A stretch of 63,843 bases of DNA, counting the filler, from Reticulomyxa filosa (lineage: Eukaryota > Protista > Foraminifera): the NCBI GenBank assembly GCA_000512085.1. It is 18 parts of 18 records of this genome, joined end to end, with 100 filler letters (N's around TTAATTAATTAA, not from the genome) between each part and the next. Parts side by side here need not be neighbours in the genome. Positions count along the whole stretch, not along the records: positions 19,659 to 24,782 come from ASPP01006821.1; 17 more parts are not named here. One strand, given 5' to 3'. Each line of letters starts with the position of its first letter. The first letter of the stretch is position 1. The notes under the pieces were generated by a model. That model was not told the origin of the DNA. It did no database searches and saw only the letters and a program-made list of their open reading frames with translations. The position numbers were made by a program, and so were the translations under genes. Positions 1 to 63,843 of the stretch are shown here, in pieces.

Positions 1-699
1 GTAAGCAAAATATATCATTTCTATAAATTTTTTTTGGTGATTGAACAAACGAACATTTTTTGATAAGATTATAGCGAAAATCGATGTTTTCGTTCACTTA
101 TTTTGTTTGATATTGGGATGGCCCCCTTTGTGTATTGTTGAAAATGACGTGTTGATGAAATTTTGAGATTTCGTCACATAAAACAAAGGATCTCAAAGTT
201 TTGAAGGTTCGTAAAGTTGGATGCGAATGAAGATTTGAAGTCCTTTCTTCGACAAATTTCAAATTCTTAAGAACGTCGTCAAGTGGAGAATGAAAAGATT
301 TCTCACGAAACGAGTAACTAAAGAAAGAAGAAATACAATAGTTTAGCAGTATGTACAAGATATGCACACTAATGATTTGCGGGAATGAGTGCGAATATTG
401 CAGCAATATCGAGACTGTTCTAGAGATTAAGAATGACGATGTTATGTATAATACGATAAGAAAAGATATTGTGTCCAATCAAAACAAAAAAAAACAAAAT
501 AATATATATTAGTATTTATTTGTTTTTTTTTCAATCAGAACGTTGAAATAAACAAAAGGGGCTGAATTCACCAAATCGTTTATTGAGATCTTGTCTAAAT
601 GTTGGATTATGCAGTCATTCACCCAGCTGGGAATTGTTAAGTGTGTGCTGTTGTTAACTGGACTGCAATTCAAATAAATAAATAAATAGAGTCAACGAC

Positions 700-1590
700 A
701 CAAAACATTGCAAATGTTGAAAGAGTGTTGATGCGACAGTTTGTGATGCTGTTGCACTTGAAGGAGTACATCAATACGAGAACAGTATGGCCGCGCTGCG
801 AGGCTACGGCAAGCTATCTGAGACGACGCTCAATATGTGGAAATACTTCCTTTTTACACAGTGCTGATTGCACGTTGTTGAAGTGCATTCCATAGGATCT
901 CGACATCAATTTGAAGGCAATCATTCTGGCGCTGTTCAAGCTACTTTACATGTATGATGCTGTCCATTTGCGCTCACAATCATCATGAGGACAGAGTCCT
1001 TGTTCGACAGCCAAAATCAGTACTCTAAGTCCTACTTGTCCCATGTGTCGTAAGTTTAGCGTCAATCAAAGTATCAAGTTCCATTTGTCCAAAGTACAGT
1101 CTTAAAGGTGTGGTCAATTTGTTTCAAATTTATTTTTTTTTACAGTCAGACTCGTATCATGTTTTGTCATTTGTTCTTTTTCTTTATCTTTGTTTTTATA
1201 TTATAAGGTATTTTGTGAAGAATAATGTAACGTTTTTATTTTTTTTCCATTATACTTTTTTTCACGTGTTTTTTTTAGTAGTCGCTTTGATCATTAGTAT
1301 AATATCTTTGCTTGTGTTTCATTATAAAATATTTGGTTTTCAAAGCAATCAAAACACGGACAAATTAACATATTGCTCACTAGAGGTGCGTTCAAACACA
1401 CTTTGCAAAAACGCCATACTATCTTCCACACAAATAAGGCAAATTTTCTTGGAAGATATCAGACTTGCATTCAAATTACTTTCATATACCCAATTGTCAA
1501 AGAAATTTTTGAAGTTTTGTTTTTCGTGCTGTCTGTGTAAGTCTTACAAATATCAAAAATTGCGAAGGCCGATAGAATATTGTTTTTAGT
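700..1590 (+). pseudogene. Decayed gene remnant, possibly with RING-like Cys/His motifs
   Basis: Island of higher GC with stop-interrupted frames: NVERVLMRQFVMLLHLKEY, PTCPMCRK (about 1031-1054) and HIAH*RCVQTHF (about 1369-1404). No intact ORF. Confidence 0.3.
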
Positions 1591-2319
1591 TGTGTTGTAT
1601 TGTTGATGCAGTTTTCAACAATGTTGGCAAACAAAGTTACACAAGAAATAAATTTATTTCATATGAACAAATAAATTTTTTGTAGTGTCAAACACAGCGC
1701 ACGTGCAATCAAAAAATCAATACCATTTTTCCTGGACATGCGTTTGAATATTCAATAGCACATTGTTCACAAATTTATGGATAACTTGTGCAATGTTTAT
1801 TACTAGTTTTTCTTAACTTTTTTTGTTTTATCTATTTTTGTTAATTACGAAATTGCTCAAAAGAGAAAGATTTTTTTATTGACGCTATGCATCGATATAT
1901 TTTCACATGATACCGAAATTTTTATATTCGTTTCCTTGTTTTGTGTTGTTTTTGTGCGTCTATTTTATGTTTTGGAGGCTCTGTTTCTTGTTACTCATGC
2001 ATCTCGCTAAAAAGTTGATGTTGTTGCTTTGGATCAAAATCATTTACAATTGTCAAAGCAAAATAATTTAGATTACTTTGAAGACAAGTTTTACTTTCAT
2101 ATATTCTCAATATTTCAAAAATTTCTCCCTTGGTTCCTTCGTCTTAACCTCTATCGTTTGGATGTGCATTGGATGCGACGTTTAATTGTTTTGTTTGATT
2201 GATATAGTAATTTTTATATTTTTTTAATGCTTGTTTGCTCGACAAATAAAATAATAAAAGTTCAACTTCTTTTTCATTTTTTTAAAGTTATATAAAAACC
2301 ACTTGCAAATTCCCTTTTT

Positions 2320-3740
2320 TTATTTGTAGCATACGGCTAGACTCCTTTTATGTTCTGTTTTATTGAATGATTTTGGAAGCGAAAAATTATTGTAAAGCCC
2401 TTTTGAACATGTGGATATTGGAGGAACACACCAAAGGGTTGTCCTTTTACACTGGTGGCAAAGTAGCCGGAGTGTCATTACAATGGAATGGCGTATATGC
2501 ATGCCACTGCACTTGAGGTATGTTGTGGACAGCTTGTTGAATATTCCAAGTCGAAAATTGATCATGTTGGTGTGAAGACATGACATATTGTCTGTCGCCA
2601 CTGCAAATCGCTTCTTTACTTTTTTCGACTGTTCTGTTGTTACACTTTCTTCCTATTTAAACTCGCTCACGTGAAGTGAAATCATTATTCGATCTTGTTT
2701 CGGTTTTAATAATTTCCAACAACTTTGCAAAAATTTTACAATCAGTTGTTGATTTGCCGTTTTTAGTCGATGATCTCCATTGTCATGCTCCACCCTTTTT
2801 TTTTGTAACTTAATATATGACCAAATAAAAAAAAAGCATGATTATAACATGTGGGAAATTGAAAATAATCAGATCGAAAAACTCCAAGTACTCTTTCTTT
2901 GCATGATCTTTATGTTCCTCTTCAAGTAGGTTATGTTGGGTTGACACTGGGAAAGTCAGCTCCAAGTTGGTGGCATCGATTTCATATATAATGATAGATT
3001 GGCTCAAGTCATTGTTACCACATAATTGTATGTCATGCAAGATTTGGCTGATACTATCGTTGATATATCTCTGGATCAGTTCATCTTTGGAGTGGTAACA
3101 TGTAGCGATTAATTCCAGTGACTTCGATTGGCAGATGTGTGGCCAAATATATAACAGACAACTAGTATACGTGTAGGATACGATGAATCGTCTTTATCTT
3201 GTAAGTATAAATGTTTGAAATAGTTTATTTGCTCTGTTGTCAGCTCGATGAAGGGATAGCATAAGAGATTGCAAGGTTGATCATGACTTTGTTTGTTTTG
3301 GCAATGTGGAGCGAGAGCCAAAGTGCAATGCAAAGATTGATGAGCATAATTTGAAACAAACTCATCCCAACTTTGTTTCGAAAAGTGTGCGCATTTGATT
3401 TTGAGCAAATTTTGGTATTCGTCCACTGTTGCAGAGTATAAACTCTAAACGGATTTTAATGACCGGCAAATGATACGTCGTCGTTGGTATGCCATTCATG
3501 CAAAACAACGTTTTTTTCAAAACTCAAAGTGAGTCTGTCTTTACAAATATCATCAAGTTTTTGTACATGTACAGTGGAACACAAATGCAAATGTTGGCGA
3601 AATATTTCCAAAATAATTTTATTATCTCATCAAAAGATGTAACGCCCACTGGCCGTGTTAATATTGTACACACTATTTCCTTTAGTTCGTGTTCGTTAAT
3701 GTGATCTTTTGTTTTTACGTTCATTTGCTTAATCATCTTC
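2320..3740 (-). pseudogene. Fragmented pseudogene of an unidentified protein family
   Basis: Chain of co-oriented, protein-like short ORFs (3524-3736, 3109-3426, 2810-3040, 2320-2601) broken by stops and frameshifts. Confidence 0.45.
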
Positions 3741-4694
3741 TAATGTCCTGCTTTTTTGATCGTTTTCTTGTTTATGTGATATTGTTTTTTAATTTGATGA
3801 ACATTCATAAAGTGTATATTGAATAAAGCACTTAATCAGTGGTTCAGCTTTTGAAGACTATTCAGCGTTCAAAAATGTCTCCAAATATATCTCCACATTT
3901 TGTCGCGAGATTTCTTCTTTTAACTCGTTATTTGTCAAAATTTCTGCTAGCGTCATCTTAGCGACAAAAAAAATTCAATTTTTTTTAGATCCTTTTGCAA
4001 ATTGTTTGACTATTCGCTTTCTGTCTTGGCAAAACATCGCCAAAAAATATTTTTTTGGACTGTTTTTATAATGATACAAACAAAATTTTGTGCTGCTATA
4101 TGTCGTCCAAATGTAAAGCTTTTTTCGAAAAGTGCTTTGTTTGAAGATGTGTGCCTCGTAGTGACACTTTTTGGGGGAGGACGTTATTAAAAGGAAAAGA
4201 CGTTGGGTGTAAAGCTAACCATAAACATTTTTAGAAAATTGACAAAAAATCTTTTTTTTTATGCAAGGGACCAGAATTGATGAATACGTCGTAAAAAAAA
4301 TGTGTTCATTTTTTGACGTGTGCATCAACTTAAAAAACGGGACCGGAACATTTTTTTGATGATTTAGAAGAAATTTTTGCGCATTAGTCAAATTTTTGTG
4401 TATTATGCAAATTTCTGACGTAGAAATATCGCAACATTTTTTTCTCGTTAGGACAAACTTTTGCACAGGCCAAAAAAGCTTAAAAGTTTACGAGTTTTTC
4501 AAGCAAATATTTTTTTTTTATGACATCACAAGTCGTGTCGACTTTCAAAAAGCCACAGCAAGCTCAAAGGCCGCTAAATAAAAGCAATTTTTTTTAAAGC
4601 GTTCCACTCGACATACATACGCAAAAAATCACACAAACAACATGGCGAAAAAAAGCCTCCAAATACGCATATCAAAATGTGACAACAGTATATC

Positions 4695-5284
4695 TCAGGA
4701 AGCATTTGATGGAAAAGAAAAGACAAATAATGAAGTTGAAATACGTATACAAAAATACAACGTATAATGTATAATACATCCAATTCCACCAAAACCTTTA
4801 ACAAATTTAGCACCTTCTTGTGATTGATCAGTAACAAATTCTAGTTTATATTCATAATTTTTATATTGTGAAGCAAGCCATTCAAGAAATTCATTGTTGA
4901 ATAATTTCCCAAATAAGACTAGTAGAATCATCTTTTAAGAAATCATTTGAATGCTGTGCTTCTTTATGTGTAATATAAATTTTTTTTTTTCATCATTATT
5001 AGTAGGATGTATAATTTGTATTATTAAAAGATCAAGCTTTTCCCAAACAATACAAGTTTCTAAAGCACCCATTTCCATAGCACTAATAGTATCAAGATAA
5101 TCAAAGCAATATTTATTAGTATCTTTAGCAATTTCTTGCATAAAGTCCATTAATATTTTTTTTTCACGAACAAATTTTACATTCGCTAAAGCATCTTTAC
5201 TTAATTCAACAATTTTAATAACAATAGCTTTTAATCTACAATCTAAAATATCACTATTAAATAAATCATTTTTAAAATTAGCAC
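4695..5284 (-). pseudogene. ERF1: Eukaryotic release factor 1 (eRF1) C-terminal part, disrupted
   Basis: Reads ANFKNDLFNSDILDCRLKAIVIKIVELSKDALANVKFVREKKILMDFMQEIAKDTNKYCF...AMEMGA...WEKLD, then [12 protein letters not shown]...[27 protein letters not shown], matching eRF1 domains 2 and 3. There are frameshifts near 4990 and 4890 and an internal deletion; the 5' part is cut by a linker. Confidence 0.9.
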
Positions 5285-5384
5285 NNNNNNNNNNNNNNNN
5301 NNNNNNNNNNNNNNNNNNNNNNNNNNNNTTAATTAATTAANNNNNNNNNNNNNNNNNNNNNNNNNNNNNNNNNNNNNNNNNNNN
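5285..5384. other. Artificial contig linker N44-TTAATTAATTAA-N44 (first of 17)
   Basis: The same 100-bp spacer with stops in all six frames also starts at 9259, 15367, 19559, 24783, 26253, 30070, 31206, 34915, 45944, 47472, 53550, 55010, 56397, 57765, 59753 and 62641. ORFs ending in 'XXXLIN' are artefacts of it. Confidence 0.98.
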
Positions 5385-6450
5385 TTCGCTTCATAATCAT
5401 CGTCATTATCATCATTATCACTGTCATTACCGTCATCATCATCATCATCATCATCATCGTCATCACCGTCTTCGTGTTCGCTGACATCGATGGTCTGTGC
5501 CTCAGTGTCACTATGTGGGTGTGACTTGCGATGTTCGGTGGTAGTGACAGTGACCTCTTCTTCCGTCAACGTGGCATTTGTTGCAGTGACATATTGTCTG
5601 GGTCGTCGGCGGGGTTCTCTTACATTTTCACTTGATAACATTTCCTTGAGTTTTGGTCGCCCTCGTTTTTGCGTATTTTTTCTTGCTATTTTCCTGCTTT
5701 CTTTTTGTTTTTGTCTTTGTCTTTGTCTTTGCCTTTTTTGCTGATGTTTTGGTATTTGGTTTTTTTTTGTCTTTGCTTTTGCTTCAATTCGCTTTCACTT
5801 TGTGTTTCACTTTGAGTGTCACTCGTACTGTCACGGTAGTCGATGCCACCACCGTGTGTCGGCGATGCAAATATCACTCCCGAAGGGACCGATTGCATTC
5901 TTTTCAATGTGTGTTCCAACATATTCTCCCGACGTAACATACCCCCTTTTCGATCACTTGCATGGCTGCTGATGGGTGTCCTTTCTTCCTTTATCACTTG
6001 CGTGGGTTGCATTTGATATGTCGGTGGAGTTTCATAACCCTGTCCTTGGATTGGCGTGCTCACAATGTTCAATGGAGACGACTTCTCTGGGGTCATGCTG
6101 TCCAGTATTGCTATTGTCACACTTGTGTTCATTGTGTTCGTTGAGTTGCTATTCACGTTTGATGTGGACGTCAATGTTGTAGACCTCGCATGGTTCGATT
6201 GAGACCCATGCGGAGTCAACCCTGGGCTTGACTCTCTTTGCCGGGGAGACCGACCATATTGTTGCAACAAGTCATAGCGCCTCTCGTTCATCCGGGATAA
6301 TGCTGAGGATGCCTTGACAACTGGTTGATCACCAAGCAACATGGCCTACTCGACCGTTGCCGACAAGTTTGTAGTTTCCAATGAGTCTTTTTCCTCTTCA
6401 CACTTTAACAACGCGTTTCTTCTTGCAAATGTTTTGTGCAAATCATTTTG
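5385..6450 (-). CDS. Low-complexity hypothetical protein (Ser/Thr/Lys/Asp-rich), partial and disrupted
   Basis: GC-richer coding-like sequence. ORFs 6346-6594 and 5686-6342 are in the same frame, separated by one TAG; a frameshift leads into ORF 5333-5641 (poly-D). The 3' end runs into a linker. Confidence 0.5.
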
Positions 6451-8957
6451 CAAAGTGAAATATAGAAAAAATATTGCATTATAAAAGAGATTATTAAAAT
6501 CAAAAAAATGCAACATAAAAGATACTTCAACATTATACTTTCTAATCAAAACACTGCAAATAGAAAAAAGTTGAACCAATAATTTTCTTTTCACATTTTA
6601 TGTCAAAATAAGAGCTGAAATCGTCAGCAACTTCGTTTTATCTAATAAATCATTTATTCGCAAATCTTTGGAATAACCAATTTAACAAATACAATAATCA
6701 CATGTTTTACTATATTCAAAATCATAGACACACATGCAACGCATATTATTATGTTTATGTATTAAAAAACAACATTGTGATGTTAGTTGTTTTTTAAATA
6801 ATAATGAAAAAGATGATTACGTATCAATCCACACAACTGGCTTTTCTTAATCGAAACATGGAGTTCGTAAATAAATAAAAGTTAGATTTGTCTTATTTTG
6901 TTAATCTTCATTTTTCTAATGAATCCAGTAATTCTTTTCTTTCAAACAAAATACATTGAGATTAAATTTTATCTCATTCAAGTATTCTGTAGCTTTCAAA
7001 TACAATTTTTTAAATACCAAAGTATAATCTTGAAAATAAACACAAAAGGCAATTTCGTCAATTAATTATCAATTCCTAATTTCTTATTCCGATATTGTCT
7101 AAATAAAAGTAAAATTCATGTTAATCTTAACGTTTATTATCATTATTTTCACTGCTACAAAGCCTTACAAATGGAAATTATGTTGTGTCAATTTTGGAGT
7201 CAAAAAATACTTACAAACATTTCAATAATAAGTAAATTTATTTAAAATTATACAAAAGTTTGCAAACAAAGGGAAAAACTCAAAATTAAAAAAGCGAGTG
7301 CTAAGAAAGTTTCTCAAAGACACCGAAATTTAGAGTATTAAAAAAAAAGAATTTTTTTAATTCGGAAGAAAATGGATAAGATTGTTTCTTCAAAAAAAAA
7401 AGAGTCAACACAAAAGAAAGGGGGGAAAAAAGAATCACAACACACCGGTACAAACTTTCAGTTTTTGCAAAAAAAAAAACATGTTATCAATATAATTACT
7501 ATCCTGATATTTGTAACAATAGATCATTCATCTTGAGTTATCTTGTTTTTTGTTTTTATATTATCATAATCTTGGATGATATATTTGTAAAATAAAAAGT
7601 GAAAGCTGTTGATAATTTGATTAAACTGAAATGATATTATCTTTAAACATAAATTTCATCAAGAAAATTATTAAGATTAAACAGATATTTATTTCAATAA
7701 ATTCAAATATTTCATATTTCATTAACAATACGAATATATTTTTCAAATGCAAATTTTATAAAAAGTGTTTTTCATGTGATGATTGTTATAATTCAATTTC
7801 AAATGTTTTATTATTCAATTATTGCATATGTCAAATGATAAAATATTGAAATAATTATTAAGTATTTAATAAAAAGCCAAACATAATTTTTAAAAATATC
7901 TACAAATCGTGTAGTTTTTAAATATCATTTTGAATGTTGTTTTTCATGAAGAACATCAATTATATATAATATGCCGTTTTATGTGTCAACTTACTTTGCA
8001 TACTGTATAGTATATAATAGTTGTTGATATTTATCAGATTTTTAAAAATTAGTTGTGTTCTTGGAAAAGCTTTTCTGTTGCAATAATGTGATTATTATTT
8101 TATCTAAAAATTGATTGTTTTTCTAACATTTATTTATTTGAAATTTTTTTTCATTTCAAAAAAATTATGTTTTCATTGAAAAGCAAATTGTTGAGATGTC
8201 TTATGTTTTGTTTTAAACAATTTTCTTTTGTATTAAGCTTTTTTTAATTTATTTTATTTTTTCAAAGTAATTCGTACAAAGCATTCACAATGTATATAAT
8301 TCTTGTAGGGATTGCTGACTAGCACAAAGTATGTATGAAGATATTACTCTCTGAGATCTTTCAATAAAAAACAAGCAAATTAAGTTAAGGAGAGCAAATG
8401 ACAACAACAGCAAAACAAGAAGAGAAAAACTGGAGAAAAAGAGAAGTAAGTTGTTAGAGAAGTTCTGTGAAAAGGGATTTCAAGGTTCACTTGAACCTTG
8501 ACACGAAACAGTAGGTATTTCCCTATTTTGCAATGTTTGAGTTTAATTTTGTTGCTAACCATTTTTCTGTTACCTTTCTTAACAAGTGCCAAAAAGAAGA
8601 AAAAAACTGGGTTTGTGAATTCCTAGAGAGCTCCTTAATGAGCTTAGATGAAAGAATCGTCAGTTAATTGTGCCCAAAAAAATGAAAAATTCTGTTGCCA
8701 GCTAGCTTGCTTCTTTTATTTTTTGCCAACCACCCATAACAGTTATCAAAATAACACGGCGATGCAATTACTCAGTTTTTCTTGTCTAACTTTCTTAGTT
8801 TTGAGAAGTACAAATTTTGCAAATTAAAGTTACTCTGGTGTACACAAGAAACACAAAAAAAACTGTCCTAGAAAGTGAAAGAGAAAAGGGGAATATCTTG
8901 GTTTAATTTGTTAACATTTTGTTGTTTTGATCAATAGTTTGTATCATCGTCTCGATA

Positions 8958-9185
8958 ATGTTACATCACAATCCCCTGACATTAACGCAAACTCAACCTC
9001 AATCATATTCTCCTTTCACATTCTCAACAGGTGATTTAGACTCTTTGCGCGAAAAACTTCAAACAGCAGAACAGCAACTGTCAGTCTACAACTCCAAAAA
9101 TGCGCAGTATATCATGCAACTGTCTTTGAACGAAAATCGAACTCTGCAAAAAATGATTGAAATGACTTATTTGCAAGGCCTCAGG
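8958..9185 (+). CDS. First exon of a coiled-coil hypothetical protein, truncated by gap
   Basis: ATG-initiated frame (LDSLREKLQTAEQQL) ending at a CAG|GTATTG donor, followed by an intron-like homopolymer and a linker. Confidence 0.5.
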
Positions 9186-9476
9186 TATTGTATGTTGTTT
9201 TGTGTGTTCCTTGTAGCCAATCCCCTTTTATTTAAAAAAAAAAACAAAAAACAAAAAANNNNNNNNNNNNNNNNNNNNNNNNNNNNNNNNNNNNNNNNNN
9301 NNTTAATTAATTAANNNNNNNNNNNNNNNNNNNNNNNNNNNNNNNNNNNNNNNNNNNNTTTTTTTTTTAAGAGACTTTAAAAAAATGTATTTGTTTATGG
9401 AAAGGAGAACCTCTTGAAACAAACTGATAAAAAAAAAAGGGGGCTTTTTTTATACGTGAAAATAAAAATAAAAAAG

Positions 9477-10297
9477 ATTCCCATTGGAAGCCAAAGACGG
9501 AGCAAACAATGGATTGGACATAGCCCGAAAGAGATTGGAGCAAGTGAAAGCCAAACACCCAGAAATATCATATGCTGACTTATGGGTATTGGCATCGTAT
9601 GTGGCCATTGAAAGCATGGGTGGACCACACATTGAATTCAGAGGAGGACGCAAAGACGCCACTGACGAAAAGGCTTGCCCTCCTAATGGACGATTGCCTG
9701 ATGCTTCAAAAGGCGCTCAACATGTGCGAGATGTCTTTGGCAGGTTAATTTTTTTGAAACCAACATTAAAAAATACCTAAGTTTTTTGTTGACAATCACT
9801 GAATTGTTAATATCGTTGTTGTTGTTGTTACGACAGAATGGGATTAAATGATCAAGAAATTGTAGTACTTGTCGGTGGAGGCCACGCTTTGGGACGATGT
9901 CACAAGGATCGATCCAATTATGTTGGGCCTTGGACAAGAGCTCCAACCACTATATCGAACGAATTCTTCAGGTTTTTTTTCAATAAGAAAATAAAAAGAG
10001 AGACAAACGATAAATTACATTTTTATATAAACAATACGTGCGTTCTTTTGTTTCTTTTTTAGAGTGTTGTTCGAAGAAGAGTGGCAACAGAAACAAAAGG
10101 AAGGAGAGAAACCTTGGACTGGACCTTTACAGTATGAAAACAAAAAGGGAAAAGATCTCATGATGTTACCTGCTGATTTGACTCTTAAGAGCGATCCTGA
10201 ATTCCGAAAATGGAGTGAAATATATTACAAAGACAATGACAAATTCTTGAAAGACTTTGGTGCTGCTTTCAAAAAATTAACAGAATTGGGATTTTAA
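9477..10297 (+). CDS. Class I heme peroxidase (cytochrome c / ascorbate peroxidase family), 5'-partial; exons 9477-9743, 9837-9971, 10063-10297
   Basis: Motifs [40 protein letters not shown], proximal [20 protein letters not shown] and [13 protein letters not shown]. Both introns are GT-AG and keep the frame. Confidence 0.95.
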
Positions 10298-11014
10298 TTC
10301 TTTTTTATCATTATTGTGTAGCGTGTGTGCGATAAGGACTTGTAGTCCTTTTTTTTTTCTACACAAATTTCTTGGAAATTTGCAGCATTGATGTCACATT
10401 GTAAATTTATGTGATGTTTACAAAACTTAATTCATGATATGAATAAAGAATTTATATCAATACAGAGAAGCACTCTTCCACTTTTCTTAGCCAATGCTCA
10501 AAAGTTTTTTCCATTGAAATCACTTTCTATATTTCTAGAATTTGTACTGAATCGACTAACTAATAAAAAAAGATACTAACTTGTATTATGGAAAAGATGC
10601 CACATGTCAGTATGCATCGGTTGATTTATTTCTGCTCCAACTTTGCTTATAATCATTTTTAAAAAATTTATTACAAAAAAAAGATAAATTAATTAAGTAA
10701 AACGGTTTACCAAAAACACTAATAAAACCCATTTAAATATATTATTGTTTTTATATCACCAATTCTGTATTCTATCCTAAAAGAAAAATACAAGTTAACA
10801 ATGAATGAAAACTATATGACAGTGCCTTGCATTTACATACATCTATGGCCTTTTTGTGGGCCAGCTTTTTCCTTTTGCGAGAACGTGCTGTTAAAGGTTT
10901 CAATACGTGCACTGCAGTCGTATGTCTTAGTCACTTGAATTTTTTTGTCTTTGCTTCTTTATTCCAATTGCAAACCATCGTTGTCCTACGCCAACGAATA
11001 CAATGTGTCTTCAA

Positions 11015-11074
11015 TTCTTTTTAATAAGCAAAGATTGGATTTCTTTTTAATAAGCAAAGATTGGATTTCTTTTT
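11015..11074. repeat. Tandem duplication of a 26-bp unit (about 2.3 copies)
   Basis: TTCTTTTTAATAAGCAAAGATTGGAT occurs at 11015 and 11041, with a partial third copy. Confidence 0.9.
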
Positions 11075-11459
11075 TGAATTTTTTAAAAACTTTTCAAACT
11101 AAACGTTCGTTGCATTTCCAATTAAATCAAATTTCGACTGTTACAGTCTAAGTAAGACAGATTAGTTTTTTGACAGAACACAAAAATTAAATAAGAAAAA
11201 ATAGCCGAAAACAAACTGATATCAATTTTTAAATTATAATTGACTGTTTTAAAAACGAAATTATTTTTTTTACCAAAATTGAAAGCTTCTATCGAATTAA
11301 CGTATGAAAAGTGTTAACTTCTGATTGATGTTTTTTTTTTGATGAATTCTTTTGTGAGTGTAAAATGCTATGAACATTCCAAGAACAGAAGATTGAAAAT
11401 AACAATAAGTAACAAAATAAACTCTCAATTAAATCAGAAAAGGAAAAATTCAACTTTTG

Positions 11460-13223
11460 TCATTGACTTGTGTCATTGCACAAAACAAGACATTTTTCTT
11501 TCCCTTGCCCAGTTTTGCTCAGTTTCAATTTAACAATACAAAAATTACAACAAAAATTTTTAAAATTTGATTCGGTTTGATCGGATATTTTTTTATTGTG
11601 TTGCTTGAACACATTTTTAATCTCATCAACTCTGTTTCCACCTTGATTTCTATCATTCCAAGTTTGTTTATCATTAAAGCGGCCTGTTTCTTCAGGCGCA
11701 TCCATCATTTTTTTGATTTTGGCAATTTTTTCTTCTTTTTTGACTTGTGTCTGTTGTTTCTTTTGGTTTTGTAGTTCCAAGTGTTCTCTTTTTTCTTGGG
11801 CAATAAGTTCTCTCTGTCGTTTAGTTCCAGCCAAATTTTGTTTTTTCCATTCGTCATCCCAATATTCACCAGTTTCCAAAGCAATATCAACTTTGCTTGG
11901 AACAGGCGGTGGTGGCCATGGTGTATATCTCCTTTGATTTTTCTGTTGCATTTTGCGTTTTGTTTTGCGAATTTGCTGTAACGTTCTTCGCCTCTGATCA
12001 TCTTTCAATTTATTTTGCCCATAAGATGTGCGAGGAAGTTTCTTAAACGTCGGCAAATATCGCGCCCAATTTTCGTCCTTTACATCGGATCTCGATTGCA
12101 GTTCACGTAACACCATCAATCGTTTCAATTGATAGATTGGATGGATATTAGCCATGCAATCCATTGTTATTTTACGCACCTTTTTTTTTTTTTAATAATA
12201 ACATGTGTAAGATGTACGTAGTATACGTATACAGTTACTGTTGTTCTCTCAATAGATAACACACTTTCCAAAAATTAAAAAAATAAAAAAATAACTTGTT
12301 TAATGCCTTGCATCGGACCAATTACACACACAGTTCTGCCAAAAACTAGTACATAACATTTGGTTAACACTTCGATTGCTTTCAGTGTTACTCCATTAGG
12401 CCCGATCAATCTCGCGCGCCGTTTTATAAATCGAGTGCGATTTCTGGACACATCGCCCTTTCCAATTTCTATTATATCACTGAACAAGTCATCATTCGTC
12501 ATTAGTTTCATTGCTTCTTCCATTGGGACATAACGGGAAATCAACCGGATCACGTCCCTTGCTTTTATTATACTGTAAGGATCAAACATTGAATTTGATG
12601 TTGTCACCGTCAATACGTGCTCTTCGAAGTTCGTCGACAATGCGACTCCAAAAGTGTTCAACCTTTTTTTTAACTTTTTTTTTTAAGGTAAAAAAAGGTT
12701 TAGATATTGTGCGCATCTGCGAAATTTTTTTTTAAAAAAAATCCCAAGTTAAAAAAAAAAGGGACATATGACACACCTCCGGAAGGATTGCTCGTATATA
12801 GTTGTCCCTGCTTTCCGGATAACGTGTTGCAAATGAACTTTCAACAACTGGTCCAGGACAAGGGTCTTCTTTGGTTGCTGGAACATGCTACGTTAACAGA
12901 TTTTAAAAGGCAAGAGGAAAGGAAACAAACCAAAAAAAAAATCTTTGTTTAACTTTTTTTCTTAAAAAAAAAGGGGCCACAGGGGACAAGATTAAAAAAA
13001 ATCTTAAAATAGTTCGATCTTTAACTTTCCACATTTTTTCTTGAAGCTCCTTTTCTGACAACTGTGGTTCTGACTTTTTCTTGGAACCATTATCTTGTTC
13101 GGATTTTTTTTTTATCTCAATTTTTGAAAGTTTGGACTTGGCAGGTTTTGACGTGCTAGTTGAATTCTTCAATTGTAAATCAAGTCGCGGCTTGCCTCGC
13201 CGCTTTTGAAAAGAACGACTCAT
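11460..13223 (-). CDS. KRR1: KRR1 small-subunit processome component (KH domain), multi-exon
   Basis: Motifs ESSFATRYP, DPYSIIKARDVIRLISR, RFIKRRARLIGPNGVTLKAIEVLTKCYVLVFGRTV, DCMANIHPIYQLKRLM and YTPWPPPPVPSKVDIALETGEY. Introns at 12180-12295, 12674-12777 and about 12896-13028; the exact 3' end is uncertain. Confidence 0.95.
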
Positions 13224-13748
13224 TTCAGGATATCTCTCTGGATTTCGTCGGCTGTTTTCTACTATGCCGGAATAATATTATGAAAAGGGGAAAAAAAGTT
13301 CAATTTTAAGCGGAAAAAAAGACTGTCAATTTTAATGACGTGAGAATACAAACGTAAATTCATGTTATGTTGATTTAAAAGAAGAAATAATATTTTAAAG
13401 TAAGTTGCAAGGCGACGGGGAAAAATGTTTAAATTATACACGGAATGCGATAATGTTAATGAAAAGCTTTTAAAGGAAATAAGATTTAAAACACAAGAAC
13501 GTTATTAACGTTATTTTTACAAATTGCAATTGCATTAGCCCACAGTGCTCTTAAATGAACCAAGATTGACTCTCCAATAAGGTTGATTTTTTCACAGAAT
13601 ATTGAAAAGAAAAATTAACACACGCAGCTGTGAAAATGGGGGGGGGGGAAAAAAAAAGAGCGTTAATTAAACACCTGGAACAAATAATACCCAAAACCAG
13701 AACACAAAGCCACTAACCAAAAAGCAAGGTATAAAAAAAGAAAAAAAC

Positions 13749-14678
13749 TTAGGTATTTTTTCGATTGTTCTTTTCCACCTCTTTGAGTGGCTTATCGTGA
13801 TGAAGATCAAGAACAAAGAGCCTTTTACCAGCCTTGAGCAGGACGATGAAATAACCAAGAGACATGAAGAACACAAAAGTTTCAGCAAACAAGGCGACAT
13901 TTTTAAGGGGCCCACAGTATGTGATTTCAAGGGTACTGTTGTAAGTGTAGTAGATGGTATATGCGAACCACAGAATTCTAGTGAGTGGATACGAGATGAT
14001 CAAAGCAACCCCACTCCAGAAATAGCCCGTGGTATTTTTGAAGAAGAGAGATATATATCTGGCGTTTAAAAAGATGGTACTGAATTCCAAGGCATAGCAC
14101 GCACAAGAGATGAACAAGCCTTCATACGGAATGTTTTCATAGAGCAAAAGGGCCCCCGGACACACCGAAAAAAACCCGCACAAATGATGGATCGTCATGA
14201 CACGGTTTTCGGACAAATGAAAATATTTGCGCACATACGATAACAAGTCCATCAAGAAATACGCTTGCGACAAGTTACACGCCAATTTATAAAACATCGT
14301 CAATCCGAAAGACAATTGCAATGTCCCATTGCTTGCCAATGGAACTGTCGGCGCTGGCGAAAGCACGTATGGAATACTCGCCATCGATGTCATGCAAGCG
14401 TGTGCCAAAGACATCATCACGTTCCCAAATTTGTCGATTTGCTCCATTTCGTTATCCTCTTTTTCTTTCGACTTTAATAGTACCTTGCCTTTGCTCCCGT
14501 TTGTTGTTGTTGTTGTTGTTGGCTGCTGCTGCAAGTATGATCGTCCTATCGACTTCCCCCACTCTTGGATCAACAAAAAGACCCCACAGCCACAACAAAA
14601 CACCAACAGGCTTGGAATATGTGTCCAAGGCGCTGTTATTGCTTCCGAATAACTTATATACGTTAATGCTCGTGTCAT
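13749..14678 (-). CDS. TLC (TRAM/LAG1/CLN8) domain membrane protein
   Basis: Intronless 309-aa ORF with several TM helices and TLC motifs YFLMDL, MTIHH, EFSTIFLNARY and LTRI. Confidence 0.8.
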   Translation of the reverse strand: MTRALTYISYSEAITAPWTHIPSLLVFCCGCGVFLLIQEWGKSIGRSYLQQQPTTTTTTNGSKGKVLLKSKEKEDNEMEQIDKFGNVMMSLAHACMTSMASIPYVLSPAPTVPLASNGTLQLSFGLTMFYKLACNLSQAYFLMDLLSYVRKYFHLSENRVMTIHHLCGFFSVCPGALLLYENIPYEGLFISCACYALEFSTIFLNARYISLFFKNTTGYFWSGVALIISYPLTRILWFAYTIYYTYNSTLEITYCGPLKNVALFAETFVFFMSLGYFIVLLKAGKRLFVLDLHHDKPLKEVEKNNRKNT

Positions 14679-15689
14679 GATTCCAGGTTTTTTTTTTAAA
14701 CAAAGTCGTGGAAAACAAATTTTTTTTGGTGGGCACGTGATAACATATTTTACTTTTTTCCATTTTACTTGAACAGTCTCAGTTTCGGCCTTATTCTTCG
14801 ACTTATGTACCCTTCACTTGAGCCTCTTAATTTTTGCTTACTACAAAGTGTAGCCTTTTTTTTTAATACTGTTAAGAAGCCCTTGGCATAAGAGAATAAA
14901 GAACAACCCAAGCGCGTAAATTAATTCTTGGAAACGACAGAGGAAGGGAAAAAAAATTAGAGAACAGAAACAACAAAAAAAGTTTTTAAGAAAGGATTTT
15001 TTTGGTGAACTGGAATCTTGTTTAATCTCAATTATTTCATTAAGCTGTTTGTTGTCCATTAACAAGCAGAATTGCATTTTTAGGCCTTTATACTAATATC
15101 TCAATTGTCCTCCGTTATTAATTTTGTCCTTTGCTTATGCCTGTTTTTTTTTTTTTTTTTTTTTTTTAAGTCTGTATTTGCAGGTGAAATCTGAAGTTTG
15201 CTTGACGTGTTTGTGTAGTAGAAGCAGCAAATAAAACGTACAATGAATTATCAGCACCAGCCGCCGAACAATGTTCCCCCACCTCCAGGTTTTGTAAATC
15301 CTTGATTTGTGCGTTTGTAGTCGGAGCATTGTTTTGTCAGAGACAATTAATTCATCTAAAAAAAAGNNNNNNNNNNNNNNNNNNNNNNNNNNNNNNNNNN
15401 NNNNNNNNNNTTAATTAATTAANNNNNNNNNNNNNNNNNNNNNNNNNNNNNNNNNNNNNNNNNNNNGTATAGTTACTGAAGAGGACGTACGATGATGGGC
15501 ACCCTCTGCCAACCACCAAACAAGAAATAGTCGCTCTTTCCAAGACCAAACTGGCTATTGGGTAAGAGCAAATGATTTTGTTACTGGGGTTTTTTTGTTG
15601 TTTTTTTTTTCATCTCCTTGACCCATCACTTTCTTAACCTCACTATGCTGAACGAAAGACAACGTACGTAATAATAACAATGATAGGTT

Positions 15690-16360
15690 TCATGTCAATC
15701 GTTGTGGAGTGTGTCAAAGTTCTGCTTGCTTGTAGTTCTTTTTGTTGCTGCTGATTGTTCTTTGCAATGGACAAACAAGCAAAAAAAGGTATTACCAACT
15801 TTTCTTGGTGGAAAAACACTGATGAACCCTATTTCATTAAGTTCAAGAGATTCGCTGAACCTTACATCATTGCTCAAAGAGTCGGATTACACTTGTTTCG
15901 TTTGTTTTCTTTTTGTTTTTTTTTTTAAACATATCTGTTCCATTTGTGTGGGAGGGGGGGGTGACTATAGATATGATCCAAGATACCGAGGTTTTACTCT
16001 TTCTTTTCCTTTTTTTTTTTTTTTTTGTTCCTTTTTTTGAAATTAAACCGCAAAAAACAATTGTTTGGAAATGATTGGTCAAAAATAACACCAGGATATA
16101 GCTTAAATAAAGTTGTACATTTTTGGTATATGGGACAAGTGCAAAAATATTCATTTGTAGTGCTACCTGACGTATTTGTGGTCGCTCCTCAACACCCCGC
16201 ATCTTCTGATAATATAAAATGGAAGACGGTTTTGCAAAAACAAAAAGCATAAACAAACAGTAAACTAGTCCCTATAATAATTGTTTGTTTGAATGTTCCA
16301 GGAACGATACAGAAAGATGTGGGTAAATACACTTTTCAATGTCTCAAAAGGGGAAATTGA
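15690..16360 (+). CDS. Small putative secreted protein, multi-exon, unknown family
   Basis: Signal-peptide-like FCLLVVLFVAADCS followed by protein-like segments (NDWSKITPGYSLNKVVHFWYMGQVQKYSFVVLPDVF) separated by homopolymer-rich introns. The gene model is uncertain. Confidence 0.4.
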
Positions 16361-17156
16361 TAACAGAATTGACTGTTGTGGGTATATTGCAAGTTGATTT
16401 TTATAATAAAAAAAAAAGTAAGTATTATGCCCCACTATCACATTATTCATAGTTTTCTGCATTTTATTTTGAAGCTAAAAAAAAAATCATTGAGTTACAT
16501 TTCGTGAACTTTTATGTTCTTTTTTTTTGTTAGAGAATATATTTTTGTTATTGACTTTTGGAATGTAAGTTCCATTGAAAGCTTTGATTGAAAGACATAT
16601 TACAAAGATATCTCACAACGTTACTGAAATGTTTTGAACAAAACACTTAACAAAAAACGAAAGAGTAGGTTGAGTTATACAAACTCAAAGAAATATACCA
16701 TCCCAAATTTCTAGACATTCCTTCTCGTCAGTACACACAGAACCGAACTTTCTCACGGAGAGCCATTTCCACACATGTTACAGTTTTTTTCCCCTTGACG
16801 AAATGGAACCCCCAGGATTCGGACAAAAAAAAAAAAAATAATCATTTTTACAAAGAACATTCAAATACTTCTTTGTTGTTTTTGATACATTTTTTTGTTG
16901 TTGGGAAAAGTTCAGAATAACGGAAGAGGAAAGAGGATGGGGGAAAAAAGAAAAGAAAAGAAAAAAAAAGAAAAAAAAGTAATTTTTTTTTTTTTTTTTT
17001 TTGCGCCAATAACATTGCTCAAATGAAAGAGAGGAGCACAATCATGCCCAGTCCCGATGAATTCCATTTCTACTTTGTGAGTCCATTTGTTCAAATACTG
17101 TAAAAAGAACAAAGATGATAATATAAAGTAATATACACATGCATATATACAAATAT

Positions 17157-18135
17157 TCATATAAAGCATATGTGAAATGTACGTGAGAGGGGTAAATTTA
17201 CAACGTAACATTGTCTCATTTGCAATTCGAGCATGGTGACAACATTGCTCATGTCTTCAGTAGGATTTCGCGCATGCGATGAGGGGTGATGTTTGACATC
17301 TGAGTTTCGGCCGGGATAAACAGCTGAATGTCCTCCGCCTTGTTTGGCGGAATTGTGATTGGTATTGTTTGCAGTAGCTTGCGAATTTTTGGTCTTACCA
17401 TTGCCATTGGTATTGGTATTATTAATAACATTGGTTGGCACCTGATTGGAAATGTATTTATCAGCTCCTATGGGATTAATGGAATTAGATTGAGACGAAT
17501 GTCGCTGCAACGCTTGTTCAAACACGTCGATTTGCTGTTGTATTTGTTGCATCGACTTGGCCAACTCTTGCTTTTGAGGATGGTTGGGCTTCAGCACTGC
17601 CAGCACTTCATATCGCGCCTTCATCGTTATCATATCCACTTTCAATTTCTGGATGCGTTCACGCATACGTATTTTGATATCCTTGTTATTGTTACGCTTG
17701 GCCTGGCCATTGGTTGTCGTCGTCGTCGTCGTCGTCGTCGTCACACTGCGACCATTTTTATTTACATTGCCATTTGCATTGATAGCGACGTTTGTCTCAA
17801 TTTCAGTCTCAGCCTCGGCCTCAGCCTCACCCTCAGCCTCAGTTCCAACCTCCGTCCCCGTCCCCGCCTCCGCCTCCGTTTCCTCGGATAATCGCAAAGG
17901 CGAAGAAAAGTCAATTTCGGGAACCTCGATCGTGATGACAGGAGGAATGGGACTAACGGGGACATTCACGTCAATCATTTCGTTTAGCCCGTTTCCAACC
18001 ATAATCGCTGACAATCGGTTTGTTTTCATATCCTCGTCATTTTCATTCTCGTTTTCATGTTCAGTTTTGTTTGTGTTTTCTTTCTCTCGGGCATGATTAT
18101 CTATCGATTCTTTTTTATTATTATTATTATTATTA

Positions 18136-18170
<35 letters not shown>

Positions 18171-18345
18171 GGCATTGTTTGTGGAGTCGGGCTTGTGATT
18201 GGAAGACCAAACGGTCATTTGTTGCAACAGTTTTTGCGCTTGGCCAAACGTGGCTTTCATTTGTTCGTTTTGTATTTCTTGATTTCGTTGCATGTCGCGC
18301 TTCTCTAACTTTTTTTAAAATAATAATTTTTAAAAAAAAAAAAAA

Positions 18346-18381
<36 letters not shown>

Positions 18382-19513
18382 GTTAAATACAATTTATTCG
18401 TACATACAAAATATACATACACCATTGTACGTACATATATGTGTATACACATATGTTATATTTAAAGAAATGAAAGCAAACCAGTAATTGTTCAATCCTT
18501 TTGCACAGCTTATCTCTTTGCGTGAAAGAGTTTTTGAGCTGTGCGATGGCATCTCGATGGGCGACGACATACTCTTGCAATCGCTCGCGATGTACGTCCC
18601 AAGAGCGTTTCAACTTGCTGTGTTCCAGCTTCAAGTCGTTGAGTTCTTTTTCCAACGCCTTCGTGGAAGTGAGGTTGAAGTTGATATTGGCATTATTATT
18701 GCGATTGCCATTGCTATTGACATTGGTATTGGTATTAGCATTAGCACTCAAAAAAGAAGAAGAAGAAGGTTTATTAGCAAGGCCGGTGAGATCTTGTTGT
18801 ACTTTATCCATTTGTTCGCAGCAAGTGCTTGTCAAAGTCAGTGATAAATACAGCATTTGACGATGCATTTTGTCGATTAGATAATCAATGATAGTAACAT
18901 ATCCGTGTTCATTCCCTTGCCCTTGCAATTGTTGTTGTTGTTGTTGTTGTTGTGATTGCTTCTTTTTCTCCTCCTCGGTAACGGGTTGAAATAAGTAGGT
19001 GGACCATTGTCCACTTTTCAAATCTTGCAAAAACGTCTTCAAAGGATTGCACTCGGGCAGGACCACGTTGACATTGGCAAACGAGATGCTTTTCAAATAG
19101 CTCATGAAAAAGAAGCGAATGCTGTGGAGCAAGCGGAACAAGCGACCAGTCGTGTATCCACGAGGAGAGTGGTATACTGCTACCGGCGGACATGCCGTCA
19201 GGTCTTCCTGCACGTGCACTTGTTGTTGTTGTTGTTGTTGTTGTTTTGTATATTGCTTCATAAGGTCATTCACAAGTTTCAATATGTCCTCCACGTACTG
19301 GTAACACTGTTGCTCTTTTTCATTCATCTCATCACGCTTCAAGGCCTTGCTCACCGCGCTGATCGTCTCGCGCGATCCTCGGTTCAACTCGTCCAAACTT
19401 CCGTTTCTCCACACGTAGTAGTTCATGTGATGCTGGCTCAACTCTTGATACCAAAAGTCGCGTTGCTCTACATCGCCCACGCTTATACGTACTTTGTTCG
19501 TTAACAAATCCAT
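17157..19513 (-). CDS. Large coiled-coil, low-complexity protein (poly-Q/N/T), 5'-partial
   Basis: Two long ORFs (376 and 378 aa) joined by an intron at about 18310-18482, with heptad-like segments. The first residues (VRISVGDVEQRDFWYQEL) resemble the end of a PH domain. Confidence 0.75.
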
Positions 19514-19515
19514 CT

Positions 19516-19548
<33 letters not shown>

Positions 19549-20138
19549 GGGGGGGGGGNNNNNNNNNNNNNNNNNNNNNNNNNNNNNNNNNNNNNNNNNN
19601 NNTTAATTAATTAANNNNNNNNNNNNNNNNNNNNNNNNNNNNNNNNNNNNNNNNNNNNGGAAAACTCAGAGCTTTCAGGGATGTTGATGCTGATGGTAAT
19701 GATGATAATAATGATGAAAAGAATGAAGATAATGAAAGCGAAGATGAAATTGAAAATGGTCATCATGACAATTATTGTAATCATTCAAGCTACGGATTAC
19801 CTTGGGAATCTTGCCAATCTTTTATCCAATTGAACGGGATATTGTGCAATTTGGAGACGAATTTACAAATATTTGTCAACAAGGAGTGCCAGCGATGAGC
19901 AATGCTGGGAAAACAATGACTGAGCATTGATATTTAAGACGTTACTTTTTGCCATGTTTATTAATGTTGCCTCATTTCTAAACTTTGTACACAGTAAATG
20001 TTGAATTTGTTCGCACTTTATCTCATTTATGATGTTCGATTAAATCCAAAAAAATCTTTTATCAAAACAGTAATTACAAAACGAAAGAAAAAAGTGCATT
20101 CTTTTGTGCTATCCACAGTTTTCTTCATATAAGAAATG

Positions 20139-23100
20139 TTATTCTTTTAATAAGGCAAGAACGTTGGTATTTTTTTCCAAACGGTTTGCCATTTCTGCCG
20201 GTGTTTCTTTGAGCTATTTTATGTATGTGTCTTGTCTACGTTGGAAGATATGAACAAAAAAAAACAAGCCCAACTAGAGTTTTACTTTTCATCGACAACA
20301 ATTCACTCCAAATTTTAGAAGGTATCAACACACGTAAGCATTGCAATCGAGTCAAATCTCCATCGCTTTTGTTCATTAGGCTTAAGTGAATAAGATTGTA
20401 TCCTTCCCATTTTTCCTGGATGTACAACATTTGCACATTACATAAAATTCCAACAACAAAAAAACGAAACAAAAAACAAAACATTGTTTTGTGCGGTCAT
20501 ATTCCAAAAAGAAATGTCTGGAGACTTTGGAGTTAGCAACGTGATAATTTTATTGTTGATTTCTCTTGAGTTTTGAATAGCGAACATTAATGGAGTACAA
20601 GCATACTGTAAATATGTATTTTTTTTAAAGAAGAAAAACAGAGAAAATCTCATGAAAAAAATTAAATAAATTTTCCATGCATCTCAAACACGCAACTGCA
20701 TCTACAGTGCAAAGTAATCTTTGCCACGACTCACTGGACATGAGATCGTTCAATATGAATAAGCGTTCTTGCACATTGAGAAGAGGTTCAAAAAATAGCA
20801 AATGTAATAACGTTCCTTCATTCTGTGAAAAAATATACACAATAAATACACGTTGACGTGTAATATAAATGTATTTTAAAAATTAAACTAAAAGTGGGCC
20901 GGATTTTTGTTCCCAGAACACGGTATTAGTGCGGTAATCTTGCGGGATAAATTGTTCGATGGCTTGCTTAGAAAAACTGGAGTGATGCCATAATATTTCC
21001 ATTAACGGAGTGCACTTGCGCTTGAATGTAAAACAGATTCACAAAGTAGACAACAAAAGCCTTAGAAGCAATAACAATAACAATAAAAATATAAACAGAT
21101 ACAGGTATTTCATACGTATTTGTCTTGCAATTGAATATAATTTTCCCATGTCTTCTCTTCCGTAATCTTTGTTTTTAAAAAATTCACCATTGTGGATAAA
21201 TCAATACGAGAATTTTTCGCACCCAAGTGAATGCAGGACATTTGAAACTACAGTTGGTTTCAATGAGATAAATCATGTTACATATACAGAATATGCAAAA
21301 AAAAAAAAAAAAATAACAATTATAATAATGTTATTTGCTTGATTAACTTTGTTCAACGAGGTCCAAATTTGCGTGTCATTTTCCCATTCAGGAGGAACAA
21401 ACAGCTGAATTAATTGAATGGATGGCTGCACACTAAGTGCGGCCATCATAGGGAAGTTACCATAAATATCTGCTTCAGCCAATTGTTTCTTAACAACTTG
21501 AAGAGGAATGAATTTACCACTTTGTAATAACTCTTTGCAACAATGATATTGCAGATCGCCATGGTTGGCCATTTGTATCATAAAGTTGGCACCAGAGACT
21601 TCTTTGTGATTCAAAATAAAATTGGAAGATTGGAACTGCAAAGGATGGAATAGCATTAAGGGAGCCAAGGAATGATGACCAAAACCAGAAACTCGCAATT
21701 GAAAATCAAAAGAATTGATTCGAAGCTGTTGCAACAACCCGACAGTGAACTCTTCATGGCGTATAATTTCGTACAGTTGATGTTGTTGGTGTTTAAAGGA
21801 CGCCATTGAAGCAAGCAGCAATTGCACCTCACAAACAATGCTTTGTTCGTTTTGAGTAAAAATTATATTAAATTTAATATCTTTATATTCTTTTGGAATG
21901 GCAATTTCAAATTTCTGACTTCCAATAGTGGCTGAAAGATTGGAAGAAGTAGCAACCTTTTCTTCTGTCTCCGGATTATTTTGCTGTTGCTGTTGTCTTT
22001 GTTCAGTCTTTTTTTCAGATTTAATTTCAAAGCCATTTTTCACTCGCATAATTCGCAAACTGGTATTATGGCTCCCAACAACCTTAACAAAAGTAAGCAA
22101 TCCTTGATAAAAAATGCTCAAGAGTATCAAAAGTCACCTGACATCGAATGATGTCAATAATATGTGCCGACTTTGGAAAAGCTTCATTTCGGTATTCAGT
22201 TTGTGCTTTGATTTTGCACCGATCAAAAGTCTTGATCGGACCGCTTTCAAACAGACAGCCCTGACAGTCTTGAAAGATCGACTGCATCTGTTGTTGAAAG
22301 GGGTCATTTAATTCGTGTGCCCTTGCAATCAATTCATTCAAATATACATCAAAATCATACGCGTGTTTGGGATGGAATTCCACGTTATTACTTTTCAATT
22401 GGATTTGCAACAACTCCATCTCATTGAGTCGAGAGTGAAGCCCGTTGAGATCACTGTCTTGTCTCCACGCATGTTTGTCTTTGAATTGAGAGAGAATATC
22501 GGTATATTTCCAATGACAAATTTGTGCAAATACTTGTTCATTGTGATTAATTTCTTCTTTCAATTGCCTTTGAAATGAATGGATTTGCTTCAATGTCTGA
22601 GCATCACATAGATCTTTAATTTGTTGCCATTTGATTTGAGAGCCATTCCCCACTTGATCAAGCCAAACCAACAATTTTTGATTGCCCAAAACAAATTCTT
22701 CAACCCATTGCCAATCATTGGTGTGTTTAGACAATGTGTCTACATTCAACAATTGCTTGCATTGATCATACAATGCATCCCACATTTGTGATGGATCAAA
22801 CATCCAACATAAATTAAACATATCTGTGCTAAAATACTTCCGATCTTTGATCATTGCTTTTATTACTTTGCACAATGTTTTCATCAGTGTTGCACGTTCT
22901 TCCTCCAATGTGTTCTCCTTAATATACAACCACAATAACTCACTTTTGGATTTCTCTTTCATATATTCCAATGCACTTTCACGCATCTCCCGGTCTTTTT
23001 CATCCAAATACTTTCCATTCAGCAATAATTTCACACCTTCTTCATTTTGGTATTTTATTGCTAACTCAATGCATCATCCCACCTTTCTTTGCTCGGCCGA

Positions 23101-23640
23101 AATTTCTCTGATTCTAACAAGTAGCGCGCACATTTCACATTATTGACACTTGATGGATGGATCAAGTGGCTTAACAGATCACTCTTTTTTATCCGTCCCC
23201 GTCATTTGTCAAAAAAAAATTTATAGATATGTATATGTACGTATATAGTTTTATTACAAGTTTATGATTCATTTTTCTTTTTTTTTTTTTTGATGTAATG
23301 TACCAGAAAGCCACGAAATTCCACTGCTTGTTGAGCTAGTATTTCTTTGTCAGGTTGAAATCTTTCTAATATATCCACAAATAGTTCTTCTTTTCTCTCC
23401 CACGCATAATCGCATGCATAAAACAGTAACCGCTCCTGTTAATAGACAAAGTAAATAGTTTTGCTTGGGTTGCGTTCCTCAATGTTTTTGTTTTCTTTTC
23501 ATCAAACTGCGCGTTGATCGTTGTCTGAGATTTTCTCAATTTCGAGAACTCGTTGTGCATATAATTTGTCCTTTTCACACCAATCAATTTTCTTTGTTGG
23601 TTTCTTCACGTCTTGTCTTCTGTCCGACGTCCAACACAGA
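20139..23640 (-). CDS. Ankyrin-like repeats + RelA/SpoT-like nucleotidyltransferase domain + C-terminal ankyrin-like repeats; multi-exon, two single-base frameshifts
   Basis: Central motifs GPIKTFDRCKIK, DIIRCQV, RVKNGF, YKDIKFNI, CEVQLLL and HQLYEIIR. Ankyrin-like units include LLFYACDY, ELAIKYQNEEGVKLLL, GNFPMMAAL, CTPLMEIL, GTLLHLL, CTPLMFAIQ, GYNLIHL and ETPAEMA. The stop is TAA at 20139-20141; the start is not located. Confidence 0.75.
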
Positions 23641-23965
23641 AAGAAATTACTTTAAGCGCATTCTAGTATAATTTAAAAAGGATAGAATGAAGAAAAAAAG
23701 ATCACATGTCCGCATTGTCTTTTTTTTCATCAGTTTTCGTTTGATATATTTTCTCCATATTATAGTTTTTTTCAGGACAGCAAGAAGGACCTTGAATTTT
23801 AAAAAATTGCACTGTCAAGTTAATTACATGGAAAAATGGCAACATAGACCTGCATTTGAGATGCAACTACAATTGAATGAGAAGAGAGCGAACAAGCAAG
23901 CACCGTTATTGAATCACCAAAAAAGCTCGTGCAAAAAAGAAAAGCGGATTGAATAATTAAAGAAT

Positions 23966-24756
23966 TTATTTTAAATTTTCTTGAGATTGTTTTAGTGTAG
24001 TTATAGTATCAACAACAGGCATGGAATAAGGCATAACCACACTATTTGATGGCATTGGTATGGCTTGATCCATGGCGTTCAAGAAACATCGACAAGCGGC
24101 AACTCTTAAAAGAGTATCATTAAGTTTTAATTTCTCTTCGCTTTCGTGGATGAGTTGTGTGTCCAGCTCAGGGCAATTGATGGCAGCCAAAGCAGTTTCC
24201 AAAGTGACCGCATTCAATACAATAGCAATGGCAATGATAGGAGAATGAAAATGATGAATTAAATCATCTAATATCCAAGCTCTTAACAAATCAACATCTT
24301 TTAAAAATCTGTTTTCGTTTGTTTATTGTTACTTATTTACCAATTTATATTTTTTTTCTCTCAAATATCTTGCACATTATTTATGTATTTGTATATGTAC
24401 ATATATAAATACATATGTAATATCAATCGACAAATATAAGCAATAAAATTACTTTTTAATTTTTCCATACGAGTTATTGACAACTCGATGTTTCTGAAGG
24501 TAATCCATGGTTATTGCGACTTCTGTTTTTTTGTAACTGGCAAGAGCGTCTTCCAAATCCATCTCTTGCATGCCCTTGACAACATCCAAGCAATGTTGCA
24601 TCTCTTTGGCCCCTTCGGGGTTCGAATTTTCCCCCCATTTTTCAGGTACTCAATCTCGACTTGTGTATCAAACGTGGTATTGAACCAATTGACTATTGGC
24701 TGCCAGTGTTTTTCATAATACCCTTCTTTTATTTTGTCAGGGTTTTCTGCTATCCT
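23966..24756 (-). CDS. ATP12: Probable ATP12 / ATPAF2 mitochondrial F1 assembly factor, 5'-partial
   Basis: YYEKHWQPIVNWFNTTFDT and WILDDLIHHFHSPIIAIAIVLNAVTLETALAA resemble the ATP12 'WDP..W' and 'KS.i.alal' segments. Intron at about 24299-24469. Confidence 0.55.
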
Positions 24757-24939
24757 TTTTTTTTTTTTTTGAGTTGAAGGGGNNNNNNNNNNNNNNNNNN
24801 NNNNNNNNNNNNNNNNNNNNNNNNNNTTAATTAATTAANNNNNNNNNNNNNNNNNNNNNNNNNNNNNNNNNNNNNNNNNNNNAATAATAATAACAATAAC
24901 AATAACAATAATAATATAAATGATAACAACAACAACAAC

Positions 24940-26140
24940 GTGAAAAATAAAAAAAAAAACGACAGCAAAACGAACAAAACAAAATCAAAGCCTCAAATCC
25001 AACACGATGGTGACGACGAGGATTCTTCGTCATCAAGCTCATCCTCGCTGGAAAAAGTAAAGCAAATTGTCCAACAAACGTCACTAGTTTCAGAACCGGT
25101 GCTACCACGACATGGGTCGATTCAAACCACGAGCCTCATCACTTCCAACAACAACAATAACAACAACATCAACATCAAGACAAGGAAGGATGTGGAAGGA
25201 CCCATCGTTCCGTCGCCGCCGCAGCCAAGAAGTCCGACCGACAAGGGCAAGCATCTGCAAGAAACGACCACGCAAGGCGATGATGATGACGACGACGATG
25301 ACGCTCTCATCGGTGGAACTGTTACTGACACTGGAGAGCGGCTCTTTGGCAAAAAGACCACCAAACAGATTGGCGAAGATGGCGGTGGTGAAGAGGACAT
25401 TGAAGAAGAAGAGGATGACGAGGAGGAAATACAAGGGCCAAGAGGGCCACAACTACCACACATGCAAGTGCAAGTGCAAGTGCAAGTTCAAGTAGACAGT
25501 AACCAAGCTGACACTGATGAAGACGAGGAATCGTCGCACGAAAAAGAAAAACAAAGACCTAGCGCACAAGAAGAAGAAGAAGTTGTGGAAGAGATAAAAG
25601 TCGATACAAAAACACAAAATAAACAACATCAATATGAAGCCAATGACAACAGAAAAAGCAGCGTTTCCACTCCTGGAGCTCCTGGGGCAATTGTCACAAT
25701 AGAGCAAAGTGGTAGAATTGGACCACTTTCTCAAATGCCTCCACGAGTATGATGTTTATATTTATATTGGATATACATATATATGTACATATATATATGT
25801 ACATATACATATATGTACATATATATGTATATGTATGTTATGCCAAACCCAATCATATTTTATATGTGGATAAATTATATAGATTGAAGAAGATGAGGAC
25901 TTGTACGGTTCTGTGACAAGTGGCGGACCTGCTGAAGTCCATAAACAACAACAACAATATGCTGGTGGAGAAGGTAATGGAGATGATGACGATGATGATG
26001 CAGATTTATTTGTAAAACAAATTCGACCAACGGATGGAGGCCCGTCCAACCCACCCATGGTACCCGTGGTATCTGTGGCAGGCCATCGTGACTCAAATGA
26101 ATCCAACTCTGCGACAGAAGATTTATTTACCTCAAGCTGA
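24940..26140 (+). CDS. Acidic low-complexity hypothetical protein, partial; two exons (intron about 25747-25883)
   Basis: 270-aa E/D/N/Q-rich ORF ending at a GTATGA donor, a (TA/CA)-repeat intron, then a second exon ending in TGA. Confidence 0.6.
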
Positions 26141-26399
26141 ACCTTTTTTTTTTCCCTATGATTTTTTTTTTTTTTTTTGTCGGTATGTTTGTTCATTCAT
26201 TTGCTTACATTGTTTTTCTTGACTCCTTTTCTCAGAATCACAAAAAAAAAAANNNNNNNNNNNNNNNNNNNNNNNNNNNNNNNNNNNNNNNNNNNNTTAA
26301 TTAATTAANNNNNNNNNNNNNNNNNNNNNNNNNNNNNNNNNNNNNNNNNNNNAAAAAAAAAAAAAAAAAGTCGTTACATCAAGTGCTGAGAGTCGGGAT

Positions 26400-28700
26400 C
26401 AATGCGATTTATGACAGTTTGGTGGAATGCTACAATGTGGATCAAGTTATATTCGTTGCTTATCAAACTAATGAGCTGCAGTGCTTACTTTCAGTTGCAC
26501 CCCCCATTTTGGGCTCTGGTGTTTTATTTGATTAAGTTTAACGAATTGCTTCCCCTTTTGTAAATTTGATTTTATTGAGAAAGGAGACATAAGACAGCAA
26601 AAAAAAAAAAAACAAAAAAAACAGCCACTTTTTTCGTTTTTGTTCTTGTACATGCAAGCAATACCTCTTCTTGTTCTTCAAAAAAAAGTGGGGACACGTT
26701 TTACGGTGACCAAAAAAAAAAAAAAATATAATAATTATTACGCTATAAATAAGATTGAGCCACATCCACTCTTTTTCATAGCATTGACTTTTTCAGAAAA
26801 GGTTGAACGTTGCCAACCAGATTTTACAAAAAAAAAAACAACAAAATAACAGCAAAAAAACAATAAAGAAAACGCAGTCATCAAATGCAAAAAAAAAAAA
26901 AAAAAAAAAAGTATTATGCTCACCAACATTGAATTCTAGGATCCCACGTTTTTTTTCTTTCAGCAAAGGCACAACCAGAAACAATGAATTTAAACTCAGT
27001 TCCAAGAACTGGTCTAAGTGTACTCTGATACAGCTTAAACTTTTTTTGACTTCCTTGTACATTGTAAATACAAATTTGATGGTCGTTGCATGTAATCTCT
27101 CTAAACTTGTCACACACATGATTATGAGTGCGATGGTTGCAACCGGCGTGACAATATGTCTGTTGAAATGTAGAGTTGGAATTCGAGTTGGGATTAGATT
27201 TGGGATTCGGATTGGCCATTATGAAATCTTTGGACGGATCATTTTCCCAAAACAAAGAAAAGGATGAATTAGCCTTGTTTTGGCCTGTATTTGTCGATTT
27301 CTTGCTTGGCCAAAGACTTTCCCATATTGATTTTTTTTTTGTTTCGACCATGAGAAACGTATTGAAAAAAGAAAATTTCTCCTTGATCAAGTGCGTCCTT
27401 TCTGCTATTTGCAAATGTGTGAAAATGCAATCCGTGAACACTTTGTTTAACCAACCAATGCCTATTTCGTTGACGCCTGTTCCATTGGATTGTGCACATA
27501 CGTATACACATGTGTATGTATGTAAATATGTACTCTCGCATCTCAACTTTAAAAAAAAAAACAAATTCCGACTTTAACATGCACAATAGAATGAAAACAT
27601 AGAGGTATACGTATTACATATCTCTCTTTTGTTATTTTTTTTTTTTTGCATTCTAAAAAAAAAAAAAAAAAATACCATCTAAATCTTTCAACCCAATTCC
27701 ACGAGAAAGAAATACATTTGGATATAATAAGTCTGGTGTTTTGATAAATCCCATATCCAAATTTTTAATAATATCTCGTTGATAATATCTGGCATTAGTC
27801 CGATGAAAGTAGTTTTGGAACATATTGTAAATATATTCGCACGTTTTATTTGTCACCGAAGTCCGACTCAAAGCAAGCCATCTTAAGTCGCTACACTTTT
27901 CACCCAACGCATTTAAAAGTAGTTCCATATACTTATCGGTTATTCCCGGATTGTCACTCAGCCATAAACCATCCAATCCCAACGAAGTCCTCCTTTTAGC
28001 AATTGCTTGGTATAATAGATAAACACATTCGTCGTCTAGCGCATTATCTTTTTTGTGTCATCCAGAAAGAATAAAGAGAAGAAGAGATCACATTGTTTTT
28101 TTATTACATATTATATATATATATGTATATACAAATATACGTACGTATATACGTACACATTACAATATGCACAACTCTACCTTGCAAGAATATTTTTTTA
28201 GCATTGCTGACACTTGTTGGCATACATAAGAGAATATCACTCATCCAAAGGCAGCCTGCTCTTCCAAAATACTCCTTATTTAATGGAACAAATATTGACT
28301 CCAGTTCTTGTGGTATTGTTGATAATGAGGTTGAATTTGAACGTTGTACTTTATTATTGTCGTTCAAATTCTTTTGCATCCGATGTAATTGTACATGATT
28401 TATTAGTACAAACTTCAAATGCTTTTTCTCTTTTTCACTTAAATCCTTAAATGATTTCTGTCCCAATTCTATTGCACTTTTCAAGTAATTCGCGTTGTTG
28501 TCACGATAATATTTTATCAAATTATCGCTCCAATACTTGATTATATATTCAGTGTCACTACGGGAAAATATATAACGGTCCAAACCAAAAACCGAGTAAC
28601 AATATCGGTCCACGCCAGCCAACTTGAAACGATCCAACAACTCTAAGTATTGGCTACAATAATACAGACAATCCGGACCAATATCAAATAATGTCACCAT
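26400..28700 (-). CDS. F-box-like + leucine-rich repeat protein, multi-exon
   Basis: N-terminal LFDIGPDCLYYCSQYLELLDRFKLAGVDR is F-box-like. RI-type LRRs include DNALDDECVYLL, LDGLWLSDNPGITDKYMELL and LRWLALSRTSVTNKTC. Introns at about 28049-28181 and 27478-27676; the 3' end is uncertain. Confidence 0.65.
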
Positions 28701-29371
28701 CTGTACATTTCAGATTAAACGAAAAATTAAACACCCTTCTAATACACGAATATTTGCTCCAAAATTATCGTTATTACTCAATTTGTTTGCAATTCAAATT
28801 TCTTTATCTGTTTTTCTTTTTCAAATAAAGATATCATAGCCTCAAACAATTATAATTGTCCAAAATTCTTTTGCAACACGAACGTTAGAGTTCTTATCTT
28901 CTTTTAGTCTTGCCTTAGTCACTCCAGCTTCGTGTAATATTCTTCAAAAATAAATCTTCCTATATATTATCCAAAATATAATTTTAAAAATTTAACTAAA
29001 ATGTGTGTCTGTGTAAGTTTTGAAAAACAATAGTGAATGATGTGACCACAACTATTTTCATCAGTCATTTTTAATACTTAAAACATTTTATTTCTTTTTG
29101 CTTTATTTAATTCAATGTGAAGACAAACGCTTGTGACAGAATATGATCAGATTATAAAGGACTAGTTGTTGAAAAATATTCAAGTAAAATTGGCATACAA
29201 TATTTCAGGAAATTTCCATCCATTACTTACGTGTATGAAATCCAAAAAAAAACAGTTTTCTTAAGTTACGTAAGATCAGAATACTCAAAATACGACAAAA
29301 AATGATTAACAAAAAGATCAAAAAATTATGCAAGGATCTTGTGCAAATACATGTTCTACAAAATAATTGAA

Positions 29372-29599
29372 TTATTGTATCTTGAAACCTTCCTTTGCCA
29401 TGCATTGCTTATGAACTTCGTTCAATTTCACACAATTGATATGATCCACTCCATATTCGGCAAAACATAAGTCTCTGGCGCTTCTTGTTTCTTTGCATAC
29501 ACAACACGGACGCTTCTCGTTTGTTTTCGTGTTGGCGTTCTTAGACGAGTCAGTTGTAGATTTGGCGTTATTTTCTTTTTGGTTTGGGGATTGACTCAT
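29372..29599 (-). CDS. COX17: Cytochrome c oxidase copper chaperone
   Basis: 75 aa with KRPCCVCKETRSARDLC...C...HKQCMAKEGF, i.e. the CCxC motif plus twin Cx9C. Confidence 0.95.
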   Translation of the reverse strand: MSQSPNQKENNAKSTTDSSKNANTKTNEKRPCCVCKETRSARDLCFAEYGVDHINCVKLNEVHKQCMAKEGFKIQ

Positions 29600-30169
29600 T
29601 TTTTTGGTTTATTACTACTTTTTAACCAATTTTAGTTCACGACCAAAATGTTAAGTTTTTGTTTTTTGAGGCCTCCTTGCGAGTGAGCTTTTCGCTGTCG
29701 TTAAGAGTCAAAAAAAAAACAAGGTCATAAGACTGAGTGTCATAAGTTTGAAACTAGTGCAAAAATGGAATTATATTTGTAATTAACGAAGAACAACAAA
29801 AAACTGAACGTTTGAATAGTAGTTACAAACAAATTAATAGGATAAACAATATAATATATAATATTAATTTTTGTCTCCAAAACATTTCAGACTACAATGT
29901 GTTCATTTACTTATATTTCTTTGCTTACTTTTTTTTTTTCTCATTGAATGAGATGGAAACATTGTTCTAAAAGAGGCAGAAACTTCGACAATAAAGAACA
30001 AACAGAATTTTCGAACATATTCAATCAAATATTTTTAAATTTTTGTTAAGTGACAAATGAAATGTTTGTNNNNNNNNNNNNNNNNNNNNNNNNNNNNNNN
30101 NNNNNNNNNNNNNTTAATTAATTAANNNNNNNNNNNNNNNNNNNNNNNNNNNNNNNNNNNNNNNNNNNN

Positions 30170-30347
30170 ATTGGTTTCTGACAACCATTCAAATCGTGCC
30201 AAACACAAAGTGGAATTATACCCTCATACGCGACTACGTCGGGTTTCATTTAGTCGCAATGGTTGTCGCGTTTGGATGGAGATTATTTGTCGTATTTTTT
30301 GGTTCGGTTTATATGTATACATATATAAAGAAAGAATATATGCAAAC

Positions 30348-30386
<39 letters not shown>

Positions 30387-31115
30387 TGTATTGTGTGTGT
30401 GTGTGTGTAATATACAATTGATAAATGAATAATGGAAAGAATTAAACTATATTCGTTGTGTGGAGCAATTGGAATGGCAACGCTTTTTATTGGAAATGCC
30501 GGAGATGGAAGCCCATATGAAGAACAAAGATAACGACGACGACGTGCCATCGACGACGATGAGTGAAGAGCCATCGCACGTGGAGTTGGTCAATCCCTTC
30601 CCAACCGACGATGTGCAAGGAGGTGATGTCGCGACTTGTGACGTCCCTGAATCGAACAGAACGGCAAAGCGAATCACCACAACAATATCCACAGCAGTCT
30701 CTGCAACGTCAGTGTCAGCAAAGACCGCAGTGACAACATGCACAGCGAACATGCAGACAAAAGTGATGGCAATAAGTAACAGCAATAATAATAGTAACAA
30801 TAGTAACAATAGTAACAATAGTAACAATAGCAATAATAGTAACAAAAGAACAGATGCCAATAAACTCCAAAATCAAATGCCGATCAAGTCTCTGTCGAAA
30901 TTCGTTCGTTGGAAAAAAGGCATTGGCGATCCTAAAAAAAGTGGTTTAGTGGTGTTGTGCTGGTTCTTTTGCCATGGACTCTTTTATGCATCTGTCCCTC
31001 CCGTTTATGCTCGCGGCATTGGTACTGTCATCTTTTTTTTCGATTTGCTCGCCTGCTTCGTCTTGTGGTTCAAGACCCCTATCATTACCGATATTTTTTA
31101 CATTCGCAAGTTTCA
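30170..31115 (+). CDS. Multi-pass membrane protein fragment with poly-N/S loop insertion
   Basis: Hydrophobic segments (VGFHLVAMVVAFGWRLFVVFF, GLVVLCWFFCHGLF, GIGTVIFFFDLLACFVLWF) around a low-complexity loop. Intron at about 30301-30439; both ends are at gaps. Confidence 0.55.
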
Positions 31116-31970
31116 CGTTGAAAAGAGAGAGAGAAGAGAGAGTATATGAGAGAGATAAGGGGGAGGGGGAGGGGAGAGAAGGAGGAAGAGGGAATGACAC
31201 AAGACNNNNNNNNNNNNNNNNNNNNNNNNNNNNNNNNNNNNNNNNNNNNTTAATTAATTAANNNNNNNNNNNNNNNNNNNNNNNNNNNNNNNNNNNNNNN
31301 NNNNNTCACGGCTTTTGTCATAATGGTAGTGGTATGAAAATACCACTGCTAAGTTACCAAGCACTTACGTACATCAACCAAAAAATTCGACCTTTTTGAA
31401 TGAATTGAATGAGGGGGAGGGGGAAAAAAAAAGATAGTCAAAAGTTTGTGTTCAAGGAAGGGCAAGGTTAAAAAGAGTGAAAAATAAAATAAATAAAAAA
31501 ATGATAACAAACCAATGTATGGTATTAAATGTAGCCCTTGACTGGCAAGGCCCAAGAAATTAAACGGGAAATGATCAAAGTCATGATGTATCAATGTTGA
31601 TATTATTAATGTATGGCACATATGCAATTTCCAATTTCTTATCGAAAATACAAAATGGTCAGTCAGCGTTTCTTTTGGCACTGGACACGAGAAAAGTTAT
31701 CCTTATTTAATTCTTCCTGTTTGCAATTTTGCCGTTTTGTACGATATCGTCCAAAGATAAACCAACGCTCTACCATCTTTTTTTTGTTCTTCTCCACTCA
31801 TTCATGTCTTTACATTAAATACCTTCTCGAGAATAAATGAATATTGAAGCTTATTAAATGATGAGTTGCTACAAACAAATGTATGTTGATATTCATCCTC
31901 GTTTCCTTGTCCTTCCCTTTTTTTTCTGTCTTGTCTTATTCTGACTTTTTTTTCCATTAAAAAAGCCTCT

Positions 31971-33300
31971 CTAAGAGCAACAGGAACAAGTAAAGAAAAA
32001 ATTTTCTAAGCAAGCAATTGATAAAGCAGCACCGGAAACATAATTATTTTCAAATATTGCAAAGAAAGGGATGAGAACGACAACAAAAAAAATTATTGAT
32101 TTTGTCAAATGTTGTTGTGTCCAAGGTTCCTTCTCTTGTGAACACAACAATTTTATTTCTCTCAAATTAAAATTTGGTGGAAAGAAAATAAAAAAGGGGG
32201 GCGTAGTTTCATCTTTGACAAAATTAGGGACAGGGTTGTGAAATGGTGGCATGGATTCTTCTAAATATGCATCCAAGCCGTATTTTTCAATGAAAGAGCT
32301 TTCATGTGCAAACAATTGGTCCCACATTTCCGCGTCAGTTGTTTTCAAAAGTGAATAGCAAATGCTCATAGACCAAAACAAAGCATTTTTATTTTGAGAC
32401 GACAGTTTCCAGAATTGATCGCAATCTTTGAGTTCTTTGAATGATCGGATGGTGATCAAGTCCTTAAATGATATGAGATCAATCCTTTCTTTGTTCGGTG
32501 TCACACTCTTATTAAACCACATCAGTTTGAAATGAATATACAGTTGTATTCTTTAAATAAAAGCGCAACATCTGTTCAATATATACACACATATATGTTG
32601 ATCGATAATCCTGATAGCAAAATACAACGGAATACATACCAAAATTGGATTAAAAATATTTTTTGAAGCTTTGGAAAATGTAAAATTCAGCCATTTGCAT
32701 CAAAGTGTTCTGTCAACACTGCCCAAATCTTGGCTTTGTCAATTGGCCTTGCACAAGCGATTGGGTGTTTGCTTTGAATTTTTTCCAGTGCTGCCCTGTG
32801 TGCGTATGTGATATGTTCACCCAATCAAAAAATCAAAAAATCAAAAAATAAAAAATAAAAAATGAGATTGCTTCTCCTTTTCTCACATCTTTGAGACACA
32901 ACTTTAATTTTTCTTGTTTGAAGCCCGTGGTGCTGTTGGTTTGATTTGGTGAGATATCTCCATCATATTTTGAAGCAGGACCGTCTTTGTGATCTTGTCC
33001 TTCCTTTGTGCGCTCCGTCTCAGTTCATTTGGATGTTTCGCTCTCATTCTTTTTCTTTGTTTCTTTTTCCCTGTCCTTGTCCTTATCTTCATCTTTGTCT
33101 TTTCGAACGGACAAATGAGCCAGTAGTTTGGAGAAGGACTGTGCAGTCGCCTTCGGCTGTGTCTTCTGTGGTAATACGAGCGTGATCGACTTTTACTCTT
33201 GTCTTTGCTTCTGTTGCTCTTGCTTTTACTTTTACTTTTGGTGCTTCGGCTGTGCGAACGAGACGAAGAAGAGCGTCTTGTCGCTTTTCAACACATTTCC
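31971..33300 (-). pseudogene. Disrupted gene with SR/K-rich N-terminus and an unidentified globular C-terminal part
   Basis: RSSSSRSHSRSTKSKSKSKS run, frameshifts and an in-frame TGA (HFDANG*ILHF) upstream of the 183-aa ORF 31971-32522. Confidence 0.45.
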
Positions 33301-33599
33301 GTTATTCACGCAATGATAAATTCATACACATTATATATGCATATATGTACACAATAAGCACATAATATTTTCATATTAAATTTGAAGGGGAAGGGATCAT
33401 TAAAAAAATTGATTATGGTTCAAAAAAGGTCACTTAAAACGCTCACTTTTTGTTACCAACTTTGATTGTCTAAAAAACATTGTTTAAAAAATGCAAAAAT
33501 ATGTCTTTTTTTTTTTTTTGCAAAAGACAAAAAGAAAAATGTTTCTACAAAGGGGTCACACAAAATACCATCTGTTTGTTTTTCTGACGGCAAAAATTG

Positions 33600-34435
33600 G
33601 ACACACTTAATTCCATTCCTTTGATTTCATAAAGCTGTTGAAATTTGCATAAGTCCGACAAACGAACAGTATTTGACGTGCAGCACATAATCTCCATGTC
33701 CTTTGAAAGAAATCAATTCCTTTGTCTCACACACACAAATGGTTCTATCAAACAATCAAGAGCAAATATTATATTAATTACCACCACTAATGCTATTATC
33801 ATCATTTTCTCTTCGAAATGAAAAGTCGACACATTGCAAGGTGTTGGGATGTTTCAATATCCCACACTTGAATGGTTAAACCTGCTGACACAGAACACAA
33901 ATGTTGACCAATTGACATTTCGTAATTATACTTCATCTTATCAATCAAATGATCTTGTGATGTAAAATGATGGCTCAACTGATTGTATCCAAATTCTTTG
34001 AACCAATAACTTGCTCAAGTAATCATTCATGTCCCTTATGCTTCCTTTGAAATCGCATATGACCAGATTGGAGGTTTGCTCTTCTTATTGAAAATTTTGT
34101 GGACAGACCACTTCCAGTTCATTAATTAGACATTGCAATAGTTGATTTTTGGGGTAGTGACAGTTAGCATGACGTTATACAGACAAGCGTTTTCATTATT
34201 GTTTAAATATTGTTGCAAACAACTCTCCAACAATCAATGGCCTTTCTTTGTCCACATGTTGAGGACAAGTAATTTCGACTTGATTATTCGCCACATTTCC
34301 ACAGATCAAACAAATCAAGTTGCTGATTTCCTCGTCTTGATTTGATTTTAAAATTCAGTCTTTGTTGTCAAGAGAAATTAGGGTCACTTTTGTCCCGCTT
34401 TCTTCTTTGCTCTTTTCATTCTCGGCTTGACTCAT
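33600..34435 (-). pseudogene. TRAF-like RING / zinc-finger gene remnant
   Basis: MSQAENEK...ICLICGNVANNQVEITCPQH...LIVGE (atypical RING) followed by CDFKGSIRDMNDYL (TRAF-type zinc finger). Multiple stops and frameshifts. Confidence 0.6.
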
Positions 34436-35014
34436 GTTGCTATTTTTCTGCTTTCTACTATCTCCTTTTTGTTTATTGCTTGCAATATAAAGTTTTCATT
34501 TGAAGTTTCCTTTGATTGTGTTCTACCTGTTTTTTTTTACAAATAAGCTGAACAATTTAATCATAAGTCCTTAATTTATTGATCGGAAAAATTTTTAACA
34601 ATATTTATGAAATATGTTTACACAAAAACTTGTCTTTTTAAACAATTTTTGAAAAATAAAAACAGATTAAATTTACAAGTGCTAACTATATTATTGATCA
34701 ACTACGTGTCACTATAAAATAATTATTGTAATCACTTTCTTAAGAAAAAAAATTGTTTAACGGTCAATCCAACAAAGAATTACGTTTGGGTTGAACAACA
34801 GACAGCAAAAAGAATTTCAAAATAAATTGATAAAAAAAATATTGGTTTTAGTCATTCCCAAGCAAATGTACAAATACAAAGAATTTCAGTATTATTTGTG
34901 GACTGAAAAATATTNNNNNNNNNNNNNNNNNNNNNNNNNNNNNNNNNNNNNNNNNNNNTTAATTAATTAANNNNNNNNNNNNNNNNNNNNNNNNNNNNNN
35001 NNNNNNNNNNNNNN

Positions 35015-35086
35015 GATTTTGATTTTGATTTTGTTTGTTTTTTTTTCGATTTCTATTGTTATTCTTGTTGCCATTGTTATCATTGC

Positions 35087-35126
<40 letters not shown>

Positions 35127-35610
35127 GTTATCATTATTGTACTCTTCACCCGGCGACATTTGATCCCAGCGTTGCGAAATGCCGCCGATTGAAACATGAG
35201 GTGACACTTTGTCCCCTTTTTTCTTTCGGCTACTTTTGGTTCGAAAGTTCTCACTGTTGTTGTTCGAGGCCTTGTCAATAGGATCATTTGCTTCAAAGAC
35301 TGATCCAGTATTTGGCTCGTTTCGCATTTCGCTTATCCATTCGCTTTGCTGGTTGCTTTTACCCTTTGTTGTCTTCTTTTCATTATCATTGGAAAACCAG
35401 TTTGTGCTTTTTGGATTGTCATTTGGACTCGTCAGTGCACCCCATCCGTCGAGTTCCGAACCTCGTCTTGAATTCTTTTTGTTCGGCCCTGGACCTGGGT
35501 CTGAAAAATCAGAGAACGCTGAAAAGCCCTTATCTGCAGGAAATACTGAAAAGCTCTTATCTGCAGAAAATGCTGAAAAGATAGAATTATCATTATTATT
35601 ATTTCCAATC
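35015..35610 (-). CDS. Low-complexity hypothetical exon (poly-N, FSAFS-type repeats), partial
   Basis: Open frame running into a linker, containing FSAFSADKSFSVFPADKGFSAFSDFSD. Confidence 0.45.
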
Positions 35611-35929
35611 TGACATGTCCATATCACAATATATAAAAAATAATAAAAAAGTTCACGTTCTTTGTAAACGCAGGGTGCTATTTTTAAAAGAAAAACTATT
35701 CTCTCAGCGAAACAAGAATTTGACATCAGATAAAAAGACTTAAAACTTATTATGTTTTCATTGTAGAATAACTGCCATTTTTGTTTTTCTGTGGATATTA
35801 TTTCAAAAGTTCTCACAATAAATTGCAATGATAAGAGGCAACACAAATGCGAAAGCTTAAGAAGAAAAGAAAACAATAACAAACTAGAATGACGTAATAA
35901 GAAAAGCAAACTATCGTTTTTTTATTGGT

Positions 35930-36789
35930 TTAAAATAGTCCAACTCGATTGAAAATCAATATTTGGCGTATTTGTGACATGTTCAAATATGGAATAATTT
36001 TGTACAAGTGAACGAGGCATTTCAAAACAAAGAAATCGATGAGGATCATTAAAATGAACAAGATGACAGAAACAACTTTTGAACTGTTTGCATAAATGAA
36101 ATAAACGCGAACTCCAATCTCCATTACTAAACATATCATGTAAGCAGCCAAATATGAGCGCTTCAATATCTTAGCCCCATAATATCCTGCTAATGCCAAC
36201 AGTGCCATAAATAAAAAGAAGAAAGATAGAGTCAAAGCGAATAATACCAAAATGATGAAATCCATCATCGCGAACATTCTCACAAATCGGCATAATCTCA
36301 TTACTTCCAGTACACTTGTGTCATGTTCTACTTCTTCTTGTCCCTGTATTACTTCTTCATTTGGTACGTTATTGTATCCATAAGGGTTTCTTTTTTTTGT
36401 TTGTTTCAATAAGAACAAAAAATCCAATTTGTTTTTTCCTCTCCTTTTCTCTTAAAAAAACAAAGTTTGTGGCACATATCACAAAACTGTGGTATATCCA
36501 CCGCTACATCTCCTTGATTTGCGTCATGATTATTTATTGGTTCATTACGTATTGGACGAATTACCATATGCAAAGTGGACTGATCTACAACACCATATTC
36601 AGAAAGTAAATTGGTGTCATTTTTGAGCTCTTGTCCTCGAAAAATCAACCTTTGTCGCTCTGGTGAAATGTCACGCTCTTGCTCAATTGATCGCTTCAGG
36701 TTCTCCACTGTCGCGTTTGGGGCAATTTGTACATCCAAGGTTGCGCCGTCCAATAATTTTATTATCACTTTAATAAGATTATCTGTCAT
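35930..36789 (-). CDS. Ubiquitin-like domain + about 4 TM helices; exons 36789-36488 and 36389-35930
   Basis: UBL fold signature IKVIIKLLDG...TVENLKRSI...ISPERQRLIFRGQELKND...LSEYGVVDQSTLHMVIR. A phase-2 GT-AG intron restores the frame into a hydrophobic C-terminal exon. Confidence 0.85.
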
Positions 36790-37046
36790 TTCTAAAAACA
36801 ATGCTATTAGTGGTGAGTTCTAATAATTCTCAGTTTTTTTTAGAGTTAAAAAAGTTGGACAATAACGTTTTACTCTTTGGTGTTGTTTTTGGAATTTGAA
36901 AGTATTTTGTTGGCAGATTGTCGCTTTAAAGAAAAAAGTTAGTTGTTAGTAGAGCTTAACAGCTTTGATTTAAAAACTGCTAACACTGTCAGTAACGTAG
37001 TTCCAGAACTGTTTAATAATAAAGCCCCCTTTCCTTCCAGTAATCA

Positions 37047-38181
37047 ATGAGCACGCCAAACAGCGACTCTCTCTTTGTTTGTTCTTACGTATTTTATATT
37101 GCAGCATTCATTCTTGGTGTGTTGCTTCTTGGATTGGAGGGTTATAATACGTACCAGAAATGGTCAACTTTTATCCCAACAAGTGAAGAGGAAGATCTGC
37201 TAAGAAAATATAAAATCATCCTGCCAATGCCAAAATTGGTGTGGCTGTTTACGTTGCTGGCAATGTTGTTTGGTTTGATAAATTACACACTGGACATGAG
37301 TGCACGAAGCTATCATCCAGGCGGTTCAAGTCCAAATGCTGGATATAGTACCTGTCTGCACTTGGTCCAGGTACAGTTATTGGTGTATGGGTTTGGTCGA
37401 GCCTCAATGTATTTGGTGTTAATCCTGCGATTAAAAGCAGTGTTTAAAGATAGTGTACATGCGTTATCCGACCTATCGTTCTATCTGTTAATATCAATTG
37501 CTTTGGTATTTACTATTTTAATTGTTTCTGTGATCAGTGCGTCTGCTGATGCATCTGTTAGTTTTACTAGTTGCGTCTTTTTTTTTTTAAAAAAAAAAAA
37601 GAAGTTTTTTTATTCACAGAAACTGATGTATGGTCAGCTGAGATATGTATACGTATTATGTTGTGTGATGTGCAAAAAGATAAACATAATTGGTTGTGTA
37701 GTAGCAAATATGAAGTGGTTGGCGTGATATTGGTAGCGCTTAATGATGTTGCTCTGACATTGGTACCGACCTATTTATTTAGTGTCCGATTATATCGTGT
37801 ACTGCGAGATTTGGACCATTGGGAAAAAAAAAAGAATTTCTTAAACTGGCCTTAAAAACTTCAGTTTTGGCTATTTTGGCATGTGTTTCCATGTTTGTTG
37901 CTCTTTTCACCGTCGCTTTTACCCCTCTCAAGTTCTTTTCTGATATTGCCTTGATCACGAATCAAATTTGCTTAATTTTGATGAGCAACAAATATGATTG
38001 GGTCTTTTTTCAATATTGTTTTTGCTGCATTTTGTCACCATTAATGGTTCGGCTTGAAGTCCAACATAAGATGAATATGGACGTCAAGAGAAATACGGTT
38101 ATCACTCCGACAAGTGAAAAGCAACCGAAAGAAATCCTACAAACCATAAACGAAAGTGAACAGCAAAAAACATCACAATAA
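37047..38181 (+). CDS. Seven-transmembrane GPCR-like protein; one intron (about 37557-37700) and one homopolymer frameshift (about 37824-37833)
   Basis: About seven hydrophobic helices, a Cys before TM3, ILRLKAVFKDS after TM3, and a polar C-terminal tail. Confidence 0.65.
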
Positions 38182-39059
38182 GAGACCGTAAAAAGGTATC
38201 AAACCACTTATTCTGACTACAATAGACCCCTTTTCTTTCTAACGTATCCCAACTTTTTTTTATTGATTTTTTAGTTTTTATTTGGTTGTATAATGAGCAA
38301 AAAAATTATTTTTTTTGTACTTTGCACTATCACTCTGTAAATGGGATCCCAATTTTTATTCAAATATTACATCTTGCAAGCTTTTTTTTGATATTTATAA
38401 CAAGCGCAAATCTGAATAAAAAAATAATAATACTGCAGCAAATGACCAATACAATTTGTTAATAGTCTCACCCCACCATCATTACGAAATAAAATTTAAG
38501 AAAAAATTGTGGTGAATGAAAATTCATAAAATGTAAGTGAACAAGACCATAATCATGTTTTTAACTACCTTAATTAGTAAAATTACAATAGGTCATACAC
38601 TTCATGAGTTTCCTCTCTGCAGCTAGCGCATAACACAATCATCAGTTAGTATTCAAATAAAGTGTCTTATCGTTGTTTTTTTCATTCAAAAAATCATTTT
38701 TTTTCATTGATAAAAAAAAGAATTGCTTGACGTTTACACATGTTTTTTTAATTGAAAAAATTGTAATATTTTTTTAATTCAAGTGAAGTAAGTTTACGTG
38801 TTTTTGACTACAATAACAAACAAGTTTTACAATTTCTTTGTCTTCGTTTAAATTTAAAAAAAAAAGCAAAATTTTGACAAGAACAAATGAAAATGTGGAT
38901 ATTTTATTATTGACATTCATATTCTTGTTTAATATTAATCGTTTCAGTTTTCGCTTCATCTTTCATTTCATTTTTTGCTTTGTCTTTCGATTCGTCTTTT
39001 GCAAGCAAACGAATTAAAAACAAAATGCAATGTCCAATATTGATCTCTATACGTATTTG

Positions 39060-39570
39060 ACTTGTACCATTTTGCAGGTTTTATCACTACATTGTCACCA
39101 ACTCGCACATCCTCTCGCAATGACTTTTCTTCCGCTGTCAGTATTCATGTTTATTTTAATGATCATGTTCATTATCTTGTTCATGACTATGTCCCTTGTC
39201 GTGTTCGAATCTTCTGACGATCCTTTTAATGCCTTGGTTTTGTCTGTTGCTACTGCCAGTTTTTTTGCAGTAGTGCTTTTTGCTTATGACCTTTTCGCGG
39301 CACTAGTTGCTGCGTTGTACTTGGCTTTGCTGTCGGGCCTGGTTTGGTGGCTGCAGCTTTGCACTAGTTTCGATTTATCTGCAGCAGCTGTGCTTGTAGA
39401 GGTCGCCTTTGCCTGAGGGCTTTTGTCTTTCAACGCCGCTGCTGTGCACGTGCTTTTGCAGTTGTGCTTTTCTTAGCATTCGTAATATAAGTTGTGGTGC
39501 TTAGTTTCTTTGCTGGACTGGCAGCGCTTGTCTTTGCCGCTGTTGCCGAAACTGCTGGGGACTTTTTTTT
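39060..39570 (-). pseudogene. Ala/Lys/Thr/Ser-rich low-complexity gene remnant
   Basis: GC-richer island reading AAKTSAASPAKK...AKKSTTAK...AKSTTAKK, with stops and a frameshift. Confidence 0.4.
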
Positions 39571-42023
39571 CTGCAAAGTTATCATGTTAAAATTATATAT
39601 GTGTTTTTTCTTCAATTTTGTCTTGTTTGTTCAACAAAAAAGTAAATAATACAGATAATCACATTAAATATAACATTTTCTAAATTAAAAATACTATGAC
39701 GACATAAGCGAAGAGTTTTTAAAAAAGAGTTTAAAAAACTTTTTTTTTCATTAAATAAATTTACTTAATGATTACTAAATATAATATCATTCTATGTAGT
39801 ATAATATGATGCAGAAACACTGCAATCATAAAATACAATGTGCTTTTTAAAAATATCTACAATTTTGTAGTTTTTATATTTAAAAATTTTTTTATTTTTT
39901 ATTCAGTTGCTTTTTTTGCCAATAATAGTTCATATTGACATATAATATACACGATGACAAATAAGTCTGTTTATTACAAGACAATGTATCTTGATGTATA
40001 TTATTTATTTTATTACAAATTTTTTTATATTTTTTTATCATATTATAACTATTTTTCCAATATATTTTTTTTCCACACTTTTAATGTAATTTTATCTATT
40101 TGTTTACTATTCAAAACTTTCTACAACTTTTTTAAAAGCAAACATATTTTGATCATGTTACGCATATTCACACAAACAAATAAAATTATTTTTTATATTT
40201 TTATGTAACAAACTACATTTCAAATTTTTTTAATGTAGTATAAACACTAAAACATTTTTTTTGTCATGTATATAGTAATTAACAAAAAAAACATAAAATA
40301 AATATTTTATTTGATGGAATTACTATTTATAGCATACACACAACCACATTATGTTTATAAAAGATAAATATATAAATAAATATAATAAATCATTATTCTT
40401 ACTTTCTGATATTGTATAGACTTCGACAACAAATTTTTTTTTGTGAATGTGTAAAATATGTAACGCTTTTTGTGGTGGAGGACTACTATACACAAGCATA
40501 TAACAGATAAATATATTTTAAAAAAGATATTGCAAAACTTTTTTACTACTTTCGTAGATAGTATTAGCTTCTACCACGTATTCCGTTTGATGATGTTGTT
40601 GTTACAGTAATCATTTCAATGTCTTTTTGTAATATATACATAACGTATAAAATCATATTGTCTTTGTGATTTTTTTAATGATAATTTTAATTTAAAAAAA
40701 GTATGTAAATCTACTATATATACTTACGCCAAGAAAATTATGAAGATATGTCAATTTGTTTGCCATTGTTTATTGTCTCGCAAAGTGCAGTAGCCAATGT
40801 GTTTATTCTCTTTGTTCTATAACACTAAGGTCATTACATGATGATACTGAATTTCCATATGTCAGCAAAGCAAACAACATCACTGCATTATATAATAATA
40901 TAATGTCCCTTTGATTCTAAATTATATGGTGTATTTGATATATAAAAACGACATCGTATCCACGCAAGTCGATTTTGAGAATGTAATGCATTGAACTTGA
41001 TATATCTACGTCATTTTCCACTTGCCATAACGCAAATACTTCAAATAATTAAATCGCTTGTGCGTGTATTGCTGTCAGTATATGCACAGTCTTGGCTGCT
41101 AATATCGCAATTTTGGTTTGACTTGAGCAAAATCTATTGCTTGAAGCCATAACGTCGTTATTACATTTTTTTAATATATATAATTGAAACGCATTTATAT
41201 TATTATTATCAAAGTTTTTTCACCTTTTGTTTATTTATTTTTTTAATTGAAAGGAATGTAGTGAAAGTAACTGTATTGCAATATCACATAATATATAGTG
41301 ATACAATTATAATTTTTCAAAGCTAATGGTTGGATGCGTACGAATTTGGCATATTGCATTTATATTTGCGATTTGTGTTATTGTTGTCGATAAATAGTCG
41401 CTGTAGTGCTTGATATGCTCGTTGATATGGTAGTCGATGTCATTGTCGATTTGATAATTGATTTGATTGTTGGTACTGTCGTTACAACCGTTGGACGTTG
41501 CTTTTGTGTAATGACTTAAGAGGTAGTGACACTAACTTTGATACAAATGACTAGTGCGTTATTTGTAAATGAAAATTGAAACGGCGACATATCTGTAACG
41601 CCAGCCCAAGAACTCCGATCTCGCCAAAAAAAGAAAAAAAGGGTTTATCAATATCTAACTGCACACTTTCATAAAAAAAATTTGTAATTGAAAGTGAATT
41701 GATTAAATTTGCATTCGTTTAATAATATTAATTAAAACAAAAAAGATGGAGCCAAAAATTCAGACAATTTGTTTGATTATCATTTTATCTTCGATTGAGT
41801 TATTTTCAAAGGAGCACTTGCTTTATAAGAAAAAAAGATCTGTGCAAACATATTTTCATCTGTGTCAACATAATAGCTTGAGATATTCTGTATACTTCGA
41901 AAACAAAAACAAGTTGATTGTCAGCTACCCAGAGAAGAATACAAAATCGAGTCGTGTGAGCTAAATGTTTAATCTCTTAAAATCATTTGCTGTCTATGAA
42001 AAATGTTGCTATTGAATTTTTGT

Positions 42024-42942
42024 TTAAATGTCAACAACTACCCAAACTTCGCATTTTGTTTTTTCTTCCTTGATTTGCATAGCTGAGTAAGTAATTGCCT
42101 TGACTTCAGTTCCAGTACCGTGTTTATCACGATCAAATTTTTCACCGTATCTAAAAAAAAAAAAAAACCAATATAAAAATATATTATCTTTTTTATTTAA
42201 AAAAATAAATAAATAAATAAAAACAACTTACCCAATAGCTTTGAGAGAAAATCCTTTAGGATCAAATAAAATAATTTCAACATCCTTAAAAATGAAGTAG
42301 TCTTCTTCGAAATGTAGTCCCAAAAACTCATTCAAGAAATTAAATAATAGACTTGACATATCGTGACCACTAACTTCAACTGTATGATGTTTCAGCAACT
42401 GTACGTCTTCTAATTCATACATGTAACCAAACATTGCTATACAAACTTGTTCAAAGGCTTCCAATAAAGTATCGCCCCATGAATGTAATTGAATATCTGC
42501 AGTGTGATCTAGGTCTAATTACAAATATTACAAAACCCCCACACATACGTACTTTCTTTATTATTCTTTTCAATAAGATAATTTTGTTTTTGTTTTTTCC
42601 AATTGATTGTTACATTCATAATTTTTTCTTCGTGGCTTTCGATCTATGATTTCTATTGATTTTTTTTTATCAGAAATAATGTATTCAACAATCCTTTTTG
42701 GACTTTAGTTTTCATCAAAGAGAAAAATTTCATTCACAATTCACCTGGGGCTAGTTTATTTTGTTCGTTTTGTTTTTCTCGATCTCTTCGACGTGTTCGT
42801 TTTTCTCTTGCTGGTAAATCTTCCTGTTTGAATAAATAATCACTAAAAGTGAAAATATTCAATAGATCTTGCATATTCAAACATACTTAGCTGTAGAAGA
42901 TAAGATCTTTTGAATTTCTTTTTCTTCAGACGCTTCTGCCAT
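42024..42942 (-). CDS. ZBTB8OS: Archease (RtcB tRNA-ligase cofactor), multi-exon
   Basis: [31 protein letters not shown]...[10 protein letters not shown]...[25 protein letters not shown]...VVVDI* carries the archease DHTAD and EVKAITY motifs. The N-terminal exons are uncertain. Confidence 0.95.
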
Positions 42943-43416
42943 TTCAATTAAACTAAAAATACTTTTTTTTTTTTTTTTAGCAAAAGTTAATTGTCCCTCG
43001 TTTACTTTGGTAATTTGTCATCATAAAGCTAAAAATATCAAAGCTAAGTTTTTTTTATTTGCATTTGACAACAAGAAAATTATTTAAACAAAAGTTAGAA
43101 TTAATAATATTTATTGTTTACATTGAAAAAACATGTTGAATGAAAATATTTAATTTTAACTCTGATCAATAATTTTTATGGTTTAAATTTACTCATAATT
43201 GAATAAAAACTACTCGTATTTTAAAAAAAAAAAAATGAATCAAATCAAAATTGTTTTTTCCAACTTAACCTTGTATTTCTGCTTCTGTCTGGATCTTGTT
43301 TAAGACCCATTGAAAAAGCATAGACTAAAAACTCATTGCCATAGAATTAACATCTGGCATACTTTTTCAACGAATTTGTTGTTTGACAAAGTAAATAAGG
43401 CAAAAACAAGAAAGAG

Positions 43417-44744
43417 ATGCCTTTGGATTGGTCATCTGTCATTCAACCATTTATAACCAAGGGACTTTACGAAGAAGCTGATTTGCATTTTAAATGTTAT
43501 ATAGAGCAAAATCCAAAAGATAGTACCTCTTTAGCTTTATATGGTTACTTTCTTCACATTTTGGAAGAGCATACATCTGCAGTGAAATATTTTGAGCAAT
43601 GTTTGGAACAAGATCACAACAACGTCCTATGTCTAAATTACTATGTGGATGTATTGGCAAGTTTACAACAGTGGGATAAAGCTTTAATGATGGCAGAAAG
43701 AGCATATAGTTGTAACAATAATCATCCCTGGACTTTAGCTTCGTATTGTAATGTATTACGACAAATGAAAAACGAGACCAAAGTTGAGTAAACAAAATTT
43801 TTTGATCTATAATAAGTCCGAATAAATAATAAAATTATTATTATTTTGATGGGGGGGAAAAAAAAAAAGGTAAAGAAATTGTTGAAAAAGGTTTACATGT
43901 AATACATGAAGCAAGTGGACAAGAAGTTAAAGATACATGTATGACATTCGGAAATTGCTGTTGGGAATTAGGAATGACAGAATTGGCTGAAAAAGTATTT
44001 TTGGTGGGTTTAACAAAAATTCCTCAAAGTTATCATTTAAGAGACGCTTTATGTGAATTGTATATTGAATTGAAAGAAATGCACAAAGCTGCTTATCATT
44101 TGAAAAAGCTGGTACACTTTCATCCGGATAGTTACAGTAGCCATACTGACTTAGGATTTGTTTTACGTGAAATTAATCATATCTATGAAGCCAAGCAACA
44201 ATATAAAAAAGCATTATCATTAAAAAGTGATTATGCAGGAGCTCATAATAACTTGGGATTTTTACTCTTGCATGATTTTTATCCATTAGCAATGATCAAT
44301 AAAACAATCCAAATTACACAATGTATCAATGAGCATGAATGCGATAACAAATATCAAGAATCAAATGATAAAGATAATAACATTGGAGAAAAAATACTTG
44401 AAGATGCTTTTTTTCATTTATGTCAAGCCATTGAAAGTGATCCCACTTTTGCTAATCCTGTTCGACATTTGGGTGATTATTATCGTGTTTATCGAAAAAA
44501 CTTTGACAAAGCTTTAGAATGTTATCAACTTGCTTTGAAATTAAAAGATCAATATACCGAAGCTATCATTGGTATTGATATTATTCACAAAATTAAAAAT
44601 ACTGAAATATCCATCGACATGGATAGTCTTGAATTACAAAAAAACTTGACTGAAAAATTTGAAAATCAAAAACAACAAGAACAATCTGTTGCTTCACAAA
44701 AAAAGCTTTCTCAAAATGATGTGGAAATGAAAGATTCCTTTTAG
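43417..44744 (+). CDS. Tetratricopeptide repeat protein, two exons
   Basis: Repeated TPR units (AKQQYKKALSLKSDYAGAHNNLGFLL, ALECYQLALKLKDQYTEA). Intron ends at about 43869. Confidence 0.9.
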
Positions 44745-45124
44745 ATATAGAGTAAAGATATAACGTTGTTGGGAAGGGGTTGGGAAATACATTGTAAAGT
44801 CCAAGTATTTTTATTTACAAAAGCTTTTATCTGATTTTTAATAATCTCGTGTTTTAGTGACAATTTTCTTCAAATACAATTGTTGAGTAACATGCTCAAA
44901 TGTTCAAATTTTGACTCCAATTTTAGTACGTTCTCAAATGAGGTATCTAAATTTATCTTTCGCTTTAATTCAAAGTAAAAGTGCTGGAATTAAACAAATT
45001 TGTTCAAAAATAGATGCAATATTGCTTGCGTTTTTAAAAAGCTTTTTTTTTTGTTGTTCTTGGCCGGAAAGGCATAAATATTTTTAATTTAGTACAAATG
45101 TCTTCTTGTGTTGTATTGAAGAGT

Positions 45125-45850
45125 GGATGGGTTCAAAAGAAAGGAAATTGTATGCTTCCTTCCTGGAAGAATAGGTTATTCGGTTATGTCGTCTGCCGTA
45201 CTTTTTTTTGAAATTATAAACGAATGTTTGTTGGTGATATTTTGTAATGAGGCAGAAAAAGAAAATCCATGATGTGGGATGTGCATACAGATTTTTGGTG
45301 TTGGAAGCAAACACAGGATTATTTTATTACGTCGACGACAAGCGTAAAGAAAAGAAAGGACAAATAGATTTATCAGAGATTCAATACGTGACAATAACTC
45401 GAAATGAAGACGACAAGTTGTTGACAGTGAAGAACAAAGAGCGAGAATTTTGGTTTCGATGCTATTCAAAATTGGAATCAGATGAATGGTATAAAGCATT
45501 GACAACGTTCAAAGACCAAATCCGAATGCAGCAAAGCATAGCAAAATATCAAAACAAATTGGAAGAAGAGATGGTGCAAGAGCAACAGCATCGTATGTCC
45601 ATGGATACTTCTGCACATCGCAAGAGTCGTGTGTACAGTCCGGATAATAGCTACGCCAATACCAATACAAACAATAACAATAACAATTATAATAACAATA
45701 GCAATAGCAATGATAATCTAATGCTTTCCAATAGTTATTTGCATTTCAATGGCGAAGTTGAAGAACCTAAGTCACGCTTGAGTAGTGTCCCCACCGAAAT
45801 CGAAGGACAGAGTTTCGAAAACACTGGTTGTTTTCAATCCGCAAATCAGG
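45125..45850 (+). CDS. PH-domain protein, partial
   Basis: SGWVQKKG...SWKN (upstream exon), then RFLVL...LFYYVDDKRKEKKGQIDL...REFWFRCYSKLESDEWYKAL, a classic PH signature. Confidence 0.85.
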
Positions 45851-46047
45851 GTTTGTTTTTGTTTAATTTTTTTTTTTTTTTTTTTTTTTAAATTATTGGT
45901 TTGGGTCGGTACGAGGTGCCACACAATACGTAGTCCATACATTNNNNNNNNNNNNNNNNNNNNNNNNNNNNNNNNNNNNNNNNNNNNTTAATTAATTAAN
46001 NNNNNNNNNNNNNNNNNNNNNNNNNNNNNNNNNNNNNNNNNNNTTGT

Positions 46048-46865
46048 TTATATCACAAACAAGAAGTAACACAAAACACAGTTAGATGCTTCGATGGTTT
46101 CAATGAAACGAATAACACCAATGTCGCGACTTAACAACAGAATTTCATCTTCGACTTTGAAATGATTCGAATCGTCTTGAGAGTCAGCTTCGTCATCCAG
46201 TTTGGTGGTTTCTTGTATTGGCAATTGCAGCGCATGTCGCAAGTTTTCGACGAAATTGGGCAGGCAAGTGAAATAACAGCATCATCACATATAATCAAAA
46301 ATAGGTAACGCCATTGACACTACATGCGGCTGCATTGTGATTCCACCAATTCAGCTAGACTACAATAAGCATATCTCTGGAAAGGCCACTGGTCCAATAA
46401 AATGAATAAATCGGTCTTTGCACTGGCTGTTCGCATTCGCGATCACCAATTTCAGGGATCATCGGCAACGACATGCGATCTTTTTTTCTTCATATTGACA
46501 CATCAACACGGAGATACTTTCTGGTCTAACAACGAATCTGCGACTTTGCCATTGTAAAGTATATCTTGTCCAAAGCGCTGTCGTACGCATTGCAATGCCA
46601 ATTGTCCAACTTCATCCGAAATCTTTTCCTTGACTTTGTCGACTGTGGCAAACAATCCATATCATTCAGTGGCATCCAAGTACTTTTCTCCACACAGTCG
46701 CCGTTGTGCCGTTTGGATCCCACTAATCGATTACAAACAAGCAATTTCTTGTTGTCCACACAAATATTCACGGTCGTCAAGCTGACCGCTCAAAAAACAA
46801 AACATTGACAATGTCGTCTCATTGTCGAGAACGACATCTTCTTTGAACAGTGCGCTCATGCGCAT
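46048..46865 (-). pseudogene. Decayed gene remnant; the end resembles the start of a CAP-Gly/SH3-like domain
   Basis: GC-richer island of broken frames ending FKVEDEILLLSRDIGVIRFIE. Confidence 0.3.
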
Positions 46866-46867
46866 AT

Positions 46868-47200
46868 ACTTTTTTTTTTCTCTTTTTTCTTTTTTCTATT
46901 TTTTTCCTATCTTTTTTTCTTTTTTTTTGTCTTTTTTTGACTTTTTTCATCTTTTTTTTCTTTTTTCATCTTTTTTTCTTCCTTTTTTTTTATCATTGTT
47001 ATCTTTTTTTATTTTATTTTTCTTTAAATTTTTCAACTTTTTTTCATTTCTTTATAATTTTTCTTAAATAAAAATTTTCAACAACCCTTTTTCCAATTTC
47101 ATTTTCCCATTTTTTCTAATTTTTTTCCATTTTTTTACAATCCCTTTTTTCCAATTTATTTTTTCCAATTTATTTTTTCCATTTTATTTTATTTTCCTCC
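46868..47200. repeat. Pyrimidine-rich (T-rich) low-complexity tract with TTTTCCAATT-like repeats
   Basis: About 330 bp that is almost G-free on the plus strand. Confidence 0.85.
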
Positions 47201-47586
47201 CCAATGTTCCATATCACCCTTTTATCAAACAGAAATAAATAAAAAAATATTTCAATATGTGATTGTGTGTATAGGGCTCAAAAGCCACAAAATGATTGAC
47301 AGTTATTTTTTTTTTTTTTTTTAAACATCATACATTTGCAGTGGAGCTAACAGCTCTAATTCTAACACTATTTTTTTTTTCCTTTTGTTACGAGGGGAGG
47401 GACAAATATAATTTTTGTTGATGGGGGCATGCCTATCGACAACAAACAAACATTTGATAAAAAATAAAAAANNNNNNNNNNNNNNNNNNNNNNNNNNNNN
47501 NNNNNNNNNNNNNNNTTAATTAATTAANNNNNNNNNNNNNNNNNNNNNNNNNNNNNNNNNNNNNNNNNNNNAAAAAAAAAAAAAAG

Positions 47587-48280
47587 TTGGCACATGGAAC
47601 AGGCGAATATAAGAGGTTTGAGGCTCAAGTGAAACACAAGCGGTATGCGGTGAGTAACGATGGGACACTGTTGTTGATGAATGAAAACAGCAATCAGGAA
47701 GTATCGTGGAAGGGATTAATCCGGTATTTGCTGACATGCGAATGTCATATTTGCTTGCAAGAAATCGGTGCGGGAATAGAAGCCACGAATTTGCCATGCA
47801 AGCATTGTTTCCATAAGTTGCGTTTTGTTATTGTTTGTATACATCTGCAAAAAGAGAAGGAAGAGAGAAAAAAAAAAAAAAAAAAAAAGGGGGGGGAGAG
47901 GATTTAAAAAAAAAAACTTGCCGGAATTGCGTAGTATAGTGGTGGGTGTGTATGCGTGCGTGTGTACGGGGGTATAATTTTTGGACAGAACGTGTTTACG
48001 ATCGTATTTATCTTACATTCACCGAATTGGGATGGAGGATCATTGCGCATGCTGTCGACTGCCATTGAAAAAAGTGAAGCGAAGTGAGGTTGGACAGCCG
48101 ACCGACGCAAACCTTCCTAAGTCGATGAGTGTGAGTCCCATCATCGATAAAAGCCTTGGAAGCTCGCAGCCCTCAGAAGTACCCACGGCCGAGTTGTTGT
48201 CGATGAAGTCGGATGGAGAGGACGACGAAGATGGAGAAGAGGACGTAGAAGAAGAGGATATAGAGGAAGATGAAGAGGAG

Positions 48281-48312
<32 letters not shown>

Positions 48313-48865
48313 AGAAGTAGGAGTGAATGCAAGACAGGAAAACATTGTGGTCCCATTGGTCAATACCAATAGCATTGTCCAACATCCGATAAGGAACTTT
48401 GAAATAAATGGCAACTTTCATAATGCCAATCCTGCTATTATTTCTCCGGCTTTATTTTATCCCAACAATATTGCATTTCAACCTAGATATTACATTGCTT
48501 CTACAATTCCACATGTCCATGCTTATCCACACGGACATGTCACTTCTTCCTCTTCTTCCTCCGTCCCTTTGGAACGCTTTGACAGCCATTCTATCCGCTC
48601 TCAGCCACAATTGCAACAGCAAATGATGACCTGGCCGGCTGAACCATCTCTTACGTCCACACAGAACGGCAATCCGACACTCGAACACGCTCAGCAACCA
48701 CCTCGAGTTGCCTTGCCAATGCACTCGTCCAATTCAGCACTCAGTTATACTCATAACTCACACGAGAGAACAACGAGTAATACCATCGACGATGCAACCA
48801 CAAACCAGCCTGAAAAAAAAAACTTCTTTCAATTGTTTGGGCTACAACGCAATAGCAGGAAATGA
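47587..48865 (+). CDS. RING-H2 finger protein with poly-E tract, 5'-partial; intron about 47817-47988
   Basis: The spliced sequence CHIC...LPCKHCFH.TC...HCACCR gives a C3H2C3 RING. Confidence 0.85.
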
Positions 48866-49595
48866 ATGATCAGTATAAAAATTCAAAGTCAAAAAGAATT
48901 TTTTTGTTTGTTTGTTTTTTTCCCTCTCTTCTCTGCATCTTTTTTTATTTTATTATTATTTTTCTTTTTTTTTTGTGAATTTGGTGCTGTGCTACCTTTG
49001 TTTATTTTTTTCTCTCATTCTCTTTCACGACAAAAACAAAATATGGAGTTTTTTTAATGTAGAGATATGCGTTGAATGTTTTCAACCTCAGCTTTACGAT
49101 GAACACATTTCGGATTAAACGAAGACATACCAACCATTTCGAGTATGCTCATTATTTTCACCCCCCCCTCCTTTCCCTTTTTTTCTCCCGTAATTTTTTT
49201 TTTTTTTTTATTTTTTATTCCAACTGGAAACGAAAACTTTTTGCCAATTTGGAAACTGTTTCAAAAAAAAAACAGCTGCTATCATATGTGAAAAAATGTA
49301 TTGTGTTACTTTAAAATCCTTTTGATTGAATTTGTCCAGTTTGGAATATTATTTGGACTCACATTGTTACCTAGAAACGTGGGTACTTTTGTTTTACAGT
49401 GGAGTTGTTTAAAGTTGAAACACTACCTTTTTGTGATTTTTGTATGTTTAATAAACAAGAAATTGGGTTCGTAGATTTTTTGAATGCCTTAAATTTTTTG
49501 GAAATATGCAACATTTCAATAAACTTCTTTCGGAACAGTAACCACTTTTACGTTTTATGTTGGGCTTCAACAGTCACATCCTCAAAAAAGATATA

Positions 49596-50396
49596 CTAAT
49601 CGAACTGCTGTCGCAGTTGCATAAAAATTTCGGGTTTCCAACCATGCTGAGACGACTGGCCTTTCATTCTTTTCAATTTTTCTTTTTCTTTAATTGTGAG
49701 TTTCGATTTTCTATCTTTTAAAGCAGAAGATAGAGCAGCCTTTACTATCTCTTCATGCTTTTGTGTTTCCACACCCTCATTTGATGTTTTTGTGTACGTT
49801 CGAGGTTTCTTTTCATCATTTTCATTTTCTCTATTCATTTCTTTCTCTGTGTCACCTGTATTTTGCTTTTGCTGCTTTGATATTTGCGATTGGATAAATT
49901 GCTGTTCTGTGATTATTTTGTCATTCTCTATTTTGCTTTGCAAAAAGTCAACCACGGTATTTTCATCACTATTTTTATGTCCATAACGTAGGGATGAATT
50001 ACTTGTCAATCTCAATTTTTTAATTTTATTGTTCTGGTTAGTTTTCGTGTCATTTGTGTTTTTTTTTTCATTCTCCTCTTTTTCACTGTCGCTTTGATTT
50101 TCACTATCACTTTGCTCATTTTCACTGTCGCTTTGATTATCTTCGCCATTGCTTGTTGTATCTTTCTCATCCGTAGCTTTGTTTGTCTCTACTGTTTTGG
50201 GCAATGACGATGGGTTTGGTACTTCTATTTTACTCTTCTTGGCTGGTGGACACAAAGCTTCGTCGTTTGCGCTGTTACATAATTCAGAAAACGGCCGCTT
50301 GTTCGTTTTTGTTGTACTCATATTAGAGACAGGTGCAACATGTTTCTCTTTATCTGATTCCGATTCTGAATCACTGTATTCAACTAATTTTTGCAT
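49596..50396 (-). CDS. Hydrophilic uncharacterised nuclear-type protein
   Basis: Intronless ORF starting MQKLVEYSDSESESD and ending KEKEKLKRMKGQSSQHGWKPEIFMQLRQQFD, a C-terminal motif recalled from uncharacterised eukaryotic proteins. Confidence 0.75.
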   Translation of the reverse strand: MQKLVEYSDSESESDKEKHVAPVSNMSTTKTNKRPFSELCNSANDEALCPPAKKSKIEVPNPSSLPKTVETNKATDEKDTTSNGEDNQSDSENEQSDSENQSDSEKEENEKKNTNDTKTNQNNKIKKLRLTSNSSLRYGHKNSDENTVVDFLQSKIENDKIITEQQFIQSQISKQQKQNTGDTEKEMNRENENDEKKPRTYTKTSNEGVETQKHEEIVKAALSSALKDRKSKLTIKEKEKLKRMKGQSSQHGWKPEIFMQLRQQFD

Positions 50397-51042
50397 TTCA
50401 GGCTGGAAAAAAAATGTGAACTTTTTGCTACTCTTTTTTTGAGTCCTCCAGAGCAATTAAAGATTTGTGATGCATGTTCGTGTTGTTAGATGTGTTTCTC
50501 GTCTAGGATCTGCAACATTAGAAGATTACACGGAGTTAGTTAGCTGGCAAAAAAAAAATTCAAATTTAGAAGGACTTAACATTTTGAACGCACAAAGTGC
50601 ATCCAATTTCAAAGTGCCTTTAAAATAAACATCACTTTTTAAAAAAGGGAGATTGGAAGGACGAGACAAGTTCAAAAAATCAATTGAAGTGGTGTCAATT
50701 CTCCCTTCAACCCAAAAGTAAAGAGTAACGAAAAAACCGAAATTATTGACTCCCAAATTCACTCCAACTGCTAAAAAAAACGACAAAAACAACGTCAAGA
50801 CACTACTGACAATTCTCAAAGATGAAACAAGTCTGGAGAACAAACAGTAGTAGGATCAAGAGCGACAACGAAACATAACATCGACAAAAAAAGGGGAAAA
50901 AAAAATCAAACAAATATTTGCAACTGTATAAACAACACATGGGCTTTCGGTCAAAGCAACCAAAAAGCCTCAGACATATCCAATTTCAATCAGAAGGAAA
51001 ACAAACCAAAAACAAAAAAAAAAAAAATTTTTTTGTTTGTTT

Positions 51043-52856
51043 TCATGTCGTGTTGATGTTTTCAAGTGCTTTTGTGACAACGTGAAGCAATTTTTTGAGC
51101 TCGTCTACACATTGATCATCCTTGTTGTTTTCATCACTGACTCCTTCTCCTCTGGGATTTTCGCTGGCTTTGACGCCTTGCACGGCAAGTTTTTTTATCT
51201 CATCGATGCTTTGTTCGATGGTTGTCACCAAAGCGCGCATGCTGTGCTCACCAACAGCAGAGCGCAATTTTTGGGAAATATCAATGGCTTTTTTAGTATG
51301 GACAGAAGGAATTAATTCCTTTTGGATCGTCAACATTCGCTCATTTGAATTCGATGGTGACTTGGTGATTTCTTTTGACGGTTGGTTCTCGCGCTCACTC
51401 ATTTCCTTGTCCGAAGTTGTCACGTCTTCTGTTTTCTTTTTCGACTCTGATGGGTCAGCGAGTCCAACATACTTGTGTTTTTTCAATTCTTCCATACTTA
51501 TACGTTGGTCTTCGGGCTTGAAAATTTTTTCCATTACATCTGTCATGTTTTTAAATTCCGTTTACTTCTTTTTTTTTTTTACAAAAAAAAAAGAAGAAGA
51601 AGTGTACGTCCGAATAATATCAATCACCCCCCCTGAAAAAATTACCAAAAACATTTTTAAAAAAAATTACCCAAAGCATCTGCTGAAACTAATGGTAATC
51701 TTCGCCAGTGGGCCAATACATCACGCAAACGACCCGAAATAATGAATCGGAAAGCAGGATTAGTAGGGCTGGGAAATTCATACGGGGGGGCACCAGCCAA
51801 CATCATGAACAACATCACTCCTAAGCACCAAATGTCTGCTTTCTCTGGCAGATATTCTTGCTTTGCATACACCTTTTTTGTTTTTGTTTTTCGTCACATT
51901 AAAATCAAACTTAAAAAAAAAGTAACAATTTTGGTCTGTTTTTTTTTTCCCCTTTCTTTTTACAGTACGTATAATTTAGTTTGATGAAAACAGAGGTTTG
52001 ATACAAAAAAAAATCAACCAAAAAAAAAAAAAAAAGAAAATAAATGATAACACAGAATTATCAAACTTCCGGTGCCATGTATCCAACTTTGCCGACTTTT
52101 TCTTTGAATTTTTGATTGGGTGTGAAATGTTGCGCCAAACCAAAATCAATAATCTTAATTTTGGCTTCATTGCCGATTATCGAAGCTAACATTGTGTTTT
52201 CTAGGCTCAGATCCAAATGAGCGACTCCTTTAGCGTGCATCCAAGATACCGTGCTGACTAATTGACGAAAGAGCGATTGCACGCATAAGCTCCATGGATT
52301 TGGTGTTTTTTGGCATTTTTGTTCTTGTGTGGAAACACTCTTCACTATTTTGCTTAATTCTCCTTTCGTGTGATTGTCGCGAATAAAATCGAACAACTCT
52401 CCTGCTCCACAATGCTCCATTGCTAAGTAATAACAGTTTTCATCTTCCCAACTTTCAATGCATCGTACATATCCTTTTTTTTTTGTTCGTTTTTGCTCAT
52501 TTGATGTACTACTAGTTGTAATTCCTTCTCTCTTTTCCCCTTTTTTTTTGTGAGACCCTTTCCTTTTTCTACGTTCACCTACCTTCATTTTGCTCTTTTT
52601 GAGTCGATAAATACAACTGGATCTTTTTCTCTCGTTCAAAGTTCTCAGGTACTTTGTGGCCATCGCGAGATTTGCCTTGTTTCACCAGTTCCCGCCACGT
52701 TTCTTTTACCACTGCCCAGGGATACTCTCCGGTTTTGTCTTGAGCCAAATATACTCTTCCTTGTAAAGTGTTTGCCAAAACTTTGGCCAGTTTAAACCTA
52801 TTTCGTCCTCTTAAATCCTTCATTTCAACATCCTTTGACTCCATTTGGGTTTTCAT
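51043..52856 (-). CDS. Ser/Thr protein kinase, CAMK-like, five exons
   Basis: Motifs VVKE, LAMEHCGAGELFDFI, VAHLDLSLEN, KIIDFG, VGKVGYMAPE and ADIWCLGVMLFMMLAGAPPY. Introns at about 52474-52581, 51873-52066 and 51560-51670. Confidence 0.95.
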
Positions 52857-55109
52857 TTGATTTTCAAATGAGGTTGCACACTTCAAAAAAAAAACAACTG
52901 CAAAGAACAACTTTCAACAATAAAATATGCACACGAAAGCATTAAAAAGCAAAAAATTTATTTGATTTTCGAGTTAATTATCTTCATCGAAAAGATATAT
53001 GAAAATCTGACGATTAGAGCTAACTCCAAACTACTTGCCATCATTGTACTTTCCATTTATTGGTGAACGACCAATTGAATAGAAATTATTACATAATTTC
53101 TGTGTTTGGAGAACTCTCCATGTGATATTTGCTTTATTGAAACTTTGAAAGTCACATAGCAGAGTTTTGGCAAAAAGAGCAAAACATATTTAAAAAATAT
53201 GTTACCCGAAGACAGCATAAGAAAATATATAACGAAAATGAAAAAAATCCTTTTTTACTGTTTCGCAGCAATGCTATTATTTTCTTAAGGATCTTTGACA
53301 ACAGAACTAAGAGAACGGAAGTAATTTAAATTTTATTTTTGTCAGTATTAAATGATAATGTGAAAAAATGCAATTTACAAACGTATGAGTGTTTAGTCAC
53401 AAAATTAACTAAATTGATTTATAATCTAAATGTTGTAAGCACACCAATAAGTTTTCAACTGTAAATGCGATAAGTTATTCTTTCACATAAAAAAAATTTT
53501 ATAAAAAGTGTAATGCATGTGCTTTTTTTGGGAGAGGCCGGTACATATANNNNNNNNNNNNNNNNNNNNNNNNNNNNNNNNNNNNNNNNNNNNTTAATTA
53601 ATTAANNNNNNNNNNNNNNNNNNNNNNNNNNNNNNNNNNNNNNNNNNNNTTTTTTTCCAATAACTATTTATTACCATTTTTTGTCGTTTTGTCAGAATAA
53701 GATTTGACATTGCAAAAAAAAAAGACAGGTCTTAGATGTGCAAACAATATTTTCATTTAAAGAAAAGAAAATTTTATATTTATGATAGTTTCGTTGGATT
53801 TTTTGAGGTTAAGATGATTTTAAGATTTAAAAACAAATATTTCAAAATATCACTGCGTTTTGAAGAGGGAATAGGGTGCCAACGAGCTAAAACAAAGTAA
53901 AAAAACTTGCTGCATGTGTTTTTATTGCAAATGTTGAAAAAATCTCATCCCTCGTCAAGTGTAGCAAATGAAAAGGAAGACAAACAAAATTAAGAGTGTT
54001 AATGCGAAAAGATCAGCGCCGACGTTACACAGTGAAGAGGAAACAGTACTCTTTTGAAATATGGGAGCTATCCTCTGAGCAATGCCCTTTTCTGCGTTGG
54101 TGGTATTAATCTCTTGCTCTAATCCTTGCAAGAGATTTGCGCTTGTTGGTAATTAAAAAAAGACAATAAAAATGATGGCCAATTAGACATTGGATTTAAC
54201 ACTTTTTATATTAGTGATTATGGAACAATCGCTAGAAAAATTATTAAACTCAAAAATTCCTGGAAAAAAATGTACTCAGATTCTCTCTGCCTTTTTCATA
54301 CACCTCCATCTCTCTTTACTTCCTTATGCTGAAATGCACACGGGCCTTTTTCAAAACTCCATTTTTGGGGGGTTACAAAAGGCTCTCAGAACATTACTTT
54401 TGTTCTCTTTTCTTGGTTTGTTGATTCGTTGGGTTCTGTTATGATTATCTTTTCTTTGTCTATGTACTGCTCGATTACGATGACATAAAATAATATTCCT
54501 CTTTTCCTAGTTTCTTCATCTTTCTCTTTGATTAACTATCATGTTCAAGCTCCTGCAATCGAATAAATTAATTCGAAATCTTAACAAAGATTTTTCATCA
54601 GATTGCGTGTTAACATTCAAATTCAAAAACGAATGAAACATTTCATTCATCAATAAAATAATTAATTAAAACTCCAACTATACAATAATTTGAATAAATT
54701 AACACCACAAAAAAAGATTTGGTGTTTCATTAAAAAAAAGAATATTCAAATTCAAGAAACAAGAGATAACAAAGGAATTGCTTGAGAGTGAAACATATGG
54801 GCATTAAAATAAAATCTAACTCATTCCTGATTTATTTCTGTAACACTTTCAATAAGTTTGAATTTATGTTGTTGCATTTGATATATTTAATGTATTTCCA
54901 CCTTTTACTTTGTTTGCACTTCCACTCATTATACTTTGATTGTTATTCTTTTCTTCATTAATGACAGTATTATAATTAGTTTTATTAAAAACAAAACTTT
55001 TACATTCTTNNNNNNNNNNNNNNNNNNNNNNNNNNNNNNNNNNNNNNNNNNNNTTAATTAATTAANNNNNNNNNNNNNNNNNNNNNNNNNNNNNNNNNNN
55101 NNNNNNNNN

Positions 55110-56334
55110 AATAAAGTTCAATTTCAAAAAGGAGATTGCTACATGATGATAGACTTGGGAGCATGGACTGCTGATATGGTATATCATGAAATTACTGGAT
55201 CATTTGAAGTGATGGAAATGATTGCCTCATTTAGAAGGCCTTGGGGAAGCTCTTATATTGATCAAGATATTCTTAAAATATTTGATGAGTTTTTCGAAAG
55301 GAATATCATTCTGGGTATTAGAGCAAATGTCGTTTTTTTCAGAATGAAGAGATTGACGGAACAAACAATATCCAAATCCCATCCGAATTTTATAATTTTA
55401 CGAAAAACAAGATAAAGGAACTCAAAGTGTCGATTTCCAATTGCAAATATCATAATGAATCTGGGTTTGATTCTGTCAACATTTATATATTCTTATTGTT
55501 TTTTTTGAGTTCGAAGATATTAGGAATAATTGCCAACGCGAATATGGCATTAAAAAAATGATAGCCATTCCTACAATGGCAATGACTTGTTTCTGTCTTG
55601 CAAGCTATGGATGAAATTATTCGATTTAAGAATTGACGCAATCATCACAAAGTTGGATGAAATGTTACAAAAGAATGAACAGATATTGAATGGAAGACTG
55701 AAATATATATATATGTTTGGTGGGTGGATTTAGTCAATCTTCTTATTTGCAATACAAACTGAAACAGTATTACAAGTCAAAATATACACTTGTAATTCCA
55801 AAAGAACCCATCTCAGCAACTGTTAAAGGGGCTGCTCAATTGCCGAGAGTCCCTCATTTCATTTCTTCCAGAATTGTTAAATACACGTACGGTGTTTATG
55901 CCTGTTTGCCAATCGAATATGCTCAGTCTCATTCAAAAGTCAGCCAAGATCATATCAGCAAATACAAATACATTTGTGACATTGACAACAAAGTGTATGT
56001 CAAACAATGTCTCGTGGTATTTGTGAATAGAAATGAAGCAGTGAAAGTGGGACAGGTGATTCAACATAGTTACTCGAAAACATCGAAACGGGAGAAAGCT
56101 GTACACGTTAAGATCTATCGCAGTGAGGAAGGAGACCCAGGAGTAATCACTAAATGCACACGTTTGGGAGAGATCAAAGTGCCATATCCAGCAAATTTCA
56201 ATAACGAGGACAAATATTTCATTCGCTTTTATTTTGGTGAGACAGTGATTCGAGTGACAGTCACAATCAAAGGAAAAGAATACGTCGAAAAAGAACAACA
56301 AATCAACTACAAAGTACCTGATTTGGTAATTTAA
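55110..56334 (+). pseudogene. HSPA12-like atypical Hsp70, C-terminal half, disrupted
   Basis: YMMIDLGAWTADM...PWGSSYID (degenerate DxGGGTxD), then VGGFSQSSYLQ, ATVKGAA, SRIVKYTYG and FYFGETVI. Stops and frameshifts lie between 55415 and 55717. Confidence 0.8.
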
Positions 56335-56496
56335 ACACAAAAAGTACTCAGTAAAAATGGAGTGTGTGTGTAGTCTTTTATCAACTGAATGACAGANNNN
56401 NNNNNNNNNNNNNNNNNNNNNNNNNNNNNNNNNNNNNNNNTTAATTAATTAANNNNNNNNNNNNNNNNNNNNNNNNNNNNNNNNNNNNNNNNNNNN

Positions 56497-57530
56497 TATC
56501 CAGTTCAGCATACATTGCATCGGCCCAATCAGCAAGCCAACGATTGCCAATCATAAATCCCCATATCCAAAATGTCGAATGGCTGCCGCAAAACGAATTC
56601 GAGAGTGCTGTATATCATTACAACACAAACACACAACTACATAATAACATCATCGACATTGCTTTCATCCCAAACCAAGCCAGACTAGCCAAAAACGTGA
56701 CGTCACGTATACAGGGTGAGTCCCGGGATAAACTGACCCCGGAACATCGCACATTGGTTAAAGAGGTTTCAAAACCACACGCTTCCGGGTATCTGAACGC
56801 TCGCCCCAATAAATTCCAACGCTCACTCTTCGACAATCGTGAAATCCGTGCCCTTCTCCGATTTCGGCTAGGGCAAAAGCAAACGTTCAATGTAAAGTGC
56901 CAAGCAAACCCAGCCTGCTCGACACCCATGGATGTCCTGGGTAACCACGCGCAGTCTTGCCATTTCGGAAAAGGCCGAGTAGCCCGCCACGACTGAATAG
57001 TTGCCTGCATTGCCAATCTTTTAAAGCGTGCAGCTATCCCGCACGAGAGGGAAGTTCGTGCCAACCAAGAAACGAACCACAGGCCTGGCGACATCTGCCT
57101 GCGATGGTTCGGAGACGAATTTGAACAGAAGTGCCTGGATATTGGAATCACACATCAAAACATTATTAATCAACAAGTACACAAAGGAAACAACGCAGAC
57201 AATTGGGCTTTAGAGAGGTACCGACGTGTAAAAATCACGAAGCACAGGCTGCGGTGCGAGCAAGCGGTCAAGTCTTTTACCCCCCTCATTGCAGAGGCCA
57301 CAGGTGGATGGCAACAAGATGCCAGAGATTTCTTTGATAAACTGGCCTAAGTGATTTCCGACAAAGATGGTGATGATCTATTCAAGGTCAAGGAGCAAGT
57401 ATACAATACATTAAGCATTCAACTTCAAAAAGGGAATGCACGATTACTTAACTCCCATTGCGCATAGCAAGGGGCACAGATACTTGAACATGGACATGAT
57501 GAAAGTTCGAGTTCGAGTTCAGATTAAAGA
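56497..57530 (+). mobile_element. Non-LTR retrotransposon 3' part (CRE-like): CCHC zinc knuckle + restriction-like endonuclease
   Basis: One frame reads ALLRFRLG..CQANPACSTPMDVLGNHAQSC..RVARHD*..RPGDI..CLDIGITH..FTPLIAEATGGW..LSIQLQKGNA, with in-frame stops at 56994, 57348 and 57465. Confidence 0.88.
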
Positions 57531-57919
57531 TCCTATTTGTCAACAGACCCCGTTCGTGAAAATAAAAATATTTTCTTCCTAAATTGAATTTTTTTCGTAT
57601 CATTTTTCCCAAAATAGGGCAAATATCAAATTATTTAAAACTGATTTTCGTTTTTTTGGGTAAATTATGGGTATTGATAATCCCTTTTCGTTTTAAACTT
57701 GGGGAACTATTTACTTTTTCCCATGACTTTCGATATGCGAGTTTTTTTGATTTTTAAAAACCTTNNNNNNNNNNNNNNNNNNNNNNNNNNNNNNNNNNNN
57801 NNNNNNNNTTAATTAATTAANNNNNNNNNNNNNNNNNNNNNNNNNNNNNNNNNNNNNNNNNNNNTATATATATATATATATATGTATATATTTATTTATT
57901 TATTTATTTGTTTGTTTGT

Positions 57920-59117
57920 TTGAAATAAACAGACTCCAAAACTTTAATGCCATTAAATAAAGTACTGGGCTTTGGCAATGGAATGGTACCATTTTGCCAT
58001 CCGTCAATGGTGTGGTCATCAAATTGCTTGTCTTCACGCAGCTGGTCAAAGGGCAACATAAAGCCAGGAGGATATTGCCTGTCGCCGACGACGTGGTTAT
58101 TAAAGTGCAGTACGGCAATGTCGTTTAACTGCAGTCCGGTGAAGTGCATGTCTTGCACTTCCACAAATCTCAGTGTGTCTCCGCCATGCTCGTGGTGCTT
58201 GTCCGGCAGAACCTGGATATCGGCCCAACTTGTCACTGGGTTCCAACTGCGAATCACGCCCTGCACGACCAAGTTGTTTTCCTCGCGAATTATTACGTCG
58301 ACGATATCTCCAGGCTTCCATTTATGTTGCTGTTCGCTGCCATTGGAATGGAGTCCGACTTCTGTCTTCACTTTCTCATTTACATTTATCACATTTGTCA
58401 CATTTGTCACATTTGTAGCATTTGTCATATTTGTTGTTATTTCGGTTTTCTTTTCTTCTTCTTTTCCTTTTCCTTTTTCTTTTTCTTTTTCTTTCTCTTT
58501 TTCACGACGTGCCGTTTTCATGTCCAACGATCGTGCACGTGCGTTGAGGTCAAGATTTGGAGTGGCTCCATTTTTGTGTGACACCACTTGAACATTTGCA
58601 ATGGCATTGTGCTCATCCGTGTTGGGTGGCTTCAACTCGCGCGGCACAAAATCTTCAGCCTTTCCACTGCTGCCAAATTGCTCTCGATAGCGCTGCCTTG
58701 CATTATTGGCTTCATCGAAAGTCGCGACGGCGGGTAAGTCGTAAATGCTGTCCATGCGTACTTCGTGATCGAGATTGAACAAATAGTTGGCCGGGGAATT
58801 GGGAGATTGACTTCCACTGACCGGAAAATTCCTCGACGTGCTCGGCATCGCCATATGCGTTGCAACTGCAGTAACGGGTTGAGTTCGAGACCATTTGTGG
58901 TGGCTCTCGTCGTTTTTCAAACCGTCGCTGTCTTGTGGCTCTTTCTCCATTGATCGAACGATACGGGGGTTACGTGTGCGATTGCTCCCTTTGCTTTCTT
59001 TGCTCTTCTTCTCTTCGCTCTCTTGGGACTTGCTGTCCGCTTTTGCCAACTCTTCATCGTGGTACGTCTTTGGTCTTTTGGTTTTGCACGCATACATATT
59101 TACACATGCATATATAC

Positions 59118-59151
<34 letters not shown>

Positions 59152-59752
59152 GTACATATATGTATGTATATGTATAGACAAAAACTTTACATAGGAATCT
59201 CCAACAATGAATCGACATTTCCGGTGCTAGTGAATTGCGTTGCTTCTGAAGCTTGAAATGACAGTCCTATGTTTAGTAATAACCAATAATAATAAGTAAT
59301 AATAATAAGTAATAATAATAATAATAATAATCATTATTATTACTTATTATTATTTATAATAAAATGGAAACGAAACGTGAGTCAGTGGTGGTAAGAGTAT
59401 CCAAGGATCGTGCATCGTCACGAGTGGAAAGGGGGTTGGGTGGAGCAAAATGTCTTGGAGCAGCGTTTGTTGCTCCGTTTGTCATTGGTTGCGGGCGAGG
59501 AGCCGAATTGGAAGCTTTCGTAGGTGCACTAAATTCATAGGGCTTGTCGTCTGGTGGCTGAACCAACTGTGGATGATATGGAATGGGATGAGGTTCTTCC
59601 ATTTCACTCTTATCATCGTCATTATCTGCTTCGTCATCATCTGCTTCGTCATCATTACCTTCTTCTTCTTCCTCCTCCTCCTTCTCTTCTTCTTCTTCTT
59701 CTTCTTCTTCTTCTTCTTCTTCTTCTTCTTCTTCTTCTTCGTCGTCTATCTC
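57920..59752 (-). CDS. Low-complexity protein with a Tudor/SH3-like beta segment, partial, multi-exon
   Basis: Poly-E start and a long open frame of 425 aa containing WKPGDIVDVIIREENNLVVQGVIRSWNPVTSWADIQV. Introns contain (TATATG)n and (AAT)n repeats. Confidence 0.6.
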
Positions 59753-59852
59753 NNNNNNNNNNNNNNNNNNNNNNNNNNNNNNNNNNNNNNNNNNNNTTAA
59801 TTAATTAANNNNNNNNNNNNNNNNNNNNNNNNNNNNNNNNNNNNNNNNNNNN

Positions 59853-60220
59853 ACTCATTCAAGTTGGAAGTTGCACAAATTTCTGTTAATTTATTGACCG
59901 TATCAGCAAATATCTGATTGCAATTTTTCCATATTTGTGATATTGTTATTTTTTTAATTTTATTACCAAAATGACCGAATAGCATCATCAAATGATGCTG
60001 TGTTGTAAATTTATACTGTATTAAAAAATATGGATCAAACGATGTTTTTGTGTATTAAAAAAAGAAAGAAAATAAAAAAATTAATTGTTACGTGTTTTCT
60101 GTCATCCAAGTTAAGAGAGCCTTTGTCTCTCCAACATTTTCATTACATTCCTCCCATGCTTTTAAAACAATCTCTTTGTTTATCTTAGGAAATGTTTGTT
60201 GAAGTTGTTCGAGCATGATG
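59853..60220 (-). pseudogene. Short helical-repeat (CUE/UBA-like) gene fragment
   Basis: MLEQLQQTFPKINKEIVLKAWEECNENVGETKALLTWMTEN followed by a second similar unit (FGNKIKKITISQIWKNCNQIFADTVNKL). Confidence 0.4.
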
Positions 60221-62740
60221 AAGTCAAACCCTTTTTTAGTTTTTTTGATTTAGAACTTCTACAAAAACGGCGCATGTATGTCAACAGTATCTGTATAACA
60301 TAAAGACATTGTTGTTTTCATAAATAAAGATTGTTGGGGAATTATTTATTGTGGAACTTTGAGTTCTTATGTGAGTAAGAATTTAAAACACTTTAAATAC
60401 AACAAAACTCTTGGTAGATTCCAAAAAAAAGTTTTTCTAGTTTTTTTTGTGTTCTTGGGAATATCAATAGAATGTATTACTCACAGATCTCTTGTTTAGA
60501 TATATTTTTTGCTTAATTTTGTTTTAGAATAATAGCTTTAGACGTTTTAATTTTTCAAAAAAACTATTTTCTAAAGTGGAGTTTTATGTTCTTCCCTTTT
60601 TAAACGCAAACCCTTGGAGCAAAGAAAAAACTCTTCATCATTGTAATTATCATAATATCAATAAATGTACATCAAATCATTGTCAACAGGTTCAGTGTTA
60701 CACATTTAACAAGATTTTATGCTTTTCATTTTTTTAAAACATGTGACACATTTGTCATAATATATTATAATAAATGAAGATTTCATGGAAATTCTTAATC
60801 CAAAAATTAGATTACTTTTTAATAGATAAATTTCTCAAAGATTATGTAAGGAAAGTCACTACATCACATCTTTAAATACTAACGGAACGGTGGGACCCCC
60901 CCAGTGGGTTAAAACCCTCTTCTTAGCACTATTCATTCAGGAATGCACTGCTATGTGTTGTTGGTTCAAATCTGGTTGCAATTGCTTAGCTTTCTTGCGA
61001 GCATTATGCAACAAATCTACTTATCATTACCAGGTATGCCAGAATGACCTTTAATCCAATAAATATCTGGAACATTATCCCATTAAATAATCTTAGGGTC
61101 TTTTGACAATACATAATTGGCACTTTAATCTCATTTGTTGAATAACGCGTTAATAACAAACTTACACTTAGCCAGAATTATCAATCTTCCATAATTTAAT
61201 CTGTAATGATTACCAACACATTCTAATGCAAGTATCACTGCTTCAATCTATGACCCAATATTGGTAGTGATGCCAGTGATTAGATATTCCAATTCCAACC
61301 ATTTGGCATACTTGGATCTTGAATTACAAGTCATGTGTCTCCAATATCAAGGATTTGTGTATGTGCTTCCATCACAAAATATCAGAATGCAATCATTATC
61401 CAACGATAACAGAATTTGGTCTGATATGGGATCACTGAAAATTGCAAATGGTGATTTTTTCGATTATGGAATAAGTGAAATTTACATTGGTGGAACATTT
61501 GTGATTGCACGAGGATCAGGTTTAATTGTAGGCACTCCAGCATCAGTGCATGGATACATCTACGGGATAATGTCGACAATTTACCAATCCATGAATATAA
61601 TTCAAATGTATCTTTAGTCTCGACTCATTCTAAATCTTGTATGCCAACACAAGATTATGTCCATGAAATCGACCTGACTATCTGATATACTTGTAGCATA
61701 ACTTCACCTCTTCTTGTCTTCGTCGCCATTCCAAAGGAGTTAGTTGAGAAATAAGACAAGGGAAAACGAGATAGTGTAAAGAAAGTTAAGTAAGTAAATT
61801 TTGGGGAAAAGGGGTCTATCAGTTCATAAGGAATTTTGTCAGTAGCCAGTAGGGCTTTGCGCTACAGTTTTCTTTTGTTGTGTTCTTTTTTTTTCATTCT
61901 CTTTGCAAAACTCGCTACACTTCCCTCTTTTTTTTTTAATAATTAGAACGATTATTTTGCACTATTATGTGTTCACACGTATTGATAATTTTCGATTTTG
62001 TTTTATCAATTTTTGTTTGTTCTAATTTCTTTTTTGCATACTTTTATTATTACTAAGGCAAAAAACTAAACCATTGAAAATGATTAGAAGATTTTATGCA
62101 AAGTGGTCATGTTTTCTCTTCAGATTACTGAACTTTCAAATTGTATTTCAAAAATTTGCAGATCAATTAAAACAAAAAAATTGAACAAATAAATCAAGCA
62201 CAAGTTTTAAATGTAACATTTATTCATTTTTTTGAAAAGCAATATATGATTAGGGTGTCTTGACTTTCTACGTAATAATAAGGACCATACACTTCAATGC
62301 TAATTTTTGTACTTGCTGGTCAAATACTACATTTCCTTTTGTAGTTGACCAAACTGTCAAAATTTGTAATTACTGTGTTTGAAATACGGTCCACGCCCTT
62401 GAAGTATAAACCCATTAATGTTTTAATAATTCAAACCACAATTATAAATATTTTAGGTAAATATAATTTTGGATTTATTGTATTAATTGACATATAATAC
62501 TCATAAATTATCACCAGCATATCTTCTTTTTGTCCATTTTTGTGCATAGTACAGCAGATTGCAAAAAAAACTGCAATACCTAAATGGCACTATACAAAGA
62601 GAATCGATTTTCTCCATGAAAAATAAAGATTTAAACCTAANNNNNNNNNNNNNNNNNNNNNNNNNNNNNNNNNNNNNNNNNNNNTTAATTAATTAANNNN
62701 NNNNNNNNNNNNNNNNNNNNNNNNNNNNNNNNNNNNNNNN

Positions 62741-63320
62741 AAGGAATCAACATACACGGTGAAGCGACGCCAAAATCTTAATGTATGCAGACGACTTGAT
62801 TACATGAGCAAACTCGAGTGAAGAAGTGGATACGATACTAAGTATAATAGAAAAAGACGGTGATTAGACCTGTGTTGGAATATGGAATGCAGACGCTGCG
62901 GCTGACAACAACCCAAATGAAGCGACTAGAGTCAATACAGCATAAATATTTGAAAAAATAACTGGGACATATATAACTACGAGGCATTCGGCGATAAGGG
63001 TACTTCTGGAAATAATATCGGTGAATACAAGGATAGACCTGCTTCGCCTAAAAACATGGTATGATATAGTACAAAGCGACAGTTGGCAAAGAAGCGGAAC
63101 ATAAAAAACATATAAAGATTAAGTAATCAGATAGAACAAAACTACACCAGATAGATATATGAGACACTAAAGGAATATAGTCTAGAATATTGGACGGAAA
63201 GGATTGATTTAACTAAGGATCAATGGGATAAATTGATACAATGAAAAATACATAAAAGACAAACTAAAGTATAGGAATAGCAATAGCCGATAATGCATGT
63301 AGTGTTAGAATGTAATAAGA
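62741..63320 (+). mobile_element. Degraded non-LTR reverse transcriptase fragment
   Basis: KILMYADDLIT* at about 62772-62807 contains the RT catalytic YADD motif. It is followed by A-rich, stop-ridden coding-like sequence. Confidence 0.6.
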
Positions 63321-63843
63321 TTAAGGCAATAATGAAAATCTATTATCAAATCTGCCACTGAAACAATAAATCATATAGCTAACTCAATTTCTGCAATCAC
63401 CACTTTGTGACCAACTGGTTCGATAAGTAGATGTACCTCAAAATCTGAACATCGGAATAATCTAGTTCATAATACATTTTGTATGACCCCATCGAAAATT
63501 TGCGTATTGTTCGACTGTAGGTACGCACTAGATGAAAATTACGTGACTTTGGCTATTTCAAAAATTTTGGAGTTGATTTTTAAGTCTGTTGAAAGACTGC
63601 AAATTTTTTTTTTTGGGGGGGGGGGGTTCAAAACAAATTACAAAATATTGAATGATAATCATGGTAATATCTTTCTTCTGTACATTGTTTTCTTTTCCAT
63701 AAAATGAAGTTTGTATGTGCTGATTTAGACATCAGAGGAAAGTATAAGCACTAATGAATCGGACAACGAGACAGTACTAAATGAGTTCAACGTCCGAATG
63801 AGTGACTTGAACGAACTGTTTTACAAACCAGTGACGAAACGAA

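Follow-up and report, generated by a model that had tools for sequence, protein, structure and literature searches.

Across non-plastid eukaryotes, hydrolases such as Mesh1 are widespread, but RelA/SpoT-type (RSH) synthetases occur rarely and with a scattered distribution (PMC3153485, PMC10107265). Among those encoded by nuclear genes are the divRel enzymes, found in Dictyostelium, fungi, and diatoms (PMC3153485), and fungal NLRs, which couple an N-terminal RelA_SpoT effector to repeat sensors (10.1101/2024.11.26.625400). Nuclear genes for such synthetases are thus documented in eukaryotes, and the Reticulomyxa filosa gene analysed here, RFI_08959, represents a new variant rather than a new category. 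Related domains occur in Rel, RelA, RelP, and RelQ (PF04607), in tRNA-pyrophosphorylating toxSAS enzymes such as CapRel and FaRel2, in the secreted or injected antibacterial toxins Apk1/Tas1, Apk2 (MuF), and EAS, which come with immunity genes, and in phage internal virion or polyvalent proteins (for the polyvalent class, see PMC5512222). The phage domains reside in virion proteins of ~900-4000 aa and are biochemically uncharacterised; one member of this clade (L144) is an internal virion protein according to PHROGs. A literature search covering few subscription journals found no paper on the RFI_08959 family.

RFI_08959 lies on the minus strand of an R. filosa contig within the window, i.e., the whole stretch of 63,843 nucleotides that was analysed (Table 1). 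Nine GT..AG introns of 61-120 nt, the first of them 86 nt long and in phase 2, yield a consistent model from an ATG at 23758 to a stop codon at 20139-20141. An earlier note, made from the DNA alone, had placed the gene at 20139-23640; the 3′ end stands, while the start lies ~120 nt further out. The NCBI model (ETO28171.1), which is limited to 22986-21113 and lacks 17 residues around the second frameshift, was used together with an intact paralogue for domain-level folds and alignments, and the exons and frame segments of RFI_08959 were searched separately. The match to the paralogue RFI_15807 runs from 23540 to 20272. No signal peptide was found in the model, and only 3/50 homologues have a hydrophobic N-terminus.

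Table 1. Features of RFI_08959 in window coordinates.
Feature	Position	Strand	Basis or remark
Whole gene RFI_08959	20139..23758	-	10 exons, 2862 coding nt, ~953 codons/aa (spliced model)
Probable first exon (ATG)	23706..23758	-	Sequence inspection only; least certain part of the model
Exon 2, charged N-terminal segment	23508..23619	-	Weak match to two homologues
Exon 3, one helical unit, 132 nt, phase 0-0	23304..23435	-	Boundaries the same in paralogues
Exon 4, 1836 nt	21348..23183	-	N-side ankyrin-like units, helical module, SYNTH domain, first C-side repeats; both frameshifts
Frameshift 1	23068..23070	-	One base short relative to paralogues, which stay in frame
All-helical module	22470..22970	-	Upstream of enzyme; WxW motif conserved in family; by sequence not an HD hydrolase
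RelA/SpoT SYNTH-fold domain	21750..22465	-	Homologue search, conservation, fold match
GPxK motif start	22242	-	Computed from paralogue/model alignments
Arg; Lys (motif starts in SYNTH domain)	22221; 22209	-	
Catalytic Asp; Arg (motif starts)	22155; 22146	-	
Frameshift 2	22109..22114	-	Six-base mononucleotide run (A6), one base long relative to paralogues
RxKN start	22046	-	
Acceptor Tyr of YxDxK	21887	-	
Glu of ExQ	21830	-	
His; Tyr (motif starts)	21782; 21773	-	
First C-terminal ankyrin-like units	21348..21620	-	Homologous part of paralogue model resembles ankyrin structures, Z 6-7
Repeat exon, 44 aa, phase 0-0	21116..21247	-	Exon model and paralogue comparison
Repeat exon, 44 aa, phase 0-0	20889..21020	-	Exon model and paralogue comparison
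Repeat exon, 42 aa, phase 0-0	20697..20822	-	Exon model and paralogue comparison
Repeat exon, 41 aa, phase 0-0	20483..20605	-	Exon model and paralogue comparison
Repeat exon, 47 aa, phase 0-0	20275..20415	-	Exon model and paralogue comparison
Last exon: capping half-repeat and stop codon	20139..20213	-	Exon model and paralogue comparison

The nearest non-eukaryotic relatives are phage proteins, so that the sequence might be taken for a contaminant from bacteria or phages, or the resemblance for an accident. The probability of this is negligible, since the positions of the nine spliceosomal introns are common to paralogues, the R. filosa members (at least 13 records) are spread over separate contigs with eukaryotic neighbours, and further members are present in other foraminifera, a Nonionella transcript among them, and in at least one GC-rich eukaryote. 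The nuclear origin proposed in the earlier note is therefore upheld, and the paralogue count it had called for also revealed intact copies, such as RFI_22575 and the ETO35982 locus.

Both frameshifts are private to RFI_08959, and the second, which the NCBI model buries in a false intron, splits the motifs quoted earlier, all of which were recovered at the expected places on the minus strand. Programmed frameshifting was considered and dropped, as the paralogues keep their reading frame across the two break sites. The gene adjoining RFI_08959 is broken in the same manner; its identity as ATP12 was not confirmed. RFI_08959 might be a pseudogene in a real birth-and-death family, with two genuine frameshifts, a reading that concerns this copy alone and is compatible with the others discussed below. 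It would account for two one-base changes within one exon, one of them inside the SYNTH domain, for frameshifts in 3/8 paralogue loci examined, and for the loss of active-site residues in RFI_15807. We consider it doubtful, though far from negligible, because all seven frame changes (two here and five in paralogues) fall in or beside base runs, no nonsense codon or in-frame stop was seen in the matched exons of RFI_08959 and its paralogues, and nine splice-site pairs and every catalytic residue are intact in this copy. The similar break in the neighbouring gene and the assembly, which we take to be built from 454 reads, also speak against it. The frameshifts are probably homopolymer errors, and the copy is probably intact in the organism.

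Modelling confirmed that RFI_08959 encodes a predicted domain of the RSH synthetase fold, nearer to RSH enzymes than to other NTases. For the AF2 domain model (pLDDT 84), the best 12 PDB matches are all RSH structures (Z 11.0-6.2), and the best non-RSH NTase reaches Z 5.4. The top match is SaEAS (8vx3, Z 11.0), to which the model of the intact paralogue (pLDDT 90.7) fits with Z 12.4 (rmsd 3.4, 165 aligned); Z is 9-11 for Rel, RelA, RelP, and RelQ and 8.8-10.7 for CapRel (7ztb). Foldseek ranks RelP/RelQ structures highest, and Apk-type and RelP/RelQ-type enzymes differ too little in structure score to be told apart (Z within ~1). The N-terminal half of the domain alone retrieved 455 relatives at E<=0.001. 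The fold assigned in the earlier note thus holds, as does the lack of HD, TGS, and ACT domains, none of which was found by Pfam in the gene pieces or homologues. On the other hand, the Pfam RelA_SpoT (PF04607) match that it had sought did not appear above cut-off in the gene pieces or in 79 family domains (best, 1/79 with E 0.09); in this respect the family differs from the fungal NLRs and divRel, which Pfam recognises. A weak Pfam TNT match (E 0.03) was dismissed as chance, and a search of PDB sequences with the family profile gave no match.

The catalytic core is strongly conserved. When residues were placed by profile alignment, the syn2 Asp and syn4 Glu were found in 86/86 family domains, whose pairwise identity to the RFI_08959 copy is 28-55%. 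The Gln of ExQ occurs in 81/86 and the acceptor-stacking syn3 Tyr in 83/86 (Gln, Tyr, and Lys together range over 94-99%), and eight core residues, including the Mg-binding Asp, ExQ, the acceptor Tyr, and the basic helix, are kept in 78/86. Given such retention, a non-catalytic role as nucleotide sensor or scaffold within repeat proteins is quite improbable for the domain, even though a conserved beta-1 Arg has been lost and a few members are degenerate.

The one-to-one parallel with canonical SYNTH motifs that had been drawn earlier breaks down around this core. Within syn1 RxKxxxSxxxK, both Lys are retained, while the first Arg is replaced by Pro (76/86) and the Ser by Arg (82/86). The beta-2 Arg is at D+3 instead of D+5, so that DxxGxR becomes DxxRC; GYxSxH is replaced by YxDxK, with DxK at the guanine-reading SxH; and ExQxRT is replaced by ExQFL (canonical and Apk-type signatures were taken from PMC12226406). 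The family hence shares with Rel, RelA, RelP, and RelQ the fold, catalytic Asp, ExQ, acceptor Tyr, and two Lys, but not SxH, DxxGxR, or ExQxRT. The toxSAS enzymes have the same fold, with helices N-terminal to the core, and in-cis regulation is alike as a concept; however, the donor-site positions that hold R64, S70, G93, and R95 in those enzymes are occupied here by P, R, R, and S/T/Q, and no pseudo-zinc-finger antitoxin was seen. In FaRel2, RelP, and Rel, the beta-1 Arg (R64) stacks the donor adenine (PMC11782079); as this residue is Pro in the RFI_08959 family, donor binding must differ. Judged by these residues, the domain is not a canonical ppGpp synthetase.

Profile comparison gave the best match to the phage virion-protein clade (BFVD A0A6J5Q8J2, A0A6J5KIV2), at 99% with E 3e-18, followed by Apk/EAS toxins at 95% and canonical Rel/RelP/RelQ at 0.4% (E 0.16); masking of the selecting motif left 98% and 93% for the first two. 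In the tree, grouping with the phage YxDxK clade received 95 SH-aLRT unmasked and 89/89 masked, and the AU test keeps alternatives (p 0.26, 0.18). Common to this clade and the RFI_08959 family are the absence of an Arg before the syn1 Lys and an Arg at the Ser position (19/19 phage domains), DxxR, YxDxKxN, and a late K..H..Y, although YxDxK was used to select the phage members and is not an independent shared signature. Unlike the phage proteins, the family is spliced, carries an upstream helical module and repeats, and has multiplied. At syn2, the Apk/EAS enzymes likewise have DxxR (RYT type, with Arg at D+3); they also share RxKN, a residue after ExQ that is aromatic or aliphatic, and a C-terminal KxxxHxxYxxxR helix. 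They differ in having GxN rather than DxK at syn3 and F/Y-H rather than F-L at syn4; their phage examples keep RxKxxxSxxxK in 62/87, YxGxN in 79/87, and ExQFHT in 87/87, the last by selection. By sequence comparison, the domain appears to fall on the Apk/EAS side of the superfamily, with its strongest resemblance to the phage virion-protein clade, a likeness that the earlier note had missed. Searches of annotated phages and plasmids by tblastn gave nothing significant, and scans of prokaryotic genomes with single proteins, which reach close relatives only, found no match. A link to Helicobacter polyvalent proteins was dropped, since the prophage member tested (L188) groups with Apk and not with the phage YxDxK clade. 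The domain probably derives from a single acquisition from the phage/bacterial toxin side of the superfamily, after which it multiplied.

With regard to architecture, family members are fused to ankyrin, WD40, or RCC1 domains; Pfam Ank_2 was detected in 29/52 full-length homologues, along with single WD40, RCC1, ZZ, and C1 matches. A RasGEF fusion, according to the NCBI label on ETO20660/ETO35982, lacks Pfam backing. The ankyrin-like repeats suspected on both flanks of the enzyme are present, as indicated by Ank_2 on the corresponding N-side part of a paralogue and by a middling fold match for the first C-side units. The five C-side repeat exons, homologous to those first units, gave no significant ankyrin match or Pfam hit when searched singly and are for this reason termed only ankyrin-like; each phase-0 exon encodes one unit of ~44 aa, compared with 33 aa in ankyrin. 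Repeats hardly vary in number or order among the closest R. filosa paralogues, in contrast to hypervariable immune receptors, and exon shuffling, which phase-0 unit exons would permit, was dropped because of this constancy. Fungal NLRs possess a NACHT/NB-ARC switch, whereas no such domain was found in RFI_08959 or among the 25 Pfam families listed for 52 homologues, and the enzyme is located mid-protein. In contrast to Apk/EAS toxins, no export domain or adjacent immunity or hydrolase gene was found in the RFI_08959 model or at eight paralogue loci (L136-L143). With moderate confidence, we assign the product to an undescribed subfamily of RelA/SpoT-type synthetases, as a cytosolic enzyme that lacks a hydrolase domain and lies between helical and ankyrin-like modules.

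Our preferred reading, which we hold to be reasonably probable, is a repeat-regulated cytosolic ATP pyrophosphotransferase with a putative acceptor. By analogy with RSH enzymology, the Asp and the ExQ Glu would coordinate Mg2+, the basic helix would bind the ATP triphosphate, and the conserved Tyr would stack the acceptor whose 3′-OH receives the pyrophosphate. Judging from the architecture, the enzyme would be switched on when a partner or ligand binds to the variable modules (repeats or propellers), and its output may serve stress or defence as a messenger, an ATP drain, or a translation block. A point against this reading is that motifs do not predict the product in the Apk/EAS branch: EAS enzymes include ppGpp-only members (PMC12691689), and exchange of syn motifs reportedly did not switch Apk2 (PMC12226406). 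Because the guanine-reading SxH is absent, an adenine nucleotide or adenine-ended RNA is the more likely acceptor, rather than GDP/GTP; within this reading, a little under half of the weight is given to an adenine nucleotide, somewhat under a third to an RNA 3′ end, and a quarter to a guanine nucleotide.

The last share corresponds to a plain (p)ppGpp synthetase for a eukaryotic stringent-like response, similar to divRel (PMC3153485), which is rather unlikely overall. Its points of support are that precedent, the Foldseek ranking, and the existence in the EAS branch of enzymes that are ppGpp-only or prefer guanine acceptors. However, SxH is missing, the canonical profile match is poor, and dozens of members with swapped partner domains would be unneeded by a housekeeping alarmone source.

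It is also unlikely, though conceivable, that the fold is the same while the chemistry differs. The site, remodelled by Pro for Arg, Arg for Ser, DxK, and RxKN, would then catalyse a Pol-beta-type reaction of another sort: it could, for example, transfer a nucleotidyl group to a protein or a small molecule, or make an oligonucleotide messenger, whether linear or cyclic. Three substrate-contact motifs are unlike those of every characterised RSH enzyme, and the altered motifs are nearly invariant in the family and in the phage YxDxK clade. Nevertheless, other NTases reach at most Z<=5.4 against the domain model, and the arrangement of a single Asp, ExQ, and a basic helix is, in established RSH enzymology, that of a pyrophosphotransferase.

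The RFI_08959 family defines an RSH subfamily whose remodelled donor and acceptor site is common to uncharacterised phage virion proteins. Since hundreds of sequences missed by Pfam retain a conserved active site, cytosolic alarmone synthesis in non-plastid eukaryotes is now directly testable through this family. Should gating by the repeats prove true, eukaryotic sensor-enzyme systems would gain a new effector type. We tentatively propose, as a possibility that we think more probably wrong than right, that foraminifera and some other protists built a large sensor-coupled enzyme family from a phage-type alarmone-synthetase domain, making a nucleotide messenger or RNA modification new to the eukaryotic cytosol. 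If true, eukaryotes would have, in parallel with cGAS/OAS, an immune or stress pathway whose product is neither ppGpp nor ppApp.

The region is annotated as the hypothetical protein RFI_08959 (ETO28171.1) and is carried by a 5124-nt R. filosa contig, on which all motifs quoted in the earlier note were located on the minus strand. Direct reading of the splice signals gives a gene of 10 exons, with an ATG at 23758, a stop at 20139-20141, and nine GT..AG introns 61-120 nt long, of which the eight downstream ones are each in phase 0; contamination has a vanishingly small probability. The first exon, which was placed by inspection of the sequence alone, is probable. Since the paralogue RFI_15807 aligns to the window from 23540 to 20272, a single gene occupies the whole span. 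The NCBI model is truncated, and the second of two frame changes (Table) is masked in it by a false intron. The exons and frame segments were searched separately rather than as one spliced protein. In the paralogue loci L136-L143, NCBI models frequently read through introns or stop early, while the true genes have a repeat-per-exon tail like that of RFI_08959.

The frame changes are probably homopolymer assembly errors rather than signs of decay, because several features of the sequence point the same way: the breaks lie in or beside base runs; no frame change was found at either site in the covering paralogue loci (seven among L136-L142 for the first or second site, and L143 in part), nor were in-frame stops seen in their matched exons; and what looks like a comparable one-base break is present in the neighbouring gene, where five identical bases follow one another (24638-24642). 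Three of these paralogue loci have frame changes of their own, positioned in or beside base runs. That this copy is a pseudogene, a question separate from the readings of function, is a minority possibility. A resemblance of the neighbouring gene to the mitochondrial chaperone ATP12 found no confirmation in searches of Pfam, PDB, and Atlas. The Asp/Asn/Glu-rich open frame probably belongs to the 3′ end of a gene running convergently.

Table. Frame changes of RFI_08959, adjacent features, and phage proteins with related domains
Feature	Position	Strand	Description
Frameshift 1 of RFI_08959	~23068-23070	-	one base short
Frameshift 2 of RFI_08959	22109-22114	-	six-base run, one base long
Neighbouring spliced gene	23966-24782	-	truncated by contig end
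Asp/Asn/Glu-rich open frame	19659-19900	+	from the piece's edge, stop near 19898
Phage proteins with the same remodelled motifs	L144:3705-9659; L145-L148; L150-L187 subset		about 900-4000 aa; include at least one internal virion protein

The enzyme domain, proposed earlier as a RelA/SpoT homologue (RSH) SYNTH-type domain, is real and has the RelA/SpoT synthetase fold. It had no match to Pfam RelA_SpoT, and a profile search of PDB sequences with the domain family found none either; the N-terminal half alone has 455 relatives among 1.84 billion representatives. A confident AlphaFold2 model built from 79 domains (pLDDT 84) gave RSH enzymes as all of its top 12 VIA matches, including the exported alarmone synthetase (EAS) SaEAS (8vx3; Z 11.0, rmsd 3.4, 145 aligned), RelP (Z 10.6), RelQ (Z 10.5), and Tas1 (Z 10.4), with the best non-RSH NTase at Z 5.4; Foldseek and Atlas searches agree with this fold. 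For the intact paralogue ETO20660, the model (pLDDT 90.7) matches 8vx3 at Z 12.4, and its C-terminal 120 residues give ankyrin-fold matches (Z 6-7). ETO20660 and the near-identical ETO35982 (L138:71-2243) are labelled as Ras guanine nucleotide exchange factors, for which Pfam support is absent; both are family members.

Across 86 full domains, neither the Mg-binding Asp nor the Glu of ExQ varies, and all eight core residues are present in 78 of them. The donor site of FaRel2 comprises R64, K66, S70, K74, D90, G93, R95, Y128, E145, and Q147 (PMC11782079), at which a profile alignment places P, K, R, K, D, R, S/T/Q, Y, E, and Q in the family. The one-to-one mapping to canonical motifs in the earlier note was thus only partly right: the Asp and ExQ are kept, but the beta-1 Arg is lost, Arg replaces Ser, the beta-2 Arg is shifted to D+3, and the guanine-reading SxH is DxK. 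RFI_15807 (L136:599-4200), full-length and intact in frame, has lost the syn1 Lys, acceptor Tyr, and His, and is a candidate pseudoenzyme regulator.

By analogy with RSH chemistry, Mg-ATP would be bound by the Asp, ExQ, and a basic helix, and pyrophosphate would be passed to the 3′-OH of a Tyr-stacked acceptor. A repeat-gated RSH-type pyrophosphotransferase is the reading we favour, with moderate confidence; a different chemistry on the same fold is rather unlikely, and a non-catalytic sensor decidedly improbable. Because SxH is missing and the ancestry probably lies on the side of the Apk toxins, adenine acceptors, whether nucleotides or RNA ends, are somewhat favoured over GDP/GTP. Plain ppGpp synthesis, the guanine share of the favoured reading, appears unlikely. 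The motifs do not settle the acceptor, since ppGpp-only enzymes are known in the EAS branch (PMC12691689) and motif swaps failed to convert Apk2 (PMC12226406). The pyrophosphotransferase would probably stay inactive unless bound by a partner or ligand, because it is hydrolase-less, potentially toxic, present in many copies, and joined to exchangeable binding modules.

Apk toxins are distinguished from ppGpp synthetases by RYT versus AVR, GxN versus SxH, and YH versus IR (PMC12226406). The family profile was compared with 87 phage Apk/EAS-type domains, one of which matches SaEAS (E 5e-17), and with 12 canonical RSH domains, giving 95% (E 3e-8) for the former versus 0.4% (E 0.16) for the latter; the Apk/EAS match was 86-95% on subsampling to 12 sequences and 93% after masking of the selecting motif. 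Scanning of viral contigs revealed closer relatives than Apk/EAS within very large phage proteins, one being an internal virion protein by PHROGs, and the top structural matches in BFVD are the same kind of protein. In all 19 domains of this phage clade the syn1 Arg is missing and Arg stands in place of the Ser, features that were not selection criteria. The family profile matches the clade at 99%, a figure that becomes 98% when the selecting motif is masked and 95% for the N-terminal part alone. Trees group the eukaryotic family with the phage clade (95 SH-aLRT; 89/89 when masked). Groupings with Apk (p 0.26) or canonical RSH (p 0.18) are not rejected by AU tests, and an origin related to this phage clade is therefore no more than likely. 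RelA/SpoT domains in phage polyvalent proteins have been described previously (PMC5512222), and those of the large phage proteins are a candidate injected effector clade in their own right. Weak structural matches in giant viruses were also observed in BFVD, to A0A3G5A8M0 of Hyperionvirus (E 1.4e-3) and A0A7D3R1N1 of Fadolivirus (E 0.11); such viruses may have linked the prokaryotic copies with those of protists.

The family has many paralogues in R. filosa, with 13 records confirmed by name. Members also occur in the EukProt datasets of Nonionella stella and Bolivina argentea, which are transcriptomes, so the family is expressed. One member with GT..AG introns lies on a metagenomic contig present in many samples (L132:9370-10720), has Ala for the Gln of ExQ, across an intron, and points, by its 65% GC versus about 34% in R. 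filosa, to at least one non-foraminiferan eukaryote. A Tara Oceans contig (L135:1075-13382; 29% GC) encodes an intronless 1642-aa member beside a 2238-aa ankyrin protein. The sampled domains form one clade.

Pfam ankyrin repeats occur in 29 of 52 full-length homologues, and others have WD40 (one coronin-like), RCC1, ZZ, or C1 domains. In the family protein P0011, two enzyme domains flank an ankyrin array, while P0035 from N. stella combines the domain with ankyrin repeats and a coronin-like WD40 propeller, hinting at a connection with actin. Upstream of the enzyme, the family consensus has a helical module containing a WxW motif. RFI_08959 has five C-terminal repeat units of 41-47 aa, each a phase-0 exon, with boundaries matched in paralogues and a nearly constant unit number; they are homologues of units with an ankyrin-repeat fold but had no match of their own to ankyrin profiles.

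Searchable papers yielded no account of this subfamily that Pfam misses, of its combination of motifs, or of its foraminiferan expansion. The family resembles RSH synthetases in fold and core residues, but by the tested features belongs to none of the canonical, Apk, and NLR-linked families. Tentatively, its product may be a cytosolic messenger or RNA mark of a new kind, made within a pathway that sensors gate.
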